Shown: in pieces, positions 1-64,000 of the stretch
How positions within the stretch are numbered: the first letter of the stretch is position 1
How the letters are laid out: the number at the start of each line of letters is the position of its first letter
Assembly (NCBI GenBank): GCA_036676985.1
Contig: JAKFBU010000061.1
Span: 1 to 64,000 of the forward strand
Length of the DNA: 64,000 bases
Direction of reading: 5' to 3'
Origin: Candidatus Sericytochromatia bacterium
GTDB lineage: Bacteria; Cyanobacteriota; Sericytochromatia; S15B-MN24; UBA4093
Position numbers and translations under genes: made by a program
Notes under the pieces: model-generated
The model's database searches: none
What the model saw: only the letters and a program-made list of their open reading frames with translations
Told to the model about the DNA's origin: nothing

Positions 1-86
1 ACCTGCTAATAGATCAAGCGACCCTCGGGTGGAACCCCGGACGAAGGCGGGTATGTAGGGTGGGTCCGTTCACAGGGAGGAAGAGC

Positions 87-122
87 TTGCGCAAGGCTTT
101 CGAGATACACGCATGGGCATGG
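87..122 (+). repeat. Junction 1: silent replacement MFS 5' end (MRKAFEIHAWA) plus core TGGGC-ATGG
   Basis: RBS AGGGAGG (74-80), then TTG at 87: ttg cgc aag gct ttc gag ata cac gca tgg gca tgg. The peptide aligns with MFS ELHSWA. Confidence 0.7.
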
Positions 123-162
123 TGTACGTCAAAGGTAGCAAAGTTGTTACAGGTCTGAGGAT

Positions 163-192
163 CCCTCTGGCGCTCGCCCAGAGGGGCTTTTT
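163..192 (+). terminator. Intrinsic terminator at left end of cassette A
   Basis: CCCTCTGG-cgctcgc-CCAGAGGG followed by GCTTTTT. The arms are identical to those at 1494-1520. Confidence 0.8.
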
Positions 193-361
193 CTGCTTAG
201 GCGTCAGGCCTGGCGTAAATCTCTCTGACTTCTATGGAGTTATAATCGCATGGTTGGCTAATGCTGTCCCTAGCCTCCTTCGAGACGTAGGCTGCTAGAG
301 CGTTTGCTCATTGGTGTATCAATGGTAGTCTTATTATCTTGGAGAAGATGTTCAGGATTTG

Positions 362-390
362 TTGACGCAGATACTTGGTGGTGCTACTGT
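362..390 (+). promoter_or_regulatory. Sigma70-like promoter for leader RNA and DUF3800 gene
   Basis: TTGACG (362-367), 17-bp spacer, TACTGT (385-390), with a TG extended -10. Confidence 0.65.
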
Positions 391-395
391 ACGTA

Positions 396-457
396 GGAAA
401 GCTCTTTACGCCGAGCTCCTGCCTATGTGGGTGCGATGAAAGCGTAAGGGGCTTTTT
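396..457 (+). ncRNA. Putative leader or small RNA with terminator-like stem upstream of DUF3800
   Basis: AAAGCTCTTTACGC (398-411) pairs with GCGTAAGGGGCTTT (442-455) around a 30-nt loop. It ends in a U-tract 3 nt before the ATG and buries the SD-like AAGGGG. Confidence 0.5.
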
Positions 458-460
458 GCC

Positions 461-1363
461 ATGAAGCGATTGGTCGTTTTTGCTGATGAGGCTTGGACCG
501 ACGAGAGCGGCCATGAGGATCGCTATTACCGGTTCTATGGTGGGTGCGCAATCGAGGAAAAAGAGCTCGATCGTGTGAATGCTGAATTCTTTGCTCTCAA
601 GGAAAAACTCGGTTTAATCGGCTCTGAGATCAAGTGGTCTAAAGTTACTAAAGACAACGCTGGGCGGATCGCTCAAATCATTGAGTGGTTTTTCACTCTC
701 GTACAAGATGGCACGATCAAGTATCGCCACCTCTTCTGCGACCGCTTGTTTACGCTTGATCACTTGACTGAAGAGCAGCGCGACAACGGGTTTTTCATCC
801 TCTATTACTTCTTTTTGAAGCGAGGGTTTGGTCTTAATCATTGTGAATATTGCCCCGAGCCGGGCGTAGGCATCCGCTTTTTCCTCGACCAGCTTCCTCA
901 GTCAAAGGAAAAGCGTGCTCGATTCGTGGAATTTCTTAAAGGAGTTCCGAATCATTCCGACCTGCGAGGACGAAATCTACTGATTACTGAGGTGGCGGAC
1001 GTCAATAGTAAGAAGCATCCCTTGCTGCAGTGCTGCGATTTGGTCATCGGGGCTTTCGGCTTCTACCTAAATCGCCGCCATAGGCATATTCCCGCCGGGA
1101 AGCATCGTCGGGCGGAGACAACGGTTGCCAAAGAATGGCTCTATCGTCAGATATACAACGCCATGCGGAGGATCGACGCAGAGCAGCGCGGAACGAAGGT
1201 ATTCAATGCTGGGGAAACAACTGGTTTAGGTGGAGACAACGCGAACCTTTGGTTCCACCGTGCCAGGATTTGGAAATTCGAGCCCAAACAGTCGTCTCGT
1301 AACGTCTACTGGAGCAACAAAAACTGGCTCGAGCGTAAACGTACTCGTGGGGGCGTTTCATAA
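461..1363 (+). CDS. DUF3800 family protein (RNase H-like fold, putative nuclease or toxin)
   Basis: N-terminal FADE motif and C-terminal QxxD (LQCCD) characteristic of DUF3800, plus EIKWSK and FFLD motifs. Confidence 0.85.
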   Translation: MKRLVVFADEAWTDESGHEDRYYRFYGGCAIEEKELDRVNAEFFALKEKLGLIGSEIKWSKVTKDNAGRIAQIIEWFFTLVQDGTIKYRHLFCDRLFTLDHLTEEQRDNGFFILYYFFLKRGFGLNHCEYCPEPGVGIRFFLDQLPQSKEKRARFVEFLKGVPNHSDLRGRNLLITEVADVNSKKHPLLQCCDLVIGAFGFYLNRRHRHIPAGKHRRAETTVAKEWLYRQIYNAMRRIDAEQRGTKVFNAGETTGLGGDNANLWFHRARIWKFEPKQSSRNVYWSNKNWLERKRTRGGVS

Positions 1364-1427
1364 GAGGGTGCTCCTTCGAATGCGGAGAGGGCCAGCGTTA
1401 AGCCGTGTTGACGAAAGTGTAGAGTCA

Positions 1428-1466
1428 TTGGTCCGTAGTAAAGCTGAGTTGCATTCCTGGGCATGG
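1428..1466 (+). repeat. Junction 2: silent replacement MFS 5' end (LVRSKAELHSWA) plus core TGGGC-ATGG
   Basis: Exact 18-nt match TGAGTTGCATTCCTGGGC (1445-1462 = 2769-2786). 1430-1462 matches 2754-2786 at 28/33 positions ungapped. Confidence 0.85.
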
Positions 1467-1480
1467 ACCGCAAACATACA

Positions 1481-1529
1481 ACAAATCGAAAGCCCCTCTG
1501 GCACTGGACCAGAGGGGCTTCCGATTTGT
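1481..1529. terminator. Hairpin/terminator at left end of cassette B, between the convergent DUF3800 and MerR genes
   Basis: 21-bp inverted repeat with one mismatch: ACAAATCGAAAGCCCCTCTGG / CCAGAGGGGCTTCCGATTTGT. Confidence 0.8.
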
Positions 1530-1531
1530 GC

Positions 1532-2032
1532 TTATCCCGCAAGCGTCAAGTAGTGACGCTCACGCTCTAGGAGTCTGTCGCGCCATCCCTTTAATGAGAT
1601 GATTTCGACGGCTTCCTTGATGATTTCACCTGGTGGAAAAATGAAGCTCTTCCAGACAATCTGCCCAGGGCGCTTCAACAGGCTGATAACGTGATCCAGG
1701 TCCTTAGGCTTGTAAATGTCAGTGCCGTCCGTTATGAGTTGGAACGACTCAAGTGATGGCGTTTCTGACCGCCAGCCAAAGGTCTCTTCAAGATAAGCAA
1801 GGGCTTTCCGGACACGCTGTAAGGATATTCCCGATTCGAGGATCCTTGCGATAACCATCAGGTCAAGGACGGTCTGAAAGCTATAGAGGGGGGTCTTTGC
1901 GTTGAGCATCGTCACATCGATGAGCCCAGTTTGGTACCAATATAGGAGCTGTCTCGGCGACGGTGGGATTAGGTTCCGTCGCTCGAAGATGGTAACCAGC
2001 TCCTGTCGAGTGAAGCCGAATACCATTGCCAT
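1532..2032 (-). CDS. MerR-family HTH DNA-binding protein (Rv1830/VapB45-HTH-like)
   Basis: Pattern RQLLYW..TGLI...LYSFQTVLDL.VIARILESGISLQRVRKAL..L...LITDG.DIY. RBS GAAAGGG. Confidence 0.8.
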   Translation of the reverse strand: MAMVFGFTRQELVTIFERRNLIPPSPRQLLYWYQTGLIDVTMLNAKTPLYSFQTVLDLMVIARILESGISLQRVRKALAYLEETFGWRSETPSLESFQLITDGTDIYKPKDLDHVISLLKRPGQIVWKSFIFPPGEIIKEAVEIISLKGWRDRLLERERHYLTLAG

Positions 2033-2073
2033 TCAAATCACCCTTTCGATAGGCAAACACAGGGAGTGACGCC

Positions 2074-2095
2074 TGACCCCTTTGTCAAGGGGTCA
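2074..2095. promoter_or_regulatory. Dyad operator upstream of the MerR-like gene
   Basis: Perfect inverted repeat TGACCCCTT-tgtc-AAGGGGTCA, overlapping TTGACC and TTGACA hexamers on the minus strand. Confidence 0.55.
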
Positions 2096-2172
2096 ATTAA
2101 GTATTTACCACAATCTCCAAAAAAAATGTGTATTTTGCACAAAAACCCTGCTCATGCATGTTGCGCGCTATG

Positions 2173-2290
2173 TGGATCCTCTGGTAGGATGCTCCAGTTG
2201 ATTGCCAAGGCGGCCTTTGCCGCCAAGGCAGAGGTCCCGCCAATCGGTAGGACCGAACGGCGGGACCTGCAGGATGATGCAACCATCATC
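2173..2290. ncRNA. Putative structured RNA or ssDNA element (four consecutive hairpins)
   Basis: Stems: ATCCT/AGGAT; TGCC-AA-GGCGGC/GCCGCC-AA-GGCA; AGGTCCCGCC/GGCGGGACCT with inner TCGGT/ACCGA; GATGATG/CATCATC. Confidence 0.45.
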
Positions 2291-2394
2291 GTGTTCTAGA
2301 AGGACCCTGATGCTAGCACTCCATTGGGGCGTTAGTCAAGGGAGAGCTCGCTGGTGGTTAGCACCTTCCTAGCACAGCAGGAAGGAGCCCACAT

Positions 2395-2481
2395 ATGGCA
2401 GTCGACAAGAACGGCCGCGTCATCGTGGGGTGGTACACCGACCGCAAGGGTCGTAAGCGTCCCATCACCAAGAAGGCGTAG
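2395..2481 (+). CDS. 28-aa basic peptide MAVDKNGRVIVGWYTDRKGRKRPITKKA (below ORF-track cutoff)
   Basis: Strong SD AGGAAGGAG 7 nt upstream, biased codon usage, and a terminator directly downstream. Confidence 0.65.
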   Translation: MAVDKNGRVIVGWYTDRKGRKRPITKKA

Positions 2482-2490
2482 CTGAAAAAA

Positions 2491-2525
2491 GCCCTGGGCC
2501 CGTAAGGGTCCAGGGTCTTCTTTTT
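2491..2525 (+). terminator. Intrinsic terminator after the small peptide
   Basis: GCCCTGGGCCC-GTAA-GGGTCCAGGGT followed by CTTCTTTTT. Confidence 0.75.
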
Positions 2526-2751
2526 ATGGTTTGCCCCATCCCCATTCCAAGGAGGAAGGCAATTCGCTTTGGCCACGTTTCCGGAAGTCAAATCAATATC
2601 AAGGCTTTGCGCCCTGCTGATAAGGGACTCTGCCCAAGGAAGGCGGGGGTGACTAAGAGGTGGCGGCTGTGCATCTGATGTCATTGAATGGGGTAGAAAG
2701 TCTATCTGCCATCAGGGCAACGGAAGCCTTAAATGAAGGAAGGGTAAGTTT

Positions 2752-4050
2752 TTGGGTCGTAGTAAGCTTGAGTTGCATTCCTGGGCGCTGTACGACTTCG
2801 CCAACACCATCTTCGCCGTCAACATGTTCACCCTCTACTTCGCCCTCTGGGTGACCAAGGACATGGGCGCCCCCGACCTCGCCTACTCGGCGGCCGTCTC
2901 CCTCTCGCTCTTCCTGGTGGCGCTCGCCTCCCCCGTCTTCGGCGCCTACTCCGACCGGATCGGCAAGCGCACGGGTCTGGTCGCCTTCTTCACCGTCCTC
3001 TCGTGCGCAGCCATCGCCCTCCTACCGCTGCTCATTCCCGTCTTCGGCAAGGGCGCCCTCATCCCTGCCCTCGTCCTCTTCGGGGTGGCCTCCTTCGCCT
3101 TCAACCTCGCCCAGGTCTTCTACAACGCCCAGCTCCCCGAGCTCGTGGACAAAGAAAAGATCGGCTGGCTCTCGGGCTACGGCGCGGGCATCGGGTACCT
3201 GGGCTCCTTCGTCGGCATCCTGTGCGTGATGCCCTTCGTCACGGGCAAGCTGCTCGGCCTCCAGACGCCCATCCCCGCCGGGGGCAACGTGGGGGCCTTC
3301 ATCCCGACGGCCGTCATCTTCCTGCTCTTCGCCTTGCCCCACCACCTCCTGGTCAAGGACCACGGCAAGCCGCGCGTCGGCGAGTCGGCCAAGCGGGCCT
3401 GGGCGCGCCTCTGGGAGACGGCCAAGGCCGCCCGCGAGGTGCCCGGCATGCTGCGCTACCTCCTCGCGAACCTGCTGTTCTTCGACGCCCTCAACACCGT
3501 CATCGGCTTCATGGCCATCTACGCCGTGAAGGTCGTGGGCTTCAACGAGCAGAAGCAGGAGGTGCAGGTCGTGCTGTTGCTCTCCACCCTGTTCGCGGCC
3601 GCAGGCTCGGTGATCTGGGGCAAGCTGGTGGACCGGATCGGCTCCAAGTCCGCCCTGCAGCTGAACCTGGCCGTGTGGGTCGTGGCCCTTCTCGGCGTCA
3701 TCTTCGTGCGCGACAAGGCCGTCTTCTCGTGGGTGCTGGGCCCGACCATCGGCATTGCCATGGGCGGCACCTGGGCGGCCTCGCGGGCTCTCCTTTCGGC
3801 GCTCGCCCCGGCGGACCGGCAGGCCGAGTTCTTCGGGCTCTACTCGCTGGCGGGCAAGTTCGCGGCCATCATCGGGCCTATGACCTGGGGCCTCATCACC
3901 TACGCCCTGTCGTCCATGCCCGTGGGCAAGTACCAGGTGGCGATCGCCGCCCAGCTGGTCTTCGTCCTCGCGGGAGCCTACCTGCTCATCAAGGTGCCGG
4001 CACCCGCGGCCGTCCGTCTCGTGGCGGAGCCCCAGCCCGAGCTTCGCTAG
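2752..4050 (+). CDS. MFS transporter, UMF1/ATG22-like; the first 11 or so codons come from cassette B
   Basis: SWALYDFAN, FYNAQLPEL, SGYG.GIGYLG and EFFGLY..AGK motifs, about 12 TM segments. TTG start after AAGGAAGGG. Confidence 0.9.
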   Translation: MGRSKLELHSWALYDFANTIFAVNMFTLYFALWVTKDMGAPDLAYSAAVSLSLFLVALASPVFGAYSDRIGKRTGLVAFFTVLSCAAIALLPLLIPVFGKGALIPALVLFGVASFAFNLAQVFYNAQLPELVDKEKIGWLSGYGAGIGYLGSFVGILCVMPFVTGKLLGLQTPIPAGGNVGAFIPTAVIFLLFALPHHLLVKDHGKPRVGESAKRAWARLWETAKAAREVPGMLRYLLANLLFFDALNTVIGFMAIYAVKVVGFNEQKQEVQVVLLLSTLFAAAGSVIWGKLVDRIGSKSALQLNLAVWVVALLGVIFVRDKAVFSWVLGPTIGIAMGGTWAASRALLSALAPADRQAEFFGLYSLAGKFAAIIGPMTWGLITYALSSMPVGKYQVAIAAQLVFVLAGAYLLIKVPAPAAVRLVAEPQPELR

Positions 4051-4089
4051 ACCACGACGGGAGCCGGCGAGGACGCCGGCGCTCCCAGG

Positions 4090-5079
4090 CTAGCGTGCGA
4101 GTTCAGGAATGCCGAGGCCTGCCGAGAGGTCGAGCTGGGACCAGTCCCCCGAGGGCACGACCTCGCCTACGTTGAAGATCCGGCCGTAGTCCTTTGGCGG
4201 AAGCAGTTGCCCCTGCTGCCGCAGCTTCCGGCAGCGTAGCGCCCCATCGCCCGATTGGATGACGACCCCCCGGGGGCCCGCCTCCAGCACCTCTCCCGGG
4301 ACGGCTCCCGGGCGACCGGGGACCGGATCCGCCTCCAGGATGGCCGTGACCGTGTCTCCCGCGAACGCGAAGGCGCCCGGCTGAGGGTGGCAGGCCCGGA
4401 TCATGCGCAGCAGGTGCTCTGCCGGCGCGCGCCAGTCCAGGTGCCCCTCGGCGAAGGTGATGCGCGGAGCACCCGTGACGACTCCCTCCTGCTTAACGGC
4501 GTGCAGCGTCCCGGACTCGAGGCCCGCGATCGCCTCCAGCATCGCCGCCGGCGCCGCGTCCGCCATGCGGTCGAAGACGTCGAGCAGGGTGTCCTCCGGC
4601 TGCAGCGGGATCCGGTGCAGCGAGAGGATGGGGCCCGTGTCGACCCCCTCGTCCATCATGTGCAGGGTGAAGCCCGTCTCGCTTTCGCCCGAGAGGATGG
4701 CCCGGGCGACGGGCGCCGGCCCCCGCCAGCGCGGCAACAGCGACGGGTGCAGGTTCATGCCGCCGAGGCGGGCCATGGCGAGCACCTCGGGCGGCAGGAT
4801 CTTGTCGTAGATGGAGACGACCAGCAGGTCGGGACGCTGGCGCTCGAGCCACTCCAGGAAGTCGGGCGATCGCAGCTTGGCGGGGCGCACGAGCGGCAGG
4901 CGATGCCGACGGGCGAGGGCCTCCAGGCCGCTGGGGCGGAGGCGCTGGAGCAGGCGCTGAAGCGAAGAGCTCGGCGCAGCCGGGAGGGTGACCACCCCCA
5001 CGACGTCGTGACCGGCTTTCAACAGGGCCGCGAGGCAGCGCTCGGCGATGACCTCGGCCCCGAAGTAAATGATGCGCAT
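4090..5079 (-). CDS. Methionyl-tRNA formyltransferase-like protein
   Basis: NLHPSLLPRWRGPAP and ETGFTLH.MD.GVDTGPI motifs. Could be fmt or a sugar formyltransferase. Confidence 0.85.
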   Translation of the reverse strand: MRIIYFGAEVIAERCLAALLKAGHDVVGVVTLPAAPSSSLQRLLQRLRPSGLEALARRHRLPLVRPAKLRSPDFLEWLERQRPDLLVVSIYDKILPPEVLAMARLGGMNLHPSLLPRWRGPAPVARAILSGESETGFTLHMMDEGVDTGPILSLHRIPLQPEDTLLDVFDRMADAAPAAMLEAIAGLESGTLHAVKQEGVVTGAPRITFAEGHLDWRAPAEHLLRMIRACHPQPGAFAFAGDTVTAILEADPVPGRPGAVPGEVLEAGPRGVVIQSGDGALRCRKLRQQGQLLPPKDYGRIFNVGEVVPSGDWSQLDLSAGLGIPELAR

Positions 5080-5126
5080 GGCGGCTCCTCCAGAGGTCTA
5101 CTTACCCTCCGGGGGGCCGTAATTGA

Positions 5127-5228
5127 CTAGGTGGACCGGTAGCGGCGCATGGCGATGTCGAGCGCCATCACGAGGAACCGGGATCCGAGCCGGCTGGCGA
5201 GCAGCGGCGCCAACAGCTTGACGAACAT
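5127..5228 (-). CDS. Putative 33-aa small protein MFVKLLAPLLASRLGSRFLVMALDIAMRRYRST
   Basis: ATG to TAG ORF with host-like GC3, AGGATGG upstream, co-oriented with its neighbours. Confidence 0.4.
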   Translation of the reverse strand: MFVKLLAPLLASRLGSRFLVMALDIAMRRYRST

Positions 5229-5322
5229 CTAGGCCATCCTGACTGAATCGTATGTCGCAACTTGTACGACGTGTCGAGCAGCTTCATCTTACTTCAAAAG
5301 AAGATGTTGCGGAAGGCCGGAG

Positions 5323-5781
5323 CTAGGGGCGCTCGTTGAGCAAAGGCAACGGAACGGGAGGGTTCGCCTCCTTGAGGGTGAAGCGCTGCTCGCCGCAGAT
5401 GCTCGTCCAGTCGCACCCCACGCAGACCTGTTTCATGAGATCGGCATGGTGGGCGTGGATGTGGTCCATGACCGGGGCGAGCGCGACGACCTCGCCCTCC
5501 TCCCAGCCCATGGCGGCGAGCATGCGGCGATCGCGCTCGGAGATCGAGGCATGGTAGCGGCAGCTCGTGTCGACCGCGGGATCCTGCAGGTTGGGGCAGG
5601 CGCCGCAGAGGGGATCCGCCACGCTCGTGGCGCGCACCTGGTCGTAGGCGCCGGCGCGCAGGGCGTGCCAGACGCGGTTCATGTTCGCGACGAACTCGGG
5701 GGAGTAGCCTTTCCCCTGGTAGGTCGTGACGCACATGAGGTGGTGGGCCCGGAGGGGCAACAGGTTCGCAGGATCGTCCAT
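5323..5781 (-). CDS. DUF1284 family protein (Cys-rich, putative Fe-S)
   Basis: LRAHHLMC..YQGKGYS..F..N, D.LC.ACP and C.GC.W...C motifs. Confidence 0.8.
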   Translation of the reverse strand: MDDPANLLPLRAHHLMCVTTYQGKGYSPEFVANMNRVWHALRAGAYDQVRATSVADPLCGACPNLQDPAVDTSCRYHASISERDRRMLAAMGWEEGEVVALAPVMDHIHAHHADLMKQVCVGCDWTSICGEQRFTLKEANPPVPLPLLNERP

Positions 5782-5839
5782 GCCTCCATTCTAGCGTGAA
5801 CCGGCGCCTCGGGGGCATTTTCGGTATAATGACTCCCTT

Positions 5840-8233
5840 ATGGCTATGGACGACAAGACTCTCAAGATGCTGGAATGGCCCCGGGTGGTGGAGCTCCTCG
5901 CGGAGCGCGCCACCTTCGAGCCGGGGCGCGATCGCTGCCGCGCGGTCGAGGTGCACACCGACCTCGACGCCGTCTCCCACGCGCTGCGCCTCACCACCGA
6001 GGCCAAGGACCTGCTGCGCGACACGCAGAGCTTCCCCATGGGTGGCCTGCACGACCTGCGCGCCGTGATCCGCCGCCTGGATCAGGGTGCGGACCTGGAT
6101 GGGCCAGAGCTCCTGGCGATCGCCCACACCCTCGCCTCCGCGCGGCGCCTCAAGAGCTTCCTCGCGGACCACGACGAGGAGTACCCGGCCTTGGCCGAGC
6201 TCGCCGTGCCCATCGTGCCCCTGCCCAAGGTGATCGACGAGATCCAGCGCTGCTTCGACCCGTCCGGCGAGGTGGCCGATCACGCGAGCCCCGAGCTTGC
6301 GACCATCCGCCACAAGCTGCACTCGGGCCAGGCCGAGATCCGCACCAAGCTCCAGCGCATGCTCCGCAGCCACGCCGACGCCCTGCAGGAGACGATCATC
6401 ACGGTGCGGGGCGATCGCTTCGTCCTGCCCGTGCGCGCCGACGCCAAGGGCCAGGTGCCGGGCATCGTCCACGACCAGTCCTCGACGGGCGTAACGCTCT
6501 TCATCGAGCCCATGGCCGTCGTCGAGCTCAACAACCAGGTCACCAAGCTGCGGCTCGACGAGCGCAACGAGATCGCCCGCATCCTCGCGCGCCTCACCGC
6601 CCTCGTCTCGGGGCACGGCGAGGAGATCCGCTGGACCATGGACGCCGTGGCGGAGATCGACTTCACCTACGCCAAGGCCCGCCTCTCCCAGGCGCTCGAC
6701 GGCTTCCACCCGCGCCTCGACAAGCAGGGCGCGACCATCCTCTACGGGGCGCGCCACCCCTTGCTCGCGGCCCGGCAGCTCAACGCCGACAAGCCCGAGA
6801 AGGTCGTGCCCATCGACGTCAGCGTGGGCGATCGCCACCAGGCCGTCATCATCACGGGCCCCAACACGGGCGGCAAGACCGTGACCCTCAAGACCCTCGG
6901 CCTGGTCACGCTCATGACCCAGGCGGGCCTGCATCCTCCGGTGGCGCCCGGCTCGCAGGTGGCCCTCTACCGGCAGGTCTTCTCGGACATCGGCGACGAG
7001 CAGAGCCTCCAGCAGAACCTGTCCACCTTCTCCGGCCACATGAAGAACATCATCCGCATCCTCCAGAAGGCCGATCACCGCACGCTCGTCCTGTTGGACG
7101 AGCTGGGCGCGGGCACCGATCCGCAAGAGGGCGCAGCACTCGCTCGGGCCATCATCGACACCCTGCTCGAGCGCGGCTCGCGCCTGGTGGCCACCACCCA
7201 CTACGGCGAGCTCAAGCTCCTCGCCTACGAGCAGGCGGGCGTCATCAACGCCTCGGTCGAGTTCGACGTGAAGACCCTCTCGCCCACCTACCGCCTGCTC
7301 ATGGGCGTGCCGGGCCAGTCCAACGCCATCACGATCGCCTCGGCCCTGGGCCTCAACCCGGAGATCGCGGGGCGGGCGCGCGAGCACCTCAAGAGCGGCA
7401 AGTCGGACGCCGCCGAGATCATCGGCCAGCTCGAGCAGGAGCAGCACGCGGCCGCCAAGGCGCGGGCCGACGCGGATCGCAAGCTCGCCGAGGCCGAGCG
7501 CATGCGCGCCGAGTACGAGGCCAAGCTCGCCAACTGGAGCCAGGAGCGCAAGGAGCTGCGCGAGAAGGCCCGCGACGCCATCCAACAGGAACTCGCCGCC
7601 ACCCGCGAGGAGATCGCGTCGATCACCCGCGAGCTGCAGGGCAGCAAGACGGCCCAGACCGCCCAGAAGTCCTACGACCGTCTCTCCAAGCTCAAGGGCC
7701 GCATGCAGAAGAACGAGCGGCCCGCGAACACGGTGAACGCCCGGACCTTGATGGTCGGCGACAGCGTCTTCGTGCCGCGCCTCAACCAGACGGGCGTCGT
7801 CCAGACCCTGCCCGATGCGAGCGGCGACGTCGTCCTCCAGGTCGGGATCATGAAGGTCACGGCCAAGATCGGCGAGCTGCAGCCCGCCACCAAGGAGACC
7901 ACGCGCCAGGCCGCCAAGAACCAGCCCGTCCCCTTCACGCCCAAGGCCTCCCGGCGCCAGAGCTCCGGATCGTCCACCGGCGGTCGTCAGGGCGGCATGG
8001 ATCTCGATCTGCGCGGCAAGATGGTCCATGAGGCCCTCAACGACGTGGATCTGTTCCTCGACATGGCCCTGGAATCGGATCTGAAGAACGTGTACCTGAT
8101 CCACGGCGGAGGCACGGGCGCCCTGCGGAGCGGCATCCGCGAGCACCTGCAACGCAGCCCCTACGTGGCCTCCTTCCGCCCCGGCGAGCAAGGCGAGGGC
8201 GGCGACGGCGTCACGGTCGTTACGCTCCGCTAG
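5840..8233 (+). CDS. mutS2: Endonuclease MutS2
   Basis: ITGPNTGGKT, DIGDEQS..QNLSTFSGHM, LLDELGAGTDP and a C-terminal Smr domain (LDLRG...IHG.GTG.LR). Confidence 0.95.
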   Translation: MAMDDKTLKMLEWPRVVELLAERATFEPGRDRCRAVEVHTDLDAVSHALRLTTEAKDLLRDTQSFPMGGLHDLRAVIRRLDQGADLDGPELLAIAHTLASARRLKSFLADHDEEYPALAELAVPIVPLPKVIDEIQRCFDPSGEVADHASPELATIRHKLHSGQAEIRTKLQRMLRSHADALQETIITVRGDRFVLPVRADAKGQVPGIVHDQSSTGVTLFIEPMAVVELNNQVTKLRLDERNEIARILARLTALVSGHGEEIRWTMDAVAEIDFTYAKARLSQALDGFHPRLDKQGATILYGARHPLLAARQLNADKPEKVVPIDVSVGDRHQAVIITGPNTGGKTVTLKTLGLVTLMTQAGLHPPVAPGSQVALYRQVFSDIGDEQSLQQNLSTFSGHMKNIIRILQKADHRTLVLLDELGAGTDPQEGAALARAIIDTLLERGSRLVATTHYGELKLLAYEQAGVINASVEFDVKTLSPTYRLLMGVPGQSNAITIASALGLNPEIAGRAREHLKSGKSDAAEIIGQLEQEQHAAAKARADADRKLAEAERMRAEYEAKLANWSQERKELREKARDAIQQELAATREEIASITRELQGSKTAQTAQKSYDRLSKLKGRMQKNERPANTVNARTLMVGDSVFVPRLNQTGVVQTLPDASGDVVLQVGIMKVTAKIGELQPATKETTRQAAKNQPVPFTPKASRRQSSGSSTGGRQGGMDLDLRGKMVHEALNDVDLFLDMALESDLKNVYLIHGGGTGALRSGIREHLQRSPYVASFRPGEQGEGGDGVTVVTLR

Positions 8234-8508
8234 AAATTAGCTTAATTCCAAGTTAAGAGTCCCCGCGACACCCGCCCGACCCACCGGTCGCGCGGGTGTC
8301 ATTGGTGATCGCGATCACCGTTCGGCGCCGTTTGGGACGGTCGATGTCAACAAACTGGCAAGCTGATCAAATTTAATCTCGAGTCGCCAATACATTTAAA
8401 CTGGGTTTAAACGAACCGGGACAAGATCCTCAGCCCCTCCGCGATAAAGCTAGTAACGCAACCAAGGGCTTGTGTGAGAGCGGGCCCGGTGAGACTGAGG
8501 AGAGAACG

Positions 8509-9291
8509 ATGAGCAGCGTACTCGGGTATGTTTGGACCCACCCCGAAGCCGTCGACGCCGATGCCATTTCGGCCGAGCAGGATTCCATCCGCGCCTACTG
8601 CGAAGCCCACAACATGAGCCTCGAGGGCATGAAGGTCGATGCCGGCGCCCTCGGTGCTGCCCTCGAGCGCCCCTCGATGAAGCAGATCGCCGAGAAGGAG
8701 AACATCACGGTCGTCGTCGCTTCGCTCGTGAGCCTGGGCCGTCGCTTCCACGACGTCGCCACCGTCCTGTCGGAGTTCAGCCACAAGGACATCCGCCTCA
8801 TCAGCGTCCAGGAGAACATCGACACCCAGCGTCCCGACGGTCAGCAGCTCCTGAAGCTCTTCGTCACCATTCCTCAGGTCGCCAGCTGGGTCCGTCCTCC
8901 CAAGGCCGGCAGCGCGCCCAAGGTCTTCGTCCGCAACCGCGAAGTGCTCCACAACGGCGGCACCTGCCCCTACGGCTACAGCCTGGACGAGGCCACCAAC
9001 CAGTTCGTCGTCAACCAGAAGGAAGCCGCCGTCGTTCAGCGCATCTTCCGTGAGCGCGCCGCTGGCCGCTCGCTGCGCCAGATCGCCAACGACCTGACCC
9101 GCGACGGCATCGCCACCAAGCGTGGTGGCCGGTGGCAGGCCAACACGGTGAAGACGATCCTCGAGAACATCTTCTACACCGGCGATTACCAGTGCCAGAA
9201 CCGCATCTACGCCGACGACCACGAGGCCGTCATCTCGAAGGAGATGTTCGCCGAGGTGAACTCCTCGGAGGAGATCCTCCAGGTCTGCTAA
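8509..9291 (+). CDS. Serine-recombinase homologue (resolvase-like plus recombinase domain), catalytic residues degenerate
   Basis: RBS GAGGAG. ENIDT, PYGY, EAAVVQRIF, SLRQIANDL, W...TV..IL.N.FY.G and HEA.IS motifs. YxRVS is replaced by YVWTH. Confidence 0.85.
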   Translation: MSSVLGYVWTHPEAVDADAISAEQDSIRAYCEAHNMSLEGMKVDAGALGAALERPSMKQIAEKENITVVVASLVSLGRRFHDVATVLSEFSHKDIRLISVQENIDTQRPDGQQLLKLFVTIPQVASWVRPPKAGSAPKVFVRNREVLHNGGTCPYGYSLDEATNQFVVNQKEAAVVQRIFRERAAGRSLRQIANDLTRDGIATKRGGRWQANTVKTILENIFYTGDYQCQNRIYADDHEAVISKEMFAEVNSSEEILQVC

Positions 9292-9324
9292 CAAGCGTCC
9301 ATCCCCCAGTCCCATTCCGCTCTC

Positions 9325-9362
9325 ACCCCGAGGGAGCCGACGAAAGTCGGCTCCCTCGGGGT
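9325..9362. terminator. Strong hairpin terminator
   Basis: Perfect 17-bp stem with a GAAA loop. Confidence 0.8.
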
Positions 9363-9576
9363 TTCTGGGTGTTTCAATAGGCGAGGGTTCAGGAATATAG
9401 CAGGCATGGTTGCTGTTGAAGTGGCTCACGGCCTTCCTGGTGGACCGGTTCTGGGACGGAGTCGAGCGGATCCTCGCTCGCAGCATGAAGCGACTGGGGA
9501 TGCGGCTTGTCCCGTAGGAAACAATGCCTTCCCTGGCGGTATGATGGAATGCGTGATCGCTCGACAAGGAGTTGCT

Positions 9577-10305
9577 ATGAACCGGATCGGCCTGACCCTG
9601 TTGACCCTCGTCGCCCTTTCCAGAAGTGCCGCCGCGGCTCCGCTCGCCACTCCCTTCGAGTTGAAGCTGCAGGCCTCCCTGGAGCTCGAGCGCGAGACCT
9701 ACGCGGACCGGATCCAGGAGGCGGTGTACGACGTCGTCGACAACTTCGCGTGTTGGGGATTCGCGATTGAGCCGCGATCGCTCGTCCGGCACGTTCAGGT
9801 CTTCGCGGACCTGCAGACGGCCCGGACCACCATCGCCAAGGCCTTCAACGCCAAGCCCGAGGACCTGCCTGAGACCTTCGGCGGTCTGGCGACCAACGAT
9901 CAGTTTTACCTGGCGTCGCCCGAGCTCTTTCGCAAGACCTGGGACAAGCAGTATGGGGCGGCCGCCTGGAACGAGCGAACCTACCATCGCCTCATGATGC
10001 ACGAGCTCTCGCACACGGCCCACGCGCAATTTGCCGTCAAGGTCCTCGGCGACGAGGAGCAGATGGGGCCGACCTGGTTCTTCGAGGGCTTCGCATGCTA
10101 TTCGGCGGGCCAATTTTCGGACCAGCCCGCGCTCGCTCGGGCTGACTTCACCCGCCAACTCGCCGAGATCCGCGCGGGCAAGCAGGCCGGCTACCCGGCA
10201 TACGCACGAATGGTCTCCACGCTGGCAGCCAAGGTTCCGGTTCCCGTGCTACTGCGGCATGCGGGCGACAAGGACTTCCCTGAAGCCTTCCTCTCGCAGT
10301 TGTAG
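9577..10305 (+). CDS. Secreted zincin-like metallopeptidase (gluzincin, MA clan)
   Basis: Signal peptide, HELSH and downstream WFFEGFA. RBS AAGGAG. Confidence 0.7.
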   Translation: MNRIGLTLLTLVALSRSAAAAPLATPFELKLQASLELERETYADRIQEAVYDVVDNFACWGFAIEPRSLVRHVQVFADLQTARTTIAKAFNAKPEDLPETFGGLATNDQFYLASPELFRKTWDKQYGAAAWNERTYHRLMMHELSHTAHAQFAVKVLGDEEQMGPTWFFEGFACYSAGQFSDQPALARADFTRQLAEIRAGKQAGYPAYARMVSTLAAKVPVPVLLRHAGDKDFPEAFLSQL

Positions 10306-10308
10306 CGG

Positions 10309-10659
10309 CTATCCCTCGACCATGTCCTCGGTCACGACCTCTCCGGTCACCGAGTGCATGCGCAGCCGGGCCGGGATGAGGTTCGGCCACCGCTCCGCCG
10401 GAGCGAAGGGCTCCAGACGCTTGGCCACGTACCAGGCCAGACGGATGGCAAGGGCCTCGGAGCGCGTGTTCCAGCTGAAGGCCACCTGCGACACGTAGGT
10501 CTCCGCCTCGTTGTAGTTCCAGTAGACGGCGACCATCCAGCGGTTGCCGGATCCCGACACCGCGATGTCGGCCCCGCCTCCCGAGAGGAAGAGGGCGTAG
10601 GGCTGGGCTCCCGGTTCGAGGTGGCCGTTCACCTCGGTGGTGGTGTCGTGGAAGATCAC
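10309..10659 (-). CDS. Hypothetical protein (116 aa)
   Basis: GTG start overlaps the upstream TGA (GTGA). Protein-like C-terminal part of the 337-aa ORF. Confidence 0.55.
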   Translation of the reverse strand: MIFHDTTTEVNGHLEPGAQPYALFLSGGGADIAVSGSGNRWMVAVYWNYNEAETYVSQVAFSWNTRSEALAIRLAWYVAKRLEPFAPAERWPNLIPARLRMHSVTGEVVTEDMVEG

Positions 10660-11315
10660 GCCGTTCGTTCGAAGCCACCGTTGCGAGGGGGCTGCGGCGC
10701 CGGCTCCATGACCTGGTCGAGGCGCCGGAAGTCGACCTGGAGGCGCTGGAAGTCGACGGCGTGCACGCCATCGAAGCGCGTGAACAGGTTGCTGAACAGG
10801 GACAGCGTCCATGCGGCGAAGGCCACGGGCAACTTCAGGCCGCCCGAGCCGAGCTGGAAGCTGTTGAAGTTGAAGTGGAACACCCCGGGGCCCACCTGGG
10901 TCGGCAGGGCGTTGACGTTGAAGGGGACCTTCCAGCCGAACAGGTTGAACTCGCCCCGCACCTGCAAGGTCCGGTCGTCGTTGACGTGCAGGGTCATGAA
11001 GGTCAAGGCGCCGCCCGAAGGGAACTCGAGCGTGTTGTCGACCGGCACGTCGAGGATGCCGTACCGCGCGTTGCCCGTGAGCCGCGCATGGGTGGCGTTG
11101 AAGTCCAGGCGAAAGTCGCGGCCGTGCTTGCCGGCGAGGATGTCCTCGATCTCGAGCGTCGCGGTGACGGGAATGAAGCCTAGCACGTCCTTGGTGACCA
11201 CCAGATCCCCTTGCGCGTTGACGCGCATGTCGCCGCCGCCCGCCGAGACGGGTGCTTTTGGCGCGGCCGGGGGCCGGGCGGGCATGTTCGGGATTGAGCC
11301 AACGGTTGCGATCAT
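10656..11315 (-). CDS. Hypothetical beta-rich protein
   Basis: Host-like codon usage, RBS AGAGG. Confidence 0.65.
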   Translation of the reverse strand: MIATVGSIPNMPARPPAAPKAPVSAGGGDMRVNAQGDLVVTKDVLGFIPVTATLEIEDILAGKHGRDFRLDFNATHARLTGNARYGILDVPVDNTLEFPSGGALTFMTLHVNDDRTLQVRGEFNLFGWKVPFNVNALPTQVGPGVFHFNFNSFQLGSGGLKLPVAFAAWTLSLFSNLFTRFDGVHAVDFQRLQVDFRRLDQVMEPAPQPPRNGGFERTA

Positions 11316-11386
11316 GGGGCACCTCTTGCCGGAGTTATCGCCCGCTGCCGGACCCCTATTTCTTATCTCGGGTTGAAGCTTTGGTC

Positions 11387-11420
11387 AAAAAGAAGCACGG
11401 GCGCCTAGAGGCGCCCGTGC
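11387..11420 (-). terminator. Terminator ending the long minus-strand cluster
   Basis: GCACGGGCGCC/GGCGCCCGTGC stem followed by TTCTTTTT on the minus strand. Confidence 0.75.
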
Positions 11421-11439
11421 CGTTTGTGGCGGGTGGAGG

Positions 11440-11934
11440 CTAGGCCTTCAGGAACTTGAAGAAGGTCTTGCCCATGACGATCTCGTCGCCGTCCTTGAGG
11501 GGCTGGGGGCTGCCGGGCAAGAGGCGGGGCCCACGGTTGACGTAGGTGCCGTTGAGGCTGCCCAGATCCTCGACCAGGTACTCGCCGGCCTCGACGTAGA
11601 GACGGGCGTGCCGACGCGAGATCTTGGCCTCGTCGTCGTCAGAGGTCAGGTCCACCTCGGGGAAGGCGCCGCCGTCGGGATCCCAGCGACCGATGTGCGT
11701 CTCGCCGGAGGCCTCGACGGCAAACTCCTTGCCCACGGTGCCGCCGCGGGTGATCACGAGCTTGGCCTGGTAGTTCGCGGGCTCGCTCACGACGGGCGAA
11801 GCACCGCCCGTGGAGCCTGCGGTCACCGGAGCGGCCGCCGGAATCGTCGCGGTGACGGCGAGCTTGCTGCCGCACTCATCGCAGAACTGGACGCCGGCTT
11901 GATTTTCGTGGTTGCACGAGACGCAAACGGTCAT
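11440..11934 (-). CDS. Zinc-ribbon plus FHA domain protein
   Basis: CxxC..CxxC, then IGR..ISRRHA..EDLGSLNGTYVN. Confidence 0.9.
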   Translation of the reverse strand: MTVCVSCNHENQAGVQFCDECGSKLAVTATIPAAAPVTAGSTGGASPVVSEPANYQAKLVITRGGTVGKEFAVEASGETHIGRWDPDGGAFPEVDLTSDDDEAKISRRHARLYVEAGEYLVEDLGSLNGTYVNRGPRLLPGSPQPLKDGDEIVMGKTFFKFLKA

Positions 11935-11953
11935 TGGAACTCCCTTTCCAGGC

Positions 11954-12307
11954 TTAGGCCGTGTGGAACTTGAAGAAGGTCTTGCCCATGACGAGCTCGT
12001 CGCCGTCCTTGAGGGCCTGCGGGCTGCCCGGCAGCAGGCGGGGCCCACGGTTGACGTAGGTGCCGTTGAGGCTGCCGAGGTCCTCGACGAAGAACTCATC
12101 GTTCTCGACGTAGATGCGGGCGTGCTTGCGCGAGATCTTGGCCTCGTTGTCGTCCGACGTCAGGTCGACCTCGGGGAAGGCGCCGCCATCGGGATCCCAG
12201 CGGCCGATCAGCGTCTCGCCGGAGGATTCCAGGGCAAACTCCTTGCCCACCGTGCCACCGCGGGTGATCACGATCTTGGCCGTCTGGGTGCTAGTAGTGT
12301 CGCTCAT
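11954..12307 (-). CDS. FHA domain protein
   Basis: IGR..ISRKHA..EDLGSLNGTYVN, near-identical to the adjacent FHA domain. Confidence 0.9.
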   Translation of the reverse strand: MSDTTSTQTAKIVITRGGTVGKEFALESSGETLIGRWDPDGGAFPEVDLTSDDNEAKISRKHARIYVENDEFFVEDLGSLNGTYVNRGPRLLPGSPQALKDGDELVMGKTFFKFHTA

Positions 12308-12337
12308 CGCGGGATGTCCTCCTCAGTTCGTGGGGGT

Positions 12338-13999
12338 CTAGGTGTACTCGGCGAGGTTGACGAGCACGACCGTGATGTTGTCCTCGCCTCCCCGTTGGTT
12401 CGCCAGGTTGACGAGCTTGCGGGCCGCCAGGTTGGGGTCGCCGGTGTTGACGACGACCTCCTGGAGCTCCTCGTCGGCGACGTGCCCGGTCAGCCCGTCG
12501 CTGCACAGTAGCAGCCAGTCCCCGATCTTCATGGGGCGCTGGTAGAGATCCACTTCGACGTTCGGGTAGGTCCCGAGCGAGCGGTAGATGAGGTTGCGCT
12601 GGGGGTGGACCGCCGCCTCCTCGAGCGTGATCTGGCCAATCTCGACCAGACGCCCGACCAGGCTGTGGTCGCGCGAGACCTTCTCGATGCCCTCGCGGTT
12701 GATCAGGTAGGCCCGGCTGTCGCCGACATGCCCGATGTACACGTTCTGGCCGAAGATGAGCCCCGCCGTGACGGTCGTGCCCATGCCCGAGAGGTCCGCG
12801 TTGTAGCGACCCGTCTCGTAGATGCGCTGGTTGGCGTTCTTGATGGCCTGCTGGAGAGCCGAGCGGATCTCGCCCGCGGCGTCCTCGACGCCTTCGCTCA
12901 GGCTCGCGAGCGCCTCCTGGATGTGCGAGGTGACGGTGTCCACGGCCAAGGCGCTTGCGATCTCGCCCGCGTTCACGCCGCCCATGCCGTCGGCGACCAC
13001 GTACAGGCCGAGCCCCGACTGGTTGGACTGGGTCGTGAAGTTGAGGTCGAAGACTGCGAGGCTGTCCTCGTTGCCCGCGCGGACCATGCCCACGTCCGAG
13101 CAGTGGCCAACCCAGCGCTGCGGGTTGTTGATGAGCGCCAGGAGGTGCGCCTTGAGTTCCTGGATGGTGCTGTAGCGCTCATCGGGATCGGGCGCCAGCA
13201 TGCGGCGGACGATCCGCTCGATCTGCGGGTGGATCGAGGGCAGGAAGGCGCTGACGTCCGGATAGTTGAAGCGCTCGTGCTCGTTGGCCCAGTAGTTCTC
13301 GGGGCTGTTGCCCGTGAGCAGGTGGTGCCAGATGGCGCCCAGGGCGTAGATGTCCGAGCGTTCGTCGACGCGGCCGCCCAGGTAGCCGAATTGCTCCGGC
13401 GGGCTGTAGCCCGGCGTGGCCTCCGGCGTGGTGCCCGAGGGCAGGATGAGGGAGCGGTGGAAGCCCGTGAGGCGGACCCGCTGGCCGTCGGGCGTGACGA
13501 CGATGTAGCGGGGCTGCAGGTCGAGGTGGACCAGCTGGCGGCGGTGCAGCTGCTGGATGGACTGGCACAGCTGGATCATCCAGTCCAGGGACTGCTGGAC
13601 CGAGATGTCGGCGCCGTTGCGCAGCACGTAGGCGAGGTCACGCCCTTCGAGCTGTTCGATCACCAGGTAGGCGCGCTCGTCTTCCTTGAAGACGTCTAGC
13701 GCCTTGACCACCGTCGGGTAGCTGACCGAGCGCAGGATCAGGAACTCGTTCTGCCACGGGTTGTCGTAGGCCTTCTCCGCCCACTCGCTGTCCGGCATGG
13801 CGCTCGCGGTGGCCTGATCCTCTTTTTCCTTGACGATGACCGTCAGGTTCGTCGCCTGATCGATGGCGCGATAGAGGTTCGAGCTGTTCTTGTACTCGAG
13901 GAAGCGCTCGATGCGGTAGCGGCCCGCTAGGAGCGTCTCGGGGGACAAGGGCGCGAGCGGCCCGATCTCGGAGCCGCGGTCTAGACGCGACGTGGTCAT
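12338..13999 (-). CDS. Ser/Thr pseudokinase fused to PP2C (Stp1-like) phosphatase
   Basis: Kinase fold with HLDLQPRY and TGF in place of DFG. PP2C motifs R..NED, VADGMGG, HVGDSRAY, CSDGL and GGEDNIT. Confidence 0.9.
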   Translation of the reverse strand: MTTSRLDRGSEIGPLAPLSPETLLAGRYRIERFLEYKNSSNLYRAIDQATNLTVIVKEKEDQATASAMPDSEWAEKAYDNPWQNEFLILRSVSYPTVVKALDVFKEDERAYLVIEQLEGRDLAYVLRNGADISVQQSLDWMIQLCQSIQQLHRRQLVHLDLQPRYIVVTPDGQRVRLTGFHRSLILPSGTTPEATPGYSPPEQFGYLGGRVDERSDIYALGAIWHHLLTGNSPENYWANEHERFNYPDVSAFLPSIHPQIERIVRRMLAPDPDERYSTIQELKAHLLALINNPQRWVGHCSDVGMVRAGNEDSLAVFDLNFTTQSNQSGLGLYVVADGMGGVNAGEIASALAVDTVTSHIQEALASLSEGVEDAAGEIRSALQQAIKNANQRIYETGRYNADLSGMGTTVTAGLIFGQNVYIGHVGDSRAYLINREGIEKVSRDHSLVGRLVEIGQITLEEAAVHPQRNLIYRSLGTYPNVEVDLYQRPMKIGDWLLLCSDGLTGHVADEELQEVVVNTGDPNLAARKLVNLANQRGGEDNITVVLVNLAEYT

Positions 14000-14014
14000 G
14001 CCGTAGCCTCCTTC

Positions 14015-15313
14015 CTACTTTCGGGTGCCCGTGACAGCCGCTGCCGGCGACTGACCCTGGGGATGCGTGACGACCCACCATGCGCCCACGGCCACGATGA
14101 GGGCCGCGACGACGGCGGCCGCTGCGATGAGGAGCTTGCGATTGGCCGGGGCCGCCGTCTTGCCGGTGGCCTTGGGCGGCGTGAGCGAGGCCGTGGCCGC
14201 CCGGTAGATCTGCGCGCTGGTCGAGGCGTGGTGGGCTGCGATGTAGTTGCGGCAGTGCGGGCAGAATTGGCGCGACTTGGAGATCGGCTCGCCGCAGTGC
14301 GGACAGTTGCGCACGGCGTTGGTGGCCTGGCCGCCGATGCGGATGAGCTCGACGATCAGGTCGTCGGCCGAGGCGTAGCGCTTCTCGATGTCCGGATCGA
14401 GCGATCGCATCACCAGCGCCTCGGTCTCCTCGGAGATGTCGGGGTTGAGCTGGCGGACGGGCGGGAACGAGAAGGGGGGCTCGTTCTGCGGGTCGCGGCC
14501 CGTGAGCATGTAGTGCATGGTCGCGCCCAGGGCGTAGAGGTCCGTGCGCGGCTCGACCTGGCCGCGGTACTGCTCGGGCGGCGCGTAGCCCTGGGTGCCG
14601 ATCATGGTGCCCCGGGCCGTGGGGTTGAAGAAGCGGGCGATGCCGAAGTCCACCAGGTAGATCTTGCCGAAGTCGGTCAGCATCAGGTTCGCGGGCTTCA
14701 TGTCCCGGAAGATGATGGGCGGCTTCTGGTGGTGCAGGTAGCTCAGCACGTCGCAGACCTGGATGGCCCAGCCGATCACGCTCTTCTCGTCGAAGGGCGT
14801 GTTGCCGGCCTCGTTGATCCGGGCCTCGAGGTCCGTGCCGTTGATGTACTCCATCACGATGTAGTGGCGGTTGGCCTCGGTGAAGCGATCGAAGACCTCG
14901 GGGATGGAGTTGTGCTTGAGGTTGGCGAGCAGGTCGGCCTCGCGGTAGAAGTTCTGCATGGCCGTCTCGCGCTGCTCGGGGTCCGAGAAGTGGTCGAGCA
15001 TCTCCTTGACCACGCAGACCTTGCTCGAGAAGCGGGTGTCATTGGCGAGGTAGACCGCGCCCATGCCGCCCTGACCCACGAGCTGGGTGATGCGGTAGCG
15101 ATCCTGCAAGAGGGTCGACGGCGCCAGGAGGCCGCTGGATCCCACGGATCCGGCCGGCTGGGTGACATGGGTGCTGACGGTGGTGGCGGTGACGGCGGCC
15201 CGCAGGGGCTTGCCACAATCGCAACAGAAGCGATTCTCGTGGGCATTCTCCGTCTGACAGTTGGGGCAGAGCAACTTCCCGGCGACCTCCACGGCCCTGA
15301 GCTCCTCACTCAC
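14015..15313 (-). CDS. Hanks-type Ser/Thr kinase with zinc ribbons and a C-terminal TM segment
   Basis: GQGGMGAVY, FRDMKPAN, DFGIA and GTQGYAPPE motifs. Confidence 0.92.
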   Translation of the reverse strand: MSEELRAVEVAGKLLCPNCQTENAHENRFCCDCGKPLRAAVTATTVSTHVTQPAGSVGSSGLLAPSTLLQDRYRITQLVGQGGMGAVYLANDTRFSSKVCVVKEMLDHFSDPEQRETAMQNFYREADLLANLKHNSIPEVFDRFTEANRHYIVMEYINGTDLEARINEAGNTPFDEKSVIGWAIQVCDVLSYLHHQKPPIIFRDMKPANLMLTDFGKIYLVDFGIARFFNPTARGTMIGTQGYAPPEQYRGQVEPRTDLYALGATMHYMLTGRDPQNEPPFSFPPVRQLNPDISEETEALVMRSLDPDIEKRYASADDLIVELIRIGGQATNAVRNCPHCGEPISKSRQFCPHCRNYIAAHHASTSAQIYRAATASLTPPKATGKTAAPANRKLLIAAAAVVAALIVAVGAWWVVTHPQGQSPAAAVTGTRK

Positions 15314-15319
15314 GGCTTT

Positions 15320-16696
15320 CTACCAACGGAACAAGTTTAGCATAAATTGGCGGTTGTTCGTCTCGCCTAGATTCCCGTCGTCATGCGAACTTCCGGTGAT
15401 GGACCCCGCTGTCCAAGCGCTGGTGTCCCCCACCGCGACGACCATCCCCGCACCGTAGCTCCGGGCCGCCGCCATGCAGGGGCCGTCGGAGCCGACGGCG
15501 GCGACGCGGTAGCCCCCGGAGCCCGCATAGGCGATGCCCTGCGCGGACGGCAGCAGGAAGATCGAGCTCGCCTCGAAGAGCGTGATCCCCTGGGGCATGG
15601 CGTCCACCGCGGGCATGGGCCCGGAGATCCCCGGGACGCGCACCCACCCGCTCTGGCCCGCGTGCTGGGAGCTGCGGACCAGGTCGGGGTTGAAGGCGAG
15701 CCCGAAGGGGGTCGCAAGCTTGTTGAGGGCCTCGGGGTTGTAGCGCAGGGCGCCGCCCCACTCGCCAAGGAGGACGAGCTTGCCGCCGCCGGCCACGAAG
15801 GTCTTGAGGCGATCGATGGTCGATTGGCTCGCGAACTCGGCAGTCGGGCACACGACGACCCGGATGGCCGGGCTCGAGGCGTCATCCTGGACGGTGAAGC
15901 CCGCCGCAGCGAGCGCCGTGCGCAGCGGAGCGAGGGCCGTGGCCACGCTGCGGGTCGCGCCTCCCGAGAGCACGTCGTAGGTCTGGTTGGGGTTCTCGAA
16001 GGCCACCACCAGGCCCTGGTTTGCAAGCGCCACGTCGCCGACCGCGGCGTCCTGTCCGTTGACGGAGACGGCGGTGGTCGCGGGGGCGTAGCCCGTCTTG
16101 GCGATGGTGAGCGTGCTGGAGCCGGGTGTGAGGCCCTCCAGGGCGTAGGTGCCGTCCGCGCCCGTGTAGGCGACGGCCCCCCCGGAGCTGACGCGGGCGC
16201 CTGCGATCGCCTGTCCGCCCTGGGTCGTGACCCGGCCCAAGGCCCTGCCCGCCTGCGGCGTGAGCTCGACGGTCACGGCGGCCGGCGTGGCGGGGTTGAT
16301 GCCCACGCCCTCGATGACGCGCGTGGCGTAGCCCGGGGCCGCGACCTGGACGGCGTAGGTGCCGGCCTCCAGGGGGTCGAAGCGCATGTCCTGGGTCCCG
16401 TTCGTGACGCCCCGAGCGGGGGTCGGGCCCGAGAGGCTGATGGTGCAGCCCGCGAGCGCCTCCTGGGTGCCGGCCTTGACGGTCTTGATCGTGAGGATGC
16501 CGTTGACGATGGCGGTGCCGCTGACGAAGACCTCGCGGTCGAGGCCCGTGGGAGCAGGCGTCGGCGTCGCGGCCGGGGGCTGGGTGGGAGTCGGGCTCGG
16601 CTCGGGGTTGGGGGCCCAGGGCCAGGGGCACCCGGTGGCCGTCAGCACGACCAAGGCGGAAAGGGGAACCAGCCGCGCGAAGGGCCTGCGGCTCAT
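15320..16696 (-). CDS. Lipoprotein with carboxypeptidase-regulatory-like repeats and a DUF4350/GATase-like C-terminal domain
   Basis: Lipobox ATGC, GTY.V.V.APGY, FVAGGGKLVLLGEW and G.VVAVGD motifs. Confidence 0.75.
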   Translation of the reverse strand: MSRRPFARLVPLSALVVLTATGCPWPWAPNPEPSPTPTQPPAATPTPAPTGLDREVFVSGTAIVNGILTIKTVKAGTQEALAGCTISLSGPTPARGVTNGTQDMRFDPLEAGTYAVQVAAPGYATRVIEGVGINPATPAAVTVELTPQAGRALGRVTTQGGQAIAGARVSSGGAVAYTGADGTYALEGLTPGSSTLTIAKTGYAPATTAVSVNGQDAAVGDVALANQGLVVAFENPNQTYDVLSGGATRSVATALAPLRTALAAAGFTVQDDASSPAIRVVVCPTAEFASQSTIDRLKTFVAGGGKLVLLGEWGGALRYNPEALNKLATPFGLAFNPDLVRSSQHAGQSGWVRVPGISGPMPAVDAMPQGITLFEASSIFLLPSAQGIAYAGSGGYRVAAVGSDGPCMAAARSYGAGMVVAVGDTSAWTAGSITGSSHDDGNLGETNNRQFMLNLFRW

Positions 16697-18090
16697 AGCG
16701 AGCCTCCGGGGCCGCCCCAGGTCAGGGCCTTGAGGGGATCCACCAGGCCGTAGCCCCAGTCGGGCGAGAAGGTCTGGTCGCCGATCGGCTTGACGGTCGC
16801 CAGGAGACGCGCCCGCACCTGCGAGGGCGTGAGCGTCTCGCCACGCGCCTTGGCGTCGGCGATGACGAGTGCCGCCACGCCGCTCACGATGGGCGTGGCC
16901 ATGGAGGTGCCGCTCTGCGTGCCGTAGTGCTTGGACCGGCCGTAGACGAGCGAGAGGTAGTTGTCGTAGGTGGGCAGGGTCGCGTAGATGCCGCGGTCGG
17001 CGGACTTGTGGTCTCCGTCTCCGCCCGGGGCGACCAGGGACAGCTCGGGGCCGCGGTTGCTGTAGGACGGGACCGAGAGGGGGTTGGTGCTGACCCCGGA
17101 GGTCGAGCCCACGCAGATGACGCCCGCATAGGCCGCCGGGTAGTAGACCGGACCGTAGCCGTTGCCCGAGGCGATGACGACGGTGGAGCCCTTGGCGATG
17201 TCGTAGGCGATCGCGTCCGCCAGGGCCTGGCTCGGGGCCGGCCCGCCCACCGAGAGGTTGATGACGTCCGCCCCGGCGTCGGCGGCGTCCTTGAGGCCCT
17301 TGGCGATCGCGAAGTCGTCGCCCGAGCCGTCGGCGCGCATGACCTTGACGGGCAGGATGCTGACGCCCGGGGCGACGCCCACGACGTTGCCCACCGGAAC
17401 GCTGTTGATGACGACACCGGCATTGCCCGCGCTGGCCCCCACGATGCCCGCGACGTGGGTGCCGTGGCCGTTGCCGTCGATGCCCGTGAAGTTGCGGTTG
17501 CCGGTGGACACGCTGGAGTCGCTGCCCACCTCGTCGATGAAGCGCTTGTTGCCCTGCCCGTCTCGGGCGATGCGGTCCGTGAGGTCGGGGTGGTCGACGT
17601 CCACGCCGGTGTCCACCACCGCGACCGTCACGCCGGTGCCCGGCGTGCCCGAGATCGTGTCCCAAGCGGCCTGGATGCCGATGCCTCGCTCGGCGCCCAG
17701 GTACCACTGGTTGTAGTCGTCGGACTGTTCGGGGGCCGTGAACCCGAGGGTCTCGCGGAGGTAGTTGGGTTCGGCCCACTCGAGGGCCGCCTCGGCGGCC
17801 AGGCGGGCGCGCAGCGTGTCCACGTCCCCGGAGACGTGCCAGCGCTCGGAGTTGGGCAAGAGGCTGTCGTGGCGCGAGACGCCGTACTGCGAGCGCAGGG
17901 CGCTGCGGACGGTCTCCGGGGTCTCGGCCCGGAACTTGATGATCACCTGGCCCGGGACGGTCTCCACGTCGGCCCCGCGGGTCTGCGCGGGAACGCCGAA
18001 CAGGGTCTGGCAGCCGCCGAGGAACAGCGCCATGCCCAAGAGGCCGCTTGCGAGAAGCGGTCGAGTCGAGTTGCGGGGCTGCTGGGCCAC
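16693..18090 (-). CDS. S8 subtilisin-like serine protease lipoprotein
   Basis: VDTG, HGTHVAG and GTSMA triad. Lipobox LGGC. GTG start after GGAGG. Confidence 0.92.
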   Translation of the reverse strand: MAQQPRNSTRPLLASGLLGMALFLGGCQTLFGVPAQTRGADVETVPGQVIIKFRAETPETVRSALRSQYGVSRHDSLLPNSERWHVSGDVDTLRARLAAEAALEWAEPNYLRETLGFTAPEQSDDYNQWYLGAERGIGIQAAWDTISGTPGTGVTVAVVDTGVDVDHPDLTDRIARDGQGNKRFIDEVGSDSSVSTGNRNFTGIDGNGHGTHVAGIVGASAGNAGVVINSVPVGNVVGVAPGVSILPVKVMRADGSGDDFAIAKGLKDAADAGADVINLSVGGPAPSQALADAIAYDIAKGSTVVIASGNGYGPVYYPAAYAGVICVGSTSGVSTNPLSVPSYSNRGPELSLVAPGGDGDHKSADRGIYATLPTYDNYLSLVYGRSKHYGTQSGTSMATPIVSGVAALVIADAKARGETLTPSQVRARLLATVKPIGDQTFSPDWGYGLVDPLKALTWGGPGGSL

Positions 18091-18196
18091 GGGTGCCTCC
18101 ATGGGCTGCGGGATCGTCCACCCACACTTTACCCAGAAAGGCGCCGCCTTAGCAGGGTCAAGCCTAAGGCCCCCCTGAGTCGGCTCGAGGTAGGCG

Positions 18197-19660
18197 TTAC
18201 CAGCGGAAGAGATCGAGGATGAAGGCCTCGTTGCTCGCCTCGGCGAGGTTGCTCGATCCGGCGCCGCGCGTGGCGGGGTTGGCCCAGGCGCTGGTGTCGC
18301 CGACGGCGACGACCAGGCCGCGTCCATAGGGGCGGGCGGCCGCCACCCGGAAGTCGCCGTTCATGACCGCGCTCACGCGAAAGCCGCCCGCACCGGTGCT
18401 CGCGAGCGGCACGGCCGGCGCCGGCGCCAGGAGCGAGCAGCTGTCGAAGAGCTGGATCCCGTTGGGCACCGGGCTCACGGCGGGCAGCGCGGGTGCGACG
18501 CCGGGGAGGTGGATCCAGCCCGGGTTGGAGGAGCCGCTCAGGCGGACCAGATCCGGGTTGAAGGCGAGCCCGAAGGGCTCTGCCAGGCGGTTGAGCGTGT
18601 CGGGGTTATAGTTGAGGAAGCCGCCCCATTCGCCGAGCAGGACGAGCTTGCCGCCGGCGGCGACGAAGCTGCGGAGGCTCTCGGAGCGAGCCGCGGCGTC
18701 CCCGATGGCGGCGGACGTGGGGCTCGCGACCACCCGGATGGTCGGATCGCTCTGCTGCGCCTGGAGGGTGAAGCCGTTGTTCGTGAGCGCCGTCATCAGG
18801 GCGCTGAGTGAGTTGCCGACCGTGGAGTTGCCGAAGGCCTGGCCCGCGTTCTCGAGGTAGACGGTGCGCGGTCGGCTCGTGAGCCGCACGTCGCCGAGCG
18901 CCGCCCCGCTGGCGGTGACGGCCGCGCTCACGGCGGAGGGGGTGTAGCCGGTCTTGGCGACGGCGATCTCTTGGGTGCCGGTGGGCACGCCCGTCAGCCG
19001 GAAGGCGCCCGTGGCGTCGGCGAAGGCGTAGCTGTCGCCGTGGCTCACCCAGGCGCCGGGCAGGGGGTTGCCCGAGGCGTCGAGGGCGCGGCCCGTGATC
19101 TCGCCGCCCGCCGGGGCGAGCTCGTAGCTCACGGTGGTGGACGTCTGGGTCGAGAGGGTGATGGGGGCCGAGCTCACGGTGACGTAGCCCGGGGCCTCGA
19201 CGCGCACGTGGTAGGTGCCGGGCTCCAGGGGCTGCAGGGAGAGGTCGAGGTTGGCGGCACTCGTGCCCGAGGCCAGGGTGGGGCCGATGACCGTGACCTT
19301 GGCGTCGGCGACGCGCTCGCCGGTTCCGGCCTTGAGGAGTTTGATCGTGAGGCGGCCGCCGGCGATGGCCTCGCCCGCCTCGAAGACCAGGCCGGTGCTG
19401 GGGTCCACCACCTTGTGGGCGACGAAGTCGGGCGGGCGCTTGGCAGGGGCGAGGTTGACGGGAGAGGGGCAGCCGGCGAGGAGGAGCATGGTCACGAGCA
19501 GACTCGCTCCACCCCCCCATCCCCCCCTGCAAGCAAGGGGGGCACGAGGAGTCCTGCTACGCAGGTTTGGAGGACGGGAGAGGTCCCGCGCGAGAGGCCC
19601 CCCTTGCGAAGCAGGGGGGGGAGGGGGGGTGGATCCGTCGCCCAGTTCAGGCTGCGTCAT
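18197..19660 (-). CDS. Lipoprotein paralogue of 15320-16696, with a REP-like insert in its N-terminus
   Basis: Lipobox LAGC, same domain motifs, and a shared C-terminal LFRW. Confidence 0.75.
   Translation of the reverse strand: MTQPELGDGSTPPPPPASQGGPLARDLSRPPNLRSRTPRAPLACRGGWGGGASLLVTMLLLAGCPSPVNLAPAKRPPDFVAHKVVDPSTGLVFEAGEAIAGGRLTIKLLKAGTGERVADAKVTVIGPTLASGTSAANLDLSLQPLEPGTYHVRVEAPGYVTVSSAPITLSTQTSTTVSYELAPAGGEITGRALDASGNPLPGAWVSHGDSYAFADATGAFRLTGVPTGTQEIAVAKTGYTPSAVSAAVTASGAALGDVRLTSRPRTVYLENAGQAFGNSTVGNSLSALMTALTNNGFTLQAQQSDPTIRVVASPTSAAIGDAAARSESLRSFVAAGGKLVLLGEWGGFLNYNPDTLNRLAEPFGLAFNPDLVRLSGSSNPGWIHLPGVAPALPAVSPVPNGIQLFDSCSLLAPAPAVPLASTGAGGFRVSAVMNGDFRVAAARPYGRGLVVAVGDTSAWANPATRGAGSSNLAEASNEAFILDLFRW
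19508..19633. repeat. Inverted pair of poly-C/poly-G REP-like palindromes inside a CDS
   Basis: TCCACCCCCCCATCCCCCCCTGCAAGCAAGGGGGGC ... GCCCCCCTTGCGAAGCAGGGGGGGGAGGGGGGGTGGA. Confidence 0.75.
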
Positions 19661-21042
19661 GGCGTCGTTGCCCCATCATGCGTCATGTCCGAGATGGCCT
19701 TGGCCGGGTTCACCATGCCGTAGCCCGCATCGTTACTGAAGCTCGCCGTCCCCATGGGCGTGGTTGCCGCCAGGAGCCGCGTCCGCACCTGCGCGGGCGT
19801 GAGCGTCTGCCCGCGCGCCCGGGCCTCGGCGATGAGCAGGGCCGCCACCCCCGAGACCATCGGGGTGGCCATGGACGTGCCCACCTGGACGCCGTAGTTG
19901 AGCGGCTTGCCCGCGGTCCGGCTCAGGTAGTACGGGTACGTCGGCAGGGTCGAGTAGATGCCGAGGGCCGGGTTGCCCCCCGCCTCGGGGTTGCCGCCCG
20001 GCGCGACCAGGGCGAGCTGCGGTCCCACGTTGCTGTAGGCGGCGACCCTGCGGTCGGTGGTGGTGGCGCCCACCGCGATGACCCCGGAGTAGGCCGCCGG
20101 GTAGTAGACGGGCACCCCGTAGCCGTTGCCCGAGGCGATGACGACCGTGGCCCCCTTGGAGAAGTCGTAGGCGAGCGCCTCGGCGAGGATGGGGCTCGGG
20201 GACGGGCCGCCCACCGAGAGGTTGATGATGTCCGCCCCGGCGTCCGCCGCCGCCTTGAGGGCCTTGGCGATCGTGAAGTCGTCGCCGTCGCCGTCCGCGC
20301 GCATGGCCTTGACGGGCAACAGCTTGATGCCCGGCGCCACGCCCGTGACGCCCACGTTGTTGTTGCCGACCGCGCCGACGATCCCCGCCACGTGGGTGCC
20401 ATGGCCGTTGCCGTCCCGCATGAGGTAGCCGGCGTCGGTCTTGTCAGGGAACTCGCGGGTCACCACGCCTTCCTTGACCTCGTCGATGAACTTCTTGCCC
20501 CAGGGCGCGCGATCGGTGGGCTGGCTGGGGTCGTCGATCAGGTTGGCGCGCAGGTCCGGGTGGTTGGTGTCGATGCCCGTGTCCACGATGGCCACGATCA
20601 CGTCCCGACCCGGCGGCGTCACGGTCGTGCGGTTCCAGGCCGTGGGCATGTCGAGCCCCTTGTCGGCCGTCATGTACCACTGGTTGTTGAGGGCGTTGTC
20701 CGTCGCCTGGTAGGCGAGCGTGCGCCGGGTGTAGTTGGGCTGGACGAACTCGACGGAGGCCTCGCGGGCCAGGCCCGTCACGGCCTGGTCGGCGTCCGAC
20801 ACGTACCAGCGCTCGATGCCGGGCATGAGCGGATCGGTCGCTTTCACGCCGAAGCGATCGCGCAGCCGCCCCATCGCGTCGGGGGCGGTGCCCGCCGCGA
20901 ACTTGACGATCACCTGGCCGGGCAGGGCCTGGTGGCCGGGGGAGTCGGGCACGCGGACGCCGGGCGCCGCCTGGCAACCCTGGAGAGCGGCGAGCCCGAG
21001 GGCCGCTAGGAGGAGGGGATGGCGCTTTCGATCGAAGGACAT
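19657..21042 (-). CDS. S8 subtilisin-like serine protease lipoprotein (paralogue)
   Basis: VDTG, HGTHVAG and GTSMA triad. Lipobox LQGC. Confidence 0.92.
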   Translation of the reverse strand: MSFDRKRHPLLLAALGLAALQGCQAAPGVRVPDSPGHQALPGQVIVKFAAGTAPDAMGRLRDRFGVKATDPLMPGIERWYVSDADQAVTGLAREASVEFVQPNYTRRTLAYQATDNALNNQWYMTADKGLDMPTAWNRTTVTPPGRDVIVAIVDTGIDTNHPDLRANLIDDPSQPTDRAPWGKKFIDEVKEGVVTREFPDKTDAGYLMRDGNGHGTHVAGIVGAVGNNNVGVTGVAPGIKLLPVKAMRADGDGDDFTIAKALKAAADAGADIINLSVGGPSPSPILAEALAYDFSKGATVVIASGNGYGVPVYYPAAYSGVIAVGATTTDRRVAAYSNVGPQLALVAPGGNPEAGGNPALGIYSTLPTYPYYLSRTAGKPLNYGVQVGTSMATPMVSGVAALLIAEARARGQTLTPAQVRTRLLAATTPMGTASFSNDAGYGMVNPAKAISDMTHDGATTP

Positions 21043-21845
21043 AACTTCAATACCTGCGCTTCCGTAGCGGCCGAGGCCTTCGGGGACGGAGCGAGCCGCA
21101 TGGTCCCCTGGGGGCCGGGGCCTAGGGTGCGGGTGCCGTAGACCAGGTTGATGAGGTCCAGGTTCGCGCCGGGCGCGAGGCGCACGTCCACCGTCCCGGC
21201 GCCGGGCTTGGCGGGCGGGGTGTAGCGGGGCTTTTCGGGGAGCATCTCGGGCACCATGGGGACCGAGACGCGGTGGTTGGGCTCCGCGTACTCGACCAGG
21301 GGGCTGGCGCCGTAGACCCGCTGCATGCCCTCGACGGTCTGGCCGGCGGGCAGCTTGAGGCGGTAGACGTCGATGCCGCTGATCTTGTCCATGACCGTCA
21401 CGCCGTGCTGGGCGTTGAAGGCGTCGATCTGCGCTTGGGTCACGCCCTGCTTGAACTTGACCAGGAGCTCGCCCTCCACGTAGGACTGCTGCGAGGGCTG
21501 AGGGGCCATGCCCTCGTTGGGACGGGGCCAGACCTGGTTGACGTAGGGCAGGGTGGCGAAGAGGGTGGCGTAGTCCTCGCGGGTGCCGCGATCGCCCACC
21601 CCGAAGCTCCAGGTCCCGCGGCTCTCCGGCTTGGCGCCCTTGGTGCCGACGACCAGGTCCACGACCTTGACGAAGTAGGGGCCCACCTCGGGGTTGAACT
21701 GGACCAGGACGCGGTCGGCGGCGACTTCGGGCATGGGGGCTTTCTTGGCCTTGACCTCATGGGCGAAAGAGCTGCCGCTCGGCAGCAGCACCGCCAAGGC
21801 GAAGGCGGCGAGCCCGAGCATGGGAAGCAGACGTTTCGCGGCCAT
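21006..21845 (-). CDS. Secreted protein made of subtilase propeptide-like (I9/fervidolysin-N) domains, no catalytic domain
   Basis: Signal peptide, then YVEGELLVKFK...VYRLKLP...VEYAEPN. No D/H/S triad. Confidence 0.7.
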   Translation of the reverse strand: MAAKRLLPMLGLAAFALAVLLPSGSSFAHEVKAKKAPMPEVAADRVLVQFNPEVGPYFVKVVDLVVGTKGAKPESRGTWSFGVGDRGTREDYATLFATLPYVNQVWPRPNEGMAPQPSQQSYVEGELLVKFKQGVTQAQIDAFNAQHGVTVMDKISGIDVYRLKLPAGQTVEGMQRVYGASPLVEYAEPNHRVSVPMVPEMLPEKPRYTPPAKPGAGTVDVRLAPGANLDLINLVYGTRTLGPGPQGTMRLAPSPKASAATEAQVLKLCPSIESAIPSS

Positions 21846-21912
21846 AGGAGCCATCCTTTCCGTTGTGATTGTACCGTACCGGGTCCGGCCGCCGTGGCGG
21901 GGCCGGACGAAC

Positions 21913-22776
21913 TTACTGGCGAATTTCGGAGTTGTACGAGGCCAGGTTGACGCTGTCGTCCGACACGCCGCTTGGCTTGTTGAGCGGGAAGAGGACCGTG
22001 GGGCGGAACTTCTGGTTCTGGTCCTGGCTCCGCAACGCGGTGCGCAGGGTGACGCCCGGCTCATTCTCGGAGAGGGTCCAACGGTCGATGATCGCGCCCT
22101 CGAGGTTGGAGGTGACGAAGTTGGCCGTCACGATCGTGCCGGGCGCTTGGGTGCCCGGGGTCGCGGGGACGAGGTTGGTGCCGTTCACGAGTGATTTCAG
22201 CCGGATGAGCACCACCAGCGACTGCCGGTCCACGAACCAGTCCTGGCCCTGTTGGAGGTTGTCCACGTTGGGCAGGATGAGCGTCGGGTTGGTCACGGGG
22301 TTGGGGTGCTGACCGTGGATCAGTCGCAGCTGGCCGGTCTCGTTGCTGAGGACGAAGTAGTCGCTCCACGTGACGGGCAGGATTGGCGCGGTGCCCGTGT
22401 ATTCCGGCGTCCTTCGCGGATCGGTGGTCTTGTCGTCATTGGGACCACTCAAGAAAAACGGAAGATCCCAGCCGATACGAGGCCGCACGATGGGCAACGG
22501 TCCATAGACGCGCGGTCCCGCTGGCTGGCCCGAGGTCGGCACGACGCCCGCGTTCGCGACGGTTTCCGCGGCGGCGTAGTCGGTGCCCACGGCATCCGCC
22601 GTGGTCGCCGTGTTGAGCACGATGTAGTAGCGAATGGTCGGGCTGCTGATGTCGATGCTGCCCCGCATTTGGAGCGTGAGGCGCATGATGGGCTCGCCAA
22701 ATTGCTCCTGAGTGCTGTTGGCACATCCGGTGGCGGTTAGGAGTCCGGTTATCAGTACGGCAGCAAGTCGGCGCAT
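21913..22776 (-). CDS. Hypothetical lipoprotein
   Basis: MRRLAAVLITGLLTATGC lipobox, RBS GAGGA. Confidence 0.7.
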   Translation of the reverse strand: MRRLAAVLITGLLTATGCANSTQEQFGEPIMRLTLQMRGSIDISSPTIRYYIVLNTATTADAVGTDYAAAETVANAGVVPTSGQPAGPRVYGPLPIVRPRIGWDLPFFLSGPNDDKTTDPRRTPEYTGTAPILPVTWSDYFVLSNETGQLRLIHGQHPNPVTNPTLILPNVDNLQQGQDWFVDRQSLVVLIRLKSLVNGTNLVPATPGTQAPGTIVTANFVTSNLEGAIIDRWTLSENEPGVTLRTALRSQDQNQKFRPTVLFPLNKPSGVSDDSVNLASYNSEIRQ

Positions 22777-22831
22777 TGGTTTCCTCGTGTGGTTATTCCT
22801 GTGACGAGCGGCCCCGTCTCCGGGTTCCATC

Positions 22832-25780
22832 CTAGAAGCCCTGGAACCCGAGTTGCCCGCCGATCTGGCCCGCCGGATCGTTCAGGCCGCCGAAGCTCTT
22901 GTTGGAGAGGTTCACGAGGTTGGTCGGGAACGCCACCATCGCGAGGTTCAGCGTGTAGGCCTCGAGTCGCTTGTTGTACTGCACCGACAGGATGAAGTCG
23001 TGCAGGTCCTTGTTGATGCCGAGCGTCAGCAGCTCGTAGCGCTTCGCCGTGACGTCGTACTGGCCTTCGGCGACCAACGCCCAGTGCGATTGCCAGGTGG
23101 TTCCGGTCTCGAGCACGACCTTGTTGGTCAAGGCGCGCCATTCGCCCGAGTCGATGCTCCAGACCAGGGACGTGTCGAAGGACCAGCCCGGCACCAGGTT
23201 GTCCTGGCCGTAGCGCCCGCCGAACCCCTCGTCGTTGGACTGGAAGTGCAGGGTGCTGCTGATGTCCTGCCACTTACCGGTGCCGAACTCCAGGTAGGGC
23301 ACGTTCTGGTTGAAGGTGTAGCCCGTGTTGAGCGTGACGTTGGCTCGGCGGCTCGGCCGGAAGGTGATACCCGTGCTGTACGGGCTGTAGCGCTGGTTCT
23401 CGTAGTTGTAGCCGAGGCTGTTGTTCCAGGTGAACACCTCCTCGTAGACGGCGTTGGCCGTCCCGTTGAGGGTGTTCTGCTTGGACAGGCTCAAGCTTTC
23501 GAATTGCTTGAACGGTGACGCGTTGGTTCCGTCGAAAATTCCGCCAAATAAGGTAAAGGGTCGGTCTGTAGTCGACGTGGAGCCAGACTGCGGCGGCGTA
23601 TAGTCCCGGTGGTAGGTCAGGTTCGTGTTGACGTACTTGGTGAACTGGTTGGTGAGCTGGGCCTGGCCGGTGAGGCGGTACTCGGCGTCGCCCGTCGAGT
23701 AGAAGCGCTGCTCGTAACCGGTGGAGCCGAAGTTGAGCTGGGCCCCGAGCCCGAGGTCGATGGGCTTCGACGTCAGCTGGCCGACGCCCTTGATGCGGGT
23801 GACGGGCTCCAGGCGCACGGCCGGGTTGGGCGAGGTGAGGCGCGTGGCCGGATCTGTCGAGTAAGCCGACCCTTCCACATAGCGGCCGAAGACGCCCGAG
23901 ACGGTGAAGGGCTGGAACTCCTGCAGGAGTGGGTTGCTGTTGATCGAGAGCTCGGGGATCTTCTCGACGTAGCCGAGGCCGGCGATCGCCGCCCGCCGCT
24001 CCTCCGCCGAGGCCGTCGCCGCGATGGCCAGGTTGAACTGCTGGGTCCAGAGTCCCTTTGCGTTACCCCAGCCCAGGTTCTGCGTCAGGTCGAAGGTCTG
24101 CGTCAGGCGCTCCTGCCGTGGCTGCGACGGGTAGTCGGTCCGGGTGTGGTCGGTGGTCGACGTGCCGCGCAGGTCCGTGGTGAACGTCTGGTTTACGTTG
24201 AGGTTGTTGGTCAGCGTGGTCGTCAGGGATGGCGAGGCCTGCGGCAGGGGAGCAACCCCTGGCGGCAGCGTGATGGCAAGCGGGAGCTGAGCCTGCTCCT
24301 GACGGTTGGAGCGGGCCTGGAAGTTCGTGCCCCCATAGGTCCCCCCCACGTTCCCGGTGTCCTGGATCGAGCGGGTGTGCGAGAAGCCGAACTCCTCGCG
24401 GAAGGTGCGGTTGGCGCCGTAGTTCAGGCCGAACCGGTTGTCGGTCATGCCCGCGTACCACGCCGTGTGGTCATCACGATAGGGCTGACGCGGGTTGGTC
24501 AGCAGGCTCTCCAGAGTGAACTGCGGGCTGATGCGCGCCAGGTCGTACATGTTGCGGTCTTCGTACCAGCCGTCGAGGGTCATCTGGCCGAAGAGACGTT
24601 GCTGGTGCCGCACCCGCCACCAGTGGTCCTGGAAGTAGCCGGGGTTCGCGGGATCCAGGCGGTTCACGATCCAGGGATTAGTACGGGAATCGTAAGCGCC
24701 GTCCGGATCGCCGGGGCCAGGTTGCCCCGGCACGTAGTCCGAGAGGTCCGGCAGGGGCAGCCCGTAGAACAGGAAGGAGGAGATGGAGTTGGGTGAGTTG
24801 TCCCAGACGTGGTCGAAGCCGATGGCGCCCGGCTTCTTGAACTCCAGGGCGCTCAGGTACAGGTTGCCGTAGTTGCGGTCGTTCAGCCGGTAGGCCATGG
24901 AGGTCTTGAGGAACAGACCCTCGACGTTGTTCCGCCCCGCCTGGATCGACGACTCGCGCCGCCGCAGGGGGATGTAGAACCACGGCAGCCAGAACACCGG
25001 GCGGTTGTTGACGAACATCGTGACATTGTTGCCCGTCGCGTACTCGTCGGGCACGTACTTGATGTAGCCGCTCTGGGCGTGGTAGTGCGGCGTCTCCTGC
25101 TTGGCGACCCAGTCGCAGGTCGTGAAGGTGCCTTCCTGGATCTCGAACTCGCGCCGGTTGTAGCTCGTGATCTGCTTGCCCGTGATGTAGACGACCTGGC
25201 CGGGCGTCTGGGCGGGCACCTCGAGCTTGCCGCCCTGGATGGTGGCGGTCTCGCTGCGCAGGGCGTAGCTGAGGCCCGTGCCCGTGATGGTCTGGATGCG
25301 GCCGTCGGCGCCCTGCTGGACCAGGGTGAAGGGCGTGTCGGTGGAGACGACCCGCTCGTTCTGGTCGAACTGCAGGCGGTCCGTGGTGATGACGACGCCC
25401 TCGACCTCGAGCCGGACGTTGCCCGTCGCCGTCGAGATGCCCGTGGCCCGGTCCGTCTCGATGCGGTCCGCGCGGAGCTTCACCTTCAGCTGAGCGAAGG
25501 CGGGCGGGGCAAGCAAGAGATGCGTGCAAAAAAAAGCGCCCAGGGCGAGGAGGGCGGTCAGTTTTTGCCAGGGAGGACCCCCCCTAGCCCCCCCTCTAGA
25601 GGGGGGGGAGTCCGCGCTGGGGGAAGCATCCGTGCAAAGCGGACGCTCAACAGCATCAGGGGTTTCGAGAACGACCTCTTTGGGCTGCACAGAAGACTCC
25701 ATGAGCTTCCCCCCCTCTAGAGGGGGGGGCAGGGGGGGTCCTCCGCTAGTTTGCGTTAAGCGGACCGGTCGACGCGCCAT
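22832..25780 (-). CDS. lptD: LptD-like outer-membrane LPS assembly protein (start uncertain)
   Basis: OstA-like N-terminus (ADRI..ATGNV), FTTC..PHY, PVFWLP and a long beta-barrel. Downstream of lptF/G. Confidence 0.8.
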   Translation of the reverse strand: MARRPVRLTQTSGGPPLPPPLEGGKLMESSVQPKEVVLETPDAVERPLCTDASPSADSPPSRGGARGGPPWQKLTALLALGAFFCTHLLLAPPAFAQLKVKLRADRIETDRATGISTATGNVRLEVEGVVITTDRLQFDQNERVVSTDTPFTLVQQGADGRIQTITGTGLSYALRSETATIQGGKLEVPAQTPGQVVYITGKQITSYNRREFEIQEGTFTTCDWVAKQETPHYHAQSGYIKYVPDEYATGNNVTMFVNNRPVFWLPWFYIPLRRRESSIQAGRNNVEGLFLKTSMAYRLNDRNYGNLYLSALEFKKPGAIGFDHVWDNSPNSISSFLFYGLPLPDLSDYVPGQPGPGDPDGAYDSRTNPWIVNRLDPANPGYFQDHWWRVRHQQRLFGQMTLDGWYEDRNMYDLARISPQFTLESLLTNPRQPYRDDHTAWYAGMTDNRFGLNYGANRTFREEFGFSHTRSIQDTGNVGGTYGGTNFQARSNRQEQAQLPLAITLPPGVAPLPQASPSLTTTLTNNLNVNQTFTTDLRGTSTTDHTRTDYPSQPRQERLTQTFDLTQNLGWGNAKGLWTQQFNLAIAATASAEERRAAIAGLGYVEKIPELSINSNPLLQEFQPFTVSGVFGRYVEGSAYSTDPATRLTSPNPAVRLEPVTRIKGVGQLTSKPIDLGLGAQLNFGSTGYEQRFYSTGDAEYRLTGQAQLTNQFTKYVNTNLTYHRDYTPPQSGSTSTTDRPFTLFGGIFDGTNASPFKQFESLSLSKQNTLNGTANAVYEEVFTWNNSLGYNYENQRYSPYSTGITFRPSRRANVTLNTGYTFNQNVPYLEFGTGKWQDISSTLHFQSNDEGFGGRYGQDNLVPGWSFDTSLVWSIDSGEWRALTNKVVLETGTTWQSHWALVAEGQYDVTAKRYELLTLGINKDLHDFILSVQYNKRLEAYTLNLAMVAFPTNLVNLSNKSFGGLNDPAGQIGGQLGFQGF
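25572..25744. repeat. Inverted pair of poly-C/poly-G REP-like palindromes at the lptD 5' end
   Basis: GGAGGACCCCCCCTAGCCCCCCCTCTAGAGGGGGGG ... CCCCCCCTCTAGAGGGGGGGGCAGGGGGGGTCCTCC. Confidence 0.75.
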
Positions 25781-26898
25781 AGCAGGAACACTCCGATGAT
25801 GCCGAAGAGATAGTTCTCGACCCAGGCCGCGGTGACCGGGTCGATCATCCCCGCGTTGCCCATCGAACGTGCGATGGACATGACGATGTAGTAGACGAAG
25901 ACGGTGGCGATGGTGATGGCGACGGCGATGAAGGCGCCGAGCCGCGCGAACCTCAGCCCGATCGGCGCGGCGAAGAGCGTGATGAAGAAGGTCGCGAGCG
26001 GCAGCGAGAACTTGAGGTAGTAGTCCACCTCCAGGCTCTTGGTGTCCACGCCGCCCGACTTCATGGTCTCGATCTGGTGCTTGAGCTGACTGGACGTCTG
26101 CTCCTGGGGACTCAGGTCCCCCTGGGTGAAGAAGGCCTCCGGATCCTGGTCGACGACCACCTCGTAGTTGGAGAAGGGCTGCTCCTGCGCCACGAAGTCC
26201 TCGGAGCCGTACTCATGGATGACGCCGTCGGTGAGCTTCCACTGCGTGCCGCTCCAGGTGCCCTGGCGCGCCGAGATCACGACGGGCTTGGGGCCCGTGC
26301 GATCGAAGATCATGACGCTGTACATGACGTTGGTGCGCTGATCGACCTGCTTGACGTAGAAGTACCGGTTGTCCTTGCCCTTGAAGAAGACGTTGTCCTT
26401 GAAGACCGGCTTGGACTGGCGCAGCATGATGGTCCGCACCAGGTCCACCACGTTGCGGTTCGCCCAGGGCACCACCTGGTCGTTGATGACGAAGTTGCCG
26501 TAGCTGACGATGACCGACCCGATGATGATGGGCACCGTCAGGCGCCTAAACGAGGTTCCGCAGGCCCTGAGCGCCGTGATCTCGAAGTCCCGACTCATGC
26601 GGCCGGTCGTCATGAGCGTCGCGAACAGGAAGGCCACCGGGAAGGTGATGACCATGATCGCGGGCAGGTTGAAGGCCAGCAGTTTGAGCACCACCGACAC
26701 GGCCACGCCCGAGCTCACGATCAGGTTGGCGTAGATGTACAACAAGTTCGCCAGGTTCATGACCACGAACAGGAAGATGCCCGCGAAGAACGGCTTCTGC
26801 AGCTCCACCAGGATGTAGGTGTCGATGATCTTGAGCGGCTTCGGGAGCCGCTCGGTCCAGGCGAAGGCCGCCTTCCAGCTGGGTTTCATCACGGCCAT
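25756..26898 (-). CDS. LptF/LptG permease
   Basis: IDTYI, P.AFLFA.L...GR..RD.EI.ALRACG.S and KFSLPLA motifs. Confidence 0.9.
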   Translation of the reverse strand: MAVMKPSWKAAFAWTERLPKPLKIIDTYILVELQKPFFAGIFLFVVMNLANLLYIYANLIVSSGVAVSVVLKLLAFNLPAIMVITFPVAFLFATLMTTGRMSRDFEITALRACGTSFRRLTVPIIIGSVIVSYGNFVINDQVVPWANRNVVDLVRTIMLRQSKPVFKDNVFFKGKDNRYFYVKQVDQRTNVMYSVMIFDRTGPKPVVISARQGTWSGTQWKLTDGVIHEYGSEDFVAQEQPFSNYEVVVDQDPEAFFTQGDLSPQEQTSSQLKHQIETMKSGGVDTKSLEVDYYLKFSLPLATFFITLFAAPIGLRFARLGAFIAVAITIATVFVYYIVMSIARSMGNAGMIDPVTAAWVENYLFGIIGVFLLWRVDRSA

Positions 26899-26902
26899 GG
26901 CC

Positions 26903-27994
26903 TCACCTGCGATCCACGCGCCACAGGAGCGCGATGCCGATCACGCCGAACAGGATGTTCTGCGTCCACGCCGCCATCAAGGGCGGCACCACGCCCGCGT
27001 TCCCCATGGCCTGGAAGGTCTGCATGATCACGTAGTACAGGAAGACCAGGATGATGGACAGGGCCACGCCGATGTAGGCGCCCATGCGCGAGAAGATCAT
27101 GCCGAGCGGCGCCGCGATGAGCGCCGCGAAGAAGGTCGCGAGCGGCACCGAGTACTTCATGAGCAGGGCGACCTCCTGGCTGTGCGTGTCCACGCCGCTC
27201 TTCTTGAGGCCGTCGATCTGCTTGGAGAGCTCCGATGAATTCTGCTCGGACGGGTTCATGTCGCCGCCGAAGTAGCTCGAGTTGTTCAGCGAGAACTGGA
27301 TGTTGAGGGTGCTGAACTTGATCTCGTGGTCCACGAAGCCCGTCTCGTTGTACTTGTGGACCGCCCCTTCCTCGAGCTGCCAGACTGAGTTGCCGTTGCC
27401 GGAGTTGATCCAGCGGGCGCGCTTGGAGGTGATCACCTGGGGGGGGCCCGCCTGCGTCTGGTCCAGGACGAAGATGTCCCGCATCAGGCCCGTGACGCCG
27501 TCCACGTCCTTGACGTAGAAGTAGCGGTTCTCGGTGCCCTTGAAGAAGATGTTGGGCTTGATGAGCGGCTTGGAGATGCTCGTGGCGAGCTCCTGCTTCA
27601 CGCGCGAGACCTGCTTGTTGCTCCAGGGCACGACCTGCTCGTTGAAGACGAAGTTGCCGATGGAGACGACCACGGCGCCTGCGAGGATGGGCGCGATGAT
27701 CCGCTTGAAGGAGACGCCCGAGCCACGCAAGGCGATGATCTCGAAGTCCTTGGTCATGCGCCCGATGCCGAGCAGGCTGGCGAAAAGGTAGGCGACCGGG
27801 AAGGTGAGCACGACCAGGGACGGCAGCGTGAACAGGAGCAGCTGAACGACCGACCCGACGGGAGCCCCCGCCGAGAAGATGAGGTCGGTGAACTGACTCA
27901 AGGTCACCGATAGCATGATGAGGATGAAGGCGAGGACCCCGAACAGGAAGGGCCGCAACATTTCCCCCATCACGTAGCGATCGAGGATTCTCAT
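26903..27994 (-). CDS. LptF/LptG permease
   Basis: MRILDRYV, EIIALRGSGVS, KYSVPLA and AAW.QN motifs. Confidence 0.9.
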   Translation of the reverse strand: MRILDRYVMGEMLRPFLFGVLAFILIMLSVTLSQFTDLIFSAGAPVGSVVQLLLFTLPSLVVLTFPVAYLFASLLGIGRMTKDFEIIALRGSGVSFKRIIAPILAGAVVVSIGNFVFNEQVVPWSNKQVSRVKQELATSISKPLIKPNIFFKGTENRYFYVKDVDGVTGLMRDIFVLDQTQAGPPQVITSKRARWINSGNGNSVWQLEEGAVHKYNETGFVDHEIKFSTLNIQFSLNNSSYFGGDMNPSEQNSSELSKQIDGLKKSGVDTHSQEVALLMKYSVPLATFFAALIAAPLGMIFSRMGAYIGVALSIILVFLYYVIMQTFQAMGNAGVVPPLMAAWTQNILFGVIGIALLWRVDRR

Positions 27995-28186
27995 GCGAGG
28001 GTCCTTGGTCCGCCGGCCGCTGCGCCGACGCGCGTAGGACGGGTTCGAAACGTGATATGCGTGCTCATTAAGGTGCTCATGTTATCACACATGATAAAAT
28101 CCCTTTGACCGGCGCCCACGGCTTGTGGCCTAGGATCCGGCCATCGTTGGCCCCCAGGAGCGGGCGCCGTGAGGACACGTACTTCC

Positions 28187-29824
28187 ATGACCTTTCCCAG
28201 CAACGGAGCCGAGGCGACCGCCCGATCCCAGCCGGACGCCGCCCCTCGCGCCGCGGCCACGCCCCTCTTGCTACGCCTGCGCGCGGTGCTCGTCGCGGCG
28301 GGTTCGGGGGCCGTGCTGTCCCTCGCGTTTCCCGGCTGGGACGCCGGTTTTCTGGCCTGGTTCGCCATGGTGCCCTTCCTCATGCAGATCATGGTCCCGC
28401 GGCGGACCCGTGAGTACATGACGCTGTCGGCGGCCTTCGGGTTCGGCTTCTTCGGAGGCCTCAACTACTGGCTTCTGGCCATGCACCCGCTCACCTGGCT
28501 GGGGCCCGGCATGACCGAGGTCATGAGCCTCGCCATCGTCTTTCTGGCCTGGTCCCTGATGGCTCTCATCCTGGCCCTGGGCGCCATGGCCGCCATGACG
28601 GGGGCCGGCGTGGTCATGCGCGCGCTCACCCGCCAGGGCCGCCTCGCGGGCTGGATGGCCGTCCTCATCCCCGTGACCTTCTGGGTGGCGATGGAGGTCG
28701 TCCAGGCCAACGGCACCTTCGGCTACTCGTGGGGCATGCTCGCGGCCACCCAGTACAAGACGCTGCCCCTGCTCCAGTCGGTGGCCTTGGTCGGTTCCTT
28801 CCCGCTCGCGGCCCTCGTCGTCGCCGTCAACGCCGGCCTCGCCTGGCTCATCCTGCACCGCAACTGGCGGCCCGTGGGGGGGGCGCTCCTGACCGTCATC
28901 CTCGCCTCCGGCTTCGGCGCGTGGTGGATGAACCGTCCGGTGGCCGGCACGCCCGTGCCCGTCGCGGTGGTGCAGGGCAACGTCTCGCAGACCGAGAAGT
29001 GGCGCCGGGGCAACGAGTACCGGATCATGGACACGTACTTCGACCTGTCGGCGAAGGCCCCCAAGGCCAGGCTCGTCGTCTGGCCCGAGAGCGCGCTGCC
29101 CGTGCTCCTCAACCAGAACCCGGAGCTCGTCGAGCGCTTCACGCGCGAGGCGCGCGCCCGCGGTCAGTACCTCCTCACCGGAGCCTTCAACACCGACGTG
29201 GGCCCCAAGGGCGAGCCGCGCTACTTCAACGCGACCACCGTCTTCGCGCCCTCCGGCCTGCAGCTGGGCTGGGACGCCAAGAAGCACCTGGTCCCCTTCG
29301 GGGAGTACCTGCCCGGGCGCGACACCCTGCCCGCCATCTGGGGCCAGACGTTCAGCCAGCTGAATTTGCTTTCCGTGGACGTGACGCCGGGCGATCGCCC
29401 CAACCCCTTCAAGACGTCCTACGGCTCCTTCGGGGCCAACGTCTGCTTCGACTCCATCTTCCCGAACGTCATGCGCGACACGGCGCGGGCGGGTGCGGAG
29501 GCCTTCGTGCTCGTCACCAACGACGGCTGGTACAAGAAGACGATGGCCATGCAGCAGCACCTCGCCCACGGCGTGCTGCGCGCCGTCGAGAACCGTCGCC
29601 CGTTCCTCCAGGCGGCGAACACGGGGGCCTCGGGCGTCGTCGATCACACGGGACGGATCGTCGCGCTGGCTCCGACCTGGGAGCCTGCGATCGCCGAGGC
29701 CGCCGTCATCCCCGTCGCCGAGCAGACGCCCTACACCCGCTTCGGGGACTGGCTCGCGTATCTGCTGATGGTCGGCGCCCTCGCCTTCGCGGCGATGGCC
29801 TATCGAGGACGCAAGGTTGCTTAA
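28187..29824 (+). CDS. lnt: Apolipoprotein N-acyltransferase
   Basis: VQGN, VWPESA, K.HLVPFGEYLP, VCFDS, TNDGW and RAVEN motifs. Confidence 0.95.
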   Translation: MTFPSNGAEATARSQPDAAPRAAATPLLLRLRAVLVAAGSGAVLSLAFPGWDAGFLAWFAMVPFLMQIMVPRRTREYMTLSAAFGFGFFGGLNYWLLAMHPLTWLGPGMTEVMSLAIVFLAWSLMALILALGAMAAMTGAGVVMRALTRQGRLAGWMAVLIPVTFWVAMEVVQANGTFGYSWGMLAATQYKTLPLLQSVALVGSFPLAALVVAVNAGLAWLILHRNWRPVGGALLTVILASGFGAWWMNRPVAGTPVPVAVVQGNVSQTEKWRRGNEYRIMDTYFDLSAKAPKARLVVWPESALPVLLNQNPELVERFTREARARGQYLLTGAFNTDVGPKGEPRYFNATTVFAPSGLQLGWDAKKHLVPFGEYLPGRDTLPAIWGQTFSQLNLLSVDVTPGDRPNPFKTSYGSFGANVCFDSIFPNVMRDTARAGAEAFVLVTNDGWYKKTMAMQQHLAHGVLRAVENRRPFLQAANTGASGVVDHTGRIVALAPTWEPAIAEAAVIPVAEQTPYTRFGDWLAYLLMVGALAFAAMAYRGRKVA

Positions 29825-30452
29825 AGCCGTACTGGCGAACCTGAAAAAGACCTGGCCCGTCTACATCGTGCTGTTCCTGGTGGTCGGCTTCGGCACCTGG
29901 TACCTGCGACGCATGCCGGAGGTCAAGAACTCGGTGCTGCCCCAGACCATGGTCAAGATGGAGCCGCACATCGAGCTGCAGTTCCAGGAAGTGACCATGC
30001 AGGGCCGCGAGAAGGGCACCGTGCGGTGGCGCATCTCGGCCCAGCAGGTCTCGGCCAGCCAGAACCAGCAGTACATCTACTTCGAGAAGGAGCCGAAGGG
30101 CACCTTCTACAACCTCAAGAACTGGGACGCCAAGGAAGGGGAGCCCAGCCAGAACAAGTCCCTCAACTGGACGGCCAACCGGGCCGAGTACGACAGCCTC
30201 ATGGAGGAAATGACGATCACGGGCTCGGCGAGCTTCGTCACTGAAGACCAGGACACCATCAAGACCGAGGAGGTCCGGTACAAGGCCAAGCTCCACCAGG
30301 TCGTCATGCCCAAGCCCATCGAGCTCAGGACCAAGGATCAGCTCGTCCTGCGCTCCCAGGAGGCCTCGGCCGACACGGAAATGGAGTCGGTCCAGCTGAA
30401 AGGGAACGTGGAGCTGATTTCGCCCCTCAAGGATCAGGAGAAGCCACTGTGA
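29817..30452 (+). CDS. lptC: LptC-like LPS export protein
   Basis: N-terminal TM segment, WRISA, beta-jellyroll pattern ending L.GNV, and genomic context. Confidence 0.75.
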   Translation: MLKAVLANLKKTWPVYIVLFLVVGFGTWYLRRMPEVKNSVLPQTMVKMEPHIELQFQEVTMQGREKGTVRWRISAQQVSASQNQQYIYFEKEPKGTFYNLKNWDAKEGEPSQNKSLNWTANRAEYDSLMEEMTITGSASFVTEDQDTIKTEEVRYKAKLHQVVMPKPIELRTKDQLVLRSQEASADTEMESVQLKGNVELISPLKDQEKPL

Positions 30453-31570
30453 TGATGCGCCGGAAACCATGGGTGACGGCGGTGCTGGCGGTCGGACTGG
30501 CCCTCAGCGTGACCCCCGCCTGGGCCGCCAAGCCCATCCCCAAGCCGGATCTTCCGCCGGCGCCGAGCGTGCCCGTCCCGGTGCCTCCGGCGGGCGGCTT
30601 CGGAGCCTTCGGCGCCAAGCCGTCGCCCAAGCCCGGCCTGCCCGCGCAGAAGCCGGGGCCGGTGGCCGGGGCCGTGCGCATCCTGGCGCAGACCCTGACC
30701 TACGATCGCAAGGCGTCGCTCGCGGTCCTGCAGGGCGCGGTCAAGATCTTCCAGGAGGACACCACCATCGAGACCGAGCTGGTCCGCCACGACTCCAAGC
30801 TCAAGGTCTCGTACATCGAGGTGCCCTTCACGCTGGTCCAGACCAAGCCGCCCGACCCCAAGACCACCCTCAAGGGCAAGAAGATGACGTTCTTCCACAA
30901 CGAGAAGCGCGTCTTCGTGGACGGGGACGTGTGGCTGCTGCGCGCGGGCGTGCCCGGGGCGCAGCCCGTGGACACCTCCAAGAAGGAGAAGCTCAAGACC
31001 GCCCTCAAGCGCGAGGACACCTTCATCCAGTCCAACCAGATGATGTACTGGACGGACAAGAAGGATGCCGAGTTCACCGGAACGGTGCTCGCCTACCAGA
31101 AGGAGAAGCGGGCCGAGGGCGATCATGCCGTTCTCAACAACGCCACCAAGAAGATCGTCATGGACGGCAACGTCGTCTTGACCCAGATCAAGGGCGACTG
31201 GCTGGTGCGCGAGGGCATCGTCGACGACCGCAAGCCGGATCCCGAGCGGGACAAGGCCATCAAGGAGAAGACGGTGGCCACGGGCGATCGCCTGGAGATC
31301 GACCAGGTCACCAACGACTCGGTGCTCACGGGCAAGCTGGTCAAGATCGACCAGAAGGACCGGCATGCCACGGGCAAGCGGGCGGTCTTCAGCGACAAGG
31401 ACCAGACCATCACGCTGACCGAGGACGTGAAGATCCAGCGCGAGTCGGGGGACTGGATCACGGCCGACCGGGCGGTCTTCCACGTCGACACCGACAAGTT
31501 CGAGGCCTTCGGCGGCAAGGGTCAGCAGGTCGAGACCGAGTTCCTGCTCGAGGACGAGAAGAAGAAGTAA
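30449..31570 (+). CDS. lptA: LptA/OstA-like periplasmic protein with multiple jellyroll repeats
   Basis: Signal peptide and repeated A..L.Y....A.L.G.V.I.Q motifs. Confidence 0.75.
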   Translation: MMMRRKPWVTAVLAVGLALSVTPAWAAKPIPKPDLPPAPSVPVPVPPAGGFGAFGAKPSPKPGLPAQKPGPVAGAVRILAQTLTYDRKASLAVLQGAVKIFQEDTTIETELVRHDSKLKVSYIEVPFTLVQTKPPDPKTTLKGKKMTFFHNEKRVFVDGDVWLLRAGVPGAQPVDTSKKEKLKTALKREDTFIQSNQMMYWTDKKDAEFTGTVLAYQKEKRAEGDHAVLNNATKKIVMDGNVVLTQIKGDWLVREGIVDDRKPDPERDKAIKEKTVATGDRLEIDQVTNDSVLTGKLVKIDQKDRHATGKRAVFSDKDQTITLTEDVKIQRESGDWITADRAVFHVDTDKFEAFGGKGQQVETEFLLEDEKKK

Positions 31571-31590
31571 GGCTTTCAGGGCTTGCGTCA

Positions 31591-31752
31591 CGAGTCCCGA
31601 CCGTGGACCCCCGCTTGCGCGAGGGTGACGGGAGCGCCTGGTCACGTCGCAAGGGCAAGCCCCGCTCAGCCGTATCGTGAGAAAGCCCCAGTCAGCGGCA
31701 AGCTGGCCCTCCCGTCACCCTCGCGCAAGCGGGGGTCCAGGATCGGGACTCG
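31591..31752. repeat. REP doublet (family TGGACCCCCGC-n4-GCGAGGGTGACGGGAGCG), copy 1
   Basis: Inverted pair homologous to 39872-39982 and 50631-50741. Confidence 0.85.
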
Positions 31753-31805
31753 CCTGATAGTACCGTTCAGCGCCGATTCGGCGCTCCCAGCCAAGACGAG
31801 TGCAC

Positions 31806-31848
31806 AAAACGAACAGCCCCCCGGCACTGCCGGGGGGCTGTTCGTTTT
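31806..31848. terminator. Bidirectional terminator
   Basis: AAAACGAACAGCCCCCCGGC / GCCGGGGGGCTGTTCGTTTT. Confidence 0.85.
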
Positions 31849-31855
31849 TAACGCG

Positions 31856-32818
31856 TTACTGCTGGTACTTCAGCGTCAAGAGGACGATCAGGTCCTCGCC
31901 CGTGGCGCGGTCCTTGACCACGTCCTGGGCGCCGGTGTCCGTGTAGAGCTTGACCTGGATCTTCAACTCCCGCGCGTTGCGCAGGGTCGTGATGAAGCTC
32001 TCGTTGACGTTGGAGATGGGCACGTCGATCTGGGCGAGCTGGCCCGACGAGGTGTTGGTGCCGGGCAGCACCGTGACCGGGGCGGGCAGCGTGCGGGGGA
32101 TGTCGTTGTTGGTGCCGATCTCGCCCGAGCCGAGGGCCACGCCGTTCGAGTTCTGGTACACCACGCGCGAGGACTTGATGGTCACGCCCTGGCCGCCCGG
32201 GGGCGCCTTGACGAAGATCGAGACCTTGCTGTGGTCGTACTGAATGGTGGCCGACGCGCTCGCCGCGGTGACGATGTTGTCGGCGATGTTGGTGCTGACG
32301 AACGAGATGAGCTTGGAGTCGGCCGCCACCGGCTCGTCGATGGCGATCTTCACCTCGTTGTTCTGCGACGGAGCGATGAAGGTGATGCCCTGCTTGCCGG
32401 CCTCCTTGCTCACGTCGAAGGTCCCCGCGTTGACGTAGACCTGGACCGCCGGAGACGTCTGGCCGTCGAACTCCGCCACCACGTAGTTGATGTTGTTGCC
32501 CGCCACCTTGGTGAGCACGAACTCGCCCTTGGAGAGGGCCATGGTGTGCTTGGTCCGGTCGGCCTCGGAGGCGGTGGAATCGTAGAGGTCGTCGCGGACG
32601 CTGCCGCCGTCATCGGCCGTGAAGTAGACGGCCGCGCCGTTGGACACCTTGGCGCCCACGAGCGGGTTGCCGTTGCGATCGACGACCTTGCCCTTGATGG
32701 CGCCCGTCTTGAGGGGCGGGCGGTAGTCGGCGCCGACGATGCCGATCATCTGGTTGAAGGTATCGCAGCCGGTCAGGGCCAAGGCGAGCGCCGCGATGAG
32801 ACACGCTATCCGTTTCAT
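31856..32818 (-). CDS. Lipoprotein with a carboxypeptidase-regulatory-like N-terminal domain
   Basis: Lipobox LTGC and GAIKGKVVD..GNPL.GAKV. Confidence 0.75.
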   Translation of the reverse strand: MKRIACLIAALALALTGCDTFNQMIGIVGADYRPPLKTGAIKGKVVDRNGNPLVGAKVSNGAAVYFTADDGGSVRDDLYDSTASEADRTKHTMALSKGEFVLTKVAGNNINYVVAEFDGQTSPAVQVYVNAGTFDVSKEAGKQGITFIAPSQNNEVKIAIDEPVAADSKLISFVSTNIADNIVTAASASATIQYDHSKVSIFVKAPPGGQGVTIKSSRVVYQNSNGVALGSGEIGTNNDIPRTLPAPVTVLPGTNTSSGQLAQIDVPISNVNESFITTLRNARELKIQVKLYTDTGAQDVVKDRATGEDLIVLLTLKYQQ

Positions 32819-32845
32819 AAGGGCTCGGTTTCCTCCCCGTACGGG

Positions 32846-33535
32846 TTACTGCGCCGGCTGCTGAGCAGCGCTGACCGCGGTCTTGAAGCTCACGGTGAAC
32901 GTCCCCACCGCCTGGATCGGGTACTGGTTGTCGTCGCGGCCGAAGAACGTCACCTCGCCGACGATGTTCTGGTTCCAGGGGTCCGGGTTCTGGCTGATGT
33001 TGGGGCTCGTCTCCGTGCCCAGGTTGCGGAACCCGTTGTCGATGCCGTAGCGGGTGACGGACTCCGAGATGGCCGGGATCTCGACCTCGCTGCTGCCGCC
33101 CGAGGTGCTGCCGCTCGAGCCGCCGTCGGTCGGGGTGCCGCCGCCGGTGCCGCCGGTCGTGCCCGACTGGCCGCCGCCGCGGGGGATGTAGAGGTTGAGG
33201 GAGAGGCGGCGCGAGGGGATGAGCAGCGAGTTGATGTCGGTGCCCGTCTGGTCCTTGAACTTGATGGTGTAGTCGGTGAAGAGCACGCCGGGCGTGATGT
33301 CGCCGGGATACGAGCTCATCTTGAACTTGACGTTGGTGTTCTCGTACTGGAAGCGTCCGTCATTGGGGTTGTAGGTGATGTCGGACGTGACGATCTGGGG
33401 CTCGGCAATCACCAGGATGCGAGCCTGGGGCAGGAACGGATTGCCGATGCGATAGGCGGCGCAACTCGAGGTCATCGTCAGCACTCCGGCCGCCAGGACG
33501 GATGCTCCCAACAGTCGACGGAAAGGGTGGCCCAT
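32846..33535 (-). CDS. Hypothetical lipoprotein with Gly/Ser/Thr-rich loop
   Basis: Signal peptide ending TSSC, RBS AGGAGG. Confidence 0.7.
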   Translation of the reverse strand: MGHPFRRLLGASVLAAGVLTMTSSCAAYRIGNPFLPQARILVIAEPQIVTSDITYNPNDGRFQYENTNVKFKMSSYPGDITPGVLFTDYTIKFKDQTGTDINSLLIPSRRLSLNLYIPRGGGQSGTTGGTGGGTPTDGGSSGSTSGGSSEVEIPAISESVTRYGIDNGFRNLGTETSPNISQNPDPWNQNIVGEVTFFGRDDNQYPIQAVGTFTVSFKTAVSAAQQPAQ

Positions 33536-33904
33536 GCCGCGTGTTTACCTCCTGTTCGAGCCGGGGCCAGAAGGCCCCGCGCGCTCGGCAAACGTTGTAG
33601 GGACCGATCTCCTTATTAGAAGGGCCTGGTCCGATCCCTTATACCCCGACCCCCGGTGCTTCTACCACTTCCAATTAAGCCGCATACAGCTCGTCGGCAT
33701 GGGTGATGAGCGTCACGATCAGGTCGTTTGTGGTTGGTGCAATCGTCACAATTCCGATCATGGCTGGATTTGCGGGATGTTGACGTTGTGATCCGACGTA
33801 CATACCGCGGACGCGGGGGGGTGATAGGGTAGCCTCATCAGCCAGTCAGACTACTGGTTTCGTGAGGAGATTCCCTCGCTGACTTGGAGAAAGGGATTGC
33901 AAGG

Positions 33905-34192
33905 ATGAGAAGACGCCCGGCCAACAAGAAACCCCCTGCCGATTACGTCGAGCCCCCCGCTCAGACGCCGGGCGCCGAGGAGGACGAGGTCTTCAATCAG
34001 CGGGCCACGTTCTATTTCTCCGAGGAGCAGCTGCTCGCGCTCGAGGTGGTCATGCTCAAGCTGCGCACCGAGCAGCGCATGAAGGTCGGCAAGTCCGAGA
34101 TCATGCGCGCGGCCCTCGATTTCATCCTCGAGGACTACAACCTGAACAAGAACAATTGCTGGCTCGTTCGACGTCTGAGCGGCAAGGCGTAG
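33905..34192 (+). CDS. Small ribbon-helix-helix-like DNA-binding protein
   Basis: RATFYFSEEQL..L.....L......VGKSEIMRAAL pattern. Confidence 0.6.
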   Translation: MRRRPANKKPPADYVEPPAQTPGAEEDEVFNQRATFYFSEEQLLALEVVMLKLRTEQRMKVGKSEIMRAALDFILEDYNLNKNNCWLVRRLSGKA

Positions 34193-34205
34193 CAATCCGT
34201 AACCC

Positions 34206-34234
34206 TTGCAAGCTTGATAGGCGCCCCTTATAAT
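34206..34234 (+). promoter_or_regulatory. Sigma70 promoter
   Basis: TTGCAA, 17-bp spacer, TATAAT. The -10 is flanked by a GCGCCC/GGGCGC dyad. Confidence 0.75.
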
Positions 34235-34317
34235 GGGCGCTCAAAACTTCGGCGCTTGTTACGACGCAAGGTGACCGCCGAATGCGACCTGAGACGATGA
34301 AAGGATTGGAGAAAGGC

Positions 34318-34554
34318 ATGATGAAGCGTTTTGCGCTCGCCGCTCTCGTGGCTGTTTCGCTGTTCAGCGTGACGGCTTGCGAAAAGGCCGAGGAGGGCAG
34401 CACCACCACGACCGAGACCGCGACCGAGTCGACCACCACGACCGAGACCGCGACCGGCGACCTGGGCACCCAGGGCACCGAGGGTGCGGCGACCGAGTCG
34501 ACCACCACGACCGAGACCGCGACCGAGTCGACGACCGAGGGCGCTGGCCACTAG
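34318..34554 (+). CDS. Small acidic Thr/Glu-rich lipoprotein with internal repeats
   Basis: Lipobox VTAC and repeated STTTTETAT. Has its own promoter and terminator. Confidence 0.8.
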   Translation: MMKRFALAALVAVSLFSVTACEKAEEGSTTTTETATESTTTTETATGDLGTQGTEGAATESTTTTETATESTTEGAGH

Positions 34555-34562
34555 GTTCTTTC

Positions 34563-34598
34563 GAAAAGGCGCCCCGGCTTCGGCCGGGGCGTTTTTTC
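34563..34598 (+). terminator. Intrinsic terminator
   Basis: CGCCCCGGC-TTCG-GCCGGGGCG followed by TTTTTT. Confidence 0.85.
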
Positions 34599-34645
34599 AT
34601 GGCCGGCTTGCCGGATCGGCACCCATGCCGTAGGCTACATGGCCT

Positions 34646-35719
34646 ATGAACGATCGATCGTATGCGGCTGGGTTTCTGAGCATCGAGGGCGTGGGCTCCA
34701 TCCGCTTGCGCCGCATGCGGGAGCGCTTCGGCAGCCTGGAAGCGGCATGGCGGGCTCCGTCGGGTGAGCTGAGCCAGGTGCACGGCATCGGCTCGGAGAT
34801 CGCCCAGGCGATCGCCGCCCAGCGCCCGGAGGTGGATCCGGAGCACGAGCTCGAGCGCCTGGAGCATGCGGGGGTGGGGCTGGTCTGTCACTGGGAGGAC
34901 GCCTATCCGGATCACCTGCGCGAGATCCCCGATGCGCCGGCCGTGCTGTTCGTGCGGGGGCGCATGCCGAGCTTCGAGCGGGCGGTGGCCATCGTGGGGA
35001 CGCGGGCGAGCACCGTGTACGGCAACCGGATGGCGCGGGCGATCGCCCGGGACCTCGCGGCCGCCGGGGTGGTCGTGGTGAGTGGCCTGGCCCGGGGCAT
35101 CGACACGGTAGCCCACCTGGGGGCGTTGGAGGCGGGGCAGACCGTGGCGGTCCTGGGCTCGTCGCTCGACAAGGTCTATCCCCAGCAGAACGTGGAGTTG
35201 GCCGGTCGGATCGCCGAGCGGGGTGCCGTCCTCTCGGAGTATTCGCTGGGGACGGAGCCGGCGCCCGGTCAGTTCCCGGCTCGCAACCGGATCGTCTCCG
35301 GGCTGTGTCAGGCGGTAGTCGTGGTGGAGGCCAAGGAGCGATCCGGGGCCTTGATAACAGCGGACATGGCGCTGGATCAGAACCGCGAGGTCATGGCCGT
35401 GCCGGGCCCGGCGGACTCCCGGCACTCGCGTGGGCCGCACCGGCTCATCCAGCAGGGGGCGAAGCTCATCGTCTCGGCGGAGGACATCCTGGACGAGCTG
35501 GGGTGGGGCCGCCCACCGGCCAAGAAGGAAGCCGCAGCGCCGGTGCTCGCGCCGGACGAGGCCCGGGTCTACGAGGCCATCGAGGCGGAGCCCACGACCC
35601 TCGAGCGCATTGCTTTCAAGAGTGGGCTCTCGCCGCAGGTCATCAACAGCATTCTCCTGGTGCTCGAGCTGCGTGCCCTGGTCACTCAGCTCCCCGGGCG
35701 TCTCTATGTTCGCCATTAG
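34646..35719 (+). CDS. dprA: DNA-protecting protein DprA
   Basis: VAIVGTR, VVSGLARGID, FPARNRIVSGL and SGALITA motifs. Confidence 0.95.
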   Translation: MNDRSYAAGFLSIEGVGSIRLRRMRERFGSLEAAWRAPSGELSQVHGIGSEIAQAIAAQRPEVDPEHELERLEHAGVGLVCHWEDAYPDHLREIPDAPAVLFVRGRMPSFERAVAIVGTRASTVYGNRMARAIARDLAAAGVVVVSGLARGIDTVAHLGALEAGQTVAVLGSSLDKVYPQQNVELAGRIAERGAVLSEYSLGTEPAPGQFPARNRIVSGLCQAVVVVEAKERSGALITADMALDQNREVMAVPGPADSRHSRGPHRLIQQGAKLIVSAEDILDELGWGRPPAKKEAAAPVLAPDEARVYEAIEAEPTTLERIAFKSGLSPQVINSILLVLELRALVTQLPGRLYVRH

Positions 35720-36295
35720 GTCTGCTTACTGACCGAATGGCAGACTTGCTTACGGGGTATATTTAGGTGGTAGAGCCGGCTGCTGGTTGAGAGAGACCCC
35801 CGATGCTTCGTCCCCGTCCCGTCCTTGCCATTCTCATGGCCATAATGCTTGCCGCCGTTGCGGGCTGCTCTGACTACATGGACAATGAACCGCCATCGGT
35901 GCCCCGGAAGCCGACTCCTTCGCCCTCCGGTTTGGGTGGCGTCATCCAGTAGCCCACTTTCTCGAGAAGACGAACGCCTTCCGCACGTCGTTCTGCCGGC
36001 CTCCGAAGTGCGCCGTCAGGTCGAAGCGTGGGAGGTTCGCGGCATGGCGACCTCCCGCGGAAAAAACGCTCCGCCATCGTGGCTGCAAGATGTTCGGCCG
36101 AGGGTTCACCGCATGCCGCAACCGGAGCAAGCGAGGTAGAACTCCGACCGGAGGCAGCAAAAATGTGTGATAGAGTGAGGGGTGGCCCGTGCCGGGGGCA
36201 ACTTTGCGTTGTCGTCGCAGCGGGCATTAGCACAGCGAAGGTCGGGACTTCTTGCGCCGAGTGGCGCCCTTTACCCGGACCGAAAGGTGGTTTGC

Positions 36296-38467
36296 GTGTC
36301 GAAATCGTTGGTGATCGTCGAAAGCCCGGCAAAGGCCAAGACCATTGGAAAGATCCTGGGCAAGGACTTCCAGGTCAAGGCATCGGCCGGCCACATCCGT
36401 GACCTCCCCAAGAAGGGGCTGGGCGTGGACGTGAAGAAGAACTTTGCTCCGCAGTACGAGGTGCTCGCCGAGAAGTCCAAGGTCGTGCAGGAGCTGCACG
36501 AGGCGGCCGAGTCGGCGGACCACGTCTTCCTCGCGCCCGACCCGGACCGCGAGGGAGAGGCGATCGCCTGGCACCTGTCCACCATCCTGGAAGACCTCAA
36601 GAAGCCGATGCAGCGCATCGAGTTCAACGAGATCACCAAGGACGCCATCCTCCGGGCCGTCAAGCACCCGCGCGACATCGACCTCAACCGGGTCAACGCC
36701 CAGCAGGCGCGCCGCGTCCTGGACCGCCTGGTCGGCTACAAGATCTCGCCCCTGCTCTGGCAGAAGGTGCGCCGCGGCCTGTCCGCGGGCCGCGTGCAGA
36801 GCGTGGCCGTCCGCCTCATCTGCGATCGCGAGGCCGAGGTCCAGGCGTTCGTCCCCAAGGAGTACTGGACCGTCACGGCGGATCTGCTCAAGGGCAGCGC
36901 CAAGACCCCGTTTGCCGCGGAGCTCGTCCGCTGGAACGGCAAGAAGCCCGACATCGACTCGGAGACGGCCGCCACGACCATCGTCACGGCCCTCAAGGCC
37001 GCCGAGTACAAGGTCACCAAGGTCCAGACCAAGGAGCAGAAGCGCCAGCCGTCGGCTCCCTTCATCACCAGTAGTCTTCAGCAAGAGGCGTCGCGCCGCT
37101 ACGGCTTCACCGTCAAGCGCACCATGACCCTCGCGCAGCAGCTCTACGAAGGCATCGAGCTCGGCTCCGAGGGTCCCGTCGGTCTCATCACCTACATGCG
37201 TACCGACTCGGTGCGCATCGCCGACGAGGCCTGGGAGGAGGCGCGCGACTTCATCTCGCAGCGCTACGGCAAGGACTACCTGCCGCCCCAGCGCCGGACC
37301 TACGCCTCCAAGAAGGGCGCGCAGGAGGCCCACGAAGCCATCCGCCCGACCTCGATCCAGCGCACGCCGGAGTCCGTGAAGGGCCACCTGACGCCCGATC
37401 AGTTCAAGCTGTACCGAGTCATCTGGGAGCGCTTCGCGGCGAGCCAGATGGCCAACGCCACGCTCGCGGTGCTCTCCATCGACATCACGGCCGGTGACGG
37501 CGTCTTCCGCGCCACCGACACCAAGGTCGTCTTCGCCGGCTTCCAGGCCGTCTACATGGACACCCCGGAGGAGGACTCCGAGGAGGCCAAGGCCGCCGCC
37601 AAGAAGCCCGCGAAGCTCCCCGAGCTCGCCGAGGGCGATGCCCTCAAGCTCAAGGAGCTGCACCCCAAGCAGCACTTCACGCAGCCGCCGCCGCGCTTCA
37701 CCGAGGCGACGCTCGTCAAGACCATGGAAGAGAAGGGCATCGGTCGCCCGTCGACGTACGCCCCGACCATCGCGACCATCCAGGATCGCGGCTACGTCGA
37801 GAAGGACGGTCGCGCCCTCAAGCCGACCGAGCTCGGCATCCAGGTCAACGATCAGCTGATCAAGCACTTCCCGAACATCGTGGACGTGGGCTTCACCGCC
37901 GACATGGAGGACAAGCTCGACACCATCGAGACCGGGGAGAACGAGTGGCAGAAGCTGCTCAAGAACTTCTACGATCCCTTCGCCGAGACCCTCAAGATCG
38001 CGGCCAAGGAGATGAAGCCCGTCGCCATCCCCTCCGGTGAGAACTGCGAGGCGTGCGGCGCCGAGATGCTCATCAAGAGCGGTCGGTTCGGCGAGTTCAT
38101 GGCCTGCTCCAAGTACCCCGAGTGCAAGACCACCAAGCCGATCATCAAGAAGACGGGCGTGGGCTGCAAGACGCCGGGCTGCGAGGGCGACGTCATCATC
38201 AAGCGCACGCGCACGGGCAAGACCTTCTACGGCTGCTCGCGCTACCCCGAGTGCTCGTTCACGTCGTGGGACCTGCCGACCGACACCCACTGCGCCAAGT
38301 GCGGCACGTGGATGGTGGTCAAGCGTTCCAAGGCGGGCCGTAGCTTCCTCCTCTGCAAGAACGAGGAGTGCAAGAACATCCAGAACGTTCCCAAGAAGGC
38401 CAAGGAAGAGGGTGCTGCCTCCGAAGGCGCCGAGGGCGCTGGCGACAAGGAGCCGATGGAGGCCTAG
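36296..38467 (+). CDS. topA: DNA topoisomerase I
   Basis: LVIVESPAKAKTI, DPDREGE, SAGRVQS, ITYMRTDS and C-terminal zinc ribbons. GTG start after AAGGTGG. Confidence 0.97.
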   Translation: MSKSLVIVESPAKAKTIGKILGKDFQVKASAGHIRDLPKKGLGVDVKKNFAPQYEVLAEKSKVVQELHEAAESADHVFLAPDPDREGEAIAWHLSTILEDLKKPMQRIEFNEITKDAILRAVKHPRDIDLNRVNAQQARRVLDRLVGYKISPLLWQKVRRGLSAGRVQSVAVRLICDREAEVQAFVPKEYWTVTADLLKGSAKTPFAAELVRWNGKKPDIDSETAATTIVTALKAAEYKVTKVQTKEQKRQPSAPFITSSLQQEASRRYGFTVKRTMTLAQQLYEGIELGSEGPVGLITYMRTDSVRIADEAWEEARDFISQRYGKDYLPPQRRTYASKKGAQEAHEAIRPTSIQRTPESVKGHLTPDQFKLYRVIWERFAASQMANATLAVLSIDITAGDGVFRATDTKVVFAGFQAVYMDTPEEDSEEAKAAAKKPAKLPELAEGDALKLKELHPKQHFTQPPPRFTEATLVKTMEEKGIGRPSTYAPTIATIQDRGYVEKDGRALKPTELGIQVNDQLIKHFPNIVDVGFTADMEDKLDTIETGENEWQKLLKNFYDPFAETLKIAAKEMKPVAIPSGENCEACGAEMLIKSGRFGEFMACSKYPECKTTKPIIKKTGVGCKTPGCEGDVIIKRTRTGKTFYGCSRYPECSFTSWDLPTDTHCAKCGTWMVVKRSKAGRSFLLCKNEECKNIQNVPKKAKEEGAASEGAEGAGDKEPMEA

Positions 38468-38477
38468 GGGAGCTGTC

Positions 38478-39809
38478 ATGGCGTTACAAGCAAAGGTGAT
38501 CGGGGGCGGTCTCGCAGGGTCCGAGGCCGCCTGGCAGCTCGCGCGTCAGGGCGTCTCGGTGACGCTGCACGAGATGCGCCCGGTCCGTCCCACCCAGGCC
38601 CACCACACCGACCGGCTGGGCGAGCTCGTGTGCTCGAACTCCCTCGGGGCCTTCGGCGAGGGTAGCGCGTCGGGCCTGCTCAAGGCCGAGATGCGCCAGA
38701 TGGACTCCTTGATCCTGAAGGCGGCCGCGCATGCCTCGGTGCCCGCGGGCGGCGCGCTCGCGGTGGACCGCGACCTGTTCGCGGGCTACATCACCGAGCG
38801 GATCGAGTCCCATCCCCTCATCACCCTGGCGCGGGAAGAGGTGACGAGCCTCGACCCCGAAGAACCCACGATCATCGCCACGGGCCCCCTGACCTCTCCG
38901 GCCCTCTCCGAGGCCATTCAGCGCCACACGGGCGTGGAGCACCTGCATTTCTACGATGCGGCGGCTCCCATCGTGACGCTCGAGAGCCTGGACATGGACA
39001 AGATCTTCAAGGCCGCGCGCTACGACAAGGGCGAGGGCGTCTACCTCAACTGCCCCATGACCAAGGACGAGTACGAGGCCTTCTGGAACGAGCTCGTGAA
39101 GGCCGAGGGTGCGGTCCTGCACCTGGGCGACGCCGAGAAGATGAACTTCTTCGAGGGCTGCCTCGCGGTCGAGGTGCTCGCCCGGCGCGGCATCGAGACC
39201 CTGCGCTTCGGTCCCATGAAGCCCGTGGGCCTCACGGATCCCAAGACGGGCCGCTGGCCGTACGCGGTGGTGCAGCTGCGCCAGGACAACGTGGCGGGCG
39301 ACCTCTACAACCTGGTGGGCTTCCAGACGCAGCTCAAGTGGGGCGAGCAGAAGCGCGTCTTCCGCATGATCCCGGGCCTCGAGGAGGCCGAGTTCGTCCG
39401 GCTGGGCGTCATGCACCGCAACACGTACCTGGCGAGCCCCTGCTTCCTGCAGCCGACGCTGCAATGGCGCGAGCACCCGCGCTGGTTCGCGGCGGGCTGC
39501 CTGGTCGGCGTCGAGGGCTACACGGAGTCGGCGGCCTCGGGTGGCCTGGCGGGTCTCAACCTGGCGCGGGTCCTGAAGGGCGAAGCCCCCATGGAGCTGC
39601 CGCGCACGACCATGCTGGGCAGCCTCATGCACTACGTGTCCAACGCGGACCCCAAGCACTTCCAGCCCATGAACTCCAACTGGGGCATCATCGAGTCCCT
39701 GGAGGGCCCGAAGATCCGGGACAAGAAGGAGCGTCACCTCAAGCAGTGGGAGCGGGCCGTGGCGGACTTCGCCCGCGCCCTGGGCCCGGCGCTCGCGACG
39801 GCCGAGTAA
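38478..39809 (+). CDS. trmFO: tRNA (uracil-54) methyltransferase TrmFO
   Basis: IGGGLAGSEAAWQ, ELVCSNS, FGPMKPVGL and VEGYTESAA motifs. Confidence 0.95.
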   Translation: MALQAKVIGGGLAGSEAAWQLARQGVSVTLHEMRPVRPTQAHHTDRLGELVCSNSLGAFGEGSASGLLKAEMRQMDSLILKAAAHASVPAGGALAVDRDLFAGYITERIESHPLITLAREEVTSLDPEEPTIIATGPLTSPALSEAIQRHTGVEHLHFYDAAAPIVTLESLDMDKIFKAARYDKGEGVYLNCPMTKDEYEAFWNELVKAEGAVLHLGDAEKMNFFEGCLAVEVLARRGIETLRFGPMKPVGLTDPKTGRWPYAVVQLRQDNVAGDLYNLVGFQTQLKWGEQKRVFRMIPGLEEAEFVRLGVMHRNTYLASPCFLQPTLQWREHPRWFAAGCLVGVEGYTESAASGGLAGLNLARVLKGEAPMELPRTTMLGSLMHYVSNADPKHFQPMNSNWGIIESLEGPKIRDKKERHLKQWERAVADFARALGPALATAE

Positions 39810-39818
39810 TCGAACGGC

Positions 39819-39854
39819 GCAAGGCCCCTCTCCTTGCAGGGAGAGGGGCCTTGC
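39819..39854 (+). terminator. Hairpin terminator after trmFO
   Basis: GCAAGGCCCCTCTCC/GGAGAGGGGCCTTGC. Confidence 0.7.
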
Positions 39855-39871
39855 TTCATGACGTCGTTACT

Positions 39872-39982
39872 CTGGACCCCCGCTTTCGCGAGGGTGACGG
39901 AGCGCCGACTTGCCGCTCAAGGTGGCTCTCTATCAAGTCCCGAAAGACCGCTCCCGTCATTCCCGCGCAAGCGGGAATCCAG
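39872..39982. repeat. REP doublet, copy 2
   Basis: CTGGACCCCCGC..GTGACGGAGCG ... CGCTCCCGTCATTCCCGC..GCGGGAATCCAG. Confidence 0.85.
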
Positions 39983-40009
39983 GGCTGCGACTCGGCGGCC
40001 CCTGAGGGA

Positions 40010-40525
40010 CTAAGAACGCTTGGTCTTGCTCTTGGCGGCCGGCACCGTCTTCGTCCGCTCGGCCTCGGCCCGGATGGGGACCATGGTCGCCACGCAGCGC
40101 ACCCCGCGCTTGACCTCGCCGTGCAGGGGCGGCGTAGCGGCGGCGAGCTTCACGGGGTCCAGCAGGCTGAACTCCTTGCCGTCCAGGGCCTTGCAGCGCT
40201 TGCAGTGCGCCTGCTTGACCTGGAACCGGGCGCCGGTGATCTGCCCCTTCTGCTCGTAGAAGCCCGTCACCATGTTCCGCATGTCGAGCAGCACGCTGTA
40301 CTGCTCGACGTTACCCGATAGCCGCTTGTCGACCAGCCCGATGTAGCGCTTCTTGGCCTGGTCGACCTGCTTGGGGTCGAGCTTCTTGGTGCCGACCTTG
40401 CCGCCGGACCCCCGGAACAGCAGCACCAGGAAGAGGACGGCGGCGAGCGCGCCGCCCACCAGCAGGGGCATGGAGGCGGTCGTGGCCGGCGAGGTGGCGG
40501 GAGCGGTGTGGGTGGTGGTCGGCAT
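40010..40525 (-). CDS. Membrane-anchored protein with a MuF-like Cys/His motif
   Basis: N-terminal TM segment, C..C..LDGK.F...PPLH...RC. RBS GAAGGAG. Confidence 0.65.
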   Translation of the reverse strand: MPTTTHTAPATSPATTASMPLLVGGALAAVLFLVLLFRGSGGKVGTKKLDPKQVDQAKKRYIGLVDKRLSGNVEQYSVLLDMRNMVTGFYEQKGQITGARFQVKQAHCKRCKALDGKEFSLLDPVKLAAATPPLHGEVKRGVRCVATMVPIRAEAERTKTVPAAKSKTKRS

Positions 40526-40716
40526 GCGATCTCCTTCGAACGTATGCATCTTACCCGGATCGCCTCCGAGAACTACCGGCGCATGCTCCACGAACGGCCG
40601 GTCTTGAGCTAGGATAGGAGATGACCGTTTGAAACGGTTTCTACGAGCCACGTCGAGCGGGCCCATGGGCCCGCGAAGTGCGTCGGGAGTTCGTCCGCCG
40701 TCCAGAGAGGGCCTGC

Positions 40717-41355
40717 ATGAAAGTCGGTTTCTATTCGCCGCCGTTCCACCACGGATGGATCGAAGTCATCTGCGGGTCCATGTACTGCGGCAAGACCGAG
40801 GAGCTGATCCGGCGCGTGCGGCGCGCCGAAATCGCCAAGCAGCGGGTCCAGGTCTTCAAGCCCATCATCGACACGCGTTACGCGCCCGAGGACGTCTCGA
40901 GCCATGCGGGCGGGCGAGTCCGGGCCGTACGGGCCACCGGCGCCGAGGAGATCTGGCGCGCCACCGAGGAGTCGACCCAGGTAGTGGCCATCGACGAGGT
41001 TCAATTCTTCGATGACAACGTGGTGGACGTGTGCCAGGAGCTCGCCAACTCGGGCAAGCGGGTCATCTGCTCGGGGCTGGATCTGGACTTCCGCGGCGAG
41101 CCCTTCGGGGTGATGCCGCGGCTCTTGGCGATCGCCGAGTCGGTCGAGAAGCTGACGGCCATCTGCGTGAAGTGCGGGGCTCCGGCCACCCGCAGCCAGC
41201 GCCTCCTCAACGGTGAGCCCGCCGAGTGGGACGACCCGGTCATCCAGGTGGGGGCTCATGATGCCTACGAGCCGCGCTGCCGGGCCTGTCACGTGGTGCC
41301 CGTGAACCCGGGCCGGGTGACGCAACTGCCCTTGCCGAGCGGGCAGAGCGTCTAA
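40717..41355 (+). CDS. tdk: Thymidine kinase
   Basis: [28 protein letters not shown] and YEPRCR.C motifs. Confidence 0.95.
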
Positions 41356-41360
41356 GGAGT

Positions 41361-41747
41361 CCGTTTGTCTTTCGACCAGGCTCAAGACAAACGGGATTGT
41401 TGTGGGGGGGCACGCTCATGGGCGTGCTCTCTTAGTCTTCATGCACTGGAGGAACCGCTCGCACTTCGAGGGCCTCAGCACGAACGGATGGTTGTGGGAG
41501 GCTCGAGTCAAAGCCCCCTTTAGCTGTTGATGGCCCCTTGAGCTGTTGAGGCCCCCTAAAGGTCAACAACAATCCCGTTCACCCTGAGGTTCTCGAAGGG
41601 CGAACGGTTCCTCATGTGTATGACGATGAGTCCGAGTGGCGATTCCTTGGATAGGGTAGCCACCCTTTGAGACCCACAACAATCCCGTTCGTCTTGAGCC
41701 CGGTCGAAAGCCTGTCCTGAGCCTGTCGAAGGGGCGAACGGTTCCTC
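41361..41747. repeat. Cluster of a third REP family (CCGTTCG..CTTCGA...CTCAG...GAACGGGATTGTTGT), two direct and two inverted copies
   Basis: Units start at about 41361, 41451, 41564 (inverted) and 41673 (inverted). Confidence 0.75.
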
Positions 41748-42880
41748 TACGCCACCCACAGCCCCCAGGCCATCTTCAGCGAGTACGCGAGAAGTGCGAG
41801 CGCGAACACGGCCATGACCGCGTAGCCCACGCGCGGCCGCCGCTCGAGCGTGAGCCCCAGCGCGAGCGTCACGGGCAGGGCCCCGTAGACGTAGCGATCC
41901 GGCGACGCGAAGCTCCCCGAGGCCACGATCAGGCCCATGCTCAGGAGACCGAAGGCTAGCACCGACGGCGTTAGCCGCCGGCGCCCCGCCACCAGCAGGG
42001 CGATGCCGCCCACGATCATGACCGCCTTGACCACGCCGTTCTCGGGCGCGGGCCCCGTCGCTCCGAAGCTCAAGAGGTTCAGCCACTCCCGCCCGTTCAC
42101 CCCGATGCTCGAGTGCCAGCCGGACTGCGCCTTGAGGAACGCCAGCGGCTCCTCGAACCGATACGCCAGGTAGCCCACGTAGGCCGCGAGGCCCGTGCCG
42201 GCTGCCACCGCCGCGCCGTAAGCCCTGAGCCCCAGCCGCTCGCGAAACGCCGCCCAAAGTAGCGCGGGGGCGAGCAGGACGCCCTGGATGCGCGTCGCAG
42301 CGGCCAGCCCCCCGAAGAGGGCGGCCAGGCCATAGCGACCGCGGTCGAAGGCCGCGAGCGTCGCCCCACTCAACAAGAGGAACAGCCCCTCGGTGTAGAT
42401 GACGGTGCCGAAGACCGAGTAGGGGCACCAGGCCAGGATCGCGGAGGTCCAGCAGGCCGCCCGCGCGCCGTACCGGCCCAGCACCCAGCGATGGAACAGC
42501 ACCACCGCCGCCATGAAGGAGAGGTTGGCCACCAGTGCCCCGGCCGCTCCAAAGGGCAGCCCCAGGTGCATGAGGCCCCGGATGAGGAGGGGGAAGAGCG
42601 GGAAGAAGGCCACCGAGTGCTGCCGGCCGTCCGGGGCGAACTCGTAGCCCGAGCGGGCGATCGCCTCGTACCACCCCGAGTCCCAGCGCGCGAACAGTCC
42701 CCAATCGAGCGTGACGGCGTGGCCCCCGGGAGGCAGGGGCAGAGCCGGGGCCACGAGCCCCATGGCCACGAGGATCAAGAGGCGGCTGATACCCCACATG
42801 GCGAGGGGAAAGCCCCACGCAAGCCAGGTCGAGGGCCGGGAGGAGGCGGTGGCGGCGGGCGCGAGCGTGGCGGGAATCAA
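41747..42880 (-). CDS. GT-C membrane glycosyltransferase (PIG-V/mannosyltransferase-like)
   Basis: RWDSGWY..IA..GY, AFFPLFP, YTEGLF and ATR..G motifs. TTG start overlaps the upstream TGA. Confidence 0.85.
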   Translation of the reverse strand: MIPATLAPAATASSRPSTWLAWGFPLAMWGISRLLILVAMGLVAPALPLPPGGHAVTLDWGLFARWDSGWYEAIARSGYEFAPDGRQHSVAFFPLFPLLIRGLMHLGLPFGAAGALVANLSFMAAVVLFHRWVLGRYGARAACWTSAILAWCPYSVFGTVIYTEGLFLLLSGATLAAFDRGRYGLAALFGGLAAATRIQGVLLAPALLWAAFRERLGLRAYGAAVAAGTGLAAYVGYLAYRFEEPLAFLKAQSGWHSSIGVNGREWLNLLSFGATGPAPENGVVKAVMIVGGIALLVAGRRRLTPSVLAFGLLSMGLIVASGSFASPDRYVYGALPVTLALGLTLERRPRVGYAVMAVFALALLAYSLKMAWGLWVA

Positions 42881-43458
42881 TCGGTGTCCAGGTGAGTGGC
42901 CACCCGCCGGTTGATCCAGCGGTGGGCCGCCGAGTGGTGGCGGTTCTTGGCCTCGACCACCGCGTCCACCAGGCTCACCTGCTGGCTGCGCATCATGTGG
43001 AGCTTGCGCTCGCGCCGGGCCACGGTCGAGTTGTGCTCCGCCGGCGTCGGCAGGTCGTAGAGCTTGCCCTTGGAGGCGCGCGACTTGAGGATGATGTAGA
43101 CGAAGCGCGTGATCTCGCTGGTCAGCGTGTCGCCCGTCGGGATGATGCGCACCGCGATCTCGTTGGCGGAGTAGTTGTAGAGGCGCATGACCGGCGCCCG
43201 GATCACGGTGTCCGCCAGCGACCACTGCACGTAGAAGGGCTCCTCCAGGTACTCGCGGGAGACCTTGGGGATCTTGAGGCGCATGCCACCCGCCGAGAGG
43301 TCGACGATGAGGCCCTTGAACGAAAAGGGCAGCCCCGGAAAGTCGATCTCGCACATCTGGTTGACGGGCGCACGGGCGTTGACGCGCCGCTCGCGGCCGT
43401 TGGGGGGCTTGGGGAGCGCGCCCGCGGGCAGCTCCGGCGGAAAGTTGGGATCGAACAT
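42877..43458 (-). CDS. PilZ domain protein
   Basis: RRxxxR and DLSAGG motifs. Confidence 0.8.
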   Translation of the reverse strand: MFDPNFPPELPAGALPKPPNGRERRVNARAPVNQMCEIDFPGLPFSFKGLIVDLSAGGMRLKIPKVSREYLEEPFYVQWSLADTVIRAPVMRLYNYSANEIAVRIIPTGDTLTSEITRFVYIILKSRASKGKLYDLPTPAEHNSTVARRERKLHMMRSQQVSLVDAVVEAKNRHHSAAHRWINRRVATHLDTD

Positions 43459-43568
43459 GGCCACCTCCATGAGCATGATCGGCGGATCGGGCCCGATCCT
43501 TTACGAGATCGATCACAGCCGGGGGCGAACGCGCGCTCTACGATGGTTCTCGAGAGAGAGGAGCGAGC

Positions 43569-44459
43569 ATGCGATCCCTCGACGCCTACCGAGATGACTT
43601 TATCATGCACCTGCAGGTGGAGCGGAACCTTTCCGCCCACTCGCTCAAAGCCTATCGGCAAGATCTCGATCAGTTCCATCGCTTTCTGGGCGACGTGCCC
43701 CTGCCCGCGGTCGACTACCTCACCATCCGGCGCTACCTCGGGGAGCTATCCTCCAAGGGCTACGAGCGCACCTCCATGGCCCGCAAGCTCGCGACTCTCA
43801 GGACCTACTTCCGCTTCCTGGCCAAGGAGCGCCACGTGGAGGCCAACCCCCTCTCCCTGGTCTCGAGCCCCAAGTCCATTCGCCGCCTGCCCAAGTTCCT
43901 GGACTGGACCGAGCTCAAGAGCCTGCTCGGGGCTCCCGACATGGAGACCGCCCTGGGGCTGCGCGATCGCGCGATCCTCGAGCTCCTCTACGCCACCGGC
44001 ATGCGCGTGGGCGAGATCGTCGCCCTCGCGGTCTCGGCCATCGACTGGCAAGAGCGGGAGATCGTGGTCTTCGGCAAGGGCTCCAAGGAGCGCGTGGTCC
44101 TGATGGACGACCACTCGGCGGAGCTCTTGCAGCGCTACCTGCAGGAGGCGCGAGCGCGCCTGGTGGGGCGATCCCCCGACTCGGGCGTGCTCTTCGTCAA
44201 CCGCCAGGGCCAGGGCCTCAACCAGCGCTCGGTGCAGCGCATGATCCAGAAGTACGTGCAGCTCGCCGGCATCGAGAAGCGCATCAGCCCACACACGCTG
44301 CGCCACACCTTCGCCACGCACCTCCTGGAGGGCGGGGCGGACCTGCGCGTGGTCCAGGAGCTCCTCGGGCACGCCAGCCTCTCCACCACCCAGATCTACA
44401 CCCACGTGAGTCAAGAGCGCCTGCGCGAAGTCTACAAGCAGTCACACCCCCGTTCTTGA
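43569..44459 (+). CDS. xerC: Tyrosine recombinase XerC/XerD
   Basis: LRDRAILELLYATGMR, GKGSKER, HTLRHTFATHLLEGGADLR.VQELLGH and TTQIYT motifs. Confidence 0.9.
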   Translation: MRSLDAYRDDFIMHLQVERNLSAHSLKAYRQDLDQFHRFLGDVPLPAVDYLTIRRYLGELSSKGYERTSMARKLATLRTYFRFLAKERHVEANPLSLVSSPKSIRRLPKFLDWTELKSLLGAPDMETALGLRDRAILELLYATGMRVGEIVALAVSAIDWQEREIVVFGKGSKERVVLMDDHSAELLQRYLQEARARLVGRSPDSGVLFVNRQGQGLNQRSVQRMIQKYVQLAGIEKRISPHTLRHTFATHLLEGGADLRVVQELLGHASLSTTQIYTHVSQERLREVYKQSHPRS

Positions 44460-44557
44460 GGGGGAGATGATGCAAAAACGACGCTGTCAGTCCAGTTGCG
44501 TGAGGTCGGGCGCTATGCTATCGTAGGGGCGACCATTACCGCCCGCAGGAGGCAAGG

Positions 44558-45700
44558 TTGCCCAGCAGAGCGAACGCGAAGAGCTCGGAGCCCCAATCCA
44601 ACCCCCCGATGGCCCCCCTGCCCGACGGCGAAGGGTCGACGGTGCGCCAGGCGCTCGCCAAGTGGCTGGAGCGTACCCCGGATCCGATCCCCGAAGCGAT
44701 CGTGGCCGCTGCCGGCACCCTGCTGGCCGATCTGGACGAGGTCGAAGCCCCGCCGGAGCTTTTCCGCCTCGCCGAGGGCTGGGTCGAGGCCACGCAGGAC
44801 GCCGGCCTGACCCTGTTCCAGGCCATGAGCCTCTTTGCCGACGTCGCGGGCCCCGAGCACGCGCGCCACTCGGCCACCGAGTGCGGCCTCTTGGTCGCCC
44901 AGCTCTGGGTGGATGCCCTCGAGCGCCGCATGCAGCGCATGCTCGAGGCCGAGACCGAGGCCCTGCACAAGGCCAACCAGACCCTGCGCGAGACGGACAA
45001 GGGGCGGGCCGACTTCATCTCGGCCTACTCCCACGAGCTGAGGACGCCCTTGACGGCGATCGCCGGAGCCTGCGAGCTCTTGCTCGACGACTTCGCCGAC
45101 GAGCTCTCGGGCCCCCAGCACGAATACATCTCCATGATCAGCCAGAGCGCCTTCCTCATCCGACAGCTCATCGACGACGTGCTCGACTTCGAGAAGCTGG
45201 AGGCCCGCCGCCTGGACCTGCACCTGGAGCCCCTGTGCGTCGAGGAGGTCGTCCACGACGTTGCCATGCTCGTCGGCCCCCTGCTCCAGGAGAAGCGTCT
45301 CATCTGGCAGCAGGACGTCGGCGAGGGCCTGCCCCTGGTCATGGGGGACGCCGTGCGGATGCGCCAGATCCTCCTCAACCTCGTCTCCAACGCCATCAAG
45401 TTCACGCCCGAAGGCGGGACCCTCCGCCTGCATGCCTCCCTCGAGAAGGCGGTGGGCAAGCGCGGGACCATGGTCGCCGTCTCGGTCACCGACTCGGGCA
45501 TCGGGATCGCACCCGAGCACCAGAAGCGCATCTTCGAGCGCTTCCGCCAGGTGGGCGACAAGTCGGGGCAGGGCACGGGGCTCGGCCTGCCCATCGCCAA
45601 GCGCCTGGCCGAGTTGCATGGCGGGCGCATGACGCTCCGGAGCGCCCTGGGGGAGGGCGCCACCTTCACCTTCACCATCCCGACCGTCGCGGATGCTTGA
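44558..45700 (+). CDS. Cytoplasmic sensor histidine kinase
   Basis: SHELRTPL, NLVSNAIKFT, DSGIGI and GTGLGL motifs. Confidence 0.92.
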   Translation: MPSRANAKSSEPQSNPPMAPLPDGEGSTVRQALAKWLERTPDPIPEAIVAAAGTLLADLDEVEAPPELFRLAEGWVEATQDAGLTLFQAMSLFADVAGPEHARHSATECGLLVAQLWVDALERRMQRMLEAETEALHKANQTLRETDKGRADFISAYSHELRTPLTAIAGACELLLDDFADELSGPQHEYISMISQSAFLIRQLIDDVLDFEKLEARRLDLHLEPLCVEEVVHDVAMLVGPLLQEKRLIWQQDVGEGLPLVMGDAVRMRQILLNLVSNAIKFTPEGGTLRLHASLEKAVGKRGTMVAVSVTDSGIGIAPEHQKRIFERFRQVGDKSGQGTGLGLPIAKRLAELHGGRMTLRSALGEGATFTFTIPTVADA

Positions 45701-45784
45701 TCGCCAACCATGCGTTAATCGGGCGGCGACGGGGAACAATGAGGGGGAAGACGGCTCGCTGAAGGGCCTGGCCGTCAAGGTGGA

Positions 45785-47389
45785 ATGGAGCACGCGATGA
45801 CGCCTGCCGATTCATGGCATGTCATGAAACGCTTGGCGGCCTTGCACCTCGAGTCCAGCGGAGTCGAGGAACTGGCCCAAGCCTTGTTGGATGAGCTGCT
45901 GGCTATCTCGGGTGCCTCGGAGGGCCAGATCCTGCTGGCCTCGGATCTCCGCATCCTGGCCGGCCGTCCGGCCGATCGCAGCGATCGCTTCTCGCTCGGC
46001 ATCGCCCTGGATGCGGTCGCCGACGCCGAGGTCCATTGGGAAGAGGCGGTCGACTCCTGCGTGGGCTGCTTCCCGCTCGTCCTGCGCGACGGCGTGTACG
46101 CCCTGGTGCTCCTGGGCTTTTCGACCCCCCGACCGGCCGGGTGCGACGCGGAGCTTGCGCCCCTCCTGCCCTTCGTGACCCTCGCCCTTTCCCAGCGCGA
46201 GCTCGAGGTCGCCGTCGTGGAGCGCGATGCCCAGCTCGCGGACCTCGGCGCGCGCTACGACGACGCCATGCAGCGGGCCGTCACCGACGGCCTGACGGGG
46301 CTCATCAACCACACCCACTTCAAGGAGCTGTTGGGCCTCGAGGTCGGCCGCAGCAAGCGCTACGGCAACCAGCTGACCATGCTGGTGCTCGACATCGACT
46401 ACTTCAAGAAGATCAACGACACCTACGGCCACCTCATGGGCGACGTGGTGATCCGCCGCATCGCCCAGGCCCTCAAGGGCCAGGTCCGGGACTGCGACAT
46501 CGTCGCGCGCTACGGCGGCGAGGAGTTCGCGGTCCTCTTGCCCCAGACCGACCTCAAGGGCGCCTACATCGTGGCCGAACGCATCCGGCAGCGGGTGCGG
46601 GACATGGTCTTCCAGACCGAGGACCGGGACCCCATCCCGGCGGTCACCATCTCCATCGGCGTCAGCCAGATGCGCAAGCCCGACACCGTCACCACCTTCA
46701 TCGAGCGGGCCGATCAGGCCCTCTACCGCGCCAAGCACGGCGGCCGCAACACCGTCTGCTGCGAGGACGAGACGCCCGTCCTCACGGAGATCCAGGAGCG
46801 GGCCCAGACCCAGCGCGTGGCCTTTTTGACGGCGGTGGCGGAGATGGCCACCGAGGTGGCCCTCAAGGACGCCTACCGCTCGGATTATGCCGACCAGCTG
46901 ACGGCCCTCGCCCAGACCTTCGGGGCGGCCGTGGGCCTCTCGCCCCACCAGCAGCACGACCTCATCATGGCGGCCGGCCTGCACCACATCGGCAAGATCG
47001 CCCTGCCCGTCGAGATCCTCGCCAAGAGCGAAGCCCTCGACGAGCAGGAGTGGGCCCTGGTCAAGGCCCATCCCCAGCTCTCCCAGCAGCTGATCGGCCA
47101 GATCGCAGGCATGGGCTCGGTCTCCGAGGCCATCCTGTATCACCACGAGCGCTGGGACGGCAAGGGCTATCCCTATGGCCTCAAGGGCGAGCAGATCCCC
47201 CTGGTCTCGCGGGTGCTGGCGGTCATCGATTGCTACATCGCCATGGTCAACGATCGCCCCTACCGCAAGGCCCTGAGCATCGAGGCCGCACGGTCGGCCA
47301 TCCAGGACGGGCGCGGCACCCAGTTCGATCCGGCGATCGTCGATGCCTTCCTCGGCGTCCTGGAGGAAGCCGAGCCGATCGGCACCTAG
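45785..47389 (+). CDS. GAF-like/GGDEF diguanylate cyclase with degenerate HD-GYP domain
   Basis: DGLTGL, DIDYFK.IND.YGH, RDCD I-site and GGEEF. HHERWDGKGYP is present but LHHIGK replaces LHDIGK. Confidence 0.9.
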   Translation: MEHAMTPADSWHVMKRLAALHLESSGVEELAQALLDELLAISGASEGQILLASDLRILAGRPADRSDRFSLGIALDAVADAEVHWEEAVDSCVGCFPLVLRDGVYALVLLGFSTPRPAGCDAELAPLLPFVTLALSQRELEVAVVERDAQLADLGARYDDAMQRAVTDGLTGLINHTHFKELLGLEVGRSKRYGNQLTMLVLDIDYFKKINDTYGHLMGDVVIRRIAQALKGQVRDCDIVARYGGEEFAVLLPQTDLKGAYIVAERIRQRVRDMVFQTEDRDPIPAVTISIGVSQMRKPDTVTTFIERADQALYRAKHGGRNTVCCEDETPVLTEIQERAQTQRVAFLTAVAEMATEVALKDAYRSDYADQLTALAQTFGAAVGLSPHQQHDLIMAAGLHHIGKIALPVEILAKSEALDEQEWALVKAHPQLSQQLIGQIAGMGSVSEAILYHHERWDGKGYPYGLKGEQIPLVSRVLAVIDCYIAMVNDRPYRKALSIEAARSAIQDGRGTQFDPAIVDAFLGVLEEAEPIGT

Positions 47390-47513
47390 CGGCCCCCCCG
47401 GGGCGGTTTTGCAGAACCCCTCAAGAACTTCGTGGGCTTGTTGTTTTGGAAGTCCCTTCGGTTCTCTATCATGCGGTCATCCCTCGATTGCCTGATAGAG
47501 CCGGAGCCTCCCC

Positions 47514-48842
47514 ATGCAGATCTTCATGTTGGGACTCGACCACCGCAAGGCCCCCGTCGACGTGCGCGGCCGGGCCGCCTTCCTTCTGGATGACCGGGCG
47601 GCGGACTTCGCCAGTCTGCTGCGGCGGCCGGGCCTGCTGGAGGCGGTCATCCTCTCGACGTGCAACCGCACGGAGCTCTACGTGGTCGGCGCCGACCCCG
47701 ACAGCGGGCCCTCGGCCCTCACGCAGGCGCTCGTCGAGCGCAAGGGCCTCGCGAGCGACGAGATCGATCGGTACTTCACATGCATGTTCCAGGAGGAGGC
47801 GGCCGGACACCTGTTCCGGGTCGCCGCCGGCCTCGAGTCCCTGATCCTCGGCGAGGGTCAGATCCTCTCCCAGGTCAAGGAGGCCCTCGCCTCCGCCCAG
47901 GCCCATCAGGCCTGCGGGGCCATCCTCGATGCCTTGTTCCGCCGGGCCCTGTCGGCCGGCAAGCGCGCGCGTACCGAGACGGGGATCGCCAAAGGGGCGG
48001 TCTCGGTGGCAGGGGCTGCCGTGGAGCTCGCCCGCGACGCCCTGGGCTCGTTCCAGGGGCGCTCGGTCCTCGTGCTCGGGACGGGCAAGATCGGCGAGGT
48101 GGCCGCCCGGCACCTCTCGGCGGCCGGGCTCTCCGCCCTCTACCTCGCCAACCGGACCCGCGAGAGCGCCCTGGAGCTGGCCGGGCGCGTGAAGGGCGAG
48201 GCGATCGCCTTCCATGACCTCGGCAGCGTGCTGGATCGGGTGGACGTCCTCTTGTGCTGCACCGGCGCTCCCCATCACGTCCTCGAGGCCTCGGACCTCA
48301 TACCGGTGATCGAGCGGAGGAGGGGAAAGCCCTTGCTCCTCATCGACGTCTCGGTGCCCCGCAACCTGGATCCCCGGATCGCCCGCCTCGAAGGCTGCCG
48401 CTTGTGCGACCTGGACGACCTGCACGAGGTCGCCGAGCGCAACCGGGGAGAGCGGGCGTCGCTCCTGCCCGCCGTCGAGGGGATCCTCGCCGCGGAGCTC
48501 GCGGCGTTCCTCGCATGGCGTCAGAGCTACCAGGTGGCGCCCACCATCACCTCCTTGCGCTGCAAGCTCGCCGAGCTTCGCGAGCAGGAGCTCGAGCGGT
48601 TCTGGGCGCGCCACGGGGGCCGCTTCTCGGTCGAGCAGCGCCCGCTGGTCGGCGAGCTGATCGAGGGCCTCTTCGACAAGCTGCTGCATGCCCCGTTCGC
48701 CCACCTCAAGGGGATGAGCGGCCAAGAGCAGCAGCACGTCGCCCGCGCCCTGGAGACGCTCTTCGAGCTCAGCGTCGAGGACCTCGCGGCCCGTCACCAA
48801 CGCCGGCTCGCGGAGCGGCGCAACGCCACCCCCGGATGCTGA
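47514..48842 (+). CDS. hemA: Glutamyl-tRNA reductase
   Basis: LSTCNRTE, GLESLILGE.QIL.QVK and DVSVPRN motifs. Confidence 0.95.
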   Translation: MQIFMLGLDHRKAPVDVRGRAAFLLDDRAADFASLLRRPGLLEAVILSTCNRTELYVVGADPDSGPSALTQALVERKGLASDEIDRYFTCMFQEEAAGHLFRVAAGLESLILGEGQILSQVKEALASAQAHQACGAILDALFRRALSAGKRARTETGIAKGAVSVAGAAVELARDALGSFQGRSVLVLGTGKIGEVAARHLSAAGLSALYLANRTRESALELAGRVKGEAIAFHDLGSVLDRVDVLLCCTGAPHHVLEASDLIPVIERRRGKPLLLIDVSVPRNLDPRIARLEGCRLCDLDDLHEVAERNRGERASLLPAVEGILAAELAAFLAWRQSYQVAPTITSLRCKLAELREQELERFWARHGGRFSVEQRPLVGELIEGLFDKLLHAPFAHLKGMSGQEQQHVARALETLFELSVEDLAARHQRRLAERRNATPGC

Positions 48843-49130
48843 GCGCCCGCGCCGATCGGCGCGGGCGCTCTTACGTTTGGCCAACAAACCTTGTTCACGG
48901 GCGGCCGGAACCCTCGGCTGCCCGCTCTTGCGTTCGCCTGCTCGAACCGCGCCCGGGAGCCCGCCTTGAGGGTCAAAGCGACGATCGCGCTCCGCTGTTT
49001 TGGCCATTCAAATAACCGGGCGTTTTTATATCATGCCGGGGTGTGCTCGACCGCTTGCAGAAGGTGAGCTGCGGCGGCGAAGGTTAGAGAGGTGGCTGCC
49101 GCCCAGCGGCGACCAGAGAGGTGTGTGCGC

Positions 49131-50546
49131 ATGCGAACCCCCAGAACGCGCCATGTGGTAGGAGCCTTGCTCCTATCCAGCATGGCCCTGTCCCTCATCG
49201 GATGTCAGCTGAAACCAGGAACGACGGTCGATCCGACCGGCCGGGTGGGTGCGGCCAAGGCCGACAAGAATCCCGCCGTCACGGCCCTCGACTACAAGAA
49301 GACGCTCGTCATCACGGACTTGAGCGTCGTCGACGACCCGGCCCGGACCACGGGCATGGGCCCCTGGACCTTCGGGTCGCTCATGACCAAGATGGCCGGC
49401 AAGCAGGACCCCGAGCAGTTCGTCCGCCACTGGATCGACCGCTGGATGGTCGACGAGGTGGTCAACGGCGAGACGATCCCCAAGCGTCAGTCCATCAAGG
49501 CCCTGATCCTCGATCCGTGGCCCCGGATCCCCGGCACGGACAAGCTCGATCTCAGCAAGAGCCCGTTTAGGCTGCTCGCCATCACCAACCGCCTGGATCT
49601 CCGCAAGGTGGGCAACGCCGGCGAGGGCCGCTTCGTGTTCTGCGTGCTCGACAGCACCGGGAAAAAGACGCTCTTCAACGTGATCTTCGAGTACGGCATC
49701 CCCCTGCACGTAGCGCTCGGCGAGAAGTTCAAGAAGGACGGCGACAAGTACACGCCCCACGAGCGCATGTCGGCCGTCTCCGAGTGGGCCAAGAAGTGGC
49801 AGAAGCTCTCCAACATTCCCTACGGCCCCGGTTTCAACGCCGAGCTCCAGAAGATCACGGATGCCTTCTCGGGCGCCAATGCAGACCCCCGCAAGCCCAA
49901 CGGCAGCTCCCTCAACCAGCTGCGCACCAACGAGATCGAGCTGGGCATCCGGGGCGCCTTCGGCCCGGGCGGCTTCGACCCCACCAAGCTCCTGCCCTGG
50001 GAGCTGCGTGAGTTCCACATCGGCACCAACGGCATGCTCAACTCGGCAACCGTGGCCCTCACCCCGCCCGCCAGCAAGAACAACACCCAGGAGCTTGCGG
50101 ACTACATCAACCAGAACGAGGCGGCGATTCTGGCTGAGGAGCACGTGCTCCCCGCGAGCCTGCAGGGCGGCGTGGCCCCCGTGCCGGGTGCTTTCGGCGA
50201 GCCGTCGATCGTCTGGAACGGCCCCGGCATCCGCAACCCCGAGGCCCGCTTCAAGTTCTCGCTCAACACCTGCAACGGCTGCCACTTCGCGGAGGGCGGC
50301 CTCAACCAGAACCTGACGCCGGGCATCGCCTTCCTGCAGATCCGGCCGCGCGACGCCGGGCAGGAGGCCGTCCTCTCGACGTTCATGACGGGCAACTCGC
50401 TGCCCGACCCGATCAACACCAACATCGTGCGCCAGGTCAACGACGTCCAGCGCCGCATGGACGACTACCACACGGTGCTCACCTGGAAGAAGGACAGCGT
50501 GCCCTCGCGGAAGATGGAAGCTCCCTACCCGGCCCGCGTCCACTAG
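49131..50546 (+). CDS. Lipoprotein with a single CxxCH (putative c-type cytochrome)
   Basis: Lipobox LIGC, PFRLLAI.NR.DL, GEGRFVF, QLRTNE, WELREF and TCNGCH. Confidence 0.75.
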   Translation: MRTPRTRHVVGALLLSSMALSLIGCQLKPGTTVDPTGRVGAAKADKNPAVTALDYKKTLVITDLSVVDDPARTTGMGPWTFGSLMTKMAGKQDPEQFVRHWIDRWMVDEVVNGETIPKRQSIKALILDPWPRIPGTDKLDLSKSPFRLLAITNRLDLRKVGNAGEGRFVFCVLDSTGKKTLFNVIFEYGIPLHVALGEKFKKDGDKYTPHERMSAVSEWAKKWQKLSNIPYGPGFNAELQKITDAFSGANADPRKPNGSSLNQLRTNEIELGIRGAFGPGGFDPTKLLPWELREFHIGTNGMLNSATVALTPPASKNNTQELADYINQNEAAILAEEHVLPASLQGGVAPVPGAFGEPSIVWNGPGIRNPEARFKFSLNTCNGCHFAEGGLNQNLTPGIAFLQIRPRDAGQEAVLSTFMTGNSLPDPINTNIVRQVNDVQRRMDDYHTVLTWKKDSVPSRKMEAPYPARVH

Positions 50547-50562
50547 CCCTGACACGACTGAT

Positions 50563-50590
50563 GACCCCCGTCTCGTTCGAGACGGGGGTC
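50563..50590 (+). terminator. Hairpin terminator
   Basis: GACCCCCGTCTCG/CGAGACGGGGGTC. Confidence 0.7.
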
Positions 50591-50630
50591 TTGTGCTGCC
50601 CTCATGTCGCTGACATCCGGACGGCCTGCT

Positions 50631-50741
50631 CTGGACCCCCGCGTTCGCGAGGGTGACGGGAGCGCCGACCTGGCGCTGAAGGGGGCATGGACTCATGCCT
50701 GAATCGGCGCTCCCGTCATTCCCGCGGAAGCGGGAATCCAG
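50631..50741. repeat. REP doublet, copy 3
   Basis: Homologous to copies 1 and 2. Confidence 0.85.
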
Positions 50742-50769
50742 CGTCGGCTCTCCCGGTGGTGGGGCCCCC

Positions 50770-52125
50770 CTAGCGCGCAGGCGTCCGCAGGAAGCGGGCG
50801 GGGACGTCGAGGTAGTCCTCCCGGTTGCGCTGCAGGACGTTGCCCGAGAGGAAGAGCTTGGTCTTGCGATCGCTGTGCCAGCGGATGGCCGCCTCTTGCC
50901 CCTCGGGATCGCGGTGGGCGTTGTTCGTGAGCGTGTTGCCGGTGATGGTCGCGTCGTCCGAGTCGAAGAGGTAGATGCCGCTCCGGCCGTAGCCCTCGAT
51001 GAGGTTGCCCTCGATCCGCCAGCCGTCGCAGTTCTGATTGAGCATCAGCGCCCGGCCCGTGCCCTTCTTGAAGGTGTTGCCAATGAGCGCGATCCCCCTG
51101 GTCGCCTGCTTGGCCCCGTAGCCCTGGAGCCCCGTCTCGCCGCCCTCGATCACGTTGCCCTGGAAGAGGCAGTCGTTGGACTTGTCGATGGAGACGCCCA
51201 TCTGGGCGGCCGTCACGTGGTTGGCGAGCACCTGCACGTCCGTGCCGTAGACCACCTCGAGCCCGTAGCGGGGCGGGGTGCCGTTGCGGGCGCCGTCGAC
51301 GACGTTGTGCCGGATGACGCCCGCCGAGCCGTCGAAGGAGATGCGGGCCGTGAGCTGGTTGTACTCGACGGTCCCCGAGCAGTTGCTCCAGAGCTCGATG
51401 CCGAGGGCCTCGCCCCGGATCTTGCGGATGTCGTTGCGGGTGACGTGGAGGTCCTGGCAATCGTTGTGGGCGTTGATGCCCGCTCGGCTGGCGTTCTCGA
51501 TGCGGTTGTCGGTGATGAGGGCCTCGGATGAGCCCCAGCCGAGCGTGATGGCCGTGCCCCACTTGTCGCCCGGGTTGCCGATGTCGTGGAGGTAGTTGCC
51601 GATGATCGCGGCCTGGTCCACGTTCTTCTGGAGCTCGATGCCGTTGGCGTCTTTGCCCGTGTTCTTGATCTCGCACTGGTAGATGCCCACGCGCTCGGAG
51701 TCGGCGGCCAGGATGACCTGCGAGAGCTTGTCGCGCTTGAGGGCATCCAGGACGAGCCGGGTCAAGGAGACGTCGTGGCAGCCCGTGACGGCGAACATGG
51801 AGCCCTCTCCCACGCCCTTGAGGACCGTCTGGCCCTCGGCGCCCATCAGGTGGACGTTGCTCTTGAGCTGGATCGGGCGCTCGAGCCGGAAGACGCCCTC
51901 GGGCAGCACGAGGATGCCGCCCTCCTCAGGCAGCTCGTCGATGGCCGACTGGAGGGCCTCGCCGGGGGCCACATCGGGCAGCGAAAGCTGGATCATCGGC
52001 AAGTCGGACGGCAGCCGGGGGATCGGCAGCTGCCCGGGAAAGCCCAGGGGCGAGAACGGGCTGCAGCCCAGGGACAGGACCAGGCACCCGAGCAGGCTGG
52101 CTGTGAGGCGGCGACGTGGCGACAT
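50770..52125 (-). CDS. Right-handed parallel beta-helix (pectin lyase-like) lipoprotein
   Basis: Lipobox SLGC, LQ.AID...GG.L.LP.G.F and repeated I..N.I motifs. Confidence 0.85.
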   Translation of the reverse strand: MSPRRRLTASLLGCLVLSLGCSPFSPLGFPGQLPIPRLPSDLPMIQLSLPDVAPGEALQSAIDELPEEGGILVLPEGVFRLERPIQLKSNVHLMGAEGQTVLKGVGEGSMFAVTGCHDVSLTRLVLDALKRDKLSQVILAADSERVGIYQCEIKNTGKDANGIELQKNVDQAAIIGNYLHDIGNPGDKWGTAITLGWGSSEALITDNRIENASRAGINAHNDCQDLHVTRNDIRKIRGEALGIELWSNCSGTVEYNQLTARISFDGSAGVIRHNVVDGARNGTPPRYGLEVVYGTDVQVLANHVTAAQMGVSIDKSNDCLFQGNVIEGGETGLQGYGAKQATRGIALIGNTFKKGTGRALMLNQNCDGWRIEGNLIEGYGRSGIYLFDSDDATITGNTLTNNAHRDPEGQEAAIRWHSDRKTKLFLSGNVLQRNREDYLDVPARFLRTPAR

Positions 52126-52206
52126 GGAGCTCTCCGTTCGGGAAGGGACCTCCGCATGTCATCACGATCGGCGCTCGCTTGGTAGGTTGCCCGCGGCCAA
52201 GCTTTT

Positions 52207-53556
52207 TTACCGATCGGGCAGGAACCAGGGCAGGATCTCGCCGTAGGGGATCGGGTTGTCGGCGAGGGTGTTGCCGGAGAGGACGAGCCGGGTCTTGCGA
52301 TCGCTGTTCCAGTAGATGGCGGCCTCGCCTTGGCTCGACTGCTGGCAGGTCCGGCGCAGGGTGTTGCCGGTGATGGTCGCGTCGTCGGTGCCGAAGAGGT
52401 AGATGCCGCTCTTGCCGTAGCCCTCGATGAGGTTGCCCTCGATGGTCCAGCCGTCGCAGTTCTGGTTGAGCATCATGGCCCGGCCCGAGCCGTTCCGGAA
52501 GGTGTTGCCGAGGACGGCGTTGCTGCGCGCGGGCGCGTTGGCGCCGTAGCCCTGCAGACCGGTCTCGCCGCCGTCGATCACGTTGCCCTGGAAGAGGCAG
52601 TTGTTGCTCTTGACCAGGGAGAGGCCCATCCGGGCCCCCGTGACCCGGTTGTCCAGGACCTGCACGGCGTCGCCCGCGACCACCTCGATGCCGTACTTGG
52701 GCGGGGTGGGGTTCCAGGCGCCGTTGACCTCGTTGTGCCGGATGACGCCCGCCGAGCCGTCGAAGGAGATCCAGCTCGCGACCTGGTTGTGCTCGACGGT
52801 CCCCGAGCAGTTGCTCCACAGCTCGATGCCGAGGCCCTCGCCGCCCAGCTGGCGGACGTCGTTGCGGGCGACGTAGAGGTTCGTGCAATCGTTGTGGGCG
52901 TTGATGCCCGCGCGGCTGGCCCGCTCGATCCGGTTGTCGGTGATGACGGCGTCCGACGAGCCCCAGCCGAGCGTGATGCCGGTGCCCCACTTGTCGCCCG
53001 CATCACCGATGTCGTGGAGGTAGTTGCCGATGAGCTGGGCCTCGTCCACGTCCTTCTGGAGCTCGATGCCGTGGGCGTCGGCGCCGGTGTTCTTGATCTC
53101 GCAGTTGAACACGCCGAGGCGCGCGGAGTGGGTGGCGACGAAGGCGCGCTGGAGGTTGCCGTTCTCGTTGGCGTCGAGCACCAGGTGGCGGATCGTGACG
53201 TCCGTGCAGTTGGCCGCGTCGAGGATGGTGCGGTTTCCCGCCCCCACGAGCACGGTCTGGCCGGGGACGCCCACCAGGTGGACGTTGCTCTTGAGGAAAA
53301 CCTGGGTCTCGAGCTTGAAGATCCCCTCCGGCAGGTAGAGGATGCCGCCTGCCGGGCCCAGGCGATCGATGGCGTCCTGGAGCTCGGCTCCCGGCGACCA
53401 GCTCAGGGAGACCTGGACCGAGCGCAGGCCGCTCGGCAGCTCGGGGATCCGGATCTCGGTGGCTTCGGCCGCGCTCTCGATCGGCATGAGCCCGGCGTGC
53501 TGGCATCCGAACACCACGAGCCCCAGGCAGACGGTGCCGATGGCGAGTCGTTTCAT
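52207..53556 (-). CDS. Beta-helix lipoprotein paralogue
   Basis: Lipobox VFGC, highly similar to both neighbours. Confidence 0.85.
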   Translation of the reverse strand: MKRLAIGTVCLGLVVFGCQHAGLMPIESAAEATEIRIPELPSGLRSVQVSLSWSPGAELQDAIDRLGPAGGILYLPEGIFKLETQVFLKSNVHLVGVPGQTVLVGAGNRTILDAANCTDVTIRHLVLDANENGNLQRAFVATHSARLGVFNCEIKNTGADAHGIELQKDVDEAQLIGNYLHDIGDAGDKWGTGITLGWGSSDAVITDNRIERASRAGINAHNDCTNLYVARNDVRQLGGEGLGIELWSNCSGTVEHNQVASWISFDGSAGVIRHNEVNGAWNPTPPKYGIEVVAGDAVQVLDNRVTGARMGLSLVKSNNCLFQGNVIDGGETGLQGYGANAPARSNAVLGNTFRNGSGRAMMLNQNCDGWTIEGNLIEGYGKSGIYLFGTDDATITGNTLRRTCQQSSQGEAAIYWNSDRKTRLVLSGNTLADNPIPYGEILPWFLPDR

Positions 53557-53648
53557 GACGTGCCCCTCCTCATCCCTCTCTTGCATGTCACCACAGGCGA
53601 CCCAGGGTTGATAGGCTGGAGCGGCCGAAGATCCCCGGCGGACGCATG

Positions 53649-53688
53649 GCAACAGCCCGCCGGGGTGTGGGACCCGGCGGGCTGTTGC
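53649..53688. terminator. Intergenic hairpin
   Basis: GCAACAGCCCGCCGGG/CCCGGCGGGCTGTTGC. Confidence 0.65.
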
Positions 53689-53700
53689 TTGCCTGCTTGC

Positions 53701-55554
53701 TTAGGGCAGGAACTGGGAGGGGATGTTCGCGTAGTTGGTCTTGTTGTTGCTCAGGGTGTTGCCCGAGAGGACCAGCTTGGTCTTGCGATCGCTGTTCCAG
53801 TAGATGGCCGCCTCGCCGCTCGAGGTCGTCTGGCCCGTGTAGGCGATGGTGTTGTTGGTGATGGTGATGTCGTCCGTGCCGTAGATGTAGATGCCGCTCT
53901 TGCCGACGTGATCGATGGTGTTGCGGTCGATCTTCCAGCCGTCGCAGTTCTGGTTGAGCATCAGGGCCCGGCCCGACATGTTCTTGAAGGTGTTGCTGAT
54001 GAGCTGGTTGTACTTGGCGGGCGAGGTGGCGCCGTAGCCCTGCAGACCGGTCTCGCCGCCGTCGATCACGTTGCCCTGGAAGAGGCAGTTGTTCGACTTG
54101 TCGATGGAGATGCCCATCCGGGCGGCCGTGACCCGGTTGTTGAGGACCTTCACGCCGTCACCCGAGACCACCTCGATGCCGTACTTGGGCGTGGTGGGGT
54201 TCCAGGTGCCGTTGACCTCGTTGTTCTGGATGACGCCCGACGCTCCGTCGAAGGAGATCCAGCTCGAGACCTTGTTGTTCTCGACGGTCCCCGAGCAGTT
54301 GCTCCACAGCTCGATGCCGAGGCCCTCGCCGCCCAGCTTGCGGACGTCGTTGCGGGCGACGTAGAGGTTCTTGCAGTCGTTGTGGGCGTTGATGCCCGCG
54401 CGGCTGGCGTTCTCGATGCGGTTGTCGGTGATGACGGCGTCCGACGAGTCCCAGCCGAGGGTGATGCCGGTGCCCCACTTGTCGCCCGCGTTGCCGACGT
54501 CGTGGATGTAGTTGCCGATCAGCTTGGCGTGGTCGACGTTCTTCTGGAGCTCGATGCCGTAGGCGTCGGCGCCGGTGTTCTTGATCTCGCAGTTGAACAC
54601 GCCGAGCCGGACGGCGTTGGTGGCGACGAAGGCGCGCTGGAGGTTGCCGTTCTCGTTGGCGTCGAGCACCAGGGTGCGGATGGTGGCGTCGGTGGTGTTG
54701 GCGCCGTCGAGGATGGTGCGGGTGCCGGCGCCCTTGAGGATGGTCTGGCCGGCGACGCCCACCAGGTGGACGTTGCTCTTGAGGTAGACCTGGGTCTCCA
54801 TGTTGTAGGTGCCCGCCGGGATGTTGATGATGCCGCCGGTGCTGGCGAGGCCGTTGATGGCCTTCTGCAAGTTCGCGCCGGGCGTGCTGCCCATGGTGAC
54901 GGTCATCGTCTTGAGGCCGCTCGGCAGGGCCGGGATCGCGGTGCTCGGCGCGGTGGTCGGAGCCGGGGTGGGGCTGGTGGTCGGACGCGGGGTCGCCGTG
55001 GGGGCGGTGGTCGGAGCCGGCGTGGGCAGCGGCGTGGTCACGATGTCGCCGTCGTCGATGATGATGCCGACGCCCACGTTGCCCGTGCCGGGATCGACCT
55101 GGGTCGGGGCCAGCTTGATCTGCACCGAGACCGAGGTGAGCTGGCCCGCGATGATGGCGACGCCCGTCTTGGTGGTGGTGCCGATGACGGCGCCCGCCGC
55201 GTCGAGGCACTCGACCTTCACGGCGATCGTGCCCTCGGGGATGCTCTTGAAGCTCAGGTTGGCGGAAGGGGGGTAAGCGGCCGTCTGCGTCTGGGCCGTG
55301 GTCAAAGGACCGCCCGAGAGGGTGACGCGCAGCTGTTTGATGTCGGCCTTGGTGGCATTGGTCTGGTAGCCCTGCTGGAAGCTGAGCGAGAGGGCACCGC
55401 GATCCATGCGCTGCTCGACGCCGTCGCCGGAGAGGCCGGGGCCCAAAGGAGAGGGCATGCCGCAGCCGATCAGCGTCAGGCTGCATGCGAAGAGGAGGGC
55501 CGTACCGGTGACCGTCAGGCGGCGGGTGGGCTTGAAGGGAGAGCGGAAAGACAT
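53701..55554 (-). CDS. Beta-helix lipoprotein paralogue with an extra N-terminal domain and Pro/Thr linker
   Basis: Lipobox LIGC, PT-rich linker and the same beta-helix. Confidence 0.85.
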   Translation of the reverse strand: MSFRSPFKPTRRLTVTGTALLFACSLTLIGCGMPSPLGPGLSGDGVEQRMDRGALSLSFQQGYQTNATKADIKQLRVTLSGGPLTTAQTQTAAYPPSANLSFKSIPEGTIAVKVECLDAAGAVIGTTTKTGVAIIAGQLTSVSVQIKLAPTQVDPGTGNVGVGIIIDDGDIVTTPLPTPAPTTAPTATPRPTTSPTPAPTTAPSTAIPALPSGLKTMTVTMGSTPGANLQKAINGLASTGGIINIPAGTYNMETQVYLKSNVHLVGVAGQTILKGAGTRTILDGANTTDATIRTLVLDANENGNLQRAFVATNAVRLGVFNCEIKNTGADAYGIELQKNVDHAKLIGNYIHDVGNAGDKWGTGITLGWDSSDAVITDNRIENASRAGINAHNDCKNLYVARNDVRKLGGEGLGIELWSNCSGTVENNKVSSWISFDGASGVIQNNEVNGTWNPTTPKYGIEVVSGDGVKVLNNRVTAARMGISIDKSNNCLFQGNVIDGGETGLQGYGATSPAKYNQLISNTFKNMSGRALMLNQNCDGWKIDRNTIDHVGKSGIYIYGTDDITITNNTIAYTGQTTSSGEAAIYWNSDRKTKLVLSGNTLSNNKTNYANIPSQFLP

Positions 55555-55919
55555 GAGGGTGAATCGTCCTTTCTTGGAGACTTCCGCGCGGCCCGGGGGC
55601 CGGGTGCGGGACCGTGCCAGAAAGGGGCACGGCGGGACCTCGCGGGAGGTCCGTGACGCTCTTGCGTCCTTTGATGCCCACATCATAGGCGGGGGCGGTT
55701 ATCGGGTGGCTAACGCAGCGTGAAGGGAGTATTACTCATCAGTCGCTAGCAGGGTTCTGGCCCCGGCGCGCCCCCCAGACGCGCTCTGGGGGCCATTTTC
55801 TCGGCCTGGGCTCAAACGGACCGCGCCCCCGCCAATCGGCGGGGGCGCGGGGTCGATCGGGGCGTCCTCAGGGGGCTCTCCCCCGCGGGGCGTGATGCAC
55901 CAAGGATTCGATATTTATC

Positions 55920-55948
55920 TTTACAAAGTTTTGTGAATCACCTATCAT
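55920..55948 (+). promoter_or_regulatory. Sigma70-like promoter of polysaccharide export genes
   Basis: TTTACA, 17-bp spacer, TATCAT, within an AT-rich patch. Confidence 0.6.
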
Positions 55949-56118
55949 CACAACCGAGCAAGCTCATGGACCCCTCACGCCGCAGGGACCTCCCGCGCCA
56001 TCATCCGCGCCGTTACGAGCTAGAACCAGCGACAACCCCGCCCCGTTCCCGGGCCCTCCGAGGCCCGCTTCGAGGGCTGCGTCCCGTTGTCGCTGTCAAT
56101 GAGGAAAGGGGCACCACC

Positions 56119-58566
56119 GTGAAACACGTCCTGGTCGTCTTGGCGACTTCCTGGGGCCTCTTGGCGGCCCAGCCCGTCGCCTTCGCCGAAACCTACACCT
56201 TGCCTGGCCGAGCCGACGAGGCCTCCGGCAGCGTCACCATCGCTCCGCACGTCTTGCAGCAGCTCTCTGCCGAGCAGCAGCAGCTCGTCCAGCGCCGGCT
56301 CACGGAGGTGCGCGCTCCCGAAGCACCCCCGGCCGCCGCTCCTCCGAGCGGGGACCTCTCCGACTTCGAGCGCATGCTGGCCCAGCGTCAGTATGATCCC
56401 ATCTCGACCCGCCTCAAGCAATACGGCTACGACCTCTTCAACGAGACGCCCTCCACCTTCGCGCCGGTGGACGATCTGCCCGTGCCCGACGACTACGTGG
56501 TCGGCCCCGGCGACGAGATCATGGTGAGTGCCGTCAGCCCCCGCCGCAACGCGGAAAACACGCTCACGGTCGCCCGCGACGGCACCATCTTCTACCCCAA
56601 CATCGGCACCCTGACGGTGGCCGGCATGAGCTACGCGCGTCTGGTGAGCTTCCTCGGCCAGCAGATCAAGGGCGAGGCGAGCCAGATGCAGCTCACCGTG
56701 CGCATGGGCAAGCTTCGGAGCATCAAGGTGTTCGTGGTGGGCCGGGTCAAGAAGCCCGGGGCCTACACCGTGAGCTCCCTGTCCAGCCTCTCGAACGCGC
56801 TGTTGAGCTGCGGCGGACCGACCAAGGCCGGGAGCCTGCGCGACATCCAGCTCAAGCGTCACGGCAAGACCGTCGCCCGCTTCGACTACTACGACCTGCT
56901 CATGCAGGGCGACAGCTCCAAGGACCTGCGCCTGCAGGCCGGGGATGTCATCTTCATCCCGCCCACCGGTCCCCAGGTCGCCGTGGCGGGCAACGTCAAG
57001 AGTCCCGCCATCTACGAGCTCAAGGGTACGAGCACCCTCGCCGACGTCCTGCAGCTCGCGGGCGGCATCGCGCCCACGGGCTACACCCAGCAGGTCCAGA
57101 TCGAGCGCTTCGACGAGAACCGCGCCCGCAAGGTGCTGGACGTGAACATCGATCGCCTCCAGACGGCGGGCACCATGACCCTCCAGGACGGCGACCTCCT
57201 CAAGGTCTTCCCCGTCAGCACCAAGCTGCGCAACGCGGTCTTCCTGGAGGGCAACGTCGAGCGTCCGGGCCAGTACGAGTTCCGTCCCAACCTGCGCCTG
57301 CGCGACGTGATCCGGAGCGATCGCGACCTCAAGCCCGAGAGCTACATGGAGCTTGGCATGATCGAGCGGGTCACCCCGCCGGACGACCACATCGAGCTCA
57401 TCCCCTTCCACCTGGGCAAGGCGCTCGCGGGTGATGCCACCGAGAACAAGCGGCTCAGCCCCGAGGACCGGATCCGGATCTACTACCGCTGGGACATCCA
57501 GGAGCTCCCCAAGGTCCGGGTGGCCGGTGCGGTCAACCGGGGCGGCGAGTTCCAGCTGCGGCCCCGCATGACCGTCAGCGATCTCATCCACCTGGCGGGC
57601 GGTCTGCTGGATCAGGCGGACCTCTCCAAGGCGGAGCTCACCCGGGTGCGGATCATCGACAACAAGGCCGTCAGCCAGCGGCTCGAGGTGGATCTGCAGC
57701 GGGCCCTGCGCGGGGAAAAGGGCGCCAACGTCGCCCTGGAGAAGGGAGACTACCTCCTCATCCGCCCTGTAGCCGACTACAAGCGCTTCCGCACCGTCAC
57801 GCTCATGGGCGAGATCGCCCAGCCGGGCGTCTACACCTTCCGCGACGGCGAGACGCTCACGGACGTCATCCAGCGCGCCGGGGGCTACACCGCGCGGGCC
57901 TACCTCAAGGGCGCCATCTTCACCCGTCAGTCGGTCAAGCGCCTCCAGGAGGAGCGCCTCCAAGAGTTCGCCGATCGCCTGAGCGAGAACCTCTACCGCC
58001 AGTCGGCCCAGCAGGCGGCCACGGCCCTGTCGTCGGACGCGGCCCGCAGCAACTCCGAGGCCATGAGCGCGCGTCGCGCCCTGGTGGAGAGCCTCAAGCA
58101 GACCAAGGCCTCCGGGCGCATGATCGTCGCGCTCGACAAGCTCAACCAGAAGCCGCACTCCACTTTGGACGTGCAGCTCGAGGAAGGTGACACGCTCGTC
58201 GTGCCCTCGCTCATCAACTCGGTCTCGGTGCTCGGCCAGGTCTACAACCCGACGGCCGTCACCTTCGAGCCTGGCCGGACCCTGGGCGACTACCTCGCCA
58301 AGACCGGCGGCACCACCCAGAGCGCCGATCAGGGCTCCATCTACGTGGTCCGGGCGGACGGCTCGGTCCTGACCGACCAGAACGTCGGCGGCTGGTGGCC
58401 GTTCCGGCGGGGCATCCGCGGGGCGGTCCTCGAGCCGGGCGACACGGTCATGGTCCCCGAGCGGCTGGCCGTCGACACCTCGATCCGCGACATCCGCGAC
58501 ATCACCCAGATCCTGTTCCAGATCGCGACCACGGCGGCCCTCACCTGGAGCATCGTGACGAAGTAG
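56119..58566 (+). CDS. Polysaccharide export protein with multiple SLBB domains (Wza/KpsD-like)
   Basis: YGYDLF, DYVVGPGDEI, and repeated V.G.V..PG.Y and AGG motifs. GTG start. Confidence 0.9.
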   Translation: MKHVLVVLATSWGLLAAQPVAFAETYTLPGRADEASGSVTIAPHVLQQLSAEQQQLVQRRLTEVRAPEAPPAAAPPSGDLSDFERMLAQRQYDPISTRLKQYGYDLFNETPSTFAPVDDLPVPDDYVVGPGDEIMVSAVSPRRNAENTLTVARDGTIFYPNIGTLTVAGMSYARLVSFLGQQIKGEASQMQLTVRMGKLRSIKVFVVGRVKKPGAYTVSSLSSLSNALLSCGGPTKAGSLRDIQLKRHGKTVARFDYYDLLMQGDSSKDLRLQAGDVIFIPPTGPQVAVAGNVKSPAIYELKGTSTLADVLQLAGGIAPTGYTQQVQIERFDENRARKVLDVNIDRLQTAGTMTLQDGDLLKVFPVSTKLRNAVFLEGNVERPGQYEFRPNLRLRDVIRSDRDLKPESYMELGMIERVTPPDDHIELIPFHLGKALAGDATENKRLSPEDRIRIYYRWDIQELPKVRVAGAVNRGGEFQLRPRMTVSDLIHLAGGLLDQADLSKAELTRVRIIDNKAVSQRLEVDLQRALRGEKGANVALEKGDYLLIRPVADYKRFRTVTLMGEIAQPGVYTFRDGETLTDVIQRAGGYTARAYLKGAIFTRQSVKRLQEERLQEFADRLSENLYRQSAQQAATALSSDAARSNSEAMSARRALVESLKQTKASGRMIVALDKLNQKPHSTLDVQLEEGDTLVVPSLINSVSVLGQVYNPTAVTFEPGRTLGDYLAKTGGTTQSADQGSIYVVRADGSVLTDQNVGGWWPFRRGIRGAVLEPGDTVMVPERLAVDTSIRDIRDITQILFQIATTAALTWSIVTK

Positions 58567-58575
58567 GGGGACAAG

Positions 58576-59763
58576 ATGCAAGAGTACAAAGTCAACAGCC
58601 CTACCACCGCTCCAACGGTGGACGAGATCGACCTGCGCTCCACCGGCCGCACCCTCTGGGAGCGAAGGCGCATGATCGGGGCGATCGCCCTCCTGGGCAC
58701 GGCGCTCTCGGTCGCGATCGCCATGGTCCAGCCCAACGTCTACACGGCCGACGCCACGGTCATGCCCATCGACATCAGCTTCGAGCGCCTGAGCCCGGAG
58801 ATGGCGGGCGGCGGTGGCATGGCGGCCCTGCTCTCGCGGGCGGGGATCGGCCGGGACGGCACGGTCTCGGACAAGCTGGTCGCCCTCCTCAAGTCCCGCA
58901 GCGTCACCGAGGCCGTGCTCACCAAGCACCGACTCTTGCCGGCGGTGGTGGGCGAGGTGAAGGCGGGCCATGAGCAGAGCGCGCTCGGCGCGGCCTTCAC
59001 GGTGCTGGACAAGACGGTCCAGGCCAAGCCCGATCCCCTCTCCGGCTTGATCCACATCTCGGCCAACCACCAGAGCGCGGAGGTCTCCGCCGCCCTGGCC
59101 AACGCCTACATCGAGGAGCTCGCGCTCTTCCTCAACGACAACTCCCTGACCTCGACCCGGCGCAAGCGCGAGTTCCTCGAGGAGAAGGTCCGGACCGTCT
59201 CCAAGGACGTCGAGCGCCTGCAGGCGCAGCTCGTCTCCTTCCAGGAGGAGAAGAACCTCATCGCCCTGGATACCCAGACGCAGTCCATGGTCCAGTCCTT
59301 CATGACCCTCAAGAGCCAGCTGCTCACCAAGCAGATGGAGGTGGCGCTGCAGGCCAAGTCCGTCTCGGCGAACGACATCCAGCTGCTCGGGCTCCGGCAG
59401 GAGGTCGAGCAGCTCAAGGACAGCCTCAAGGCCATGGAGTCGGGGGCCGCGGGGGGCATGTTCGCCCTCAAGGACCTGCCGAAGATGGGAGCCCAGCTGA
59501 CCCAGCTGCAGCGGGAGCTCGCCTCCAAGCAGAAGGTCTTCGAGCTCTTGAGCGAGCAGCTCGAGCTCTCCAAGATCGAGGAGGCCAAGGAGGCCCTCTC
59601 CTTCCAGGTGATCGATCGAGCCATCGCCCCGGACAAGCCCAGCGGGCCCAAGCGCCCCTTCCTCATGGTCGCAGGGGCGGTGATCTCGCTGCTGCTCGGC
59701 ATGTTCGTGGCCCTGGTGGCCGGCAAGCCGCGGCGATCGCTTGCCGAGTACGACGCCATCTAG
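58576..59763 (+). CDS. Wzz/GNVR chain-length determinant
   Basis: DEIDL, two TM segments, coiled coil and VIDRA..P.KPSGPK. Confidence 0.88.
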   Translation: MQEYKVNSPTTAPTVDEIDLRSTGRTLWERRRMIGAIALLGTALSVAIAMVQPNVYTADATVMPIDISFERLSPEMAGGGGMAALLSRAGIGRDGTVSDKLVALLKSRSVTEAVLTKHRLLPAVVGEVKAGHEQSALGAAFTVLDKTVQAKPDPLSGLIHISANHQSAEVSAALANAYIEELALFLNDNSLTSTRRKREFLEEKVRTVSKDVERLQAQLVSFQEEKNLIALDTQTQSMVQSFMTLKSQLLTKQMEVALQAKSVSANDIQLLGLRQEVEQLKDSLKAMESGAAGGMFALKDLPKMGAQLTQLQRELASKQKVFELLSEQLELSKIEEAKEALSFQVIDRAIAPDKPSGPKRPFLMVAGAVISLLLGMFVALVAGKPRRSLAEYDAI

Positions 59764-59865
59764 ACGCCCCAGGAACGCGAGAGGCCGGACGCACGTCCGG
59801 CCTCTCTTCGTGCCCAGCAAACGAGGCGGCGGGTCATCGACCCGCCGCCTCGATCCGTGCTCGCC

Positions 59866-60615
59866 TCAGGGGTTGCGCAGGCCCAGCTGCCGGAAGGCCA
59901 GCCACATGAAGGGCAGGTTGGTCCGCCAGTAGCGCTTGAAGAGGCGCCGCGGCTCCTGGCCCAGGCGGTAGAGCCACTCGAGCCCGGCGTCGCGCATCCA
60001 CTGGGGCGCCATGGTCTGGGTGCCCGCGTAGACCGGAAAGGCCGCTCCGAGGCCGATGAGCACCGCCGGCAACCGGTCGCGGTGGGTCTCCATCCAGCGC
60101 TCCTGCTTGGGGCAGCCGAGGGAGACCAGCACGAGCTGGGCCCCGCTCGAGCGGATCCGCTGCACGAGCTCCGTGTCCTCCTCGTCGGTGAGGGGCCTGA
60201 AGGGCGGCGACTCCATGCCCGCGATCCGCAGCCCGGGACACTCGATCGCCAGACGCTCGCGCATGCGCGCGAGCGTCTCGGTCGTCGAGCCCAGGAAGAA
60301 GACCGCGAGATCCCGCTCGGCTGCCAGCCGGCAGAGCCTGGGGAGCATGTCCATGCCCGCCACCCGATCCTGCTCGGGAGCGCCCAGGCGCCGCATCATC
60401 CAGACGAGCGGGGTCCCGTCCGGCGTGACCATGTCCGCCTTCTGGAGCAGGCCCCCGAAGCCCTCGTCCCAGCGGGCCTCCATGAGCATGTGGACGTTGG
60501 CGACGCAGACCATGCGGCGCTCGCGCGCCTCGGCCCACGTGAGGATGGTCTCGAGCTGCTCGGCCGAGCGCATGGCCGTGACCGGCGAGCCCACGACGTT
60601 GATGCTAGGCAGCAT
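59866..60615 (-). CDS. WecB/TagA/CpsF glycosyltransferase
   Basis: PDG.PLVW, RVAGMD, LGCPKQE.W and GLEWLYRL.QEPRRL motifs. Confidence 0.92.
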   Translation of the reverse strand: MLPSINVVGSPVTAMRSAEQLETILTWAEARERRMVCVANVHMLMEARWDEGFGGLLQKADMVTPDGTPLVWMMRRLGAPEQDRVAGMDMLPRLCRLAAERDLAVFFLGSTTETLARMRERLAIECPGLRIAGMESPPFRPLTDEEDTELVQRIRSSGAQLVLVSLGCPKQERWMETHRDRLPAVLIGLGAAFPVYAGTQTMAPQWMRDAGLEWLYRLGQEPRRLFKRYWRTNLPFMWLAFRQLGLRNP

Positions 60616-60626
60616 GGGGCCTCCTT

Positions 60627-61574
60627 CTACACCAGAACCCGGGACTCGGCGAGGAAACTCTGGTAGGCGAGCTCGAGGCCCGTTTCCAGGTCCACCCGCG
60701 GCCGCCAGCCCAGGGCCGTCAGGCGCGTGACGTCGAGCAGCTTGCGCGGGGTGCCGTCCGGCATGCTCGGGTCGAAGTCGAGCGTCCCCTCGAAGCCCAC
60801 CACCCGGGCGATCGCCCGGGCCAGGTCCTTGATGGTGACGTCCGCGCCGACCCCCACGTTGATGGGGCCGCCCAGCTGGGCCGCGTCGTAGCGCTGCATG
60901 AGGAAGACGCAGGCGTCGGCCAGGTCGTCGCTGTACAGGAACTCCCGGCAGGGCGTGCCCGTGCCCCAGAGGGTGACGGTCTTGGCGCCGCGGAGCTTGG
61001 CCTCGTGCATCTTGCGGATCAAGGCGGGCAGGACATGGGAGGTCTCGAGGTCGTAGTTGTCGCCCGGGCCGTAGAGGTTGGTCGGCATGACCGCGAGGTA
61101 GTTGGTGCCGTACTGACGGTTGAAGCTCTCGCAGAGCTTGAGGCCCGCGATCTTGGCGATGGCGTAGGCCTCGTTGGTGGCCTCCAAGGAGCCCGTGAGC
61201 AGGTACTCCTCGCGGATGGGCTGCGGGCAGCGCTTGGGGTAGATGCAGCTGGAGCCGAGGAAGAGGAGCTTGCGGACGCCCGTGCGGTAAGAGGCCTGGA
61301 CGAGGCTGTTCTGGATGGCCAGGTTGTCCAGGAGGAAGTCTGCGGGCTGCGAGTTGTTCGCGTGGATGCCGCCCACCTTGGCGGCCGCGAGGAACACGTA
61401 CTCGGGCCGCTCCTCGGCGAAGAAGCGCATGGTGGCCTCGGGGTCCCGCAGGTCGAGCTCCTGGCGGGTCCTGAGCAGTAGGTTCCGGTAGCCTTCCGCC
61501 TCGAGGCGGCGGACCAGGGCGGAACCCACCAGCCCGCGGTGGCCGGCGACGAAGATGCGAGCGGTCTGTTGCAT
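60627..61574 (-). CDS. fcl: GDP-L-fucose synthase
   Basis: [36 protein letters not shown] and PDGTPRK motifs. Confidence 0.95.
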
Positions 61575-61585
61575 GGGGTCTCCTT

Positions 61586-62812
61586 CTAGGCGACGTCAAG
61601 ACGTTGGAGGGCGACGGACTGGCGGTCTTCCTGGTGGCACGCGAGCAGGGCCCCGTAGACCAGCCAGAAGTAGATGGCCACGTAGGGGAACTCCAGGGAT
61701 TGGTTGGTCATCATGAGGACGAGCATTCCCCAGCACGCGAGCGTGAAGCTGGTCGTGAGCAGGGAGGCGCGGCGACGCAGGGTGCCGACGAGCCCCAGGA
61801 CCATGGGGGCGAGGAAGAGGACGATCCCCGGCAGGCCGATGTAGATGAGGATGGTCAGGAGGCCGTTGTGCGGTGGGACGGTCATCAGCTGGAAGGCCCG
61901 GTCGGGCATGTCGATGGTCGAGACCTGGCTGATGATCTTCTCGAATTCCGCGGCGTTGGCGGGCAGGTACTGCACGCCGAACCCCTTGCCGAGAAGGAAG
62001 AGGCCCCGCTCCCAGCTGTCCTGGAGGATCGCGTGCCAGTAGCGGTAGCGCCAGAGGGCGTTGGCGTCCGAGTACTGCTCGTTGGCGCCGGACGCGAAGA
62101 CGGCGACGATGGCGCCCATGAGGACCAGGGGCGCGCGCACCGCCGGAAAGTGCAGGAACATGCTCAGGAAGAGGATGAGGGCCGCCCCCGGCATGAACGA
62201 GGAGTGGCCGTTGAAGCCGGCGACGAGCGCGGTGCCCGCCGCGCCGATGGCGATCTTGGCCCCCAGGGACGGGGCCCGCGTGATCCAGTAGGCGAGGCCC
62301 GTCAGGAACATCAGGGTGGACGTGTAGTCCGTGTTGCCCCCGAAGGGCAAGACGTCGAGGAAGCTCAGGATCATGCCGATCCCGCCCACGGCCGTGGCGC
62401 CCCGGAAGAGCGCCCTGAGGGGCAGCTGCGCGCGGTGGTAGCGGAAGACCACGTACGAGAAGCAGCCTACCGTGGCGTAGAAGATGAAGACGGATTGCCG
62501 GATGATCCAGTAGGCGTTCCGGTCGGCGACCAGCGAGTACACCAGGTACGCGAAGCTCAGCCCGATGAAGAGCCGTAGCCAGGGAACGTTCGGCAGGGCC
62601 AGGCGCTGGGCGAGGCCCGGGGCTACCCCGAACCAGGCGGCGAGCACCGCGAGCTCCGACAGGAAGAGCGGGCCGATGTGGACCTTGTAGAAGGCCTCGC
62701 CGAAATAGGCCTGCCCGATGGCGGCCCCGATCAGGATCCAGAAGCCGACGATCCAGGGCTTGCCATACGGCAGGACGGCGGCACGGAAAGGTAGCGCGTT
62801 GGTCATGGTCAC
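61586..62812 (-). CDS. O-antigen ligase / Wzy-like membrane protein
   Basis: Multiple TM segments, R...W, G.GFG and PHN...L...G..G motifs. Confidence 0.75.
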
Positions 62813-62815
62813 CCC

Positions 62816-64000
62816 CTATGCGGATCGGGTGCGGAGCTGACGGAAGTGGGCTACATAGCCGCGCAGGGCTTGCCGGCTCTCGGGCCAGGCGAGGGCCGTG
62901 ATCGGCCCGAGGACGGTCCACCAGCCGAGCGGATGGGCGAAGAGGGGCAGCCCGAAGCCGGCCGCCCAGATGAGTGCCAGCCGGTAGTCGGGCGAGCCCA
63001 CGTGGCGGGCCAGGGAGTAGTGAATGACGCCGTAGCCCAGAAGCGAGCCAATCTCGGCCAGGCCGTAGCCCACCACCCCGAAGCGCCCCACGAACAGGTA
63101 GGCCATGCCGGCGAACAGCGCCATGTGCACCAGGTGGAAGGCCGTCACCGACCAGTTGCGATCCAGGACGTAGAGGACCGAGGCATGGAGCTTGAACATG
63201 GCATGGCCCAGGGTGCCGAGGGCGATGAAGGGGAAGATGGCGAGCGCGCTCAGCCACTTCGGACCGAACAGCAGGGGCATCAGCCAGGGGCCGAGCCATG
63301 CGAAGAGGACCAAGAGCGGCCCCATGGCGAGCAGCTGGAGGCGCATGCCGTCGGTGACGGCCTTGACCAGGCGTTGCTCGTCGCTCTGCACCCGGGCCAG
63401 AGCCGCGGTCGAGAGGCGCTGGGCGGCCCTCAGGACGAAGCTGAGAGCGTCGGTGAGGCGGACGGCGAGGGCGACGTAGCCCATGCCGGCCGCTCCTGCC
63501 AGGGGCCCGACCACCAGGGGGTTGACGAGGCTGCGGGCCTGCCACAGGAGGCGCGAGACCGAGAAGCCGAACCCGAAGCCCAGCATCTCCTTGAAGGCTC
63601 GGGTATCCCAGTGGAAGCCGGGTCGATAGCCCGCCAGGGGAAAGAGGAGCAGGTTCACGACGAGCTGCTGGGCCCACCAGCCTATCGTTGGCGCCCAGAC
63701 GCCCGCCCCCTTGAAGGCCAGAGGCAGGGCGGCGACGTAGAAGGCGATCTGCCCGCCGAGCTCCGCGAGGACGACCCAGCGGTAGTCCATGGCGCGCTGG
63801 AGCTTGGCGAGCGGGATCTGGCCGAGGAGCACCACCGGAAGACCCAGGATGAGCGTGCTCGCCACCGGGCCGAAGCTCGCCAGGCCCATGTAGCGGCTCA
63901 ACAGGGGGATCGACAGGAGCCCCACGGTGAGAAAGCAGACGCTCGAGAGGGAGAGGAGCGTGAAGGCCGTGTGCAGGTCCCGCTCCGTGAGCTCCCCCGG
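62816..64000 (-). CDS. Wzx-type oligosaccharide flippase (5'-truncated at window edge)
   Basis: Frame is open to 64000. LQR.MDY, GAGVW, LFG.KW and multiple TM segments. Confidence 0.85.
   Translation of the reverse strand, partial: PGELTERDLHTAFTLLSLSSVCFLTVGLLSIPLLSRYMGLASFGPVASTLILGLPVVLLGQIPLAKLQRAMDYRWVVLAELGGQIAFYVAALPLAFKGAGVWAPTIGWWAQQLVVNLLLFPLAGYRPGFHWDTRAFKEMLGFGFGFSVSRLLWQARSLVNPLVVGPLAGAAGMGYVALAVRLTDALSFVLRAAQRLSTAALARVQSDEQRLVKAVTDGMRLQLLAMGPLLVLFAWLGPWLMPLLFGPKWLSALAIFPFIALGTLGHAMFKLHASVLYVLDRNWSVTAFHLVHMALFAGMAYLFVGRFGVVGYGLAEIGSLLGYGVIHYSLARHVGSPDYRLALIWAAGFGLPLFAHPLGWWTVLGPITALAWPESRQALRGYVAHFRQLRTRSA

What the first reader, a model, noticed from the sequence alone, without database searches (positions are those of the whole stretch)
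1..2790. Tandem array of integrase-less ~1.33-kb cassettes, each carrying its own replacement N-terminus for the target MFS gene
Seen: the core TGGGC recurs at 114, 1458 and 2782. Each copy is preceded in frame by a variant of the MFS start: MRKAFEIHAWA (TTG at 87, RBS AGGGAGG), LVRSKAELHSWA (1428) and MGRSKLELHSWA (2752, the one fused to LYDFAN of the host gene). Junction 1 is conserved mainly at the protein level (gag ata cac gca tgg vs gag ttg cat tcc tgg), so selection appears to keep a usable MFS start. The two internal junctions continue ATGG and then the same CCCTCTGGC-n6-CCAGAGGGGCTT hairpin. The cargo differs completely and neither unit encodes a recombinase. Established: elements that integrate into a CDS often carry a fragment that restores the gene. 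Inference: these are non-autonomous, circularisable gene cassettes stacked at one attB by a recombinase acting in trans. That would be an integron-like system whose recombination site is a host-gene 5' mimic rather than attC.
Basis: partly seen in the sequence, partly recalled or inferred. Interest (0 to 1): 0.92.

Follow-up and report, generated by a model that had tools for sequence, protein, structure and literature searches.

The report
Integrase-less cassettes stacked in transporter gene
Two small foreign DNA units with no recombinase of their own sit one behind the other inside the start of a membrane-transporter gene of an uncultured cyanobacterial relative, each bringing a spare gene start so the transporter stays intact; this is a clean, apparently still mobile example of a known way in which mobile DNA piles up at one site.

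Summary
TGGGC recurs at 114, 1458 and 2782. A 40-nt right end and a 27-nt hairpin are repeated, and the 2,668 bp between the outer cores has about 50% GC in a 67% GC genome.

The start at 87-118 is not a cassette-borne mimic. It is the native start of the UMF1/Atg22-type MFS gene. A same-genus genome and five close database homologues have exactly this start fused to LYDFAN. The left flank, on another contig that overlaps the window by 123 nt, is ordinary host DNA. So the array has two units, 119-1462 and 1463-2786, and does not continue leftward.

Contigs from three other runs, drawn from two studies, carry the precise empty site. The source run also holds a third, different unit with the same ends and its own in-frame start.

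Neither unit encodes a recombinase. None lies within about 10 kb on the left or about 40 kb on the right, and no helper was found in the genome.

Best reading: these are non-autonomous site-specific integrative elements (CIME-like, or like ccr-less SCC units). They accreted in tandem and are moved in trans by an unidentified recombinase.

The integron analogy holds only loosely. The scan has noted the same pattern on other DNA at least 8 times.

The parts
1..86 (+). Native upstream region of the MFS gene, with RBS AGGGAGG at 74-80.
   Evidence: G001 locus L003 1088-1165 aligns to window 49-128 at 80%. The sequence was read.
87..118 (+). Native MFS start (TTG plus 10 codons, MRKAFEIHAWA), ending in the core TGGGC. 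This is attL (host arm, core, element-1 arm). Now cut off from the gene, it reads on to a stop at 156-158.
   Evidence: The same-genus genome G001 has the uninterrupted LRKGFEVHAWALYDFAN. P0001 (96% identical) starts MRKAFEIHAWALYDFAN. The truncated ORF is listed.
114..118 (.). Core copy 1 (TGGGC), the crossover region.
   Evidence: The empty-site joint runs 113->2782, with 5 letters that fit either side.
119..1462 (+). Element 1 (1,344 bp, GC about 0.50). It has a left-end module, one cargo gene and a right-end module.
119..199 (+). Left-end module of element 1: ATGG, a GCAAA motif, and a terminator-like hairpin at 162-186 followed by a T-run.
   Evidence: It aligns with 1463-1540.
461..1363 (+). 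Cargo of element 1: a 300-aa DUF3800 protein that matches the candidate defence family PDC-M04A.
   Evidence: Pfam PF12686, E 1.5e-10. PADLOC PDLC04353, E 1.4e-19. Only 5 homologues at 34-37% identity were found.
1388..1462 (+). Right-end module of element 1, with a spare MFS start (TTG 1428, LVRSKAELHSWA) ending in core copy 2 (1458-1462).
1463..2786 (+). Element 2 (1,324 bp, GC about 0.52).
   Evidence: Pieces 1919-2084, 2103-2253 and 2630-2802 are found with no differences in run X2, which is from another study.
1463..1540 (.). Left-end module of element 2: ATGG, GCAAAC, and a 20-pair hairpin at 1482-1528. On the minus strand the hairpin also serves as the terminator of the MerR-type gene.
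   Evidence: The fold has z = -6.05, and 0 of 200 shuffles fold as well.
1532..2032 (-). Cargo of element 2: a 166-aa MerR-type HTH protein.
   Evidence: Pfam MerR_1, E 1.3e-5. The best relative is 50% identical and 6 relatives reach E<=1e-10. There was no homologue in 400 other genomes of the phylum.
2396..2482 (+). Cargo of element 2: a 28-aa basic peptide ORF with a strong RBS, followed by a terminator at 2491-2516 and a T-run.
   Evidence: No family hit.
2714..2786 (+). Right-end module of element 2, with the start now used by the MFS gene (TTG 2752, MGRSKLELHSWA) ending in core copy 3 (2782-2786). This is attR.
2752..4050 (+). The hybrid MFS gene (432 aa, UMF1/Atg22-type). Its first 11 codons come from element 2 and the rest from the host.
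   Evidence: Pfam MFS_1 2.9e-37 and ATG22 4.3e-34. GC rises at about 2790.

Best explanation
Two non-autonomous, site-specific integrative elements (119-1462 and 1463-2786) have been inserted one after the other into codons 10-12 of a UMF1/Atg22-type MFS transporter gene of a Sericytochromatia bacterium. The crossover lies within the 5-bp core TGGGC.

Each element is a compact unit made of three parts:
- a shared left-end module of about 80-90 nt, consisting of ATGG and a terminator hairpin. The hairpin would stop transcripts coming in from the now-orphaned native promoter and start;
- about 1.1 kb of unrelated cargo. In element 1 this is a DUF3800 candidate defence gene. In element 2 it is a MerR-type regulator plus a small basic peptide;
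- a shared right-end module of about 70 nt, carrying an RBS, a start codon and 11 codons that rebuild the MFS reading frame.

Shown: the insertion, the native start, the empty allele, the rebuilt frame, the lack of any recombinase gene in the units, and a third unit with the same ends in the same sample.

Inferred: a recombinase encoded elsewhere recombines a circular form (right end, TGGGC, left end) with attB or with a resident attL or attR, which produces the tandem accretion. I lean slightly to a large serine recombinase, because the common core is only 5 bp and the target is a gene 5' end. A heterology-tolerant tyrosine recombinase is nearly as likely.

The elements belong to the kind published as CIMEs, or ccr-less SCC units.
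For: 1. Native start and empty site. G001 (same genus, MFS 80% identical) has the left arm of junction 1 joined directly to the right arm of junction 3. It is syntenic on both flanks. P0001-P0005 (80-96% identical) all start MRKAFE[IV]HAWALYDFAN or a one- or two-residue variant of it.

2. The precise empty allele is seen elsewhere. The joint 113->2782 skips 2,668 nt, with 5 letters shared between the two sides. It is present in 2 contigs of X2, 1 of X3 and 1 of X4, and in none of X1.

3. A third unit exists in the source run X1. One contig matches the window up to 123 and then diverges. Another matches from 2758 on, preceded by different sequence. Read in frame with the window, the second contig gives an ATG start at the same position as the TTG of elements 1 and 2 (my reading of the consensus). 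The extra depth in the flanking bins is about 5.5-6, against 19.2 for the array. The genome assembly breaks exactly there: the reverse complement of C19 ends with window 1-123.

4. The ends are shared and the cargo is unrelated.

5. No recombinase domain is found in either unit. None is found in 10 candidate ORFs over about 10 kb of the left flank.

6. The target is conserved. TGGGC within the codons for HAWALYDF is kept in 14 of 19 relatives' loci.

7. [quoted passage not shown]
Against: No trans-acting recombinase was identified. The recombinases found in G000 are:
- two Xer-type enzymes;
- two island integrases, one of which belongs to a tRNA-SeC island with its own 60-nt att repeat;
- a 244-aa CcrB-like fragment;
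- a catalytically dead serine-recombinase-like host gene.

None of these is linked to this att site, and no second copy of the element ends exists in the genome.

No circle junction was reported in the contigs laid. Contigs drop rare forms, so this is weak evidence.

No other member of the family was found. The searches were:
- an exact 18-mer scan of metagenome and genome collections, which gave 13 loci, all chance hits;
- 46 other genomes of the class, by DNA and by pattern;
- viral contigs, plasmids and phages.

Dyad symmetry around the core is not above background: best 6-8 of 12, with a null mode of 7. The site architecture therefore does not reveal the enzyme class.

Only 4-5 nt to the right of the core are shared by all three units. 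The next shared motif sits at a variable distance, 7 or 19 nt from the core. That is unusual for a simple recombinase half-site.
Confidence: 0.68

Rival explanations
1. Immobile scars. The two units are decayed leftovers of once integrase-bearing elements. They are no longer mobilised, and the polymorphism reflects old insertions plus strain turnover or flank-mediated homologous exchange.
For: No helper recombinase is linked to this att site in the 100%-complete genome. No circle junction was seen. No further family member was found in any collection searched. CIMEs are by definition decay products (PMC5704250, passage read).
Against: The units are compact, with intact cargo genes, terminators and no pseudogene debris. 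All three units keep a start codon at the same position although the neighbouring bases differ. Element 2 pieces are identical (0 differences in 490 nt) in a run from a different study and habitat. At least two haplotypes coexist in one sample.
Confidence: 0.15
2. A dedicated cassette-exchange system. This would be a family of ~1.3-kb single-cargo cassettes whose recombination site mimics a host-gene 5' end, handled by a specialised recombinase in the way an integron handles attC cassettes.
For: Three different units share the same bipartite ends. The two complete units have nearly equal length, 1,344 and 1,324 bp. Each carries one small cargo module.
Against: No integron integrase or any recombinase lies beside the array. 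The right ends do not fold (z +1.30, -0.63, +0.35, -1.44), so there is no attC-like structure. The cargo lies on both strands with its own terminators, so there is no common promoter logic. Only one occupied site is known.
Confidence: 0.1
3. Single-strand (HUH, IS200/IS605-type) insertion 3' of the pentanucleotide TGGGC. On this reading the units are non-autonomous derivatives (PATE-like) with a subterminal left-end hairpin.
For: Each unit lies 3' of TGGGC and ends in TGGGC. There are no terminal inverted repeats. A conserved hairpin sits 31-45 nt inside the left end. The features of that transposon family are recalled, not taken from a call.
Against: No Y1 transposase (PF01797) was found in G000, whereas the control genomes rang in 6 of 14. 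The right ends have no significant hairpin. The left hairpins behave as ordinary terminators with T-runs. The right end encodes an in-frame gene start that resembles the target, which fits att-site logic better.
Confidence: 0.04
4. Xer-dependent integration (IMEX-like), in which the host XerC/XerD act on the element site.
For: Two Xer-type recombinases are present, and one lies on the same contig at window 43569-44459. IMEX elements lack their own integrase (recalled).
Against: The target is a coding sequence, not a chromosome dimer resolution site. No dyad of two binding arms around a 6-8-nt spacer stands out. The genome's dif site was not identified here, so its similarity to these sites was not tested.
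Confidence: 0.03

Closest known systems
Cis-mobilizable elements (CIMEs) accreted in tandem at the att site of ICEs/IMEs (Streptococcus; PMC5704250 and PMC7563491, passages read)
   Same: Both are units bounded by attL/attR-type repeats, with cargo but no integration or transfer genes. Both are stacked in tandem at one target gene. The published size range of 1.2-13 kb includes these 1.3-kb units.
   Different: Published CIMEs sit at gene 3' ends, usually next to a resident ICE or IME that supplies the integrase, and are regarded as decay products. Here the array is made of small units only. It sits in a gene 5' end, shows no decay debris, and has no helper in the genome.
dusA-specific integrative elements and SXT at prfC (PMC8409611, abstract and passages read)
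   Same: Both integrate inside the 5' end of a conserved gene, with the element supplying a new, diverged in-frame N-terminus and expression signals.
   Different: Those elements are 23-37 kb and encode their own tyrosine integrase and RDF. These are 1.3 kb and have neither.
Staphylococcal cassette chromosome composite islands with ccr-less pseudo-SCC units (10.1101/336396, abstract in the search listing; Ccr as a large serine recombinase is recalled)
   Same: Both have recombinase-less cassettes stacked with others at a single chromosomal att site and bounded by short direct repeats, with mobilisation thought to occur in trans.
   Different: SCC units target the 3' end of rlmH, are many kilobases long, and usually share the island with a ccr-bearing unit. 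The recombinase class here is unknown.
Microcin H47 genomic island (PMC3191183, abstract read)
   Same: Both are small islands flanked by imperfect direct repeats that lack their own recombination genes and rely on functions supplied by the cell.
   Different: That island is 13 kb, is a single unit, and does not rebuild a gene start.
Integron cassette arrays, and CALINs (attC clusters without an integrase; recalled)
   Same: Both are arrays of small, mostly single-gene units with a conserved recombination end and no recombinase inside the units.
   Different: Here there is no IntI, no attC fold and no G/TT crossover. The cargo is not co-oriented or promoterless, and the site lies inside a coding sequence.

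Membership tests
CIME (cis-mobilizable element) | Bounded by attL/attR-type direct repeats left by site-specific integration. | tested here: met
   TGGGC and related arms are present at all three junctions. The precise empty site is seen in G001 and in contigs of X2-X4.
CIME (cis-mobilizable element) | No integrase or excision genes and no transfer genes. | tested here: met
   Pfam, NCBIfam, PHROGs and PADLOC find only DUF3800 and MerR-type domains in the units.
CIME (cis-mobilizable element) | Derived by decay of an ICE or IME. | tested here: inconclusive
   No remnants of integrase, relaxase or coupling-protein genes are present. The origin cannot be told.
CIME (cis-mobilizable element) | Mobilised in cis with an adjacent ICE/IME that shares the att site. 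| tested here: not met
   No ICE, IME or integrase lies beside the array. No other copy of the ends exists in the genome. Whether the third unit seen in run X1 is such a helper is unknown.
Integron | An IntI-type tyrosine recombinase with attI next to the array. | tested here: not met
   The PF00589 hits in G000 lie at C61:43896, C4, C62, C41 and C76, and none is near the array. The left flank has no recombinase. The integron-integrase models score below their cut-off on the genome's recombinases tested.
Integron | Cassette ends are attC sites that fold as imperfect hairpins. | tested here: not met
   The right ends do not fold better than shuffles. The only hairpins are terminator-like with T-runs.
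Integron | Promoterless, co-oriented cassettes read from a common promoter. | tested here: not met
   The cargo lies on both strands with its own terminators.
5'-end-targeting integrative elements (dusA/prfC type) | The element supplies an in-frame replacement N-terminus for the target gene. | tested here: met
   TTG 2752 plus 11 codons lie in frame with the host MFS. The equivalent spare start lies at 1428.
5'-end-targeting integrative elements (dusA/prfC type) | The element encodes its own integrase and directionality factor. | tested here: not met
   No recombinase domain is present. The MerR-type protein of element 2 could be a regulator or an excision helper, but this was not tested.
SCC / pseudo-SCC composite island | Integration by a Ccr-type large serine recombinase at rlmH. 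| tested here: not met
   The target is the 5' end of an MFS gene. The only nearby serine-recombinase-like gene (8509-9291) lacks the nucleophile and is a conserved host gene in 30 of 31 genomes of the class.
IS200/IS605-derived non-autonomous elements | Hairpins at both ends and a Y1 HUH transposase available in the cell. | tested here: not met
   No PF01797 match in G000. No right-end hairpin.
IMEX (Xer-exploiting elements) | An element site that resembles the host dif site. | not tested
   Xer-type genes are present, but the dif site was not identified. No two-arm dyad lies around the core.

The most novel reading that the evidence does not exclude
The three units are members of a dedicated family of minimal, about 1.3-kb mobile cassettes. 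Each is one cargo module between a fixed terminator end and a fixed 'gene-start' end. A specialised recombinase, not yet seen, inserts, stacks and swaps them at the conserved HAWALYDF codons of UMF1 transporters. Functionally this would be an integron-like defence and regulator cassette exchange built on a host-gene 5' mimic.
Probability: 0.12. Interest if true: 0.7.

Novelty: new member of a known kind. Interest (0 to 1): 0.42.

Why it matters
This is a tidy, population-resolved case of how very small DNA units without any recombinase can enter, stack in and leave a conserved gene while keeping that gene working. It comes from a little-studied lineage, the non-photosynthetic Sericytochromatia.

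Several forms are seen together: the empty site, a two-unit array, a third unit in the same sample, and an identical unit in another habitat. This makes the locus a good place to catch the missing helper recombinase and to ask how such minimal hitchers spread candidate defence genes.

It does not open a new category. The published CIME, SCC and dusA-type literature already covers the logic.

Tried and rejected
Searches for more family members all came back empty:
- The exact 18-nt right-arm scan returned 10 loci from metagenome contigs and 3 from genome contigs. All are chance hits without the MFS or ATGG context.
- The array DNA against 46 other genomes of the class gave only one 29-nt chance match.
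- A degenerate 29-nt right-arm pattern with up to 3 mismatches, in the same 47 genomes, matched only the two window copies.
- The hairpin pattern in viral contigs gave 0 matches.
- The array against plasmids and phages gave no match.
- The MerR-type protein had no homologue in 400 other genomes of the phylum.

The third unit's left-end consensus was not found in G000, in viral contigs or in the 47 class genomes. Its content, including whether it carries the recombinase, is therefore unknown.

The nearby serine-recombinase-like gene (8509-9291) was considered as the helper and rejected. It lacks the nucleophile region, is only 260 aa, and is a conserved syntenic host gene in 30 of 31 genomes, including those with an empty site.

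The C62 island integrase was rejected because it has its own tRNA-SeC att with a 60-nt repeat.

Low-GC stretches at other contig ends (C4, C46, C59) share no sequence with the array.

A dyad-symmetry scan of the att sites was uninformative.

In run X2, element 2 pieces are present and element 1 pieces are absent. At depth 2-3.7 this is only a weak hint that element 2 can sit there alone. The absence of a circle joint in contigs is likewise not evidence of absence.

Supplementary files of the papers cited were not opened.

Full report
**The observation.**
- TGGGC lies at 114-118, 1458-1462 and 2782-2786.
- Each copy is preceded in frame by a TTG start and 10-11 codons, beginning at 87, 1428 and 2752.
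- The first two copies are followed by ATGG and then a conserved hairpin.

The repeat finder reports 1423-1462 against 2747-2786 (40 nt, 83%) and 163-189 against 1494-1520 (27 nt, 89%). A blastn of 1-2850 against the whole genome finds these as the only internal repeats (E 5e-4 and 8e-8), and no other copy anywhere in 4.68 Mb.

About 70 nt of the right ends and about 80-90 nt of the left ends are related, while the cargo between them is not.

GC is 0.48-0.57 over 1-2750 and 0.65-0.73 downstream. The genome mean is 0.673.

**Where the window sits.** The window is the first 64 kb of contig C61. The reverse complement of contig C19 ends with exactly window 1-123, that is, up to the base after TGGGCATGG. 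The contig break is therefore an assembly-graph branch at the first junction, not the edge of the array.

The left flank on C19 is host-like. It holds a lipoprotein-like ORF, an ORF I read by eye as rhodanese-like, an ORF with a motif I recognise as QueF (no family search hit either of these two), a subtilase and an M16 peptidase. No recombinase domain was found in the 10 ORFs tested.

**Junction 1 is the native gene start.** The MFS gene was searched in 40 related genomes and 19 relatives' loci were read.
- The same-genus genome G001 (80% identical protein) has the RBS, TTG and LRKGFEVHAWA running straight into LYDFAN. This is the left arm of junction 1 fused to the right arm of junction 3.
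- G001 is syntenic with C19 on the left and with the MFS gene on the right.
- In the protein database, the five closest homologues (P0001-P0005, 80-96% identical) start MRKAFEIHAWALYDFAN or a near variant. None of the 120 listed proteins carries the ELHSWA start.

So 87-118 is the original start, now orphaned; it reads on to a stop at 156-158. There are only two inserted units, 119-1462 (1,344 bp) and 1463-2786 (1,324 bp).

The nucleotide likeness of the native arm to the element arms is modest: 7 of 12 nt, p about 0.012 among 22,881 TGGGC sites. The target itself, the codons for HAWALYDF, is conserved. TGGGC is kept in 14 of 19 relatives' loci.

**Polymorphism.** Contigs of four public runs were laid on 1-4200.
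- *Empty site.* A joint from 113 to 2782 skips exactly 2,668 nt, with 5 letters that fit either side. It is present in 2 contigs of X2 (another study, groundwater), 1 of X3 and 1 of X4 (same study as the source). It is absent from X1, the likely source. The bridging contigs are near-identical to the window in the flanks: 1 other letter in 113 nt for X3, and 25 in 669 nt for X4. The precise empty site therefore exists in close relatives.
- *A third unit.* In X1 the two-unit array is one 2,710-nt contig at depth 19.2. One further contig matches the window up to 123 and then continues with unrelated sequence. Another matches from 2758 on and is preceded by unrelated sequence. The flanking bins carry about 5.5-6 more depth than the array. 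A second haplotype, with a different unit (or units) but the same junction sequences, thus coexists in the sample. This explains the contig break. Read in frame with the window, its right end has an ATG where elements 1 and 2 have TTG, followed by N and then the same RSKLELHSWA (my reading of the consensus). All three units keep a start codon at the same position although the neighbouring bases differ.
- *Element 2 elsewhere.* X2 also holds three pieces of element 2 (1919-2084, 2103-2253 and 2630-2802, the last crossing into the MFS gene) with no differences, at depth 2-3.7. It holds nothing of element 1. At that depth this is only a hint that element 2 can be there alone.
- *Circles.* No circle joint was reported, but contigs drop rare forms.

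**What the units carry.**
- Element 1 has one gene, a 300-aa DUF3800 protein (Pfam E 1.5e-10). It matches the PADLOC candidate defence family PDC-M04A (E 1.4e-19). Its database relatives number only five, at 34-37% identity.
- Element 2 has a 166-aa MerR-type HTH protein on the minus strand. A word-based search found only itself. A full HMMER search found 6 relatives at E<=1e-10, the best 50% identical. None was found in 400 other genomes of the phylum.
- Element 2 also has a 28-aa basic peptide ORF with a strong RBS and a terminator.
- Neither unit has a recombinase, transposase, relaxase or replication domain.
- The conserved left-end hairpins behave as terminators with T-runs. The hairpin of element 2 is very stable (z -6.05) and also ends the MerR-type gene. 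Rfam gave only a sub-threshold ctRNA-like hit on that hairpin.

**Search for the helper.** G000 is 100% complete by marker genes. Its recombinase inventory is:
- two Xer-type recombinases, one at window 43569-44459;
- a 382-aa integrase in a 6.67-kb island at tRNA-SeC, with its own 60-nt repeat;
- a 426-aa integrase and a 244-aa CcrB-like fragment on C41;
- a pseudogene fragment on C76.

The serine-recombinase-like gene 5.7 kb downstream of the array (8509-9291) has Resolvase and Recombinase domains. However, it is only 260 aa and lacks the nucleophile region (YVWTH where active enzymes have the Arg-x-Ser motif; the motif is recalled). It is present and largely syntenic in 30 of 31 genomes of the class, including genomes with an empty site. 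It is a host gene, not the element's integrase.

No Y1 HUH transposase is present. No other copy of the element ends exists in the genome. The enzyme is therefore not in this bin.

Site architecture does not settle its class. Dyad symmetry around the core is at background, and the right ends do not fold. The very short common core (5 bp) and the 5'-end target lean towards a large serine recombinase. Earlier notes of this scan report such enzymes behind similar stacks on other DNA. Those notes are unchecked leads, and I could not test the idea here.

**Comparison with what is known.**
- *CIMEs.* Elements that have lost their integration and transfer genes but kept attL and attR, and that accrete in tandem with other elements, are published as CIMEs (PMC5704250, passages read). 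In Streptococcus salivarius, 'classical CIMEs' carry cargo and measure 1.2-13 kb (PMC7563491, passages read).
- *5'-end targeting.* Elements that enter the 5' end of a gene and supply a new promoter and a diverged in-frame N-terminus are shown for dusA, and cited for SXT at prfC (PMC8409611, abstract and passages read).
- *Other integrase-less units.* Examples are the microcin H47 island (PMC3191183, abstract read) and pseudo-SCC units in SCC composite islands (10.1101/336396, abstract in the search listing).
- *Lineage.* A search for Sericytochromatia together with integrase returned two papers, neither about such elements (listing only).
- *This scan.* It has noted the same pattern, integrase-less cassettes stacked at a gene end and each restoring that end, on at least 8 other stretches of DNA.

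**Verdict.** It is wrong on junction 1 and overstated on novelty.

What is distinctive here is the following combination:
- small, clean units, in an array made only of such units;
- a 5'-end target in a UMF1-type MFS gene;
- a little-studied lineage;
- direct evidence from several samples for empty, differently filled and identically filled sites.

The recombinase and the excised form remain to be shown.

Noticed in passing
window 8509-9291 (+): A 260-aa protein with Resolvase and Recombinase (large-serine-recombinase) domains. It lacks the nucleophile region and the zinc-ribbon/coiled-coil tail. It is conserved in 30 of 31 genomes of the class, often a few kb from the MFS gene. It looks like a domesticated, catalytically dead recombinase of unknown role.
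   Followed up: partly
G000:C62:9206-16332 (locus L040 about 5400-12200): A 6.67-kb low-GC island integrated at tRNA-SeC. It has a perfect 60-nt direct repeat and its own integrase with an N-terminal excisionase-type domain.
   Followed up: partly
G000:C19:124-575 (locus L001), just upstream of the native MFS promoter: About 430 nt here have no counterpart in the same-genus genome G001. The stretch includes a 47-aa ORF (L001 230-373) that is divergent from the MFS gene. This could be a small extra insertion or a fast-evolving spacer.
   Followed up: no
G000:C4:750-2250, C46:250-2250, C59:1-2250 (loci L050-L052): Three other contigs begin with low-GC islands (0.38-0.53) of about 2 kb next to high-GC host DNA. 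This suggests further polymorphic insertions at assembly breaks. They share no sequence with the array. C46 carries a 429-aa ORF in DNA of 0.41 GC.
   Followed up: partly
window 119-1462 vs 1463-2786: The two complete units differ in length by only 20 bp (1,344 vs 1,324) despite unrelated cargo. With two units this may be chance. If it holds for more units, it would hint at a size constraint.
   Followed up: no
window 2160-2395: A region of about 230 nt rich in stem-loops lies between the MerR-type gene's promoter region and the peptide ORF. It has no Rfam match at E<=1.
   Followed up: no
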